In this document: positions 1 to 64,000 of the stretch, in pieces
Layout of the letters: every line of letters begins with the position of its first letter
Position numbering within the stretch: position 1 is the first letter of the stretch
Source of the DNA: Callorhinchus milii
Lineage: Eukaryota
DNA: 64,000 nt
Assembly: GCF_018977255.1 (NCBI RefSeq)
Contig: NW_024704743.1
Coordinates: forward strand, 1,612,001-1,676,000
Direction: 5' to 3'
Translations under genes and position numbers: made by a program
The notes under the pieces: generated by a model
What the model was told of the DNA's origin: nothing
Databases searched by the model: none
What the model saw: the letters and a program-made list of their open reading frames with translations, nothing else

Positions 1-3000
1 CTATTCCAAACAGAAGGGTTATTGTTTACAATATCCCGGGCACCTTACAACTCATCCACCAATCTCATCTCAACAAAATGATATCGTTTCCATGGGATTT
101 GTACCATTATCCAGAATTGAGTTACAATGTGTGGGAATTGATGTACCAGGCATTCTCAGTCCCTATGAAATGGGAAGCATCTATATTTTCAGACAATTTT
201 TGTCCTATGAATGTGCACAATAATAGGAAATCCTGTAACACAATGAATCTAACCCAAGGTTAATAGCAGCATTGCATCCCATTTCCACAACCACTGACCC
301 GTGGACTTTGAGATCTTCACCTACCGTGTAGTTGGACTCGCTCGCACATAAGATAAATTACTATTAACAGATAGAAAAAGCTCACGAGCAAGCTGAAATT
401 ATTGTGGAATTAATAATCCTTGCACTTGAAACAGCGCCTTATCATGTTGTCGAAACAAGAAATTACATTTGTATAGCGCCTTTCACATCTCAAAGTGCTT
501 TGCAGGATTTACTGTAAAGTGCGGTGACTGTGTCTAATGCAGCAGCCACTTTGCACACAGCAATGTCCCATAAACAGCCATGGAGTGAATGAACAATTTT
601 ATTTGGGGGGGGATTCTCCAATCGTACCATGGGATCTTTAATCTCTACCTGAACAGGAAGACAGGAGACAGGACCTCAGTTTAATGTCTCATCTGAAGTA
701 CGGCACTTCTGACAAATCCCCCAGCATTGCAGTTGTCAGACCTTGAGCTCAAAGTCCTAAAGTGGGGCTTGAACCCACAAGCTTCTGAGTCAGAGAAGGG
801 AGGGAGCCTGGTAAGTTGGTAGCAATAATAATCGTTAATAATAACGACTGTATTTCATATAGCAGCCAGAATAGGCTGCCGTGTTTCACCCACAAAATAC
901 AGTTAATTTGCTTCAGTATAGTCTGTGAAGGCGCTATACAAATGTAATTTGCTGTTGCCGTGTGCAAATTAACCAAAAGGGTCATCATGAGACCCAAAGA
1001 GGAGCAAATAATGTACCATTGAAAAGCCATCAATAATTAACGAATGGAAGGGTTAGGAATACCGCAATTTTACAAAGAGTGATATAGCGTGGAAACAGGC
1101 TATTCAGCCCAACATGTTGTGATGTTCCTTCGACAACTTCAGAGTAAAATAATTTCTTCAGCAGTGCCTATCTAATCCAGTGTCTCTGCAGCCTGATGTT
1201 AGGAAGTAGATTTCACACTTTGTGAAACCTGGGAAGTAATGTCATCCTTTACCTCCTAACATCAAATATTTTCAAAAAATTAAGATCCAGGATGTCAACC
1301 CTCATCATAAATAACCCATCAAAATTGTTACTGCGTAGAACCATAGTAATATACTGCAAGGCTGGAGGCTATTCAGACGATCTTGTCTGTGCCCGGTTCC
1401 CTCAAGAGCAATCCGTTCAGTCCCTCTTACCTGCTCTTTCCCCACATACCCCAGTAGCTGACTCTTCTTCAGGTAACTATCCTGTCCCTCTTTAAGGTCA
1501 ATATGGATTTTACCTGAATTGCCATTAAACCATCTTAACATCTCATCCAAAGGCTGGCACCTCGGACAAGCCAGTGCTTCCCCCACCCCCTGCACTGCAG
1601 TATCAGGTTGTACTATGCAAATTCCAAGTCTCAATGTGGGGCTTGAACCCACAACCTTCTGCTCTCAACTGTGAACACCTTAAGTTAAATGCTCGGTGCT
1701 GTTGTCAGACCTGCAATGGATTGTTTTGTGTAAAGTGGTCCTTTAGAAAATTGTCCAAGCATCCCACTGTTTGCAAAGAGGGTACCAACTCAACATGTTT
1801 ATCATACCATTTGTACTCTGGTATTTTAAGCCTCGACATTTTTCCCACACTCCTCTCACATATTGAACATTTTTTTTCAGATCATTGCTTTGATTTGGGG
1901 GGGGCTTGAATACCTTGCCCGGAAAATACCATCTCAGATGCTTTGTTTATAGATGTCTTGATCCCCAACTGTGCATTGTCAGATCGTCTAGTCTAAGCGC
2001 TCACTGCAGTGTCGAGGTGCTGACAGTCGATGAGACAATCGGAGAGCATTTAGACATTTTGCCCCAAACATGTACTCTCTCAACTCTGAATCTCCCCCAC
2101 TTTGCTTTTTCCTTTTCTGCGTTCAAAAGCCACCAAATACCTCTCTTGCTGAACACTGCGCCTTCGACCACACTCCATCTCCCAAGCTGTTCAGGTCCCA
2201 ACTCAGTCTCTCTAGAACTCCTTAAGCCCTTGTGTGACGTGCTTACCCGCTCTCTGAGAAAAGCCTAGTGTAAATGATAAGCCGCTGCACTGTGCAGATC
2301 ACACCTGACGTCTGGCCACCCGCTCACACCTAGGCTTCAAAGCACAATCAGCACCAGGCTGATGGGAGCAGAGAGATCAGTTACATATGTCGCCTCATCG
2401 TCAAATACTGACAGTTCTGCTAAACATTAACTGCTGAACTGCACAGTTGGAGGCCATTTACAGATAAAGAGCTCCAAACACGCAAGACTGTGGACAACGC
2501 CACCCTACAGTCCCCGGTGATGGACCAGCCAGCCAGCCTTGCTCATCAGCAGGGGTACAACAGTCAATAGGAGCAGATGCTTGACTCCCATTAACTCGGC
2601 AAGCCAAAGTGTTACAGGTGGTCCCTTGCAGGAAACGTGGGCTAAATCAGAGGCCCCATAGATAAGGCAACATAAACCAGAAATGGGGTATCCAAGGTGT
2701 CTACGATAACACTAAAGACGTTGGATGTTATGGCGTTTTTTGTGCTACTCAGGGAATTGACTTCAAAGTGCCCACACGATCGCTCACTGTACAGAGCAAA
2801 ACAAGTTCAGGCCTCAAGAGCTAAGTTTGTCAAAAGCTACAGGTCTGCTCATGCATTTAATACGAATCTGTCAAGTGTCTGTTCAGGTGGACAGGTCTGT
2901 TCTAAGCGATTATCAAACTGGGGCTATAAAACATATTTCACTTGCCCGTGGGCTAAGATTTTTCTACAGGTACAGGCAACCTTAAAAACAGTTTATATAG

Positions 3001-3108
3001 AGCCAAGAAGATAGTGGCAGCAAAGCCTCTTTGTGACACTTTGTATGAGGGAATCACTTTTTTTTTTTGGGGGGGGGGGGGAACAAAACTAATGCAGAAG
3101 GTACTTAC

Positions 3109-3176
3109 AGCTCGATGGATCTCGACAAGATGGCAGACAGAGTCAGAAGAATGCAGCCAAATGGTCCAACCTCAAA
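3109..3176 (-). CDS. MINDY4: MINDY4 exon 13 ([23 protein letters not shown]); later exons lie outside the window
   Basis: Near-identical to human [23 protein letters not shown]; acceptor tgtgtttccag, donor CT|GTAAGT; 68 nt. The next exon (DFDVPTSHLIGAHGYCTQ-like) was not found in 1-3108. Confidence 0.96.
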
Positions 3177-4441
3177 CTGGAAACACAGAATGACAAAAAA
3201 AGTCTGGAAAACTTTGAATTGATGTGGGGAAATTTTGTTTTAAAAATACTTGCATTCAAATTTGTACCTTGTCTCATCGCCAAGACAGCCTCAAAATACT
3301 TCACGGGAATTACTGTAAAGTGTGCAAACACGGCAGCCAACTTGAGCACAGCAATGTCCCACAAACAGCCATTTGGGGGGACTGTTAATTCTCAAATACT
3401 ACAGTAATATAATAGTCCTTCCATTTGATATACCGCCTTATCACGTCGTTGAGACGTCTGAAAGCGCTTCACAGAATATATTGTGAAGTGGGTTGATTGT
3501 CTGCGTATTTTGTCGGCAAAAATGCAGCAGCCGATTGTGCACAGCAGTGTCGCACAAACGGTTGTGGATTGAATGACCAATTTTTTCTGAGGTTCACCCT
3601 GACTGTGAATCAAAGCCCCAAATTTTGCCCACAAAATATACGGTCAACTCACTTCACAGTATATTCTGTGAAGCGCTTTGAGACGCCTCGAAGACGTGAT
3701 AAGGTGCTGTATCAAATGCGAGGGTTATTATTATAAACCGGGGTGCTCTCGCTTGCGAGGCAAGGGCGCCAACCACTACACTGTGGGACTCCATCCTGCA
3801 CAATCTTAACTTTTAAAACAATGCTCCTAAGGCTAAGACCGAGGGATATTTGGGGTTTGAGACTTCACAGCACCACCTTGCTATGTTGCCGTCCCTGGGG
3901 ATTCAAAACACATTTTTTCTAGAATCGCAACAAATCACAACTTGGGACAGATGTTTATCTCCATCAAATCCAAACCATATGGCCAGATACACACAGCAGA
4001 AGCGTAGTTCAAAGATAAAGTCTCGCCTGTTTGATAGGCGTTTGTGATGCTGAGGAGTTCAGGCCTTTTTAGCTCACACAGCTATTTAATCACTACAGGC
4101 TGGGGCTGATTATGTCCCGGTTCCCGTCTCTCTTGTGGCTCAGGTGGAGCTACTTACAACAACATTGCATTTGTGTCGCGTCTTTCTTATCAGGAGTACG
4201 TCTCAAGGCTCTATTTAAGTGGATTCAGACAGCAACTCACTCCCCGTCCCCCAACACTAATTCAAATGAAGTGGATGTTTCCTCCTAGGATATCCTGGTT
4301 TATATTACCTCCGCATCCAAACTCACCTCCCAATTTGTTTTATATATAAATCATATGCCTCTGTTCAAACTAACTGCCAAGTTTACAATCCGATCCAAAT
4401 CCAAATTTCCATTTTACAATCCGTTACACTTTACTCTGCGT

Positions 4442-4635
4442 GGCAGCTGCCTGAGGCAGTTGGTAGAGCTCTCTCTCGCCTCCCGAGTCAGAAGGTTGTG
4501 GGTTCAAGCCCCACGTCGGGAATTGGAATCACATGCTTGCTAAGCTGACGCTCCAATGCAGTGCTGGAGGGGGTGTTGCACCGTCCAGGGGGGGGGTGAC
4601 ATCCTTCAGATGAGACATTAAAACGAGGACCAACT
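4442..4635 (+). mobile_element. Older SacSINE1-like (tRNA-Deu) SINE, 5' half
   Basis: cagttggtagagctctctctcgcctcccgagtcagaaggttgtgggttcaagccc...gatgagacattaaa resembles shark SacSINE1 (from recall). Other pieces at about 412-800 (-), 47158-47370, 48980-49450, 61705-61975 and 63400-63770 (-). Confidence 0.75.
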
Positions 4636-4686
4636 AAGACAGAGCGATAACAATAAACAAATGTACAAATACTGAATAAGTCAAAC

Positions 4687-4752
4687 CTGGCCAACGTTTT
4701 GTTGAACAAATGTAGAGAGATCTTCATAGTTTGTCACCGTATTGAGAATAAG
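4687..4752 (-). CDS. MINDY4: MINDY4 exon 12 (LILNTVTNYEDLSTFVQQNVGQ)
   Basis: Matches human [22 protein letters not shown]; acceptor tttttgcag, donor CAG|GTTTGA; 66 nt. Confidence 0.94.
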
Positions 4753-5590
4753 CTGCAAAAAAACACATAACACAAGCATTTTAATAGTTAATTGCACATA
4801 ACAGAGTTTTTAAAATGTGGGGTAGAAATGAATAATTAATCTTTACAATTGATACATCACGTGCCTTTCGTGTCAGAAAGATGCTCAAAGCGTTCCACAG
4901 AATTTATTGAAAATTATAGTGACTGTGTAAGTGACCAGTAGTGTCACACAAATGGCCGTCTAGTGAGTGACCAATTTTATCTGGAGGATTGCTGGCCAGG
5001 ACACCATTCTCTATTTGTAAAGTATCATCGGATCTTTAAAGTCCACCTGAACGTCTGATCCGAAGGACAGTACCTCAGGTGCTCTCCCCCACCCCACGCC
5101 TGGGAGTTCAAACTCCTTACTCACTCTCGCTGCTGAGTCGCATGGTTGTGGCTTCCAACCCCATGTTGGGACTTGGAACTCATACAGTCTAAGCTGATTG
5201 CAGTGCAGTGCTGAGGGTTTGCTGCATTGTTCGAGGTGCTGTTCCTTTGGATGAGACGTTAAGTAAGGTCTGCTTATTAAAGACATTTCCTGCAACATTT
5301 GCCGACAAAACATACAGTACATCCTATGAAGCGCTTAGAGACGTCTTGACTACGTGATAGGTGCTATAAATGCAAGTATTATTATTTCTTCTTGTTATGT
5401 TGACTTACTCATTTTCTTTTGTGTATAAAACGCTATCAATTGCAGACTTTATAAGATTCTCTCTTCACCAACTCCCCCCATTTATAACATGTTTCATTTT
5501 TTTTTAAAAATTGCATTTGGAAAATGAAAATATTTAATCTAAAAGATAAGATGTCTCTCTGAGAACAAGAGACAACAAAGGGAAACTTAC

Positions 5591-5654
5591 TGTTTCTATC
5601 GATCCATCAGATTTGTATCTTCCCACGGGGATAAACTGCTGTCTGCCCGTTGAC
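5591..5654 (-). CDS. MINDY4: MINDY4 exon 11 (STGRQQFIPVGRYKSDGSIET)
   Basis: Matches human QQFSPTGKYKADGVLET; acceptor gtttctttcag, donor ACA|GTAAGT; 64 nt, phase 2/0. Confidence 0.95.
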
Positions 5655-6105
5655 CTGAAAGAAACATTGCCTTTGTAAAGAAACACGGTCTTAATGTGTA
5701 CAATCTCCCTTCAGTGGATATTCTGTTGGCATTTTAACTTTCTCACCTGTCAGGCAAAATGCAACTTACGAATGACAGCTTATCTGCATGATTTAGAGAC
5801 TGTAGGACGCCGATGTGCGCAATTGGATGCTGTGTTTCGCCCACGAAATATACATTCAATTCACTTTACAGTATATCCGGTGAAGCGCTTTGAGACATCT
5901 CGAAGACGTGATAAGGCGCTGTATCAAATGCCAGGATTATTGTTATTATATTATTATTCCATATTATTCCAAGTGCAGAGGGAGGGATTGGTGAAGGCTG
6001 GAGAGGGAGGTGGAGGAGGGGGTGGCAGTAACAAGTGCAGAGCGGATCCTCTCAGTTTTGTAGCCCAGGAACTCCACCATTTCCTTGCATTTGGACTATA
6101 CTTAC

Positions 6106-6207
6106 AAAGCAACCACTGCTTTCCGCTTATCGCCGGCCCGCCATAAAATGGTTGCAATAGCCATGGCCAGGCTCTGTGAGCGTTGAGCGCTGGTGGGCTG
6201 TAGTTGT
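6106..6207 (-). CDS. MINDY4: MINDY4 exon 10 (QLQPTSAQRSQSLAMAIATILWRAGDKRKAVVA-L)
   Basis: Matches human [33 protein letters not shown]; acceptor ctctctatag, donor TT|GTAAGT; 102 nt, phase 2/2. Confidence 0.95.
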
Positions 6208-6948
6208 CTATAGAGAGGGGTTAGAAAGGCAATAGTCCTTTTTTTTGATAAAAGAAAGTACAACACAAATTTACATTGCACCTTTCACGTCGGGAGCACG
6301 TCCCAAGATACCTAGACACCTCAGCTAGAGCAGGGAGGGGAATGACTGAAAGCGCGGTCAACGAGATAGGTCTCGAGACAGATCTCGAACGAAGGGTGGG
6401 ATAGAGCAAATGGGAGGTATTCTCCATTGTAAAAACTCAGACACAGAGCTGGTGCCCCATCGCAGGTTAGAGCGCAGCAGGGAAAGCGTAAAGTTTACAA
6501 GAGCGGAAGTGGGTTTTGAAAACTGTGTGAGAGCCAGGCATTTATTTGCGAAGGAGCTCATCATCACACAATTCAATTAGTGTAAATGGGGCCATGCTTA
6601 TGCCCGAATCGGCACTTTAAAAGCTGAATGAGTCTACTTGGGAATAATCTCTCCTGGGTAGCGATAGAGGTACTGAAATTAGCTATAATTCTGTACTGGA
6701 GAGTTGGGGGTGAGGGGGTGGGGAAGGGGCGGGGGAATCATTCTTAGTTACTGAATGATGATGAATCCACTTTGTGATAGATCCAAGCCGTCTAAATCTT
6801 CTCACAACAGGGTAAGATTTACTTTACAGTGCCCTCTCCTGAATGAATTTCAATCACCCGATAGCGAGCGTGCATATCCATGGGTTGTTGTTGCCAGGGC
6901 ATTTGGAGACGTCAAACAAATATTCCCGAACAAAGGCTTCATACTCAC

Positions 6949-7040
6949 TTTGCTTCGATGCTGCTGTTGTTTACGTCCTCAAACAGAAGGTACTGTAAAA
7001 CGCTGGCCTGGATGACAGCCAGAACTCCGCAAGGACCACC
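6949..7040 (-). CDS. MINDY4: MINDY4 exon 9 (GGPCGVLAVIQASVLQYLLFEDVNNSSIEA), catalytic Cys codon at 7031-7029
   Basis: MINDY-family GGPCGVLA active-site motif; acceptor cttcccag, donor AA|GTGAGT; 92 nt, phase 0/2. Confidence 0.97.
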
Positions 7041-7154
7041 CTGGGAAGATTAGATTGAACACTGACACCAGGACACAGCTCGGTTCAGCAAATACCAATC
7101 CTGTTACAAAGCTCAATAACTGAATCAAACTCCAAACTTGTAAATCAAAATCCA

Positions 7155-7440
7155 GAGATGAGGGACTTCAATTATGTGGAGAGATGAGAGAGACTGGGAT
7201 TGCTCTCCTTCGAGCAGATTTAATAGGTGTTCAAAATGATGAGGGGCTTTGATATAGTAGGGGAGAAAGTTTCCTTTGGCAGGTGGGTCAGGTGACACAG
7301 ATTTAAGATTATTGGCAAAGAATCAGAGGGGAGACGAGGAGAATTTTTTTTACCCAGACAGTTCTCATGGTTTGGAACGTACTATTTGAAAGGGTGCTGG
7401 AAGAAGATTTGATAGTAGCTTTCAAAAGGGTAGGTATTTG
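7155..7440 (+). mobile_element. CR1-clade LINE 3' fragment
   Basis: Degenerate CR1 ORF2 C-terminal pattern (tatgtggagag...gtgttcaaaatgatgagggg...tttacccag...tggaac...ttcaaaaggg). Confidence 0.75.
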
Positions 7441-8325
7441 AAAAAGAATTATTACCCCTGGAAAAGCGATCTAACAATCGACTAACAACTGACTCTCATC
7501 CCAGATACGCAAGAGAGGGGGTGAGGTGGAGGAGGGATTGCAGGATAGAGTTCCAGAGTGTGGGGGCAGAGAGACCGAGTACCATGCAAGTCCATAAAGC
7601 AACAGAGGCCTTAGGATCTGAAGATCATTCAAGCAAAGCGACTTGTAGATTGCCAGTCGGGGAAGCAAGTCTGTAAGTGCAGCTAGCGACTGACGTGCTG
7701 CGTTCTGTTTCTCTATTTTTCTTAAGATCGCACATGGTACTTTTTGCATCAGATTAGCCTCAAGAGCCAAGCCAACAAGAAAAGGGGGGAAGCACATGTA
7801 AGACATTCAATAATCCTTGCATTATTTTTGACATAGCGCCTCATCACGTAGTTGAGAAGTCTCCAAGTCTTCACAGGATATTCTGTGAAGTGGATTGATT
7901 GACTGTGTATGTTGTGGGTGAAACACAGCAGGTAATTGGCAGTGTCCCACAAACAAGCAGTCGTGGATTTAACACACAATAATGCTTTGACATCGACAGC
8001 AGGATAGGAGGGTACAGGCTCGCTCATAAATGTTTCAGTGGACCCTGTTCTTTGTCAGCTTGCCAGGCTCTCTCTCTCTCTCTCTGCTACTATCCCTGGG
8101 CATGTCTTGCTGCATCAAGCTGTTCCTTTGATCAGCAAGTAACAGATATTTGTCACCGAATGATCAAAGGAATCAACTGGGAACCCAGGCACCCAGAGTG
8201 TCAGTCCTGAAATAACACCAACCCCCAACAATATTTTAGATCATTCAGCCTGGAGTGAACTCAGCTGTACAAACGGAGGAACTCATTCAGTGGAAAACAG
8301 AATAACTGACAATAATAAGAGTAAT

Positions 8326-8647
8326 AAAATAATAATAATCCTTGCATTTGATATAGCCCCTTATCAGGTCTTCGAGACGTCTCAAAGCGCTTCACAGAAT
8401 ATACTGTAAAGTGAATTGACTGTATATTTTGTGGGCCAAAAACAGTCGTAGTTTGAGTGACCAATTTTTTTAAAGGAATTATTACCCAGAAAAGCGATCC
8501 ATCAATTGACTAACAACTTGCTTCCTCCTTACCGTGAGGTAAACAGAGGCGTGTACGTAGAGTAAGGAAACTTGACGAATGTTTCGCCCTGCTGGGAATC
8601 ACTCAGGTCCTCTCGTGAGTGCTCTAACCACTGAGCTACAGGACTCC
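8326..8647 (-). mobile_element. Dominant-family tRNA-derived SINE
   Basis: Same head, core and tail as 39171-39570, reverse orientation. Further copies at about 11161-11536, 13885-14163, 15200-15510 and 19905-20290 (all -). Confidence 0.85.
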
Positions 8648-10029
8648 ATAATACTTCGCGCTCTACATCAATCCCTCTCCAGGATCCAATTCAAGACCCT
8701 CACCCTCAGTCTGAACATAGTGACCAATGGCACGATCAAAGAGAGAGATTTTTAAGATAGTTTTGAAGACCTTAGAAAAACAAACAGTTCTGGTTTTCAG
8801 AACAAAGTGAGCACAGGACCCGGAAGCCTGAAATCAGGCGATCAGTACAGTGCAGACGTGATAAGGAATGGCTCGTATAAAAATTAGGCCTCTTGCTCCG
8901 AATCACTCTACAGCAGAAATACAGCAACTTGCATTTATAAAGTGCCCTTCAAGCGGGATAGAATCCTGGAGCCCTTCACAGTGACCGAGTCTGACAAATA
9001 CGGTGTGCAAAAAAGCTTCAAATCTCAGCAAATTTTTACTTGCTCACTTGGCAAGAGCCAGAAACTCAGTTCCCCCCACCCCCAGACTCACTTTGCACAA
9101 GAGGGAAGCACTGAATTTGAATAATAATAATAATAATCCTTGCATTTGATCTAGCGCTTTTTGTGGGAGAATATATTTTGGGGGTGAAATGTGGCAGCCG
9201 ATTGCGCACGGCAGTGGCCCACGAACAGTCGTAGGACTGAACGACCAAATTATTATCTGACTTCTGACTTTGCGATGGAAAATGGCCAAGGTTTACGTGA
9301 TTAGCTGAACATTAACTCAAACTGTTACAGTTAATGCCTTTTCCCAAAACATCCTACAAATTACTCCGACCTCAACTCCAATGCTGCCAAAGCCCCATTT
9401 AGCGTACAAATGTATGACTAAAGCAAACAGACCCATCAGATATATCCATCAGAAAGATTATCGCATCACGTTAGCACAGCAAAAAGGCTATGACTGACAA
9501 TGGCTGTGGATTTACCATTACCTTGAGCAGCCTGAAATCAGGGGTCATTCCTGTCCAATACCTCCCATGGCTCTTCAGATTGCAATTTTTTATGTAGGAA
9601 TAACATAGTTATTATACACACATAAACAGAGAGAACTAACAGATGTTAGTCGATTAGCAGATCACTTTTCCGGGGGCAATAATCCCTTCAAAAATAAATA
9701 AATAAAGATAATAATAATTTGGTCACTCAATCCACGACTGTTTGTGGGATACTACTGTGAGCAATTGGCTGCCGCATTTCGCCCACAAAATGTACAGTCA
9801 ATTCGCTTTACAGTATATACTGTGAAACGTTTTGAGGCGTCTCGACGACGTGTGCAAATTAGTTCGCCCACAAAATGGTCACTGCGTGATACAGTAAGTA
9901 TATTCTGTGATGCACTTTGGGATGTCTTCCCAAAGTGAAAGGCGTTATCCCAAACGTAAAGATTATTACTATTTATTATGGATAAAGTTTTTCAAACATT
10001 GCAAAAACTGACAAGATAGAGCCCCTCAC

Positions 10030-10146
10030 CTTCTTTTGAACCAGACCGTATTTTAAGTTTGGTAGCTCGTTAAAAGTGAAGCTTTGCATCTTCCATTCTT
10101 CAGTGAAGCAGCAAAGGCTGGAACCGAATAGGAGATTTTTCAGATC
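10030..10146 (-). CDS. MINDY4: MINDY4 exon 8 ([39 protein letters not shown]), start of MINDY catalytic domain
   Basis: Near-identical to human LLFGSSFCCFNEEWKLQSF...LKYGIVQNK; acceptor tttgcag, donor AAG|GTGAGG; 117 nt. Confidence 0.97.
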
Positions 10147-11000
10147 CTGCAAACGCAATTAGCAAAGTGACAAGTTAGTTTATTCAAAGGTGAAGTATTC
10201 ATCATTCCACGTCTTCTCTCCTGTGCCTATGACCTCCTCAACCTCCCTCCCTGGTCTTTCCTGAAGACTAAGACTTATCGAAGGTCTACGTAACCTGGGG
10301 GTCAGATTTGATCCCCAGATGTGCTTCCTCCCGCAATTCACCCTGAAGCTTTGGAACTCCCTCCCCCAATCCTTCCGCCTTGCCCCCTCCTTCCTCTAGA
10401 TCACGACTGAAGACCTTCCTCTTCAACCGTCCTCCTGCCTCCCACCCCGGCTTGGCGTCAGGCTTCCCCACTGTGAAGCGCTCTGAGACGCTGCCCCCGT
10501 GTGAAGGGTGTTGTGTATACCCAAGTTGTTGTTGTTTTGCCTCATATCCCGGTTTTAGGGCAGAATTCCTAGAAATTATGTCGTTGGCAAAAAAAATATT
10601 CCCCCAAAATGCCACGACACGGATATCTCTGTGGCACAGGATTCCTCATTCTTACATTCAGTCTTTAGGTGGTAGACGGTTCTGATACCGAAAACTGTAT
10701 ACAGTCAATTCACGTTGCAGTACATTCTGTGAAACGCTTTGAGGCGTCTCAACGACGCGATAAGGCGTTGTATCAAATGCAAGGATTATGATCATTATTA
10801 CTGTGAAGGGAAGGAGTGAAACGTTGGGGGAGTAAGAGCAGCTGAAGTTGGGATTTGGTACTGTGTTGAACCCATTATATACATGCCCTCTGTGAGAGCA
10901 CATGCAATCATTTTCTTTAAAAAATAAAAAGCCAGCAATAATTTAACAAAGCAGTTAAAAGAAGAGCAAACATTATTCAGCGCCTGAAAGGATGACTTAC

Positions 11001-11104
11001 TGTTGCAAGAGTCAAGTCTATGGGCTTTGAATCAATGTGATGTTTGCGTACAGAGAAGTCTGGAATTGCACCAACGTCACTCAACTCTTCATCGTCAATG
11101 TCAG
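11001..11104 (-). CDS. MINDY4: MINDY4 exon 7 (DIDDEELSDVGAIPDFSVRKHHIDSKPIDLTLAT)
   Basis: Matches human EDVEDEL...SKPIDLSVAK; acceptor ttgctttacag, donor ACA|GTAAGT; 104 nt, phase 1/0. Not in the ORF track; translated by hand. Confidence 0.92.
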
Positions 11105-12054
11105 CTGTAAAGCAAGTCAGACCCCATTTATAACTCCTTGCGGCCTCTCAGTGGGGGATACAATAATCTATAATAATAATCCTTGCAATTGATACAAAGC
11201 CTGATCATGTCTTCGAGATGTCTCAAAGCGCTTCACAGGATAGACTGTGAAGTGCAGTGACCGTGTATTTTGTGGGAAAAACATGGCAGCCAATTGCGCA
11301 CAGCAGCGTCCCCACAAACAGTGATGGATTGAATGACCAAATTAATATTTAATTAATCAATTTATTTTCAAGGGATTATTACCCTCCGGAAAAGCGATCC
11401 GACAATCGACTAACAACCGGGTTCCTACATACTGCTGGATTAACAGAGGCATGTGGAGTTAGGAAATGTTTTGCCATGCCTGGGAATCAAACCCAGGTCT
11501 TCTTGCTTGCGAGGTGAGCGCTCTAACCAGGACTACACTAATTGATAGACTAACGGATAGACTAAGGCAGACTAATGCCAGGAACATTCACAACTCTAAC
11601 CAGCATTTATCTTGAGGTAAACAGACTAATCTCTCAACTGATGCTCTATTGTGCCATTTTCTGTGAAGAGTCAAAGCAAAAGGGATCCAGCCCTGTGCTA
11701 ATTCATTGCAGTAGCTTCAGTGTTGCTACACAGTGATAAATATACTACTTTCTGGTACTGTATTATAGAAGCATCTGCTTAGACGTTGATCAGATTTCAC
11801 TTTGTCTATGTTTCAAATGCTTTGAAAGATAAGAGCTCCTGACTGTGTACTTTTATGTGTTTCTACCTTGTGCAGTGTGACCCTTTGATACCACACGGCA
11901 GTTTATTGCTGTCCCACACGCAACAGCAATTTACATTAAACCAACACCTTTCACATCAGGAGGATGTCTCAATAGCTGACTGGGAATCCGAGCCGGTGGG
12001 GGGAAGAGAAGGAAGAGTGAAAAAAGGCAGGCCAAAACAAGGCCGAACAGGCCA

Positions 12055-12325
12055 TAACAACACCAACAACTTGTATCTGTATAGCACCCCTCATGCAGAG
12101 CAGTGTGCTGGGCGTGTCTACCCCGAGCCAGGGAGAGCAGAGGTGACTGTAAGCACGATCAAACAGGAAAGTCTTTAGGCAGGATTTGAAAGCCGGGAGG
12201 TAGGGAGGGAAGGGGGTTAAGGTGATGGGATTGAGGGAGAGTGTGACAGAGTTTCGGGGCATAGTGGCTGAAGGCCACCGATGGTGGAGCAGAGGGAAAA
12301 AGGGACAACGAGGAGGCTGGAGCAT
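12055..12325 (-). mobile_element. L2-clade LINE 3' fragment
   Basis: Translates to FKSCLKTFLFDRAY; (TTG)n-type tail at the 3' end. Confidence 0.75.
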
Positions 12326-13433
12326 AAAAGCGGGTATTGAAGGCCAGAGGGAGAGGGCAATGCAGAGGGTCTCCAAGACAGGGGATGAAGCAAACCGTTT
12401 GTTTGCTGAGTGAGTGAAGTGCCAGGAGAGCGTGGAACCACAAACAGCACTGAAGGTTACATGCTCGGAACTGAATGTCGGAATCAAGTCAACCTTCATT
12501 CTCAGTAATCAGTAATCAGTTCCACGTGGGTCCACAGCGCTGCATAGTTTCCAGAGTTAGGTAAACAGGGCAGGTCCCTCTGCAGAGAGTGCACATTCCA
12601 TTCCAGACGTGGAAATTTCCATGCAGACCCATGCAGATCTGAGACTCTCAGTCTAGTTAGTTTGGACTATGTTTGGACACTGTAAAGCTCATCGTTTCGC
12701 CCACAAATATACAGCACAATTCACTTGACAGTATATTCTGTGAAGCGCTTTGAGACGTCTCGAAGACGTGATAATGCGCTGAATCAAATGCAAGGAATAT
12801 TATATTATTGTCGTAATCCTCGACACCCAGCTAATCAAAACAACTTACCACCACCTCATTCTGCCTCCTTTGGTCTGCAAAATTGGGCCTGTTGCACGTC
12901 CACAGGTTCTGTCAGACACTCTAATCTTCCTCCCAAAATCCGTCGACCTCTCGCCCTCTCTGTTTCACAAACCTCTCTCGAGTGTGCTTTCTCAACGTCC
13001 CCCTTTCCTGACTGTGCTGTCATCAGCAGTGCCCTGGAATCAGCAGTGTCCCGTTCATGAGCAGTGTCTGGCTCAGGAACAGGACCAGAGACCCAGAGGG
13101 CTGGCTCGATCCCGACATTTCGTTGCCAATTACGTCACCATGAAGCCAGTTCAGTTCCACGGAGACCCAACTTACCCCCCCCCACACCTCACCACCCACC
13201 CAATCAGGTCTAACACCCAGGAAGTGCTTATAATTCAGTCCTGTTTCTTAAGTAAGAAAAGCAGAGTTCCCGACTTGCTCCAACTCAATCTATTTTCAGA
13301 GCTGCAAAGTAGATTGCATAACACACAGCCCCTTCCTGGGAGAATTCACATCAAATGCAATGATCCACCCCACATGTTTCACGATCTAAAATATGTAGAG
13401 AAAAGAGATGAAAAAGGTTTGTAATTGCACTAC

Positions 13434-13489
13434 CTATCTGCAGCCATTCCTCCAGTTGATTTGCCGGTGATGAGCAGAGTGTGGGCTTC
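13434..13489 (-). CDS. MINDY4: MINDY4 exon 6 (R-KPTLCSSPANQLEEWLQI-A)
   Basis: Strong pyrimidine-rich acceptor tctgctctctttccag, donor AG|GTAGTG; 56 nt, phase 2/1, exactly bridges exons 5 and 7. Similarity to human RKNQLLPSDKVDGELGALRLE is weak, so the call rests on splice signals, size and phase. Confidence 0.72.
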
Positions 13490-16400
13490 CTGGAAAGAGA
13501 GCAGAATAGAGGGCAGGTTATTCATATTCTCTGTGAAAGTGCACAATACCACAACTCAGTCCTCACTCGTCCACGACAGGACAGATTGGAAACCACATTA
13601 TTTGAAAATAAAATTCACCCCGTCAGCAGCTGTATCTTATACACTCTCCATGATCTTATAGAATGGCGGAACAGGCTTGAGGGGCTGAATGGCCTTCTCC
13701 TGTTCCTACGTTTCTGTGACTCTGATATTGGTGTGAACCGCAGTAGCCCCTCACCTCTGTATGTAATAGTCCTCGCGCCAATCACAGAGCTCATTTGCTC
13801 TCCACCGCACATCACAAGTACTCTGCTTTGTTTGTTGCCGTGTCGAATCTTTCACTGCGTACGCGTAGATAATAAAAATACTAATACTCCTTACATTTGA
13901 TAAAGCGCCATTTATGGGCGAAACGCGGCAGCCAATTGTGTACATCATTGTCCCACAAACGGATTGAGTGACCAAATTATTATTTTTTTTTGAAAGGATT
14001 ATCACCCCCGGAAAGCGATCCATCAATCGATTAATAACCAGGTTCCTCTTTACTGTTAGGCAAACAGAGGTGTTTGGAATAAGGAAACTTGACTAATGTT
14101 TTGTCCGTCCGGGAATCGAACCCAGGTCTCTTGCTTGAGTATACTCTAACCACTGAGCTACAGCACTTGTATCAATTTATATCAACTCGCCATTTAAGAA
14201 TGGAACAAAGTTGAGTAAATTAGCTTCCAAATGACGACTGAATTGAAGGATTTTACGCAATCTTAAAGTGGGAGACAAAATGATCTTCGGTGGACGTTTT
14301 GGACCTCGGGTATCAAGGCTGAGAGCTCAGTGGTTAGAGCACTCGCTTCGCAAATGAGAGACCTGAGTTCAATCCCAGGCAGAGGGCGAAACCTCGGGCA
14401 AGTTTCCTTACCCCACACAGAGCCTAATAATAATCCTCCAAAACCAAAAACAGTAATAAATTGGTCATTTTCAATCTATGACTGTTTGTGGGACATTGCT
14501 GTGCGCAATTGGCCGCCGCGTTCGCCCACAAATATACAGTCAATGTGCTTGCGGCCAGCCTCCCATCTCACCCCCACTCCCAGCGCAGAGTCCAGGCTCC
14601 CCCACTGTTACGTGCTCTGAGATGCTGTGAGGAGGCAGCAATACAAGAGAACGTTGTTGTCGTTGATAGGCCTGGCTGGGGTTGGGCACATCGCTCCCTC
14701 CATCCTTAATTGGGAGGTTTATCTGATCCCTAGAACCGCCTGTGCCCTCAATCGGTGGGAGAGATTTGCAGTTAAGATATCCAAATACTACAATCATTGT
14801 GATTAAGTGCATAAAGCAAGAGAAACGGGATGGATTCTCATCACAGAGCATGAATTAAGCTGGGATCTTGATTTACAGAGGTGCAATTACACATAGCAGT
14901 GTGATAACTTACATTTATAAAGTGCCTGTCATGCAAAATAAACCTCTCAGTGCTGTACAAAATGAATTAGAAATGAATTAAATGTTGTTTTGCAGTCAAA
15001 TATGCCAGTTAATTTGCGTCCAGTGACTTCTGAATGCAGTTAATTGGATTAATTGCATGAATTTGAAGCCATGTTACTCTAAAATAGCAACTAGAGAAAA
15101 GTATTTTCGAGACCACCTCAAAGCAAGGTCGATATCTAAATTAATGACTGAATTGACGAAGCAATGATGATCTAAAAGCAAACAAACTTGTATTCAATAT
15201 TGGGCGGTGCGTTTCATATAGGGCCTTTTCATGTCTTCAAGACGTCTCAAATATATTGTAAAGCGAATGGGCTGTTTATTTTGTGGGTGCGAATTGCGCA
15301 CACAGCAGCGTTCCACAAACAGTCGTGGAATGAGTGACCAAATTATTATTATTATATTTGGAAGGGATTATTACCTCCGGAAAAGTGATCTGACAATCGA
15401 CTAACAACCGGGTTCCTACTTACTGTTAGGTAAACAGAGGTGCGTGTGTGGAGTAAGGAAACTTGCCCAATGTTTCGCCCCGCCCGGGAATCAAACCCAG
15501 GTCCTTTCGCTTGTTAGCTAGCTAGCAAACAAGCAAACAGGGAGATTAGGGGAATTTTATTTAATGCACAGAGTAGTTAGGAGCAGTGCTCGAAGCAGAA
15601 TCTATATTAGCTTTAAAAAGGGACCTAGATAGATATCTAACTAGAAATGAACCACAGGGCAGGGAAATGGACAGTGCTTTAAAAGGCCTGTAGCTCAGTG
15701 GTTAGAGCACTCGTCTCGAAAGTAGACGGCCCGGTTGACGGCAGTTGTTAGTTGACTGGCAAATCGTTTTCCAGGGGTATTGACTCCTCCAAAAAAAATG
15801 GGTCACTCAATCCATGGGTCACTCAAAAAATGGGTCACTCAATCCATGACTGTTTATGGGGCACTGCTGTGGCAATTGGCTGCCACATTTTGCCCGCTAA
15901 ACGCGCAGTCAATCCACTTTGCAATGAAGTGCTTTGAGACATCTCGAAGACGTGATAAGACATAAATTATTTTTTAAAAAGAGCCAGCGCAGACCTTCGT
16001 TGTCATGCATAAAAGGGCACTTATCCTATGTCTTTCTCCATTGCTGTCCTTTAGCCTGTGTTCCAGTACAGAAAGATTGACGCGAGATTTCCTCGTCATC
16101 TTCCATCCAACAATCATGAATCACTGTGATCGTAAACATGTTGTACTGGAGAGTGTGGTCTGCACACTTCTCTAGTGAAACAGCAAAGTCAAGATTCCAG
16201 TAGATACAGTCCTACCGTCAGAAGCAAGCCCCTAATCTCTGAAACACTCTCTCAAAATCCCTTTGCCTCACTCCTTTGCCTACCTTAAAAATCTCTTTCA
16301 CTCTCTGCAATTATGTTCACAGTCAGTACCCTCACCCCAGCTTAGTGACCCACATCTTCTCTGTAATGCTCTTTGAGTTATTAACCTAAATGAAAGGGAA

Positions 16401-17039
16401 CGTTTAAGTGCAAATCATTTTTTGTACAATCATTAAAATTCAAACGAGTAAATGCACTGACGATTTGGGCACCGAGTCAACTAAATGCCAAAAAATAAAT
16501 CAGGGTTCAGGATACAAACAGGAAAATGAGGAAAAGTGTTGACGCTTTTGTTGATTATTGAGAGAAGGATCAAGCCTCGTGTCAGAACTTGGAACTGGCA
16601 GTCTATGCTGACGCTCCCATGGAGTGGTGTGTGAGCTGTATTGTTGGAGGTGCCGCTGTTCAGACGAGATATTAAATTGAGGCCCCGCCTGCCTTGATCA
16701 GGAGGTGAATGTCAAAGATCCCGTGTGCCTAGGGAGTTTCTCCCGGTGTCCCTGGCCCAATCCCCCAAATAAAAATGGGCAAATAGGCTGCCATGTTCGC
16801 CTACAAATACAATCACAACATTTCGTTTCACAAATCTGAAGCTCTTTGACGTGTCCTCCTGACTTGAAAGGTGCTGTACCAAACGCAAGGATTATGATTA
16901 GTATTATTATTTGATCGCGAGTCTGGTGCTGCAACATTCAGGACAAAGAATGCGATTTTTCAGCAAGAAGAATTCATAACAACACCCAGCAAGCAGGACA
17001 GCATCGCAGTTGGACACTGCCATTTTCCTTATGGATCTT

Positions 17040-17460
17040 TTCCATCACACCGGACCTCGCCGGGCTCCACTGGCTCCCAATCACCGAACGGATCGATTTC
17101 AAGATCCTCTCACTCGTTTTCAAATCTCTTCATACCCTCGCACCTCCCCCATCCCACTTACCCACCCCCCTATTCCACCACCCACTGCCTCTGCTTAGTT
17201 GGCTCCAGCCTTCAAACTGTCGCTCGTGCCCTCCGCTCCACCAACGGTAGCCGTGCCTTCATCCGCTGCGCTCCGAAGCTCCAGAACTCTCTCCCTCAAG
17301 TCCTCCGCCTTGTCCCCTCCATCCCACCTTCGAATTTTGCTTAAAGACCTTCTTTTTTGACCACGTTTATTATGGTCACCTCCCCCTTCCCTCAGGATCA
17401 GACTCCGCCACTGTCAAGCGCTCCGGGACTCTACCCCGCATGAAGGGCGCTGTGTTGTTT
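17040..17460 (+). mobile_element. L2-clade LINE 3' fragment
   Basis: ctccactggctccc...gatcgatttcaagatcctc (LHWLP..RIDFKIL) followed by the aagcgct...tgaagggcgct tail. Confidence 0.8.
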
Positions 17461-20400
17461 CCAACATCTCTGAGGGCAGCGGAGAGAAAACACGGCAACA
17501 AAGCCAGAACTTTCTGGGAAAGTACATCAAGTTGCCTGGAAAGATAGGTGTGACCCTGGAATGCGTGGGGCAGGGAAGTGCATTTATGGAATACAATGCG
17601 AACTTTGGAGCTTTTGCCAGTACAAAATATTTGTCCATTGTCCACCTCGGCCATGAGGGTTATGACTCACACAGCGAAGGGCAAGCCTGTAATATTTTAC
17701 CGATGGCCAAATTGATAAGCCACTGCCCTAGATTGTTGTGGACAATCCATTGTTTTCTTGAAAAAGAGTTATTGAACCCACATAAAGTTCATCGACTACG
17801 ATGGTAAGAGTTGGGTGGTTATTTCGGAAACACAAGAGCAAATGGATCGAAAGGCTTTCTACACCTACAAATCTCTCTTGCGATCTTGTGACACGCAAAT
17901 AGATTGTGACTGGTGATCTTGCCAGGAGAAAAGCAATGACCCAATTACATTTCAAATAAATCTGGGTTTGGATCTCAGAAGGACATGGGGGTAAATGAGA
18001 GTTATTAACTCTCAGTAGGTTTTTTTCAGACAGCCTCAGGTCCTGAAATAACCTGTTCAATGGCCTGGAATTTTACATTCCAAGGTCCTGCGTAGCAGGG
18101 CCACCAGTTGGTGTCAGTATTCGGCCAAACGCCAGAATTTAAGAACAGAAGAACTGCCCCAACCCTAAAAACTCCTAACATACAAAGTCTTACGAAGAGC
18201 CCAGAGGTCGAAACCTGCTCTTTGCCTGAAGAGTTCCAGTGCTGCGGCAGGCAGTGCCTTTAATAGGGAACGATTAAAGCATTTGAGCTATAATGGAGTC
18301 CTGTAGCTCAGTGGTTAGAGCATTCGGCCCATTCCCGGAACCTTAGGTAGCTTTCCTTACTGCACATACCTTGGTTCATCTAACAGGAAGTAGGAACCCA
18401 GTTGTTAGTCGATTGGCAGATCGCTTTTCCTTAAACAAAATGTGGTCACGCCGTGCATGACGGCTTGTGGAACATTGCTGTGCGCAACTGGCTGCCCGTA
18501 AAATATATACAGTCATAAAATATTTACAGTACATTCTGTGACGTGTTTGAGACGTCTCAATGACGTGATAAGGCGCTATTTCAAATTCAAGGATTATCAT
18601 CATTATTATTGTTATCCATTCCACGAAATTGCCTGTAACTCAACAATTTGCATTCATACAAGTATAATATATTTACATTACATCTCGCAGCAGCGTGTCT
18701 CGGAGCACGGTTGAGGAAGGGAGAAGAGGTAGAGGGAGGTAAGCATAGGCACAAAATACTGCAGAAGACAAATTTAGAGTAGTCAGTGTGGCTCACAAAT
18801 ACCAGAGAGCAATTGGACGGCTGTGAGCAAATCTCAGGGACCAGAAGGCAGAAATAAACCTCTCAACCTTACTCTGGGATATATTTTATAGAGGTCATCC
18901 TTATCAATGGGTTCAATTGCTTCCTTGTAGCTTATCCATTATTCTTCATACAGATGCGAGGGGAGAAAAACATATCAATCAGAAGACGGCTCTGCTGTTT
19001 ATAAGAGCCCAGTTCTGCTGTTGACGGGCACTGCTCATTTTCAAAGGAACAACAAAGCCCAGATAGTCAAGCAGCAGCTGTGCAGAACTGACTGGGTTGC
19101 ACAAGTTAAACATCTACAACAACTTGTAGGGTCTCAGAGCGCTTTACATAGTTTGACTCCAGGCTGGGGAAGTGACTGTCGAAGAGGAAAATCTTCAGGT
19201 GGTGAGGCTGAGCGGCGATGGCACAAGTCTCCCGCCTGCCTTTGTTTGTCAATCTCAGTGGACTAACCAGTCAACTTTCCCCTTGGGGAGGGGAAAGGAG
19301 AGGGGGAGCAGGGAGATGCGAACGTTGACAGATAAGCAGGGTGCCTTTTGGGGTTCAGCTGGCTCCAAGCTGCATTTGAATACTGATATACATGTGTGCA
19401 TATATATATATATGTGTGTGTGTGTGTATTTGAATACACAATATATACAGTCAATTCACTTTATAGTCTATTCTGTGAAGCGCTTTGAGACATGTCAAAG
19501 ATGTGATGAGGAGCTTTATCAAAAGTAAGGATTATTATTATACTGTAAAATGAACTGACGTGGCAGTCAATTGTGCACAGCAGTCAATCCTCTGTGGCAG
19601 GTCAGTTCCACTTCCTGAGCCAGGCAGGTTCACAGTTCTCCATGGCATTGCTGGGGACAGCCACCTTGGCGCATGTGCTTTTGTCAGCATCACTGGAAGA
19701 TCAAACTAGTCACTAGGAGCAGGAATTCTTTCCACTCGTCTCCTGTTAACCCTACAACCTGAAGCCCTAATGGTTAGGGTAACCCAGCAACAGGAAGACA
19801 AGCAGCAGAAAGTTTTTGCCATTATGCCATTTGAGCATTATGCTCAAATGTCTCCAGGGAGAAAGTCTGAACTCTCACAAGTTTGGTTTAGAGACTATTA
19901 AACAACAATAATAATCCTTGCATTTGATATAGTGCCTTATCATGTCTTCAAGACGTCTCAAAGCCCTTCACAGGATACACTGTAAAGTGAATTGACTGAG
20001 TATTCTGAGTATTGTGGGGGAAACACAGCGGTCAGTTGCAGACAGCAGTGTCCCACAAACAGTAGAGGATTGAGTGACCAATTTATTATTTTTTTAAAAC
20101 ATTTTTGTAGGGATTATTACCCCCGGAAAGCGATCCGCCAATCGACTAACAACTGGGTTCCTACTTACTGCTAGGTAAGAGGCATGTGCGTGGAGTAAGG
20201 AAACTTGCCCAGCATTTCGCCCTACCCGGGATTCAAATCCGGGTCCTTTCACTTGCGAAGCGAGCGCTCTAACCACTGAGCTGCAGAACTCTACACCTGA
20301 GAATCTCCAACAACGCAGCACTCTCCTAACACGGTACTGGAGTTTCAGCTGAGGCTGCGAGTTCAAAGTCCGGATGAGGCTTGAACACACTTCCTTTTGA

Positions 20401-23400
20401 CTTAGAGGTAAGAGTGCCGTAGTCTGAGCCAGACTGACCGATGCCATGTTAAAGCTAAGAGGTTTAATTTTGAGTCACGCTCACTTGACCACAGCTACAA
20501 GAACATTCAAGCTTATTGTGCCCAGTGTGCACTCTGGTTGGAAAGATAACTTCAGGATAACCTCCTAAAGCATCAGGGCCTCAGTTTTGCTTCTGGCTTC
20601 TGTCAGGGAGCCCGAGGGACAAGTCTTCAATCAGTCTCAGATAAGCGTTCAAACAACAGAGCTTCTACAATACCAGACTGACTGAGGCCATGCAGAGACT
20701 GCAAGCTTTCCCCCACACCCCTACCAAATCACCCTGGGGCCTAAAGTTCCAACTAGTCTTTGCCAGCATCTCATCATAAAACTGATGATTTCTCAGTTTT
20801 AAACGGTGATTTGCCCCCCACCCCACCCCAGGACGGACGACTTTCAAATGAAGGCGGATTTGAATGGTTTTCCACAATCCAGCATTGATCTTTAAATTTT
20901 AAGTTAAAATAGCCTCAAATGACTACGTTTAAATGTGGAGTTTCGAGCTCCTGGTATAAAGGAGTCCTGTATGGTTAGAGGAAGCGGGTTCGATTCCCGG
21001 GTGTGAAACCTCAGGCAAGTTTCCTTACTCCACACACACGCCTCTGTTTACCTACCAGTAAATAGGAACCTGGTTGTTAGGGGACATAACTTGTGTCCTA
21101 ATTTAGGGGGGGGGGGGGTTGGGGGAAGGAGAAGTGAAGACAGGCGATGTTGTGGAATTGAAGAAAGCAGAGAGAGTCAGAGGATTTAGAGGATGATCAA
21201 GGGTAGAACACGACACCGGGTCCTTAAGTGCCTGTACAGCGGATGCTGTCAGCACCTGAGGTGAGAATTACTGGCGGGAGAGACTAGGTGTCGGGAACAT
21301 TCGATTGAAGAAAAACAGAACTCATGACTTGATGCTTGAAGGCCATCAGTCACAAAGGACCAGTGGGCTTGGAGTTGAGGGGAGAGGCAGTGAGATAGAG
21401 TTCAGGCATCATCTACAACCCACTGTTCAAAGGAAATATTTGAATGTAGGTGAATTGAAAGTATGGTCCCAATGTAAACACACTCAGGTTTGTTGCCCAG
21501 CAATGCTGGAGTCAGGGGGGGGTGGGGGGGGGTGGGGAGGGGGGGGGTGAGGGTGAGTCTGCACCAGGCTATTAGACAATTGGCAGATCGCTTTCAGTAA
21601 TAATACCTCCCCGCAAAAAATTGTCAGTCAATCCACGACTGTGTGGGGATGGGGAACCATATTTTACCCAAACACACAGTTAATGCACTTTATCGTATAT
21701 TCTGTGAAGCGCTTTGAGATGTCTCAATGACCCGATAAGGACTATATCAAATGCAAGTATGATTATTATTGTTTTCATTTGATCAAATAATCATCATCCT
21801 TGCATTTGATATCTCACTTTTCACAGCAACGGGAGGATGTCGTAAAGTGCTTCGCAGGATCTACCACAAAGTGCAGCGACTGTGCGTTTTGTGGGCAAAC
21901 ACAGTAGCCAATTTGCGCACAGCAGTGTCCTGCAAATGGACGGAAATTATGGAATATTACTATAAAGAACAGGCCATTCTGTCCCCTTCAAGTCTGCATT
22001 AGTGTATATTTCTCCACATGAACTAGCTAATCTAATATTATTAATGCTCACACTCCATATTACAATGCCTCATATCTCCATGTTAATTATATCCACTTAA
22101 TTTGCATTAGGCACCGACACAGAAATGTAGTGAAGCCATGGTACCCCCATTAAAAGTTAAGTTTTTGCCAGAGCGAGGTTCCCAAGGCATGTGATTTGCT
22201 TTGCCCATAAAACGGGACTGCAGACCAGTATGTGAGGCAAGTGTGTTTATTGCGGTAACAGGGAGAGGGTTGGATTGAGAAAGTCAGAGAGAGAGAGAGA
22301 GAGGAGAGTGATAGAGAATGTTAGAAAGACATAGAAAATTTGTGTCTGAAAAAAGGCAGAGAGAGAGAGAGAGAGAGAAGAGAGAGCTGACATAATTGTA
22401 TTATAGAACCATCGTAATCTTGACAGAAATTCTTTGATTAGTGCTTATTGTCATTTTATATTGGGTTCAGTCCCAATTAGTTCGTAATATCGTCTCACTA
22501 CTGTAAATCTTGGTCGAAAGAACCATGCAGTTTATCCAATGAGGTAACCCTGCCTGTAAGTAGTAGTTACTCCCTCGCACTGTATGTTGGATTATGTATT
22601 TAGTCACAATTCAAACGTGTAAACCTGCAAGTTATCCTCACGGGTTCTTAAGTTATCTACTTGTGACTCATTGCTCTGTGCCCATGGTTTGCACATAGCG
22701 CAGAGACGCTTGCACCGAGACCGCCCCTTTAGGCAGTCCGAGGGCAAGTGGCGGTAGAGCCTCGGTGGAATGCAAATGGGTCAGAAGGCAGGAAAACGCT
22801 GCCGCATGGTGGCCAAGCGGTGAACTGAACGATGTTCAGTACCACTGCACCGCAGGGAGTAGAATCGCATACAGGCGTATTTATTTCGTTGTGCTCTCTC
22901 ACCAGGTACTCGCTATCCACCAAGTGTCAATCCTGCAACTCCCTGCCTCAATCGCCCGCCTGGCCTCCCCCCTGCCCCCTCTTTATTTATCTTTAAACCC
23001 CCATCGTCGACTACATCCGTGGTCAACTCCCCGTCCTCTTTCGCTCAGCATTCAACCCACGACTGTACGAGGCTATCCCACATGAAGCACTATTGGGAGC
23101 AGAGGACATACACATACACACAATACGCATGCCCGCGCACACGCTCGCACGCGCGCAAATCCTGCATAAGGTGTGCACCAATTTTATAGAAACAAGAGGC
23201 CATTCAGCTCATCGAGCCCAAAGTGGCGCTCACTCCACTCAACACAGCAAAGAACTTCACCCCGAGTCTCGCTTGTGACTCTGGAGGGAGGATTTGGAGT
23301 TGAGGTATGAACTAATAATCCTGTATCTCAGTGGTTAGATCACTCGCCTGACAAGCTGGGCGATTCCCGGCAGGGTGAAACCTTGGGTGAGTTTCCTTAC

Positions 23401-26400
23401 TCCACGCGCTGATAGTAATCCCTCAAGAAAAAGAAAACAAAAAAACCCAGAAATAAATTGGTCACTTCAATCCATGACTGCTTGCGGGGACGCTGCTGTG
23501 CGCAATTGGCTGCCGCGTTTCGCTCACAGAACACACAGTCACTTTACTTTGCAGTATATTCTGTGAAGCTCTTTGAGACGTCTCAAAGACGTGAAAAGCG
23601 CTGTATCACGTGCCAGGGTTATTATGATTTATTTTATTATTGCGGGGCAGTATGGGTTACTATTGTTCCCTTGATATCAAATGGGTTCTTGTGAATTCCT
23701 CGTTTATTCCTTTCACAAATCTGCGTCAAGTTTCCTATCAAATGTTTTCAGCCTCCAATTGCTATTTCTGGCAAAGCATTCCATATTCCAACAGGCCCAC
23801 GACCGGGGTCCCCCCTCAACTCTCCCAGTGATGCCCCTAATCTCCCATCCCCCAAGTTACCAATCTATCAGTCTGGCCGTGGGAGACGTCACTTTCCATT
23901 GAAAACAATAGACTGTGCGTGAGGTCGCATGACCACTGACTGGTTGCCTTGACTTGTGGGCTTAAAACTCTACAACTACGCCGGGCTTAGAAGTCAAATT
24001 ATAAATCATGAAGTCAGTCCTAATCAATCAGGATTCTTTGGATGCACTTGCCTTGGTGAAGTGCTTGCTTTCTCACAAGGAATGCCAACGTTGCGCAGTC
24101 ATTACACAGTGTGAGGGGTAAAGGCTGCTATCCAACACAATGCAGGCAGTTCGCAGCAACTGCGAACGCATTCCATTCCTTATTTTAAAGAATGTTTATT
24201 GATTAGCTGAAAAATGACTATTCAAACCCTTCTTGATGACCATTCCCCTGTTCCCCCCCCTGACTTTGGCACAATGGCTTGGACGGATCTCTTCCCCCAA
24301 TCACTCATCAACTATCTTAAGCTCTGGCTTAAGTCCCTTGAACACTTCTTAAATCACGTTAAAGACCCCATGAGACTATTGAAAGAAAAAAAAAGGACTT
24401 TCTCCTAGTCTTCTGATTAACGATCTTCCAGTTCAAATTCGTAGGTCAACCCATGGTTGTTTGTGGGGCATTGCCTTGCGCAAAACGGCTGCAGCATTTG
24501 CCTACGAATGCAGTCACTACACTAATTGCTGTAATTGAATTGAACGTGATAATGTGCAATAGAAATAACTCTAACTCTTTTTACCCTAATCTCTCCATTC
24601 AATTTCCTTGCGATCTTGAAGATGTACTTCTCAACCACATGGTTACATTGAACACACTGGTGTCTGTAAACAGTACTGTATACAAAGATTTATCTTTTCC
24701 TCATAACTTCATAAAACTTAATAGTTTTCCTTACATTTGATGCAGCGTCTTATTTACAAATATTAAGGCATCACAAAGTGTTTCACGGGAATTACCGTAA
24801 ACTTTGCGCCCTTCATGCGGGGTAGCGTCCCAGAGCACTTGAGTCTGACCCCAAGCCGGGGGAGGGAGGAAATTTAGTGACTGTGTATTTTGTAGGCAAA
24901 CTCGGCAGCTATGTCCTAGGAAGCGAATGGCCAATTTTATTGTGTAGAGGATTGTTAGCCACCATCAATAAGATCACCTCCTTCTCCTCTTCCACCGAAT
25001 TTTACTTTCTCCACCGTAAGCATCTAAAGCTCGAAACAGCTTGTGATCATTGCCATAGATTTGAAGATGGTGCAGAATTTCAGAAGAATCATCCAAATTA
25101 AACAGAATTGAAATTCGAAAGTAACAACAATAAATAATCCTTGCATTTGATGTAGTGCTTTATCACGTCGCTGAGACGCTAGATCAAATGCAAGGACTAT
25201 TTACGTTTGCAAATAATCAAGGGGCTTCACAGAATGTACTGTAAGGTGTAGTGACTGTGTGTTTTGGGGGCGAGGGTATCAGCAGGAGCTCATCTCGAAC
25301 CTCTGGGCCTCTTTTGCCAAGTTCAGTTTGGAGGTAGTACAAGTCAAACAGCCAGTGAGCCTGACACGGTGTCCACTCTGTGACAGGCAAACAAAAACCA
25401 AGTAAATTACGTGCGTGGCATAGCTGGACAAGCAGGCTGAGCGAACAGGAACAGCTTCACTCAGCCACCAAGGCCCGTTCGAGCTCAGAGCAAAGGTCAG
25501 TGTTGAAGAAAGGAATAAGAAGCCAGACTGTACACAGCAGGGAAAAAGGAAAATGGAGCATAACGCAGATTCTTGCAATAATAAGAACTTTTTACATCCA
25601 AAGTAACTTGTTACATTAGTGCTTCTAAGGTCCTTCATTCCTACAATAACAACACATTGATGCAGCACCATTCACGCGGGGTAGTGTTCTGGAGCGCTTA
25701 ACCGCTCCTACCTTAACCGCTAGGTATTGTGGCAAAGCAGCAAGTGTAATCACATCCAGCACTCTCCTATGTCTGCAGAAGGCTCTCCCCATTATAAGGC
25801 GCTATACAAATGTAATTTGTTGTGCTGCTGTTGCTATGGTCTCCGAATGTAATGCTAGTCAAACCCTACCGCACTGATGGCAAAACACAACCCTTGGACC
25901 CCAGTCTCTGCTCCCACAATGAATACAGAAAAATAGCTGGACGTAGAAAAGCTGGCAAATGAAATTTCAAATCAAAGCAAAGAGGACGGAGGAGAATTCG
26001 AGTGACCCTGGGTTTTAGCTGTTACATGATCAGCTGCTCCCTCTCATGGTCCATCAAAGTATTGTACCTTATCTGGAAACACGGCATCCCTTCACAAATA
26101 TTATTCCCCGCTCTTGATATATAAAAGACGTTCCATCACTCAATCCGAGACTGTTTGTGGGCACTCTGCTGTGCACAATTGGCTGCTGAGTATCGCCCAC
26201 AAAATGTACAATCAATTTACTTTACAGTGATAAGGCATTCTGTCAAATGAAAGGATTATTATTATATCTTCAAGGTCCACCTGAAAAACAGTGGCAGGAC
26301 CTCGGGTTAGTGTCTCATTTGAAGGACTGAACTTACAGCCCTTCCCCAGTGTTACCTTAGTGCAAGCCTGACCTGATGTGAGGACGAACCTTCTAACCCA

Positions 26401-26432
26401 GATGGGAGCAGATGAAGCCACAATGGACCTAC

Positions 26433-26920
26433 CTGGAGTACAAGTCTTCAGTCTTCCTGGTGCTGTTTTCTCTTGATTTACGCTCCAGGCTGGTGGATTC
26501 CGGAGCGAAGCTGACTTTCTTATTCTTCTCATGCGGGCCGGAGTTCAGATTGGATAGCGTTTTCCTCTCCTGGCCACTGTGGGCTGCCCTCCGATCCCTG
26601 TCCGACATCTTGTCCGTCGCCGGATCATCCAGGGCATCGCTGAAGATTCTGGCGTCTTGAGGTTTCAGGCTGCTGCGGACACCCAGGATTGAAGCGGGAG
26701 TTTTCTTCTGTGGATAATCCAGGACGGGAGTGGGCTCCGCTGGGATCATGCCGTCCGCAGACGGGTTGGGGCTCAGCCACTCTGGGCTGGCAGCGTTTTC
26801 CAGCATGCTGCCTGCCTGCCGTGCGTAGCATTTTAAGCCAGAACTGGAGTCGCTGTCGTTTGGTTGTAGAAAGAGGCTGGATCCCGAAGCCCTCTTGCTA
26901 AGGCGCTTCCTGGAAGAATC
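26433..26920 (-). CDS. MINDY4: MINDY4 exon 5 (DSSRKRLSKRASGSS...RKTEDLYS-R), low-complexity/disordered region
   Basis: Open frame of 488 nt continuous with ORF 26429-26806; acceptor gtgtag, donor AG|GTAGGT; phase 0/2; starts DS as the human exon does (DSFHRH). Confidence 0.88.
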
Positions 26921-27234
26921 CTACACAGCGTTTGAAAGAAACAAACATCAACTAGATGGGAGCACTCAGACAAATGGTACTGTACAAACGTTACAGCACA
27001 GCAACTTGCATTTCTATAGCGCCCCTCACGCAGAGTAGCGTCCCGGAGCGCTTATCAGTGGTGCAGCACAATGCTAGGCCAGGAAGAAGGTGACCTTAAG
27101 CACGGTCAAATAGGAAGGTCTTCAGGCACGACCAGGCAAGAAGAAAACATATGGCTGCAGGGTCTTTATCCACACCCGGTGATCCTGTGGCTCGGTTGAG
27201 TGAAACCCACCATATAATCGCTTGCTGTTGACCA

Positions 27235-27460
27235 GGTCTTTACACAGAGAATTGTTACAGTCTGGAATGCACTGCCTGAAATGCTGGTGGAAACTGATTC
27301 AATAACAACTTTCAAAAGGAAATTAAGATAGGGACTTGAAAAGCAAAATCTTGCAAGAATGTGGGGAGAGTGGGGGAATGGGACTGATTGGGTAGCTCTT
27401 CCAAAGAGCCGGCACGATGGGCCCAATGGCCTCCTCGTGCGCTGTAATATTTTATGATTC
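27235..27460 (+). mobile_element. CR1-clade LINE 3' end
   Basis: tttacacagagaattgtt...tggaatgcactgcct...ttcaaaagg...gatgggcccaatggcctcct, the CR1 terminal pattern. Related pieces at about 15540-15680, 38180-38350 (-), 53400-53720 and 55930-56230 (-). Confidence 0.78.
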
Positions 27461-27475
27461 TAAGTGCCTACGTAC

Positions 27476-27767
27476 CTCCTGCAAAGTGGCGACTGGCCCG
27501 GTCATCATGCCGCGTACAATCCGGCTGGACTTGATCTTGTGCGACTCTGTGCCTCTGCTCTCCACTGGGAACATGACAACTCTGCCACATTCCACGCTGC
27601 TCCCTGGTGGCAGGAGGCTGGTGGGCAGGAGCCCGGGTTCCCCTCCCGAAGGGCAGCCCCCGATGCTGTTGCTGCTGGAGATTCGCTCCTTTTTCTTGTG
27701 GATACTCTGCAGAGTCTTGGAGGAAGAAACAGACATACAGGGCGCACCATACGAATCATTAGGCAAT
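27476..27767 (-). CDS. MINDY4: MINDY4 exon 4 (LPNDSYGAP...KSSRIVRGMMTGPVATLQE)
   Basis: Conserved IVRGMM(S/T)GP motif; acceptor ttctgttttctag, donor GAG|GTACGT; 292 nt, phase 2/0. Confidence 0.93.
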
Positions 27768-29764
27768 CTAGAAAACAGAATGAGATCATTGATATCAGGT
27801 CGCGGTCACAAAGAACGGGCAGACGGGACCTCGGTTTAACATCTCGTCTCAACCGAAGGCTGTGATTTCAACGTTGCTTACCATTCAGCCTTTCAGAACT
27901 TTCTGTTTAAGGTCGAACTCATATAATGCTAATAATCTTTGCATTTGATATAGAACCTTATCACGTCTTTGAGACATCTCAAAGCACTATATATTCATAG
28001 GTTTGTTCCCATAATCAGTCACAGGATATTACAATATAGAATTGATTACTCTGAGTGCCCACTGTGGCTGAATCAATAGCATCATTGAAAAGGGATTGGA
28101 TAAGCACCTGAGCAATTAAAACAGTCACGATTATGGTGATAGAGCTGGAACACGAGATTAATACAAACGGTAATTTAAAAAACACAGAGGAGGCAAGATT
28201 GGTATAAATGAGGCACTTTGTTCACACAGGTTCGGATGAAAAAGGCCCTCGGCCCGTTTAATTTCACCCTTCACCGGGAAACAAAATAAAACTGTGGGAC
28301 ACTGCTGTGCGAAATTGGCTTACACGTTTCGTTCACAAAATATAGTGTCAATTCACTTAACAGATATTCCGTGAAGCGCTGTGAGGTGTGTGGATACACA
28401 CTCAAATCACTCACCACAGCAGGTCTGTCTTTTCTGGAACCTGCCGCCTCACAAAAACTAGACCGTCCATTCCCTTTCAAACACTACAGGTAGAGAGAGC
28501 CCTTGACCATAGATCACTTTTCTCCTTTTCAAGGTCTATCTCAAGATCTACCCCATTCACCTCACTTTCCCCCACCACCGAGTGCCAAGAGCTTTAAGAC
28601 GTGATACGGTGCTGTATCAAATGCAAGTTTTATTATTATTAGGATGTTCTCCCGCCACTGCATAAAATGGAAATTTGCGTTGTGCTGTATGTATTATATA
28701 CTGTAACTTTGGAACCTCACCCGAATCTGGCCTTTCCTCACCCCCCAATGCAGACAGGATCCTTCAATCACGCCTTTTGTCACCTCTAGACTCGATTTCT
28801 CCAAAACTCTCTTCGCTGGCCTCCCTAGCTTAACCCACTGCAAGCTCCAGCTCATCTAGAGCTCCCCAGCTCATCTAGAGCTCCCCGTAGCCCCATCTTT
28901 GCTGCTTCTATAACCAATTTGTCTGCTTACACACACTGGCTCCAACATCATAATGTAGCGACACCTATCTGAGAACAGTGGGACAATAGCTCATTGTGAT
29001 CTCCCACAGCAGGTGGTTAGCACTGGCTGGAAACTGCAGGTATAAAAGCACAGCGCCAGACACAATTTCTCTTACACGAATAAAGAAACGGGATTCAAGC
29101 CTCGCATCTGGTAATAGCTCCTTATCATGTCGCCAAACCGCTTCGCATTAACAACTGTCAAGTCTGACAATTGCGTATTTAAAGGTGAACGTGGCAGCCG
29201 ATTGGCGTACAGCAATGTCCCACAAACATCCAGGGAGTGAATAGTTATTATAATATTTGCACTTGGTGTAGGGCCTTATCACGTCGTCGAAACGTCTCAA
29301 AGCGCTTCACAGAATATAGTGTGGAGTAACTGTATTTGTGGGAGAAATGCAGCAGCCAAATGCGCATTGCGGTGTCCTACAAACAGTCGTGGATTGAGGA
29401 CCGCATTTTATTTTAAGGGATTAAGCCTAATTTCAGGCCAAGGAAGCCTTATTACATCAGTTTCAGCCCGGCTCAGTTGGTAGCATTCTCACCTCCGTCT
29501 CTGAAGGTTGCTTAAGTGGACGTTAAAAAGATTCCACGGCACTGTTTAAAAAGTCTCTCTCGCTCTTTCCCACGATTCTGCCCAATTGGTCACTCACTTC
29601 AAGGTTGTCTGTGGGCCACTAACATGTGCAAATTGGCTGCCACGTTTCCCCAAAGCGCAGTCACACCACTGTACTGTACATCCTGTGAAGCGCTCTGAGA
29701 TGTCTCGACGATGCGATTAAGGCGCTATGTCAAATGCAAGGCTCACCACTGATTCTGCTTGTAC

Positions 29765-29997
29765 CTGCAAATCTCTGTTTTATTCAGGTCCGACACCGCT
29801 AAACCTCCGCCTTTGTCCTCATCGCACAGGTCGTAGATGTTTATGAAGGTGTTATCGATACGCGACGTGCTGCCTCGCTGGTTTAAGATGGCTGGGGTTC
29901 GGATGCTGTCCCTCGTCAAGTTCTTTGCGTTTTCAGAACTCTCCAGGAAGTATTTCGTGATTATCTCCAGCATCGTCCTGAAAGGCATCAACTGATC
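29765..29997 (-). CDS. MINDY4: MINDY4 exon 3 (DQLMPFRTMLEIITKYFLE...INIYDLCDEDKGGGLAVSDLNKTEIC-R)
   Basis: Matches the human PLKTSLELITRYFL and VNIYDLSDED blocks; cag acceptor, donor AG|GTACAA; 233 nt, ends phase 2 and joins exon 4 as AGA (Arg). Confidence 0.92.
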
Positions 29998-30779
29998 CTG
30001 TTTTTTTTAAAAAAAGAGGTAAATACATTGAATTTTCAATAGAAGTTACTGCAAAGGAATAAATAGATCAACGTAAAGCTTGTAGCCGGAATTCAGTTCA
30101 GCGAATGATTTTGCCCACAAAACACCCGGTCCATTACACTCGCAAGGATTATTATTATTCCATCCCACAATCCCAATCCCTTTGCCTTGCTCCCTCCATG
30201 CCTCCTTCAAGGTATGACTCAAGACCCTCCTTTTCGACCTCCCCCCTACCTCTCTGGCCTCCCTCACCCCAACCCTGCCCCCACACGCTCGGGTTCTGAT
30301 CCCCAACTGTTCAGCGCCTTGGGACGTCCTCCCGAGGTGAAAGGCCCTTTACAAGTGTAATTTTGTTGTTGTTGTTCATCCAGCCCGAGACCATTTCAAC
30401 TTCAGGCCATCTGCTCCCTCCCTCCCTTCAAGGCATATCAAGACCTAACTCTTTGATCACGCTTTCGGTCATCTTTTCCTCTCCCCGGTCTAACGGGTGA
30501 GATTGGATTGCATCTTCCCACAGTCCAAGATTTAAGTAAAATTTAAAGGGCAACTGACGAGAGATGTGTCTGCCATCTATAAGTAAGTGTAAGCTCCGCA
30601 AAGGCCTGTCTACCGGGGTGAAAAGCACCGTTAGCAATAAAAAAACACAACAAATTGCATGTGATAGAAATAAGGATGTGGTAAAACACTGCAGCAGGTG
30701 GAATTATGAAAGGTGTTTCTTGAAGCCCTTATGTTCCCCGCAGCGCTAATGTTTGGTTCAACAAATGAAGTACATTCAC

Positions 30780-30899
30780 CTTGTTCTGCTTATACAGCGA
30801 TTCCAAATGTAACACTTTCTTCAGCTCATTTCGGTTGTTGATGCTGGTCTCACTGCGTGGAAATTCTTGGTCCATGGCTGCAATTGTCTTCTTTAAACC
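30780..30899 (-). CDS. MINDY4: MINDY4 exon 2 ([40 protein letters not shown])
   Basis: Acceptor ctttcccag, donor AAG|GTGAAT; 120 nt, phase 0/0; strong similarity to human [40 protein letters not shown]. Confidence 0.96.
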
Positions 30900-31809
30900 C
30901 TGGGAAAGGACAAAATGCCACAGAGCTGTCAGAACAGTTACAGTTACCAATCATAATCATAATAATAAATTGACCACTTCAATCCACGACTGTTGGGTGT
31001 ATTGCAAGGAATTTTATTATCATTATTATTATTATTATTATTATTATAATATGCGCACTTGCTCTCTGAAAGCCAGTTTACCTAATTCCAGTATTAGTGC
31101 AGGTTAAGAACCAAGATTTCAGGTCCCTGGTACGGAGGTAACTGCTGGAGTTTAACCAGCTAAACACACAAGCCTTGGCATTGTAAACATATAACTTGCC
31201 ATGGGTAGTAATAATAAATAATAATAATAATCCTTGCATTTGATATAGCGCCTTATCACATCTTTGAGAGGTCTCAAAGTGCTTCAAAAGATATATTGTA
31301 GAGAATTGACTATAGTTTGTTGGCAGCCAATTGCGCACAGCAGTGGCCCACGAATAGTTGATACATCAACAGAATTACATAACAGGAGCCAATTCCAGCT
31401 CCCAGTGATTTACACATTAATATGACTGTACACACGCTCACTTCTCATACCTGCCCTCTTTGGCAGGACACCTGCAAAGTTACCATCAGCTCAAGAACCA
31501 TTATGTTCCCAAATATAGATTTTATGCCTCCCACAGACTCACTGGTTTCTTTAGCTCCACCATCCATACAATTCAGATAATCCAGATCTCCCAACGCCTG
31601 CATCCTCACCCACACCCCCAAATTCACTGGCTCACCGTCTTGATTTCAAGGTCCTCACCCTCTAATCTCTTCAGGTTAGCAAGAGCCAAACCTTGGGAAC
31701 TCCAGAGTGTGCACTGGGATACTGCTGGAGTCCCAACCAGCTAACCATCAAAAACCACATAGCTTACTATTGAGAGCTTTCCCGCTGCTTGTCCAGCCAG
31801 GAAAACCCT

Positions 31810-32045
31810 GCAAGGGCTTTGGCTTGCAGGGTTAACAGGAGCCGAGTGGGAGGAATCCTGGCTCCCAGTGACTGATCTGCTCTTCCAAGTCCTGCCAACG
31901 AGCCAGGCTGGGTTGTGTTGTCATCGGCAATGCCCTGGAGCACTACAGACCCACCTGGCTCAGAAACCAGGTTAGGGACCGTCACAGAGGGCTGGCTCGA
32001 TTCCGACATTTCGTTGCCAAACATGTCACCTTGGAGCCAGTTACG
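31810..32045 (+). repeat. Unclassified old interspersed repeat (copies also at about 13010-13150 + and 19590-19775 -)
   Basis: Shared blocks agggcttnggnttgnagggttaacagga, gcantgccntgga, ctggctcag and cagagggctggctcgatnccgacatttcgttgccaa. Confidence 0.7.
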
Positions 32046-33479
32046 TTGAATTGTCAGAAGTGCTGTCCTCCGAATGAGACGTGAAACCAAGGTCATGTGG
32101 GCTGTTCTTCAGGTTAACATCAATGATTCTATTAACCTATTCAAAAAGAGAAGGGAGTTTCTCCCCGTATCCTTGCCAACAATCCTCAGTTACGTTGCTA
32201 ATTCACTTTGTGGGTGTTTGTGGAACTTTTTCGGTGCTCAAATGTCTGCTGCATTTACCTACAAAAACAGCCATGACATTTGACAGTAATCACTGGGAAA
32301 TATTTTGAGACACTGACGTGATAAGACTCAATAAAAAAAAGTAAGTTCTTTCTTTCAAATGAGCTGTCAAGGCAAAGTCATCTCCAGCGACACACTATTT
32401 CTGATCACCAAAAGTCGTTTTGCATCTCAATGCTTTCCAGAAAAGATAATCAGCCTTACATTTTCCTCAGAAAAGTAGATTACTTCCAATGATCTGACAA
32501 TATCATTACTGTTAGACACTGTCCTTCACCTAGCATATACTGGCAGCTGCTAAAAAAAATTGAGAATAAAGTTGGGAGTCCGCCACAAATAATATATAGA
32601 GTGAGAACAAAACATGATGCACCGTCTCACAGAATATCAAGTTGCTTCGAATGCCAAATTGCGAAATAATTTGCTCTCCTCCGCATAATGGCTGCTCAGT
32701 TTTCTGCAGTGACGAGTGCTTATTTCTGAATTTTTAAAAGAGAGAGACTGGCAGAGCAGGAGAAAATGAGCGAGCTATTTCATCTGTAACAACACAGATG
32801 TCATGGGGGATAATCACAAGATTCAAAGATCAGAAGCGTGAGGCGTCAATGGCGACTTAAAAATTTATAACTCGCTTGACAGCTCAGTGGATAAACGAAA
32901 CACAACTGGGGAGGCTTCATACCTGATCCGGTTTGAAGCGTTCCCAGTTGTGCAGTTTTCTGAACGGAGTGGAAATCGGGGGTGCACGATTGCCATGAGA
33001 TTTTTGAAAGGGACAGAAGGTTGCCTACTTCTGGTGACTCCGCTGGAAAGTGTAGGTGTGTGATCATACAATCAGGCCCCGCTTTGAGATCGGACACATC
33101 TGCAGCCTCAACACCTAGGAACAGAGACTTGCAGAACCACCTTCATTTCCCTCCACCCAATATGAGGCCGTCACCATCGCCGACAGATAGATACAGATGA
33201 ACCCCCCTCCTCCCACAACTGTAATCCAACCTCTTAGAAACAGAAACCCCTTTCCTCCAACTGTATTGAGATATCTGCCACCTCACTGACCGGAAACAGA
33301 GATGCAATTCCCCCACCACACACACACACCGCGCCCCAGATAATCCCACATCCCAACTCCCCTCCACACAACCCCATTATCTTCTAACAGACACCCCATG
33401 CCCTTCCTCACACCCCTCCCTCGTGTATTCCTGGATCTAAGCTCACACACACCACCCCGATTCCCCCAAAATTGAGACA

Positions 33480-34320
33480 ACAAAATTACATCTGAATAGC
33501 GCCTTTCATGTTGGGAGGACGTCCCAAGGTGCTGGACAATCAGTGTTTCGGACCTGAGCTGGGGGCCGCGATCGGGGAGGGTGGAGGTCAGGGGCGGAAG
33601 GAGGGTGACCGAAGGCACAGATGAAGAGGAAGGTCTTGAGGAGGGTGTTGAAGGCGGCAAGGGAGGGGGCGAGGCGGAGGGACTGTGGGATGGAGTTCCA
33701 TACGGCGGGGGCAGAGTAGCTGGAGGCGAGGTATGTGAAGCAGGCCGGAGCCCACTGAGCAGAGGGAGCGAACAAGTTGATACGGGGGTCGCAGAGAGGT
33801 GGGGGGGGGGGGGGGGGGGAGCAAGGCCATGGAGGGCTTTGAAAGTGAGGACGAGGATCTTGAACTGTATCCGCTGTGTGATGGGAAGCCAGTGGAGTCG
33901 GGCGAGAATGGGAGTGATAGCGGTCACGGAGCCCGGCGCGAGAGAGGACAGGTCCTGCAGAGTTTTGGATGGAGGGAGGAGTTGGGGGGGGGGGGGGGGG
34001 GGCGACAAGCAATGAGTTTGCACAGTCGAGCCTGGATGTAATGAAGCCGTGTGCGTGTGCCGGCGGTGTGAGACAGTGGCGGAGCCGGGCGACGTTGCGG
34101 AGGTGGGGAAGGCAGAGCGAGTCATGGGGTAGAAAGGACAGTTGAGGGTCAAACCAGACCCCGAGGTTCGGGACTGGCTCAGTGAGGGGGAGTGAGCCCC
34201 ACGGACGGCGATGCTGTCGGCGCCTGAGGTGAGGAGGAGAGCCAAACAGGAGCCTCGGTCTGGTTGACGTTCAGATGTAGAAAGTTCGCTCTCGTCCAGG
34301 ACTTGGCGTCTGACAGACAT
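33480..34320 (-). mobile_element. L2-clade LINE 3' fragment (degenerate ORF2 C-terminus and 3' tail)
   Basis: Encodes ITPILARLHWLPITQRIQFKILVLTFKALHGLAP and, in another frame, WNSIPQSL...LKTFLF, typical of the L2 ORF2 C-terminus; frameshifted. Confidence 0.88.
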
Positions 34321-34659
34321 TCTGTACACCCCCCCCCCCCCCATGCCCCACACCCTCACACACACCCTCACACACACCCCGCCATGTACACACACACTAC
34401 ACCACCCCAACATACACACACACACACACTACTCCCCCCTCGACACCCCCGTATCATCACTCACCCACCCGCCCATCCCTTACCACCCATCACACACACC
34501 CCCTTCAGCCACCACCACCCCCCCCCCCCACCTCGGCTCACACACACCCTCACACATAGACACACACAGATCTCCACAGATGGTGGCGGTGGGGGGAGGG
34601 GAGGAGTCAGAGATCCTCATTAACACCGTCACTACCAACAACAAATAAGACCCTCCCAC

Positions 34660-34689
34660 CACCACACACACCAACTCACACACACAACA

Positions 34690-34738
<49 letters not shown>

Positions 34739-35245
34739 ACACACACAGACACACACAGACACAGACACACACACACCACACACAGACACACACACACACA
34801 CACAGACACACACACACAGACACACACAGACACACACACAGACACACACACACAGACTCACACACACACAGACACACACAGACACACACACACACAGACT
34901 CACACACACACAGACACACACACAGACTCACACACACACACAGACACACACACACACACAGACACACACACACACAGACAGACACACACACACAGACACA
35001 CACACACACACAGACACACACACACAGACACACACACAGACTCACACACACACAGACACACACACACAGACACACACACACACAGACACACACACACACA
35101 CACACAGACACACACACAGACACACACACACAGACTCACACACACACAGACACACACACAGACACACACACAGACACACACACACACAGACACACACACA
35201 CAGACTCACACACACACAGACACACACACACACACACCCTCACAC
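34660..35245. repeat. Large interrupted (CA)n microsatellite with GA/GACT interruptions in MINDY4 intron 1
   Basis: About 580 bp of CACACA...GACACA...GACTCACA; source of the Cys-Val ORFs. Confidence 0.97.
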
Positions 35246-35329
35246 AGCTGTTAGGTGAGGGTCAGAGACGAGGACGACAGCAACAACAACAACACAGACA
35301 GACAGACACTGTGTGTGTGTACTCGGGTG

Positions 35330-35760
35330 TGAGCGTCGCCGCCTGTCGCGTGTGGGGGATTAATCAGCGCGTCCCCCCATCACCTCCCGCCTCCTCTCAC
35401 CTTCCTGCTCAGGTATTCCCGGACGAGGGAGGCCGCCATCTCCTGCACGACGCCGTTGTTGTCCATCGCTTCCCTCACGGATTCTCCCGTCTCTCTCTCT
35501 CTCGCGCGCTCTCCCTCCGCGGCCAACCGAACCCCGATGACCGGAAGTCCCGCCCATCTCGCGGCGGCTCCCCGCTCCTCCGATTGGTCGAAGCCGGGGC
35601 CCTCCTCTGCCGCCATTGGTTGCGAGCTCAGGGGGGGCGGGACTTCCGGGGTTTTGATGACCGGCGCGGAGCGCGTTGCTGAGGAAACTTGGCGGGTGCG
35701 CGTGCGCAACGGCGGCGGCGCGCGCAGCTCCAACCGCCAACCGCCTTAAAGGGGCAAGGT
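35330..35760 (-). promoter_or_regulatory. CpG-island promoter of MINDY4 with ETS/GC-box, CCAAT, RFX X-box-like and NRF1-like motifs
   Basis: Dense CpG around exon 1. CCGGAAGTCCCGCCC at 35541-35555 and its reverse complement at 35635-35649; ATTGG at 35583 and 35615; GTTGCTGAGGAAAC at 35675-35688; TGCGCGTGCGCA at 35697-35708. Confidence 0.85.
35401..35466 (-). CDS. MINDY4: MINDY4 coding exon 1 (MDNNGVVQEMAASLVREYLSRK)
   Basis: ATG at 35466-35464 inside a CpG island; matches the vertebrate MINDY4/FAM188B N-terminus (human EEVAASLVREFLSRK, from recall); donor AAG|GTGAGA; 66 nt, phase 0. Confidence 0.95.
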
Positions 35761-35949
35761 CAGCCTCACCAGAGAGAGAGAGAGAGAGAGGGGATTTTTT
35801 GTCCCCCCACACAAAAATAATAATAATAATAATAATTTTTAAAAAATGCTGTTCGGCTTAATCATGTTACTGCAAAATGCTCGTACAACGCTGGTGCTAT
35901 CGTTGCTGCTAATAAAAGTCATATTGTCAGTAAATATGATGGTATTAGT

Positions 35950-36240
35950 AATCAATCAATGCAATCATGTTCTTGATCAATACAATGATGTTGTTAATCA
36001 ATACAATAATATTACTAATCGATGAAATAATATTATCAATCAATAACATGCTATTGTTAATCAATGCAATAATATCAATCGATGCAATAATATTATTAAT
36101 CAATGAAATAATATCAATCAATACAATAATATTATTAATCAATGAATTAATATTAATCAATAAAATATTATTATTAATCAATACAATAATATTACTAATC
36201 AATGAAATAATATTATTAATCAATAAAATAATATCAATAA
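35950..36240. repeat. AT-rich minisatellite, about 14 units of 21/18 bp (consensus AATCAATRMAATAATATTATT)
   Basis: Directly visible tandem units; they produce the spurious Ile/Asn ORFs 35945-36223 and 35967-36320. Confidence 0.92.
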
Positions 36241-36929
36241 TACAAATGATAATGATGATAACAATATCAATAATACTATTATTAATTAAAGAAGCAACAG
36301 ATTATTCACAATTAAAATAATATTGATATTAATAATATCGCCATCATCATTATAATAAGTAATATCATTAACAGTTATCATTATTTTTATTATTAATAAA
36401 AACAGCGGAATAATATTAATAAAATAATAATAACGTTATTAATAGCGAAAATAATGCTGACGACAATATGGTTATTAGCAATAACATGAATGAGAAGAAG
36501 TCACATTGAGAAAGTGATAACATGGACTCCAACAGTTGAAGTTAATAATAATAATAATAATAATCCTTGTGTTTGATTTCGCGCCTCATCACGTCGTTGC
36601 GACGCCTCAGAGCGCTTCACATACTGGAGTTATTTGCCCGAAGTTGCCCGAAATATTAGACTATCACCGCATCGGTTGTACGTGGGTGTGGGGCGGGCGT
36701 TGTTGTCGCTGTTTACTGAGTCTGCCTGTAGCTACATCGGCGCAGGAACAACCGCGAGAGCTTACGAGGCCACCATCACCACGTCCAGAAGCCATCGGCA
36801 AAGGGGTGGGTTTGGTGCACCCGAGCGGGAGAAAAGGGGGGTCGGGGGGTGGGGGGGGGAGATGAGACGTAGAGAAGGCGTCGAGAGCGAGAGAGAGAGA
36901 TGGAGAGAGAGAGAGAAAGAGAAGGAGTA

Positions 36930-37258
36930 ATAATAATAATAATAATAATAATCCTCGCATTTGATATAGCGCTTTTCACGTCTTCTCGACGTCCCAAAGC
37001 GCTTCACAGAACACACTGTAAAGCGAATTGACTGTATATTTGTGGGCGAACGCGGCGGCCGATTGCGCACAGCAATGTCCCACAAACAGTCGTGGATTGA
37101 AAATGACCAATTTATTATTGTTTTTGGTTTTGGAGGATTATTATTAGGCTCTGTGTGGGGTAAGGAAACTTGCCCGAGGTTTGGCCCTCTGCCTGGAATT
37201 GAACTCAGGTCTCTCGCTCGCAAAGCGAGTGCTCTGACCACTGAGCCACAGGACTCCC
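36930..37258 (-). mobile_element. Internally deleted SINE variant (partner copy at 14322-14545, +)
   Basis: tRNA head and Deu/L2 tail present, but the cctctgtttacc...gatcgcttttcc segment is missing; shares a distinctive spacer with the 14.3-kb copy. Confidence 0.85.
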
Positions 37259-38019
37259 CAAACGCTGTAACGTGCACAGCGGGGATGTAGGAATTCATCC
37301 AGCCCAGGGGTACACACGGCCGGACCGGTCAGTCGACGGGCAACGCTGTCCGCTCAGGCTTCGGTGTTCGCAAATAGCCCTTGGCCTCTCCGCGCAAAAG
37401 GGGCCGTCATTCAGCTTCGTGGTTCCCGGTCAGTCGCTGCGAATTGAACACACGCGGTTTCGAGAAACCGCTCGTTAGGCCACCGTTCGACGCCTAACGT
37501 TAAATGAAGAATAATTCTTGCTTTCGATACCGTGCCGATGACAGACGTATCGCGATCGTCGTCGTCGTCGTCGTAATAATAATCATAATAATCTTTGCAT
37601 TTGATACAGCGCCTCTTCACGCCTTCGAGACGTCTCAAAGCGCCTTCACGGAATGGACCGTGCAGCGAGTTGACTGAGTATCTTGCTCCCCACCGAACTC
37701 CTGGACATCGGCTTATCTCAAGACTAAAGGAACAGGGAGACGGCGGAATCCTCCCCAAAAGCTGTCCATCCCTCTTTCTGCGTCTCAGTTGTTTTACCCC
37801 ACGTGAAACGGAGCCTGTTCAAGACCCCTAGCGGCCCGCGAAGGGCGGGGGGGGGGGGGGTGGGTGGCCTGTCTCTGGGACGAGGGGAGATGGAGGTAGA
37901 AACTCGTAAAAGTAAGACGTAACTTTGGAACAGTTGGACTCATCGCGGGGAGGAACAGTGGAGAGGTACGTCAGTGACGTTGCCCCCGTGGAATCGGGTG
38001 GCATCGGTTTCGTTGCATC

Positions 38020-38055
38020 TCACTGCTTCAATGTCACTTCAACGAGGTAGTAATT
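38020..38055 (-). CDS. Unrecognised small secreted protein, putative last coding exon (NYYLVEVTLKQ-stop)
   Basis: Acceptor ttttaatctcctttgacaccacatag, phase 0, TGA at 38022-38020. Short, so less certain. Confidence 0.55.
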   Translation of the reverse strand, partial: NYYLVEVTLKQ

Positions 38056-38504
38056 CTATGTGGTGTCAAAGGAGATTAAAAGTAATTCACACCTCCTGTG
38101 TCGGGTGAAGTCCCTTTCTGGCGAACGCCTTACACCGCTGGCGACGCAATCACCCACGAAACGTGCAGTCAATTCACAATGGGTTATAGGAACATAGGAA
38201 TTAGGAGCAGGAGCAGGACATTCAGCCCCTCGAGCCGGCCCCGCCATTCAATAAGGTCATGGCTGATCTTCTAACCCAACTCCATCTGCCCGCCTTATCC
38301 CCATATCCCTTAATCCCTCTATCCTTTAGAAACCTATCACCCCTCTATCCTTCAGAAACCTATTATATTCCGTGAAGCGCCTTGAGACGTCTCGAAGACG
38401 TGATAAGGCGCCGTATCAAATGCCTTTGAAGACATTCCCACTTCCGCGAAAGACGTGATTTTTTTTTCTCTCTCTCTGCTCTCTGCCTCGACCAGTTCGT
38501 TTAC

Positions 38505-38588
38505 CTGCAAGGAGCCAGGTTCCAATCGGCAGATGAAACCAAAGGAGAATCTTATGCAGTTATCCTCGAAGCTCATCTCGGGAAAAAT
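38505..38588 (-). CDS. Unrecognised small secreted protein, coding exon 2 (IFPEMSFEDNCIRFSFGFICRLEPGSLQ)
   Basis: Long (TC)n pyrimidine tract + ttgcag acceptor, donor CAG|GTAAAC; 84 nt, phase 0/0; island of unique sequence between repeats. Confidence 0.68.
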
Positions 38589-39170
38589 CTGCAAGGCAGA
38601 GTGAGAGAGAGAGAGAGAGAAAAAAATTAAATCGCACACCTGCGTAAATGATTTAGCAAATCACCGCGTAATAGCCCTTTCCGTTCGATAGGCAGAAAAC
38701 GGCCGTCTTTTCACACTTCGCCTTAACCCGTCTTGGGACCTGGAGAACCCACGGACTCCGAGTGAAACTCCAGGGCAGTGCTGGGGGGGGAGTCGCAGGT
38801 GCCGTCCTTCAGATGAGATGTTAAACCGAGGAGGTCCCGTCTGTCCCTGTTCAGGTGGAGTTCCTCTCTCTCTCTCTCTCTCTCGATGTCCTGGATGACA
38901 CCCCCCCAGATGAGATTGGAAGTTGTTGCAAGTATATTAGTTCCACGATCACCATAAACCAACACCCCCCGCCCAACACAGTCACGACACTTTGACGTTT
39001 CAAGCTTTTTGAGGCACGGTTTCAAATGCAAGGATTGTCTTTCTGTTATTATTCACGAGTTTATGGATCTCGTATCCGTGGTCCGCTGGAACTCTTCTAT
39101 AATCCCTCCAGCTCGCACCCCACACTCCCCCATCCCCAAACCCCACCGCTTCAACCATGAACATTTGGAG

Positions 39171-39570
39171 TGGAGTCCCTGTCGCTCAGGGGTTAGAGCA
39201 CTCGCCTCGCAAGCGAGAGGACCCGGGTTCGATTCCCAGGAAGAGCGAAACCTTGGGCAAGTCTCCTCACTCCACACACACGCACACACACGTCTCTGTT
39301 TACCAGCAATAAGTAGGAACCCGGTTGTTAGTCGATTGGTGGATCGCTTTTCCGGGGGGGGGTCATAAAATCCCTTAAAAAACAATTGTTGACTCAACCC
39401 ACGGGTGTTTGTGGGGACGCTGCTGTGTGCAATTGGCTGCCGCGTTTCGCCCACAACATATACGGTCAAAATCACTTTACAGTATATCCTGTGAAGCGCT
39501 TTGAGAGACGTCTCGAAGACGTGGTAAGGCTCTATATCAAATGCAAGGATTATTATTATTAGTAGTAGTA
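39171..39570 (+). mobile_element. Full-length tRNA(Ala-like)-derived SINE with Deu-type core and L2-derived tail (dominant family in this window)
   Basis: Pol III A box (cgctcagggg) and B box (GGTTCGATTCC); CTCGC-CTCGCAA-GCGAG anticodon arm; core gtttgtgggg..gctgtgtgcaattggctgccgcgtttc; tail gtgaagcgcttt...aaatgcaagg(att)n. Confidence 0.9.
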
Positions 39571-39646
39571 GTATTTGTTTTGCTGGATGGCCCAAAAGGT
39601 TGACCGCCACAGTTCTAGAGCATTGTTTTCCCGTCACACTTGCTAC

Positions 39647-39829
39647 CTTGGTCAGTACGTCAGCAATCTTAGAGGCATTGCTGGGTGCCACCTCTTCTCT
39701 CTCCTGAAGGTCGGGAGCCCCTCGATCCACCGCCTGCTCTATCGGGACGGTCGGAGCGAGCGGGAGGGCTTCAGTCACCATGACTGCTCCAGCGCAGAGG
39801 AGTACGCACAAAGCCAACCAGGCTCTCAT
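39647..39829 (-). CDS. Unrecognised small secreted protein, coding exon 1 (signal peptide MRAWLALCVLLCAGAVMVTEA + acidic segment to ...KIADVLTK)
   Basis: ATG in AAGATGA context (-3 purine); basic-hydrophobic-TEA|LP signal peptide pattern; unique non-repeat sequence; donor AAG|GTAGCA, 183 nt, phase 0. Confidence 0.72.
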
Positions 39830-42368
39830 CTTGTCCCTGCGCTCTTCACTCACAGTCAAGGTTCAAGTGATATGAGTAACTCTGCGTTTCATATTGATTC
39901 GTATCATCAATCATTAGAGATCTTGTTTGGAAAGTCTCTCTCTCTCTCTCTCTCTTTTTTTGGGTGGGGGACACACATCAATTCGAGCTTATTTGTACCA
40001 GAGACCACATTAGTTGCCACATTAGTTTTTATCTTTACTTTGAATGAAAAAATATTTTTATTTCTCCTGTCTTGTCTTTTGCGCCTGCTTCATCCCTGAG
40101 TGGACTTGTCGTGGCAACTCCGCTCGCGTGCAGAACTAACAAGGCCTCGGATACAACGCCTCGTCAGGTCGTCAAAAGGATCTGGGAATTTTGTAGGCAA
40201 ACGATTTGATAATAATCCTGGCGTTTGATATCTCTCTCTTGGGGTATCTGAAACTCCTCAACCTCTCCGTATCTCACAGCCCAAACCCTCGTCCACGCCT
40301 TCGTTACTTCCCGGCTGGACTATTCCAATGCCTTCCTCACTGCTCTCCCCAACTCCACGATGCACAGATTTCAAGAGAGCTCCTGCTAAAGGTAATAATA
40401 ATCTTCAGCAGTGTTTTTGTCGTGACTCGAGTGAACCGCGCACCTTGTTTATTGTGGCGGGTGATCTGTGAAGTTAAAGGTTTTTTTATTAACCAGGAGG
40501 CCGGGAATCCACAAACAGACGATGGATAATTGAGCCAAATTCTCTCAGGAATTGCCACACGGAAATAAATACGCAAGCAGCCGAGCAGTAATTATTTCAG
40601 GGCAGTCAGAGATGCGTAGAAAAGCGGTCATTATTCAATTTTTTAAAAAAAAATTGGAAAGAAGCCAATGGTTTGCAGCCTCAGGCCAGGGCTTTGAACT
40701 CGCATAGTCCAGGCTGACACTCCGGGCAGATCCAGAAGAGCGCTGTATTCTCAGAGGTGCTCTCCTTTGGATGAGGCCGTTCAGGTCCCATCTCAAGACC
40801 CTCCTCTCCAACCTCGCCTTTGGTCACCCTCCTGCCCCCTACCCTCCCCGCTCTCCACCCCTCCCAACCCCCAGCTCGAGTCCAAGTCCCTGACTGTCCA
40901 GGTAGTAAAGGTAATTAGAGCTCTCGCCTCGCGAGCGAGAGGACCCGGGTTGAACTCCCGGGCGGGTCGAAACCTTCGAAAGTTTCCTTGCTCCACACGC
41001 TTATTAGCCGATCAGCGGATCGCTTTCTGGGGGTAATAACCCCTTCAAAGTAACTAACAAAATAAATAGACAGTTAAATGCAAGTATTATTATTATTAAT
41101 CAAATAGTAAGATTTTTTGAAGAAGAATTAAGCAGCGATAAAGGACGCTGTTTGGTTAAGCGCGTGGAAAGCTAAATTAACGCAGCCGTTGGATGCAATT
41201 TTGGACATGATTTTCTTTTCTGTACTGATATTTATTTTTTCAGAATTAATGTTTCTTTATTCCCTGACAGTGTACTGCCTCTGTTTACGGTATTTGTTTG
41301 GGTTCACTTCCCGTGGATTAGCAGTCAAGTTGCTGTGATTCCGCCTCCCCTCACGAACCCTCCAATGGAAAGCTTTTACAAGTAATTCAGTTTGAATTTA
41401 CTAGAATCGAGAATAGAGGAAGAAATTCCTTGATTCAGCAACGCAAGCGAGGTTTGAAAGTTGTGTTCACCTAAGCATTTAATAATTCTCTGCTGCTCAG
41501 CACCTTTGCAGGTAATTCGCCATAATAATTAGTAATAATAACAATAATAATCCTTGCATTGATGTTGCGCCTTATCAGGTCTTTGAGACATTTCAAAGCG
41601 CTTTACAGAATATGTAAAGTGTAGTGACGGTATATTTCGTGGGTGAAACGCACAGCAGTGTCCCCACAAACAGTCGTGGATTAAGTGACCAAATCATATT
41701 TAAAATTTATTTTGAAGGAATTATTACCCCCGGAAAACTGATCCGCCGATCGACTAATAACCGGGTTCCTATTTACTTTTACTGCTACATAAACAGAGGC
41801 GCGCGCGCGTGTGTGTGCGTGTGTGGGTGTGTGTGTGGAGTGAGGAAACTTGCCCGAGGTTTCGCCCTGACCTGCCCGGGAATCGAACCCAGGACCTCTC
41901 GCTCGCGAGGCGAGGGCTCCAACCCCTGAGCTACAGGGACTCCACTCGATGGCATGAACCCACCTTTTCTCACCGGGCTCAGAGATGGAAATAAATGAAT
42001 GCACTACTACGTGCATATTGCTGGCATGCGCTTCTCCTTCGATAAAAAATGAATAGGCATCTAATGGCATGTTACCAGCCCACTGGTCTCGGCAAAGCTC
42101 AATATTTTATCGGCTACGGAATAATTTGAAGGAATTATGACCAATCTATTATCAGTGTTATTTTTTTTGAAGGAATTATTACTCTCTGGAAAGATGACGC
42201 CAAATAGGCCAAAGGGCTTTCTTCATCCAAACCATTGTGGCGGATGAATGCTGGCGAGGATTGGTTGGGTTGAACGACCTGTTTTTTGTGGCTGTGAAGA
42301 CTATCTGTGTAAACCTAACACAGGTGGATGTCAAAGATCCCATGGCGCTATTCCAAAAGATGAGGGAG

Positions 42369-42410
<42 letters not shown>

Positions 42411-44550
42411 CCGGTGTCCTGGCCACCGATTTCCCAAATAAAATCAGTCACTCGCTTCACGGCTGTTTGTGGGGACGCTGCTGCGTGCAGTTTGGCCACC
42501 GGGTTTCGCCCACGAAATGCACCATCAAACCATTTGACGATGTATCCTGCGAAGGGCTTTGAGACGTCTCAACGGCGCGATAGGGCGCTGTGTCGAACGC
42601 CAGGATTCTTCTTCTTCTTATTATCTGTGCAATCTTGTGAATTCAGCAGATTTCGAAACCATTGTTAATGGCATTCTTGAGACTGCCACTGAGGATGGCA
42701 CCGACTCACTTAGTATCAGTCAATGCACGACACTGCCACTTGAGGAGGTGGAGGCGTATAAAATGGACAGCGCACCTAAAATGTGATGGTTATAATTGAA
42801 AATTTATGTTTTAAACGTAGGGTATCATTAAACCGGAGGGCTTACAAGAAATGAGACTAATGTTCTCCATTTTAAGTAATTCCCACAGGGATTAGCGCCA
42901 CTCTTTAAAAGTCTATGTTAGTGAGATTCAAACGCACATTAAATGCACAGGTAAACGGGATATTAGCAGCTCAGTAACAAAAGTGTGATTCAGATGATTT
43001 CTCTTCCCGTCGTAAAATGTGACCGTAAAATGTTCTAGTTTGTTATTAAATCGTTATTGCTAGTAGGCGCTGACACTGGGAGAAACTCCTCCCTCTTGTT
43101 GAATAGGGCTAAGGGATCTTTGACATCCACGTGGAGAACAGGCAGATGTAACTGCAGTTAAATGTCACACCCAAAGACATTTATTCCCCTGAGGTGCATT
43201 CGATACAGCGCCCTATCAGGTCTCCGAGATGTTTCAAAGCGCTTCGCGGAATGCACCGTAAAGTGAAACGACTGCATATTTTGTCGGCGAAATGTGGAGT
43301 GAGGAAACTTGCCCAACGTCTCGCCCTGACCTGCCCGGGAATCGAACCCGGGTCCTCTCTCGCTCGCGAGGCGAGGGCTCTAACCCCTGAGCTGCAGGAC
43401 TCCACTGGATGGCGCTAACCCATCTCTTCTCACCGGGCTCCGAGGTGGAAATAAAATACTGCGCTATTATGTGCGTATTGCTGGCATGCGCTTTTTTTCT
43501 TCGATTAAAAAAAAAAACCCACATAAAAAAGTTAATGGGCGTCTAACGGCCTGTTACCAGTCCACCGGTCTTGGCAAAGCTCAATATTTTATCTGCTACA
43601 GCATCGACTTGTAGCATAAAGGACAGCCGGAAAATTACTGCAAATGTAATATTTGGATGAAAACTAAACCAGCCATGAATAAGCTCACACTCGGCACCTC
43701 GGCTAACCAACCAACACGTTCGGTTAAGGGCAGAAAAACTTGTCACTGCCTCATTAAATCGGTGCTTTAACTCCCACGCAGAGGCAAAACTAATGGGTAC
43801 AGTATATAACAATAATAATAATAATAATCCTTGCATTTGATCGAGCGCCTTGCCACGAAAGGCGCTGTGAAATGTAAGTTTTTTTTTCCAATCAGAATAA
43901 ATTCACAAGACCCGGTCTGCTTCAGAAGCGTAACTGTTGAGCGCGGTTCCCCACGGCTCGTGCTGGAGGATCGCTCGCATCCACGATGTGCGACTCGAAT
44001 GGCGTTTACGACTCTTGGCCGCGTTTCCCTCGAGCTTGTCGGGCTTATGTCAATTGCTTTGCACGTCGGCAGCATCAAAGGCCACGGAAAGGGCAACGGG
44101 GAGAAGATTTAAAATTTATACGGACAACCCGTATCAAGGTAGCCTGTTAGCACCTTGAGGTCATCCTTTTGCCCTCGAATACATGTGTTACGCACTTTTC
44201 AATTAAATTGTGTTGGTATCCTCTGGGCTTACGTGCTCTTTGATACGTTAAACCGTCGTATGGATGTATTTGCAGGCAAAACACGTCAGACAGTCGCCCA
44301 CAGAAGGCCATGATGTGAGTGACCAATTTTTTTTTGCGTGTGGGGGTTTGTTGGCCAGGACCCGAGGGGAAACTCCCTCCTCTTTTCGAACAGCGCCACG
44401 GGATCTTTAACAGCCACCGGCACAGGCAGACGGCAGCTCAGACAATGCATCGCACGCGCCCGGCATTGCATTGGAGCGTCAGCGTGGACTGTGTGCTTTC
44501 AAGTCCTGACGTGGGGGGGCGGCTTGAACCCACAACCTTCTGACTCAGAG

Positions 44551-44581
<31 letters not shown>

Positions 44582-47500
44582 GCAAGTTTCTTTACTCCAC
44601 ACACACACACACACACACACACACGCGCCTCTGTTTACCGGCAGTCAGTAGGAACCCGGTTGTTAGTCGATTGGCGATCGCTTTTCCGGAGGCAATAATC
44701 CCCTCGTGAAAAAAAATTTGGTCGCTCAACCCGCGGCTGTTTGTGAGCGACGCTGCTGCGCGCAATCGGCCGCCGCGTTTCACCCACAAAATACACAGTC
44801 GATTCACATTACAGTGTATCCCGCGAAGCGCTTTGAGACGTCTCGAAGACGTGATCAGGCGCTGTGTCAAATGCCAGGATTACTATTATTATTATTATTA
44901 TAGACTGTATGACAACAACTTGAATTTATCCAGCGGGCTTCACGTGGGGTAGCGTCTCGGAGCGCTTGACGACCACAGGACTGAAGCACGTAGTCCTTTC
45001 CCACCTTCTCAGCAAGTCCGCCCGAGTTTCTGATCTGATGACCGTCAACGGAGAAAACAGGGCGGACTTTTCCAATGAATAATGTGTTTTCAAGAGCCAG
45101 TGCGGTGAATCCCTTTGCAAGGCCAGCTCTTTTCACGCTTTGAGTACCACAAACATTCGACACGATTGCACTCAGCGGCAAACCAATATATTACTGTCAG
45201 CCACTAAAATTGCATTAAACGTCTTGTAACAGTTGACTACACCTTCATACCACAGCAGCAATTATCGGTGGGGAGAGGAGGAAACCTCACTCCCCCCTCC
45301 CAGGAGTTGGGGGGCTGACATTTTAACCCGTGCAACTACCATTATTCTGTACTCGATACTCTCATCGTGCAGTCCCTGTTGCTCGGTGGTCAGAACCCTC
45401 GCCTCGCAAGCGGTTCGATTCCCGGGTCAGGGCGAAACATTGGGCAAGTTTAGTCACTCCACACACACACACACACACACATAACTTTTCCGGGGGTAAT
45501 AATCTCTTTTAAAAAAAAATTGCGCTGTATCAATTCAAAGATTATTAACCCAAAATGGTGCAATGGAAATTCACTGCAGCGCTGATTTGCTTGCCCATGG
45601 TGGCCCAGAAGTTATTACTGAATGACAAGATCCTGGTGGATGTGGTTGTAAAGTATTATGGGAGAAGCTGTAAACGTTTTTATGCTTCTGTGTTTTCTCT
45701 CGCGACAGGCCGAATTAATGACGTGCATTTCTTTATCTCTGTAGACCAGAGACCTTTAGAAATCTTGGCTCCGGATACTCTTGGTTTGAAGGACGTGAGG
45801 ATTGGCATCGAAAAAAAACGCAGCTTTTAAAGACTAAACTGTTAGATTAACTGTGGTAGATAAATAGTCAAAGGAATAATAAATCCTTGCATTTAACATT
45901 GGGAAAGATTTTACTATCAAAAGTATTCGAAAAGAGAAGGCAAGAAAGGAGCTTCTGGTGCAGCAATCAGATAAAATTGGTGGTTCACTTGATGGCCGTT
46001 TAAGGGAAATGGCTTGATCGCGAGATGGACTCCAGCCTGCTTCACGAGCCCGGCCCTAACCACCCCACCCTCGGCGCTCGGGCTTTCAGCCTATCTGCCC
46101 CCTGTTCCCCGGAACTCCATCCCACAATCCCTGCGGCTCATCCCCTCCTTATCCCCTTTTACGGTCCATCTTAAGACCCCTGAGGGACACTTGACTGTTA
46201 TCTTCAGTTACTTTACCCCCTCACCCCACCCAACCCCTTGATTTCCCACAGCTCAGGAGGCAAGCCCACACTGTTAAGCACCTTGGAGTCCTGTCGTGTA
46301 GTGATTAGTGCGCTCACCTCTCACGGGAGAGGCCCCGTCTCCAAGCGCTTCACAGAATATACTGTAAAGTGCAGTGACTGTGTGTTTTGCGGGCGAAACG
46401 CGGCAGCCAATTCCGCCCAGCGGCGTCCCCCACACAAACAGCCGTGGACTGAAGTGACCAATTTATTACTACTGTTGTGCACGTGAAAGGAATAGATAGG
46501 ATATCTTGAACAACCGCAAGAAAATTCTTTGCAAAAGCCTCTCCAATTCAAAACACCAAGAGACAACGAATGGGATCCAATATTCCTGCTGTTTCCGCTG
46601 ACACGTCGCAAATTGAACAATCTTTCCCCTGTCTTTCCGTATCATTGGATCACGGCTCTAAACTTGCCCCTATTGTCGGCCGGTGTAATTGTTTTTCACA
46701 GTAGTTTTCTTGTACACTTCCAACTCCTTCGGATCAGATGTTAGCATCGGTGCCATGACCCGCTCTACCTTCCCCCTACTCTGCCACTGTCTCACACCGC
46801 AGACCCCCCGAGACCCTCACACATGCATTCATAACATCGAGGCTCAACTGTGGAAACCTCTCCGACCTCCTAACCTGCTACCACACTGCTCGCTCCCTCC
46901 ACTCAGCGGGCTCCGGCCTGCTTCACGTCCCCCGGCCCACCATTGGTGGACAGGACTTCTGCCACTCTGCCCCCACCCTCTGGAACTCTATCTCGCAGTC
47001 CTTCCGCCTCGCCCACTCCCTCGCCACCTTCAAGACCCATCTCAAGACCCTCCTCTTTGACCGTGCTTTCGATCTCCCTGGTTCTCCCCCACCTGCCCTC
47101 CCCACCTCCCCGATCCTAAACCACCCCACTCCTCTCACCCAGCGAAACCCAGCGTACAGCCTGGCTCAGTTCATCGCTCTCTCTGGCCTCAGAGTCAGAC
47201 GATTGTAGGTTCGAGCTCCACTGCAGGACTTGGACCTCACGCAGTCGAAGCTGACGTTCTAACGCAGCCCTGGGGGTGTGTTTCACGGTTAGAGGTGCCG
47301 TCCTGCGGATTGGATGAGACGTTGAGAAATTGAGGACCCGTCTGCCTGTTCAAGATCCCCATTGCGCTATCCCGCCTAACAATCTCCCAAATAATCTAGT
47401 CTTATTATTATTATTACAATTACTATTACTATTATTATTACTATTACTATTATTATTATTCATAAATAAAGCTGTTCGCACACTCACTCCGTGGCTATTT

Positions 47501-49849
47501 GTGGGAAATCGCTGTTGCACAAATGGACAACCGATTTCACCCACAAAATTACACAGTCAGCGCGCAGTACGATAAAATCCCGTGAAGCGCTTTGAGCTGA
47601 TTCAACACGATAAAGCTCTATATCAAACCCGGCAGCCAATCTGCACTCAGCAATATCCCCTTCACACAGCTGGGAACCGCACGAACAATTTTATTTGGGG
47701 GGATGGCCAGGCAGGACATTAGGAACAAATCCCTGCCATGTGATCTCTGTTAGACACTGCATTGTTGGAGGTGATGTCCTTCAGCCGAGAGAGGGGCCAG
47801 TCGAGCGGAGGCGCTGACTGGGTATTGGATTNGGGGGAGTGAGGAGGTCGGACAGGGATGGAGGGAGGGAGGGAGGGGCCGGGGAGTGAAAGGGAATTGA
47901 ACACGAGAGCGAGAGGATCTTGAAGTGGATCCGTTGGGTGACGGGGAGCCAAGTGGAGCCTGGGCCAGAACTGGTGAGATGTGGGGGACGGAGTTTGTTC
48001 CGGGTCAGCGTGGGCGGAGGCAGGCGAGAGGTTGCTTCACTTAACGGCAAAGTTTGAGACCTTATCATAAAGTGGGATTATAATTATAATTATTGTTACG
48101 CAGTTAAAAGCTGCTGTTGCGCTCAATTTTGCAGGAAGTTTGTACAGAGTTGGGGCTGATTTCATTTCAGAAAATCTTACTTGGAAAACCAGCCCTTAAT
48201 GGGATTACTCTCACTCTGCTCTCGGCTGTAACACCGAGACAGACTCCTTCCTAATGACGGCCCAAACGCCAGTTATTAGGCAAGTCTTTGGCATTTTTTG
48301 ACATCCGAAACTTTTTGAGCCGTCGTCAAGTTTCCATTTGGTGCTTTAAGGCACCATTGAGCTCATATTTTATTAACCCTAAGTGGAGTCAACCGTAATC
48401 GCTAAGAGCTTTTAGGTATAAAGGCAGGCGAGAGAAATGGTGGCAGTTTTTTTTATATATATGTATGTATATGTCAACCTTGCATTCGATGATAGTCCTT
48501 GCATTGGATATAGCGCCTTATCACAGCAGTTTAAGATCAAAGATAGTGCCGTGGGATCTTTAAAGATAAGTCTTCAGTCTCGCTGCCTCCACCCTCCGGA
48601 ACTCCATCCCAAAGTCCCTTTGCCCCCTCACCCCACCCTCCACCCCTTACCTCCTTCAAAGCCCATCTCATAACCCTCCTCTTCGACCGTGCCTTCGGTT
48701 ACCCTCCTACCACCCCCCCCGCCCCCCACCCCCACCAACCAACCCTTCACTTCTGGACAATGAGGGTTTTAATAATAATAATCCCGGCATTTGACTCAGC
48801 GCCTCAACACATCTTCGAGACGTCTCAAAGCGCTTCACAGGACACACTGTCAAGGGAATCGACCGTGCGTTTTGTGGGCGAAAGGCTGCAGTCAATTGCG
48901 CCCGGCGGTTGGGAAGCCTTGAGCTGTCCTCCCAAAGTGAAAGGCGCCAGAGGAATGCAATTTGTTGTTGTTGTTGTTGTTCAAGCTCCACGTCGGGACT
49001 TTGAGCTCACAATCTAGGCTGACACTCGGAGTGATGGTGGGGAGGGAGGGAGGGGGCGCGGGAGGGTTTGGGGAGGAGGGGTGAGAATGCTACATTGTCG
49101 GAGGTGCCGTCCTTTGGATGAGACTTTCCATCTCGCTTCTGGTTTGTCTGTTCGGGTGAAGGTTCCCATAGCGCTATTCGAAAAGAGAAGGGAGTTTCTC
49201 CTGGTGGTACCGGCTTGCCATCGCCCCCCCCCACCCACCTCCCCCGCCACACCACCCCCAACAAAAAAAATATAACTTGTCACTCCCTCCGCGGCTGTCT
49301 GTGGGGACGCTGCTGTGCGCAATTGGCTGCCGGGTTTCGCCCACCAAATATTTGTTCAATTCACTCGACGGTGTATCCTGCGAAGCGCTGTGAGACGTCT
49401 CGAAGAAGGCTCTGCATCAATCGCGAGGGTTTTTATTGTCGTTATTATATCCCGTAAAGTACTTGGATACTCCCTCCGGGCGTGAAAAGCGCCGTATCCA
49501 ATGCAAAGGATTATGGTGCTTTTGAAACGAATGACCAATTCGTCTATTTTCTAACCGAGGGAGGGATATTTTTCCTTTGAAGTTTAGGAGCATAATCCCA
49601 ACAGTTATCTCTCTGCGTAATACACAGCAACGTGAATTCTACAGCCGCGCAGTGTTAAACACAGCTTGTTAATCACACAGATTGTCTGATGTGATCTGAT
49701 GTGCCTTTAGGTAGCGTTTATTAAATTGAAGAGCCTCTCAGATCTTTTCCACAGCGCAGTTTCCATCTCCGACCTCTTTATCCTGGTCATTAAATCCAAG
49801 TGGATGCTACAGATCCCATGGCGCTAATTTGAAACGAGATGGGAGTTGC

Positions 49850-49881
<32 letters not shown>

Positions 49882-52800
49882 CCCACCACCGCCCTCCCCA
49901 GCGCCAACCACCACCCGGTATCCTGACCAACAAGTCCCCAGGTAATATCGATCATTTATTTCATGGCTGCTGGTGGGACATTGCTATGTGCAAATTAGCT
50001 GCCGCGTTTCGCCCGCAAAATAAAACGCAGTCACATCACTTTACAGCGTGTCCCGTGAAGCCCGTTGAGACGTCTCGACCAGGCGATAAGGCGCCGAAAC
50101 GAACGCAGTTATTGCTATTATTATGACAATAATAATCCTTCTCACTTTTGGGCTGGAAATTGCAGTGAGCAAATTGGCTGCCCCCAATCATCCTGCGAAA
50201 TATGCAGTCAACGCGCTTTGCAGGGCATCCTGTGAGACGTCTCGAAGACCTGATAAGGCGCCGTATCAAATGCAAGGCTTATCGTTGTTATTGTTATTAA
50301 TATTATTTTTATTACTGTGAAGTTTTGGGTGACCTCTTCCTGATGTGAAAGGCATTACATCAATGTAAGGCTTTTTATTATTAACAAAATGCTTTCTTGC
50401 ACAACAGCCTAATTGCTCAATTCTGGTTTATAAAACGCTGCCTTGTGCCGACTGCCGCGGCGTGAAGTCTAAATTCCCTATTTACTGCTGATGATTATGC
50501 ATTGATTTTTCAACGTTCGCCTGTTACACAGCGAAGTCAGCAGAGTTGAGCGGCTCATCTTATTCAAAGGTCGCCCCCATGCAATGCAACCCACGCACAC
50601 GTTTCGCTGGAGTAATTTGGGTTGCCGGCACATTTTATTTCCCGGTTTGTCTCAGCGGGCGTTCAAACATCGAGTCTCTTGCTCAGTTTGCCGGGGGAAC
50701 CATTCTCTTTTGCCGGATGTAAAAACAAATCCTCCTCCTAACTCGAGCCAGCAAAGGCAGAATTACCCAAACGTAACGAGAAAGAAGGAGCTTAGTGCAG
50801 GAAAAAGAACCGGCGTGCGGAAATCAACTTTGAGGCGCTGGTTTAATCAAATCCACAACAGGGTGCAAATAACCTGCCCCTCGTTTCTGTTAATGGCCGT
50901 GCGGTCGTCTTTAATGGTAACCTACGGGGCCCCGGCCCCGTGAGGACGTCTCAAAGCCCTCCCCACCGGATTTTACCACGATTGTATTTTAACAGGCAAA
51001 CCCGGCAGCCCGCAACATCTCGCCCTCGGCAAGCAAAGGGGCGGTTTTGATCTGGGCGACCGCTGGCTGGTCAGGATGTCAGGAGAGAGAAATTCCCTTC
51101 TCCTTCAGAGGTAGTCCCAACGCAATCTTTGACATCCGCCTTAACAAGCAGACAGGACTCAGTGTAACATCTAATTAAAAGGACTGCACCTCCGACAAGG
51201 CAACGCTCCCCCCCAGGACCTGGATGGGATTAATCTTTATTAATGTTATTATTATTATTATTATCATAACCGCTCTGTGAAACAACAGACTGCAAAGCAG
51301 GAACGACCAAACACTCGGTGATGCCGTTTCCCAACCCACAGCGGATCCAAAAGCAAGATCGAAACCTTTTCCTTTCTCTCGACTGAGACGGCAGCCACTT
51401 TAAGCCAGTTAGGCTAAAAGTAGACAGTCACTACGCTTTACAGTGTATCCGGTGAAGAGCTTTGAGATGTCTCGAAGACTTAATCAAGCGCTGGGTCAAA
51501 TGCAAGGATTATTATTATTATTATTATTATTAGATGCCCCTCGCCTTTCACACAGGCCATTACACCCAAAGCAGAAAGCCTGAGCCCGTTATGATGATGC
51601 TATTTCTACATAATAATAATAATAATAGTAATAACAGTCCTTGCATTTAGGATAGCTCCTTATCACGTCGTCGAGACGTCCCAAAGCATCACACGGAATA
51701 TACTGTGAAGTGAATCGACTGCGTATCTTTTTCGGGCGAAACTCCAACTGGCAGCCAATTAATTGCGCGCAGCGGCGTCCCCGCAAACAGCCGTGGATTG
51801 AGTGACCCACTTGCCCGTGAGTCCAAAATGGGGTGGGGGTGGGGGGGGTCATGAAATATAAGTCTATAACTATAAGTGTAAGAGAATCACCGTAATTTGT
51901 TCTTGAAAGAATCACCAGATGCAAGAGTTATTATTAATCATAATAAAAATAATAATATACTGCATGGAAAGAAAGCAATTGGGGGACATCCTCAGACATT
52001 TCATTCCTTTTTAACAACAATAATAACTTGTTATTTGGTATATAAATAACAGTATATCACGCGGCACCTCAGAGGCTCGAACGAATTATCATTATGGAGG
52101 GAGGAAATTGGACGACCGATGTCTTTTTCACAGTCCTTTTCGATGTGATGCTGCACAGAATCAACTGTGCAAATTAGGGCTTGAAGCCAGTTGTCCCATC
52201 TCCCAAACTCAATCAGCCCGGGCAAAAATGTAATGTGCTTAAGAAGCGATGGCTTGTTGTGAAGACGGAGAGAGAGGCGACAGGAAGCCACACTGTAATA
52301 ATCACCCAATCCACGAATGTTTGTGGGGTCTCTGCCGTCCGCCTTTCGCCCACAAAATACGCAGTCGATTCACTTCACGCTATGTCCCGGGAAGCGCTTA
52401 GAGACGTCTCGAAGACGTGATAAGGCGCTGTATCAAACGCAAGGATTATTATTACTACTATTATTATCATAGATTTATTTACAGGGATATTGGCTTGAAA
52501 TTGCCGTTGTCAGATGTTGTTTGGAGTCCTACTCTCTATGATGAATGACTTTGAACAAAGTTCAATAACTTTGAGGTCACAGGCCGGGTTGACTATCCAA
52601 AGCAGTACATAGGGGAGGGGAGGGGTGGGGTGGTGGGGGTGGGGGGGTGGGGAAGTGATGCCTTGTTGGTGTGCATTGCTGTGTGCAAATCGGCTATCAT
52701 GTTTGCCAATAAAATACCCAGTCACCCGCTGTACAGTATCGCTCTGTCTTCCTGACGTTAAATCAAGATGAGTCATTTGCAGCCGTTCATTCTTAATAAT

Positions 52801-55544
52801 CTTTGCTGTTAGTGTTGTGCCTTTCACTCCAGAGGTCATCTCAAAGAGCTTAAGAGGATTGATGTTGAAAAAAATTGTCCACTCAACCCATGGCTGTTTG
52901 TGGGGGACGCTGCGGTGCGCAATCGGCCGCCGCGTTTCGCCCACAAGATATACAGTCAATTCACTTGACAGCGTATCCCGTGAAGCGCGTTGAGACGTCT
53001 CGAAGATGTGATAAGCCGCTGTGTTAAATGTCGGGATTATTATTATGATAAAACGGGACTTGGGTTTAACATCTCATCCGAAGGATGTCACCCCCAGTAA
53101 TGTCAGTTTGGCCATTGTGGGTTTACGGACCTGATGTGGGGCTTGAACCCACAGCCTTCTGACTCAGCGGAGAGAGTGGAACCCAACTGAGCCAGGCCGA
53201 CACCCAAATCCCACCGCCAAGTGGCTTGTCTGAAATGGGAACAGCAACCAGATCATCCCGAGGGATGCAGCGCCATCAACAGTAACAAGTTACATTTGTA
53301 CAGCGCCTGTCATGTCAGGCGATGAATCAATATGGTGCTTCCCTCTCCCTCTTACTGACCTAACTTCCTACCCAGTGCGCAGGTCACTTTCTCTTACAGA
53401 GGGAGGGACTGAGTGGTCTTTAAGATTCTGAAGAGACCCGATCATGTCGATCACAATAAGCCGTTTTATCTTGCGCTGAACAGTCGAACCAGAGGACACG
53501 CACGGCCTGCAATTGAAGGAGGGGGGAAATTCAGACAGACACCTGGGGAAACATTATTTCGGGGAGCGAGCAGTAAACTGCTGGAACAGGTTCCCGAGGG
53601 AGAGAGAAGTTGTTGTTTGTTTCAAGAACAAACGAGATAGGTTTCCGCTAGAAAGTAATACCTCGGGGATACAGAGTGTAGTTTGGAACACGACATGGGA
53701 CACGACTGCCGGGATGGTGGAGGGCGAACTAGACGGGGGGGGGGGGGAGTGGGGGTTGGTGGTGGGGCGGAAATGGAGGGATAAATCCTTCTCTTCCTGC
53801 CGTCATAAAAGTGAATGAGAAAGCAGCCAACCTCCCTCCATCCTTCGAGCAACACTCAGCGACTCCCATAGGAGATACTTCAGAGGAGAACTTGGCATCT
53901 GATCCGCAAAGAAAATAATAAAGCTTCTGCACGTCTCTATAAGTGCCGGAAAAGAATTCATAATATATAAGACTCCGTCCGCCTCCCCTCGCTGAAACTG
54001 GTTTGCCTCCGGCGGGGTAATAACTAGTGGCTTTTATTTTTTTTTGCGGAAACTTCAATATTGTTTCTTAACCCATGGAAGACAAAGCTTTGACTGTGTA
54101 CGATTTTGCCGGCCGAACGCCACAGCCAATTTGCGAGCAAACCAGGTTCCCCCCAAACAACGGCCAAGTGAAGGCATGAGCAGTGTAGCTGGGGGAGTGG
54201 TGGGGGGTTGGGGGGGGGGGTTGGTGGGAGGGGGTGATGGGTGGGGGGAGGCCGTTGTCGATTTGCCTTTCACCCGTTTGCAAACGAAATGCACGGTTTG
54301 TTGGTCACTCGAGGAATGAGATGGCTCATTGCTGGATATCCCAAACAGCATTTTATCCCTAAACCAGCCCCGTGCTCCCAGGCGCTCTACAGCTTATAAT
54401 AATAATATTAATAATAATAATAATAGTTGCATTTGATATAGTGCCTTGTCACGCCTTCGCAGAATATACTCTAAAGTGGATTGACGGTATATTTTACGGG
54501 CGACAATATACGCTTCCTGCTTTCTGTGATGAGCATGAGCTTTAGAAACAACAATGTCATCGGATTTCGACACCTTCACACTCATCTTCGAATCCCTCCA
54601 TGAACCGGAACCTTGTGGACCTGCTCACTCCTCAATCCACAACCCTCTGCCTCCCCTCGAGTGGCTCCGGCCTCCTGCTTGTCCCTCGTGCCCTCCGTTG
54701 CACCATCGGTGGCCGCACTTTCACCATCTAACAGGTTCCTACTGACTGCTGGTAAACAGAGGCGCGCGTGTGTGTGTGTGTGTGTGTGTGCGGAGTGAGG
54801 AAACTTGCCCAATGTCTCGCCCTGACCTGCCCGGGAATCAAACCCGGGTCCTCTCGCTCGCGAGGCGAGGGCTCTAACCCCTGAGCTCCAAGACTCTCAG
54901 AAATCGATCCATTGAGAGATAGAGAGAGACAGTGTCACTGGGATAACAGACCCGCGGAGTTTGGTGAAGGTGAGGATGGGGGTGGCAGAGTTTTGGAGAC
55001 ATCTATGGATGGCGGAGCACGGGAGAGCAGGTGAGGAATGTTAGCATGTGAGTTAAGTTAATGAAAGGCAGTCGTCCGATAGAACAGACCTGGATGATGT
55101 TTTCGTGCGGAGGGCAAAGGCGGCGGGGGAGGAGGGTGTGTGGGGGGTGGTATGTGTGGGAGTGAAAACGAACCAGCTTATCTGCCTCAATTCCCGGTGG
55201 AAATTAAAATATACTTTCGAGCAGCATTGGAAGATTTTTATCACCAGCCGGGCTTCAGCGCTGTAATTTGGTACTGGCTATCAGCTCCGCTTTAAAGCAA
55301 GTCTCCTTTATATGGAGCCGGCAATAATATTGCAGGGCCTATAAATCATCTCAGGCGCACGTGTCCATTGAGGGTTCCAGTTACTGCACGCGAGGCATTT
55401 TAAAGCAGGATAGCGAGGCAAGAGACTGTCAAACTCCAACTCTGGAGGCCTGTAGTTCAGGGGTTAGAGCGCTCGCCTCGCAAGCGAGAGGACCTGGGTT
55501 TGATTCCCGGGTCAGGGCGAAACATTGGGCAAGTTTCCTCACTC

Positions 55545-55575
<31 letters not shown>

Positions 55576-56242
55576 ACACACACGCCTCTGTTTATCTAGC
55601 GGTGAGTAGGAACCCGGTTCTTAAGTCAATTTTTTTTGGAGAGATTATTACCCCCAGAAAGTGATCCGCCAATCAACTAACAACCAGGTTCCTGCTTACT
55701 TCTGGTAAACAGAGGCGTGGTGTGTGTGTGCGTGTGGAGTAAAGAAACTTGCCCATCGTTTCGTCCTGCTCGGGAATCGAACCCCAGGTCCTCTCACTTG
55801 CGGGGCGAGTGCTCTAACCCCTGAGCTCCGGGCCTCCTACGTAAGACCACTTGGCTCATTAGAGTTCTACCCGGGAACTCTCCAGTCAGTGCATCAAATT
55901 GCAATCTCGAACCATTGCTTTGACTTTATTACATTGCCTTGAGATTATTACAAACCTTTATCATCCCTGGGATTCAGGACATTCCCCCTGACAGCTGTTC
56001 TGAACGCATTTGCCTTTCGCTTTCGTTATTGTGTCCCTGTTTTTTTTTCCCGCTCTCTCAGTCCCCAGCGTCTGGGTTGGTTTTATCTGCGCCCTTAAAT
56101 ATTTTAAATACTCCGAATGAAATATCTCTCCCTTGGTTGCTTTCTTTCCAGATCGTAAGACTGCAATTTTTCCCCGTCATTCTTCGTGAGTCTGGGTGTT
56201 TGCATTTGGGATAATAATCTCCTAACTTTGCCCTGACCACAG

Positions 56243-56633
56243 AATCCTGTCGCCCAGCGGTTAGAGCCCTCGCCTCGCGAGCGAGAGGACCCGGGTTCGA
56301 TTCCCGGGCAGGTCAGGGCGAGACATTGGGCAAGTTTCCTCGCTCCACGCACACACACACACACCCACACGCGCGCTTCTGTTTACCGGCAGTCAGTAGG
56401 AACCCGGTTGGTAGTCGATTGGGAGATCGCTTTTGCGGGTTTAATAATCCCTTCAAAATAAAAATAGATTTGGTCACTCAACCCGCGGCTGTTTGCGGGG
56501 ACGCTGCTGTGCGCATATCGCCGAAACATACAGTCAATTCACTTTACAGTGTGTCCTGTGAAGCGCTTTGAGACGTCTCGAGGACGTGATTAGGCGCTGT
56601 ATTAAATACAACGATTATTATTATTATTATTAT
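56243..56633 (+). mobile_element. Dominant-family SINE, GC-rich CAGGTCAGGG variant
   Basis: Full head-to-tail copy. The same variant occurs at about 41525-41943 (-), 43294-43412 (-), 54730-54895 (-), 58020-58373 (-) and 60476-60770 (+). Confidence 0.88.
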
Positions 56634-57555
56634 TAAAAAATTGCCCTCTGCGACTCTAACCTATGCCATTTTGCTCTACTGTCTTGGGGCAATATCCTGC
56701 AGTTCTGGGTCTACTTTTTCAATCCCATTTTAAATGTTCTCCCCCCTTAAGAGATCGCCCCTGAGGCATCTTCCCTCAAGACTGAAGAGTCTTCATTGAA
56801 AGCCTTAAAGACGGAGCTTAATTCCTTGGATTTATTATTTATTTGCCGCTATAATAATATTCTTTGCATTTGCTAAACCACCTTTCACATCGAGAGGCTG
56901 TTCCATAGCACGTGACGGGATCCCTGCAAAGTGTAGTGACTGTTTATCTGTCAGGCACGTGCAACACTGCAACAAAAAAATGTTACTCTGGTCTTTCTGA
57001 TGATTATATTCCCAGCGTCTCTCACATAATTAGAATAACGGCTTTGATCCACGGCTGTTTGTGGGGACGCTGCTGTGCGCAATCAGCTGCCCCGTTCCGC
57101 CCACAGTGTATCCTGTGAAGCGCTTTGAGATGTCTCGAAGACGTGATAGGGTTTTTATTGGAATGGAATTCGCACTCTCTTCCTGGAGGGACGCACACCT
57201 GCTCACTTCATTCCAGAGAGCAAGTGCGATATCAAACACGAGGATTAGGATGATGTTGATGTTGATGATGTTAACATTAATCGGCTCCTGGTCTCCCAAT
57301 GGCAATTGGACATCAAAGCGGTGGTATCCCAATCACAGTTCTGCGTGTGTTTCGGTGGCGTTGGCTGGTTACACCTTGTACAACTGAGTACGCTGTCTGC
57401 CAGCAGCCAGAAGCGAAGGATGAAAGATTATTAATCTCTTCCGTTGCCAAGCAAGCCTTTGTGTCAACAGTAAAATGCCCTGGGATTGCAAGGAGGACAC
57501 ATACAGCTCAGCACAAATCCCCCAACCAAACAGGTGATGAGAAGTGATATACGTG

Positions 57556-57588
<33 letters not shown>

Positions 57589-59149
57589 ATGTAAATACTG
57601 ATCAACGCTGTTAACTTTGTCACTCCAACTCCACTGTCTCCTACTCCACTGCCTCCCTATCGCCAAAAGGATTGATTTCAAGAAGCACTCAGACCAGCTT
57701 ACTCCCCCAACCCTCAGCTCGACTGGCTCCGACCCCTCGCCCCCTCCACTCCACCATCGGGAGGGGCCCCCACTTTCAGCCGCTGTGCCCCAAAACTCTG
57801 GATCGTTCTCCCTCTATCCCTCCCCCCGCCTCGCCCCCTTCCGTGTCTACGGTCACCTCCCACCCCCACCCCCCCCCCACCAGACACGGAGTCAGGCTCT
57901 GCCACCGTCGAGCACCCTGGGTCGCTGTCCTGCGCGGGGGGGAGTGGGGGGGGTGGTGGCGCTGTGTAAAAGCGAGTTGTCGTTGTGTAAATGTGACGGC
58001 TCAGAGATAATCCGCGCCGATAATAATATAACCCTCGCATTTGGTGCAGCTCCTTACCACGAGGCGTCTCACAGCCCTTCACAGGATATAAAGTAAAGTG
58101 AGGTGACTGTGTATTGTTTTGTGGGCAGACAGTCGCGCATTGAGCGATCAAATGTTTTCGTTTCCTTTGGAGGGATTATCACCCCCGGAAAAGCGATCCA
58201 CCAATCGACTACCAACCGGGTTCCTACTGACTGCCGGTAAACAGAGGCGTGTGTGGGTGTGTGTGTGGAGTGAGGAAACTTGCCCAATGTCTCGCCCTGA
58301 GCTGCCCGGGAATCGAACCCCGTGTCCTCTCGCTCGCGAGGCGAGGGCTCTAACCCCTGAGCTCCAGGGACTCCCTCTCAAGTGTTGTGGCTCCGTCATT
58401 GTGGGCGAACTTGGCAGCCATTTTGGCGCACGACAATTGAGCCAATATGGAGGCAGAAAAGAGAACTCGATCAGTACCTTATGGGGTATTTCACCGCCCC
58501 TAAGCATTCCCTCCCCACCGTTGAAGCCCGCCTTGAAACCTTTCATCTCGACTGCTTTTTGATCACTTTTCTCCTCTCCTCTCCCCACCCCTTCCCCACC
58601 CCCACTTTGCTCAGTTCCCCCCTCTTTCCCACCCCTCCACTGCGTCAAGCTTACATTTGTAAATATATCTAATAAAAATCCTTGTAACCTGACACAGGGC
58701 CTTATCTCGTCGTGGAGGCATCTCGAAGCATTTCACATGACACACTGTGAAAGTTTTGTGAGTGGTTTGTGGGCGAATGTGACATGTGTATATATAAAAA
58801 ATATATATAAAAATATAACAGGATTCCACGCAGCTACAATATTGAATTGTTCTCATTTCAACGCCGTTGCACTGTTAAGAGAAAAAAAAACCACATCGAA
58901 TTACCCGAACTGCTGGAAACATTATTAAATGCTCCAGTACATTTTTTTTATATATATATATATATATATTCCAGGTTCCAAGACTCCCACGCTACCCACG
59001 CCAGTTAATTCAGTCGTTCATTTCGAAGATCCTAAGAAACGTTATCGAGGACCAGGTTCCACTGTTCAAGAATCAATCATGTTTATTCACACAGTCACAT
59101 TGAATTGAAGGTCCTTGTTGTAGAGAATAAAAATGCAGGAGTTGTTTCT

Positions 59150-59485
59150 AACCCGCCCGCTCCCTCCGGTCAGCCGGCTCCGGCTGCTCCTCGTCCCCCG
59201 CCCCATCCGCCCCACCATTGGCGGGAGAGCCTTCACCCACTTTGCCCCCAACCTCTGGAATTCCATCCCCCAATCACTCCGCCTCGCCCCCTCCTTGGCC
59301 TCCTTCAAGTCCCGCCTCAAGACCCTCCTCTTCGACCATGCCATCGGCCACCCCCTTCCCCTCCCCTCCCTTCTCCCCCCCCCCCGACCCCAGCACGGGT
59401 CTGAAATGCTGTCACTTCAACGGCTTGGGAGGTCCTCCTGACGTGAAAGGCGCTGTACACATGTCATCTTGTTGTGGTGGTTGTT
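59150..59485 (+). mobile_element. L2-clade LINE 3' fragment
   Basis: TIGGRAFTHFAPNLWNSIPQSLRLAPSLASFKSRLKTLLF followed by the gtgaaaggcgct tail. Related pieces at about 10230-10520, 30160-30370, 46850-47100, 47830-48030, 57620-57990, 60800-60940 and 62840-63110. Confidence 0.85.
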
Positions 59486-62400
59486 AAGACGTTACAGTCA
59501 GTGAGTTGCACCCAATGGCCCATTGAGTTCTCGAGTGACCCTGAAATGAAAGGCGTGAGACAACGCAGAACGGGGCAAAGATTATTATAAACGCCTCAGT
59601 GTCTGTGTGTGTGTATATGTATGTGTGTATGTATGTGTGGTGTGTGTGTGTATGTCAGCCTGTATGTTTAGATCACTCACATGGTTCTTTGTGGGACGTC
59701 GCTAGTGCGTAAATCGGCTGTCGCATTGGCCTACAAAACGCACAGTCACTACATTTTAGAGTAATTCCTTAACTGTAAGGCGAAAAGTTGGGCAAGTTTC
59801 CTTACTCCACACGTGTCTGTTTGCCTGGCAGTAAGTAGCTACCTGCTTGTTAGTCGATTGGCAGATTGCTTTTTTAAGGGTTAATAATCCCTTCAAAACA
59901 AACAATAATAACATAATAATTTGATCACTCAACCCCCGGCTGTTTGCGGGGGACGCTGCTGTGCGCAATCGGCTGCCGCGTTTCGCCCACAATTCGCACC
60001 GTCAATTCACTTTACAGTGTATCCTGTGAAGCGCTTTGAGACGTCTCGAGGACGTGAAGAGGCGCCGTTTCAACTGAAGGATTATTATTATTATCAATGC
60101 CCTGTGAAGTGGATTATCTTTGCTCTCTGAAACTACCAGAAGCTCTGACATTTATTTCTTTTTGTCAGGGTCAACCAGAAGAACAGGAGAGTTTCCCAAG
60201 TGGGTTTGTGTTTGCCCCCCATTGACTGTTAAAATGAATCCTCTGAATTATCTCATCACAACACAGCTCTATCAGTCCAGACGCTCGATAATTACTCAAC
60301 ACAGCGGGTTGGAATTATTAAACCATCGAATTATTATTGCAGATCCTCCTGAGACAAAAGGTCATTTCAGTCGGACAAAGTGAGACCTTTCGCTTGCAAA
60401 AAAGATCCGTTACAACGAAGCTTCTCAAAGTGTTTTGCAGGAAAATTGCTCTCAGCTGTACTTCTAGGCAAATGTGGAGTCCTGTAGCTCAGTGGTCAGA
60501 GCCCTCGCCTCGCGACCGAGAGGACCCGGGTTCGATTCCCGGGCAGGTCAGGGCGAGACATTGGGCAAGTTTCCTCACTTCACACTCACACACACACACA
60601 CACACACCTCTGTTTACCGGCAGTCAGTAGGAACCCGGTTGGTAGTCGATTGGCGGAATCCTTTTGGGGGGGTATTAATCCTCCCCACCAAACAATTGGT
60701 CACTAAATCCACGACTGTTTGTGGGACAGTGCTGCGCGCAAATGGGCTGCAATATTTGCCTACGAATACAGTCGCATGCTCTGAAGCATGATGATGAGGT
60801 AAAGCAGGTCGGAGAGGTAGGGGGGTGCGAGGGCATGAAGGGATTTGAAGACGAGTGAGAGGATCTTGAAATCGATCCGTTTGGGATCGACTGGGAGCCA
60901 GTGGAGCCTGGCGAGGACCGGTGTGACGGGGGTACGGAGTTCAGTGTGTGTGTGTGGGTGTGTGTATGAGGGCAACAGAGTTTTGAATAACCTGAATTAT
61001 TCACTGTTTGGGCTGAATGGCCTGTTTTCGTGGCTGTTTCAGTCTTTGTAAATCTTTCTATAGCGCTTCTGTTCTTAATTAAAATTGTGTTTTATGTGTT
61101 TGTTTTTCTCACGTCAGAGCGAATATTACAGCAATAAAACAACCCCTGACGTTCAGAGTTTCTTTACTGCTGTAATATTCTTCAGCACTTCCCTCGATGA
61201 CATCGAAGTGGCTACAAACCCTCCCCCAAAATTTTTTTAAAAGGTTCTCAGAGTCGCCCAGAGAGTTACCAGGAACTTGTCGACAGAATAATATGCAATA
61301 AAAGTTTGAGGTTTGTGGAACGTTCCTTGTGTGACTTTGCACCTGGTGAGCACAACCAATAGATGGCATCGCACAGTGTGACCTTCCTCTGCTGGAGCAC
61401 ACATACCACTGCCATTTTGATGTCATCGAGCCACGTTTGGTTTGTAAGTTGTATCCCTGTGTTTTTTTTTGGGTGGGCTGGTGGGGAGGGGATGTCTGAC
61501 CCGCGCGGAAATCCGTCGCCCATTTTGCTTAAGAGTCTCCAGACCAAGCTGAGAATTCTGTGTCTCCCACCTTACGGGTTCCTTCCGACTTACCGCTGGT
61601 TAATCAGAGGTGTGCGCGTGGAGGGAGGAATCGAACCCAGGTCCTCTCGCTTGCGAGGCGAGCCGTCTAACCACTCAAATACACGACTGATAAGCCCCAG
61701 TACCAGTTTGGCTCAGTGGTAGCACACACTTGAACTGAAACTCCAGTCCAGTTGAATCGTTTGGGAGGTGCATTTCTTTGGAAGGGACATTAAACCGAGA
61801 TCCTGACTGCCTGTTCAGATTGACCTGAGGATCTCCTGACACTATCCAGAGAGAGAAACGAGTTTCTCCCGGTGTCAATAATCCTCCAAATAAAATTGGT
61901 CATTCACTTCACGGCTGTTTGTGGGATGAACTGTTTGTGGGATGAACTGTGCGCAATTGTGTTACTGCGTTTGCCTATAAATAACAACAACAACAACTTG
62001 GATGTATATAGCGCCCTCCACGCTGGAAGGCGTCTCAGAGCGCTTTACAGTAACGGATCCCGGGGTCAACCCGGGAGGAGGGGGGGGGCGGAGGGGGAGA
62101 AGATGACCAAAGGCGTGGTTGAAAAGAAAGGTCTTCAGCAGAGATCAGCAGGATCCTCTCTGGGACAGGAGCCGGTGCAGTCTGGCCAGGACTGGGGGGA
62201 TCGGGGAGCGGGGTTTGGTGCGGGTGAGAATGCGGGCGGCAGAGTTCTAACTACACTGTATGGCCTCCTTCTGCGCTGTAATCCTCTGCCGTTTCACAAT
62301 CCGGCACTGAACTCGAGTTGCAGCCTGCAACGTGACCTGAAATGTGCGGTGGTGGGTTTTAATCAGAGGAGGTACAAAAGGATTGTAATTGATTTGCTCG

Positions 62401-64000
62401 CTCGGCCAGACTGCAGCATGAATCCACAAAAAGATAGTTAGCACAAGTTGCGGACCATCAAAATCTGATCAAAGGCACTGGTGCCAACCCAATTGATGTC
62501 CGTTATTTCTCCATGTGGGTTAAGTCAATACCGTCAGTCGATGAGGTAATAAGTCAATGCCACACCACCATTGGAGCTGAGCACCTTCTGAATGTTAATC
62601 AGCCAGGTTTGCCAGCCACCCTCAGCAGTTACCTGAATGGCTAGAAATTATAATAATACTGATGATGGTCCTCGCATTTGACGCAGCGCCTTATCACGTC
62701 TTCGAGACGTCTGAAAGCGCTTCACAGGATACGGTGTCAAGTGAGTTGACTGTGACGTTTTGGGGGCTAATGTGTTGACAGTGCTGTCATCGCTCCGGAG
62801 CAGGCAGGAAAATGGGGAGCGAAACCTGACTCTCAAATCGGATCCTCCAGCTCGTCCCTCGCGCCCTCTGTTCCACCATCGGTGGCCGGGCTTCCAGCCA
62901 CTACGACCCGAAACTCAGGAACGCTCTCCTTCTATCCCTCTCCCACCGTACTTGCCCCCCGCTTCCTTCCCCATCTTCAGATCGTACCTGAAGACCTTCC
63001 TCTTTGACCGTGCGCCTACGGTCACCACCTCTTCCTCCCCCACCCCCACCCCCGGCTCTGTCAAGCGCTCTGGGATGCCACCCTGCGTGAGGGGAGCAGG
63101 GCTGTGTAAATTCGCTGTGTTAATGCAAGTTCTTGATACTTATCACCCCTTCTCGTTTCAAACAGCGCCGAGGGATCCTCAACAACCCGCACAAATTGGC
63201 AGTTGAACTTCACAGCGAAACCCTTTGAAGTGCTTTGAGAGGTTGTGATGACATGATCAGGCGCTCTATCGATTGTAAGCGTTAACGTTAGTAATAATTC
63301 TATGCCCGGTTTCGTGACAGAATCTGAAATGTGATAATTATGTGAGGCGTGAGGGGTAGGATGGGTGTTTATTAACACGCAGTATTTTTCTCAGGTAATA
63401 ATTATCCTTGCATTTGATACAACACCTTATCGAGCCCTCGCAACACTTCACTTCACGGGGAATCACTCACTCGTAAGGTGCAATATAAAGTGACTTTATA
63501 CACAGGCAAATTTGCAGATAGCAAAGTTCCACAAAACTAATTTTTATGCGGGGGATTTCTGGCAAGACTTCGGGAGAAACTCTCTTCTCGTTTCGAATAG
63601 CGCCAAAGGAACTTCACCGTCCACCTGCACAGGCAGATGGGAACTTAGTTAAACATCTCATAGAAAGGACAGCACCTTTGAAGATACAGCGCTCCACCAG
63701 CATTGCATTGCAGTGTCAGCCAAGAGACTGTCAGATCAAAGTCCTAACATGGGGCTTGAACCCACAACCCTTTAATAATAATAATAATAATAATAATCCT
63801 TGTATTTGATATGGTGCCTTATCAGTCCATCGAGATGTCTCAAAGCGCTTCACAGAATATACTGTAAAGTGAATCGACTGCATATTTTGTGCAAGAAAGG
63901 CGGCAGCCGATTGCGCACAGCAGCGTCTCCCCCCCACAAACAGCCGCGGGCTGAGAGACCGGGTTATTAGTTATTTATTTTTGAGGGATTATTACCCCAG

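Follow-up and report, generated by a model that had tools for sequence, protein, structure and literature searches.

A spliced gene of three exons, coding for a small secreted protein, lies on the minus strand of a 64,000 nt stretch of the Callorhinchus milii genome (assembly GCF_018977255.1, contig NW_024704743.1, positions 1,612,001 to 1,676,000; this whole stretch is called the window, and its numbering is used except where another contig coordinate is given). Its splicing, its reading frame and its conservation in a shark were observed directly. The product has 98 aa, with cysteines at positions 8, 12, 72 and 81. The initial annotation, made from the DNA letters, had proposed a gene for a secreted single-disulfide protein without a family at this place, a proposal borne out by a spliced contig, a shark homologue and the lack of any Pfam match. 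The reading favoured here, held tentatively and a little short of an even chance, is that of a secreted glycoprotein ligand whose helix and disulfide hairpin bind a conserved partner.

The coding part of exon 1 (39647..39829) specifies residues 1–61, comprising the signal peptide, an acidic spacer, a glycosylation sequon and most of an amphipathic helix. It is followed by intron 1 (38589..39646, 1058 nt), exon 2 (38505..38588, residues 62–89), intron 2 (37437..38504, 1068 nt) and the coding part of exon 3 (37407..37436), which adds nine residues (90–98) and a TGA stop codon at 37409-37407. Both introns are GT-AG and phase 0. Contigs of four public sequencing runs (X1, X2, X6 and X8) were compared with the gene over 36960-42300. 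Twelve runs had been found, five of them containing exon 1; none is recorded as RNA, and the RNA-like type of X1 is a guessed one. In X1, a 379 nt contig (record 3, depth 311) consists of 39733-39647, 38588-38505 and 37436-37229 with nothing between, omitting both introns; its positions 209-292 correspond to 38505-38588 and 293-379 to 39647-39733. A second X1 contig spans 39706-39821, bringing the cover of exon 1 to 39647-39821. In the DNA-like run X2 the exon-exon joint is absent, and contigs cross the exon-intron boundaries. Genome-wide first-look searches gave one copy of each exon, and because of this a retrocopy does not account for the spliced contig. The spliced form was found in one of the three RNA-like runs examined, in contigs that inform on neither level nor tissue. 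X6 yielded a single 152 nt contig within exon 3 (depth 4.5) and no spliced piece among those listed. Among the pieces listed for X8 none lay on the exons, and sampled words of the gene were absent from X7 and X9-X12, neither result being proof of silence.

In the initial annotation exon 3 had been placed at 38020..38055, giving a protein of 100 aa that ended in a beta-strand. All three of its segments are present in window-unique sequence (by self-comparison of the window), with GT/AG ends, phase 0 and the translation given, and its first junction (39647/38588) is the one carried by the X1 contig. The second junction (38505/38055) did not hold. The contig passes from 38505 to 37436, over the proposed exon, which lies inside intron 2 (CT..AC on the plus strand) and has almost no X1 cover, in contigs that drop rare variants. 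The final strand belongs to an exon absent from the X1 transcript, and the length of 100 aa gives way to 98 aa. The RNA-supported exon 3 sits in a fourth window-unique island (37261-37572) that had gone unused. Aligned with the tail of the catshark homologue described below, its translation scores +10 (2/9 identical) versus −12 (0/11) for the earlier candidate, and in a scan of 107 AG acceptors the RNA-supported one ranks third and the earlier one 90th, two chance acceptors scoring higher than the former. The acceptor at 38055 may have a rare alternative use, in a rare isoform. The corrected exon 3 matters to anyone cloning or synthesising the protein. It had also been pointed out, correctly, that the gene is hidden in the track of open reading frames, and the reason is that the frame of exon 1 stays open over 258 codons, reaching into the repeat-containing intron 1.

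At the 5′ side, the X1 contigs listed reach 39821, leaving 8 nt uncovered as far as the ATG; this start codon is supported by the aligned signal peptide of the catshark protein, by an A at −3 and by a stop in the same frame, 12 codons farther upstream. The 3′ untranslated region runs from 37406 to at least the reach of the X1 contig (37229..37406) and enters a repeat, as seen by self-comparison. The nearest candidate poly(A) signal, AATAAA at 37116-37111, is carried by an interspersed repeat (seen over 37260-37000), and the gene may take its signal from that repeat. Three coding variants were seen. A change at 38553, giving I73M, occurs in both X1 and X2 (one contig per run) and yields the methionine of the catshark protein, while changes at 38579 and 37427 (E65K and G93R) occur in one contig of X2 only.

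Exon 2, searched by phmmer as 32 residues including flanks against 1.84 billion representative proteins with matches listed to E 0.001, returned one match (E 7e-7). This is a hypothetical protein of 103 aa, scyTo_0018515, from the catshark Scyliorhinus torazame (GCB77804.1; UniRef100_A0A401PXC2), a gene prediction that is the sole member of its 90% cluster. The two proteins are collinear from end to end, through signal peptide, spacer, sequon, amphipathic stripe, C-x8-C ring and the R-L that starts the tail. Their global alignment scores 198, against a mean of −14 and a maximum of 25 for 2000 shuffles. When the catshark protein was searched back, only this locus of the genome was found, and the two genes are probably orthologous. 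Identity is unevenly distributed: 10/19 in the signal peptide, 9/28 in the spacer, 2/11 in the helix, 20/28 in exon 2 and 2/9 in the tail. Within exon 2 it amounts to 7/10 before the ring, 6/10 in the ring and 7/8 after it, and the polar residues E-D-N and E-P-G-S outside the ring are invariant between the two species, a pattern easier to reconcile with a specific partner than with a membrane. The hydrophobic stripe I55-V58-L59-I62-F63, which spans the lysine at the junction of exons 1 and 2, is mirrored by V52-A55-L56-I59-L60 of the catshark. In contrast to the Callorhinchus milii protein, that of the catshark has dibasic sites (KK and KR) and two sequons, and its helix is more cationic and its tail longer. 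The comparison is one of two sequences, across a chimaera-shark split that the accessible part of PMC6238376 puts at 300–420 million years, and the module would have been retained for that long. Restriction to cartilaginous fishes, suggested in the initial annotation as a possible lineage restriction, fits the single shark match and is provisional, coming from one exhaustive search with a query of only 32 residues.

The features described earlier for the N-terminal two exons were found in place, namely a hydrophobic N-terminus, an NAS sequon at residue 51 (39671..39679), an amphipathic segment at 53–63 and Cys72 and Cys81. The signal peptide is predicted by a simple heuristic to occupy residues 1–21 (39767..39829), with a hydrophobic core, T at −3 and A at −1; in the catshark the same T/A pair precedes a predicted cleavage after residue 19, and both N-termini are hydrophobic. 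By the heuristic used, neither protein has a later hydrophobic 19-mer above 0.4, and no transmembrane segment is predicted beyond the signal peptide. With the features of a cleavable signal peptide present in both species, the protein is probably secreted. Signal cleavage, glycosylation and the disulfide are all predictions. The catshark sequon, at residue 47, is displaced by one column in the alignment, and an amphipathic segment follows the sequon in both proteins (hydrophobic moment 0.67 and 0.83). The aromatic ring Cys72-x8-Cys81 (38529..38558) is modelled as a beta-hairpin closed by the putative disulfide. An AlphaFold model of the catshark core (residues 40–93, alignment of two rows) shows two helices with three short strands between them, the Cys hairpin being among the strands, at a mean pLDDT of 73 and a pTM of 0.36; the full-length model, with pLDDT 48, has the same Cys hairpin. 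At this pTM of the core and this pLDDT of the full-length model, a stable fold is a tentative reading. Fold searches gave a best Z of 4.6 for the full-length model, in alignments that include a signal peptide modelled as strands, and 3.0 for the core; neither E 0.001 nor Z 5 was reached by any match, a result that excludes no family. A homodimer prediction made without an alignment scored 0.02, a value that decides nothing about a dimer.

Neither the exons nor the full catshark protein matched any Pfam family, and nothing was found among PDB sequences under E 0.1. Word-based protein searches gave one candidate for exon 1 and four for exon 2 with 12 intron-coded residues, none of them scored; the latter search missed the catshark protein and is hence insensitive. 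Of 51 candidates in a profile search, which is equally insensitive, the catshark protein was the only one returned. In the ESM Atlas, exon 1 had no usable match, and the catshark protein gave feature scores of 0.78 and 0.76 with TM ≤0.46, values that speak neither for novelty nor for absence. Genome-wide first-look searches found no paralogue, and with a profile of the two species over 740 kb, including a receptor-aquaporin cluster on contig C23, the best non-self match had E 0.09; the gene is single-copy. On sequence grounds it can be taken to found a family without classification among the small secreted single-disulfide proteins. A homologous prediction is already public as a hypothetical protein, so the sequence family is not entirely new to the databases. 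The open-licence literature yielded no paper on this protein or on its catshark homologue. The accessible part of a plasma proteome of the nurse shark (PMC9207270) reports ten uncharacterised proteins, among which a match to this one is conceivable, and the accessible part of PMC13109646 makes no mention of MINDY4.

The gene was said to lie just upstream of MINDY4, and this position is supported. A probable first coding exon of MINDY4 is found on the minus strand at 35401..35466, 1.9 kb past the stop codon, and two exons further downstream match the Pfam domain MINDY-3_4_CD. The N-terminus encoded at 35401..35466 is one that we take to be that of MINDY4. An in-frame ATG 50 codons before it (minus strand, seen over 35380-35616) could extend this N-terminus. 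An AT-rich minisatellite of period 21 (16 copies, 35954-36281) lies between the gene and the MINDY4 promoter. Class-B GPCR genes follow beyond MINDY4, where the peptide of a transmembrane-7 exon occurs twice on the plus strand, 10.8 kb apart (G000:C2:1570171-1570212 and 1580961-1581002), representing either tandem near-identical receptor copies or an assembly duplication; we presume the receptors to be GHRHR-like. In the first 200 kb upstream of the gene, no convincing Pfam match was found among the 60 of 314 long unique open reading frames that were scanned. Farther upstream, the opposite strand carries exons of a DPP4-family gene (C2:1.887-1.896 Mb), and beyond these come BRCT, rhodopsin-type GPCR and INSIG matches (80 of 783 open reading frames scanned), a block which we take to be DPP6-PAXIP1-HTR5A-INSIG1. 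No aquaporin or INMT-like match was seen near MINDY4 (G000:C2:1.45-2.08 Mb), match counts in these scans being lower bounds. MINDY4 here adjoins the DPP-family/BRCT/INSIG block, unlike the human order, presumably INMT-MINDY4-AQP1-GHRHR. At G000:C23:9.39-9.60 Mb, class-B GPCR hormone-binding domains cluster around an aquaporin, in an arrangement that is probably paralogous to the MINDY4 region, and a copy of the new gene was absent from the 200 kb scanned there. The neighbourhood gives no family assignment, and proximity to receptors is no evidence of pairing with them. Elsewhere in the window, two open reading frames look protein-like by eye, at 45555-45830 (plus strand, 91 aa) and 54394-54624 (minus strand, 76 aa).

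Under the favoured reading, a 98 aa preprotein made from a single-copy gene of cartilaginous fishes would lose its 21-residue signal peptide, and an acidic glycoprotein of about 77 residues would be secreted. The spacer and the tail would be flexible and free to drift. The working part would be residues ~53–90, made up of the amphipathic helix, the aromatic beta-hairpin closed by the disulfide, and a short conserved stretch. This module most likely binds a conserved protein partner, either a receptor or an extracellular protein, and the secreted molecule would then serve as a ligand, either whole or with nothing but its N-terminal spacer shortened. A ligand is favoured because selection concentrates on a short, polar-invariant module of a single-copy secreted protein. 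The conservation indicates that the module matters, not that it signals. A hormone-like role, one of two offered in the initial annotation, is plausible. A further step is possible but doubtful. In it, the exon-2 module would be the active part of a new ligand family, of peptide hormone or cytokine-like kind, that has its own receptor, persisted through the separation of chimaeras and sharks, and in bony vertebrates has disappeared or changed beyond recognition.

The closest competitor is a classical prohormone, in which convertase cuts after Lys61 and Arg90 would free exon 2 as a cyclic hormone or neuropeptide of 28–29 residues. Peptide precursors usually run from a signal peptide through an acidic spacer to the conserved peptide, the layout that this gene product has. 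The conserved block is a phase 0-0 exon edged by basic residues in both species, with identity falling sharply on either side. The absence of dibasic sites noted earlier holds for the Callorhinchus milii protein but not for that of the catshark, where KK (57-58) and KR (86-87) stand exactly at the block edges, and position P8 of the first site is basic in both species (K54/R51). Against such processing, the sites here are only monobasic (TK and QR); convertases disfavour an aliphatic P1′, and the P1′ residue is aliphatic at both sites in both species. There is no Gly amidation signal, and the amphipathic stripe runs across the first site. Release of the block as a free peptide is judged unlikely, and the ligand reading with at most a trimmed spacer is preferred to it.

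A structural or bulk role in mucus, matrix or the secretion of a gland, with assembly by way of the alternating aromatic beta-strands, is rather improbable. The ring does have a high beta hydrophobic moment in the two species (0.67 and 0.94), and a spliced contig in one of three RNA-like runs would fit a specialised tissue, but the repeats or compositional bias typical for matrix proteins are absent, and the gene is single-copy with tight conservation over a short, polar-rich module. Slightly more improbable still is the host-defence role that was the other suggestion of the initial annotation, read here as a membrane-active peptide of helix and disulfide loop held inactive by the acidic spacer. 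The predicted layout resembles that of nicomicin-1 as given in the accessible part of PMC6265681, and the catshark helix has a net charge of +4. Set against the cationic nicomicins of that text, the helix here has a net charge of +1, exon 2 of −2 and the mature protein a pI of 4.6. The cationic helix is also the least conserved part of the protein, while acidic residues are invariant, and the gene is single-copy; host defence is disfavoured on these grounds.

It is quite improbable that the gene is a diverged orthologue of a named small secreted protein of bony vertebrates that was overlooked, an explanation compatible with the other readings. The shortness of the exhaustive query, its cut-off and the insensitivity of the word-based search leave room for it, but no Pfam family or PDB sequence under the thresholds above was found, MCH and C17orf67/DUF4543 have their own loci elsewhere, and no paralogue occurs in the 740 kb searched. 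That the locus yields a non-coding transcript or a chance open frame is very improbable: no protein search returned the Callorhinchus milii product, suggesting that it has no protein annotation, but the frame, the cysteines and the signal peptide are all conserved in a homologue that is collinear, and exon 1 alone scores 72 against the catshark protein with a shuffle maximum of 40.

To our knowledge, the secreted-peptide families of vertebrates are thought to be mostly catalogued. A conserved, spliced gene without a family is a concrete candidate ligand of cartilaginous fishes, with a core of fewer than 40 residues that could be synthesised and tried on orphan receptors. Should it prove ancestral, with a loss in bony vertebrates, the set of signals attributed to the first jawed vertebrates would grow; should it be specific to chondrichthyans, it may underlie one of their traits. 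For now it counts as a good lead rather than as a discovered mechanism.

Several known families invite comparison. Somatostatin and urotensin II carry an F-W-K core within a C-terminal ring, and were rejected as the mature region has no Trp in either species and there is no Pfam match. Natriuretic peptides have a ring of 17 residues, and were set aside with the ring here being of 10. Hepcidin, beta-defensin and LEAP2 have 8, 6 or 4 mature cysteines, which does not agree with the two mature cysteines of both proteins. Tachykinin and RFamide peptides have a C-terminal amide motif followed by Gly and basic residues, and such a Gly-basic amidation site is absent from both proteins. The precursor of melanin-concentrating hormone, PMCH (PF05824), is likewise secreted with one C-x8-C ring near its C-terminus, and the ring of the genome's own MCH has the same spacing. 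The present protein does not match that Pfam family, and beyond the cysteines no ring residue is shared; PMCH is a separate gene on contig C5 with a different ring sequence, and identity with it was rejected. C17orf67/DUF4543 (PF15076) is also a small secreted chordate protein, with the Atlas feature score of 0.76 to the catshark protein, a level exceeded by one third of shuffled proteins; there is no PF15076 match, that family has its own locus on contig C20, and it was rejected. The SAM domain of MAP3K15 was matched at E 0.1 by the catshark protein and at 0.2 by the profile, and not by Callorhinchus milii exon 2; at the matched place the model, of modest confidence, has a beta-hairpin versus the all-helical SAM fold. 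The nearest likeness in architecture is to nicomicin-1, of the Rana-box kind (PDB 6hn9), in which an amphipathic N-terminal helix precedes a six-residue disulfide loop (PMC6265681, accessible part), an order also suggested by the model here. This is an architectural analogy only: in the fold search nicomicin-1 ranked 48th (Z 2.1, rmsd 1.9, 31 aligned residues), which is noise level; the query model has pLDDT 73 and pTM 0.36. In contrast to nicomicin-1, the region here is acidic to neutral and has no BRICHOS domain, and where a net cationic peptide with a C-terminal loop might be looked for, the 10-residue ring stands away from the C-terminus, followed by eight residues of the conserved block and then the tail.
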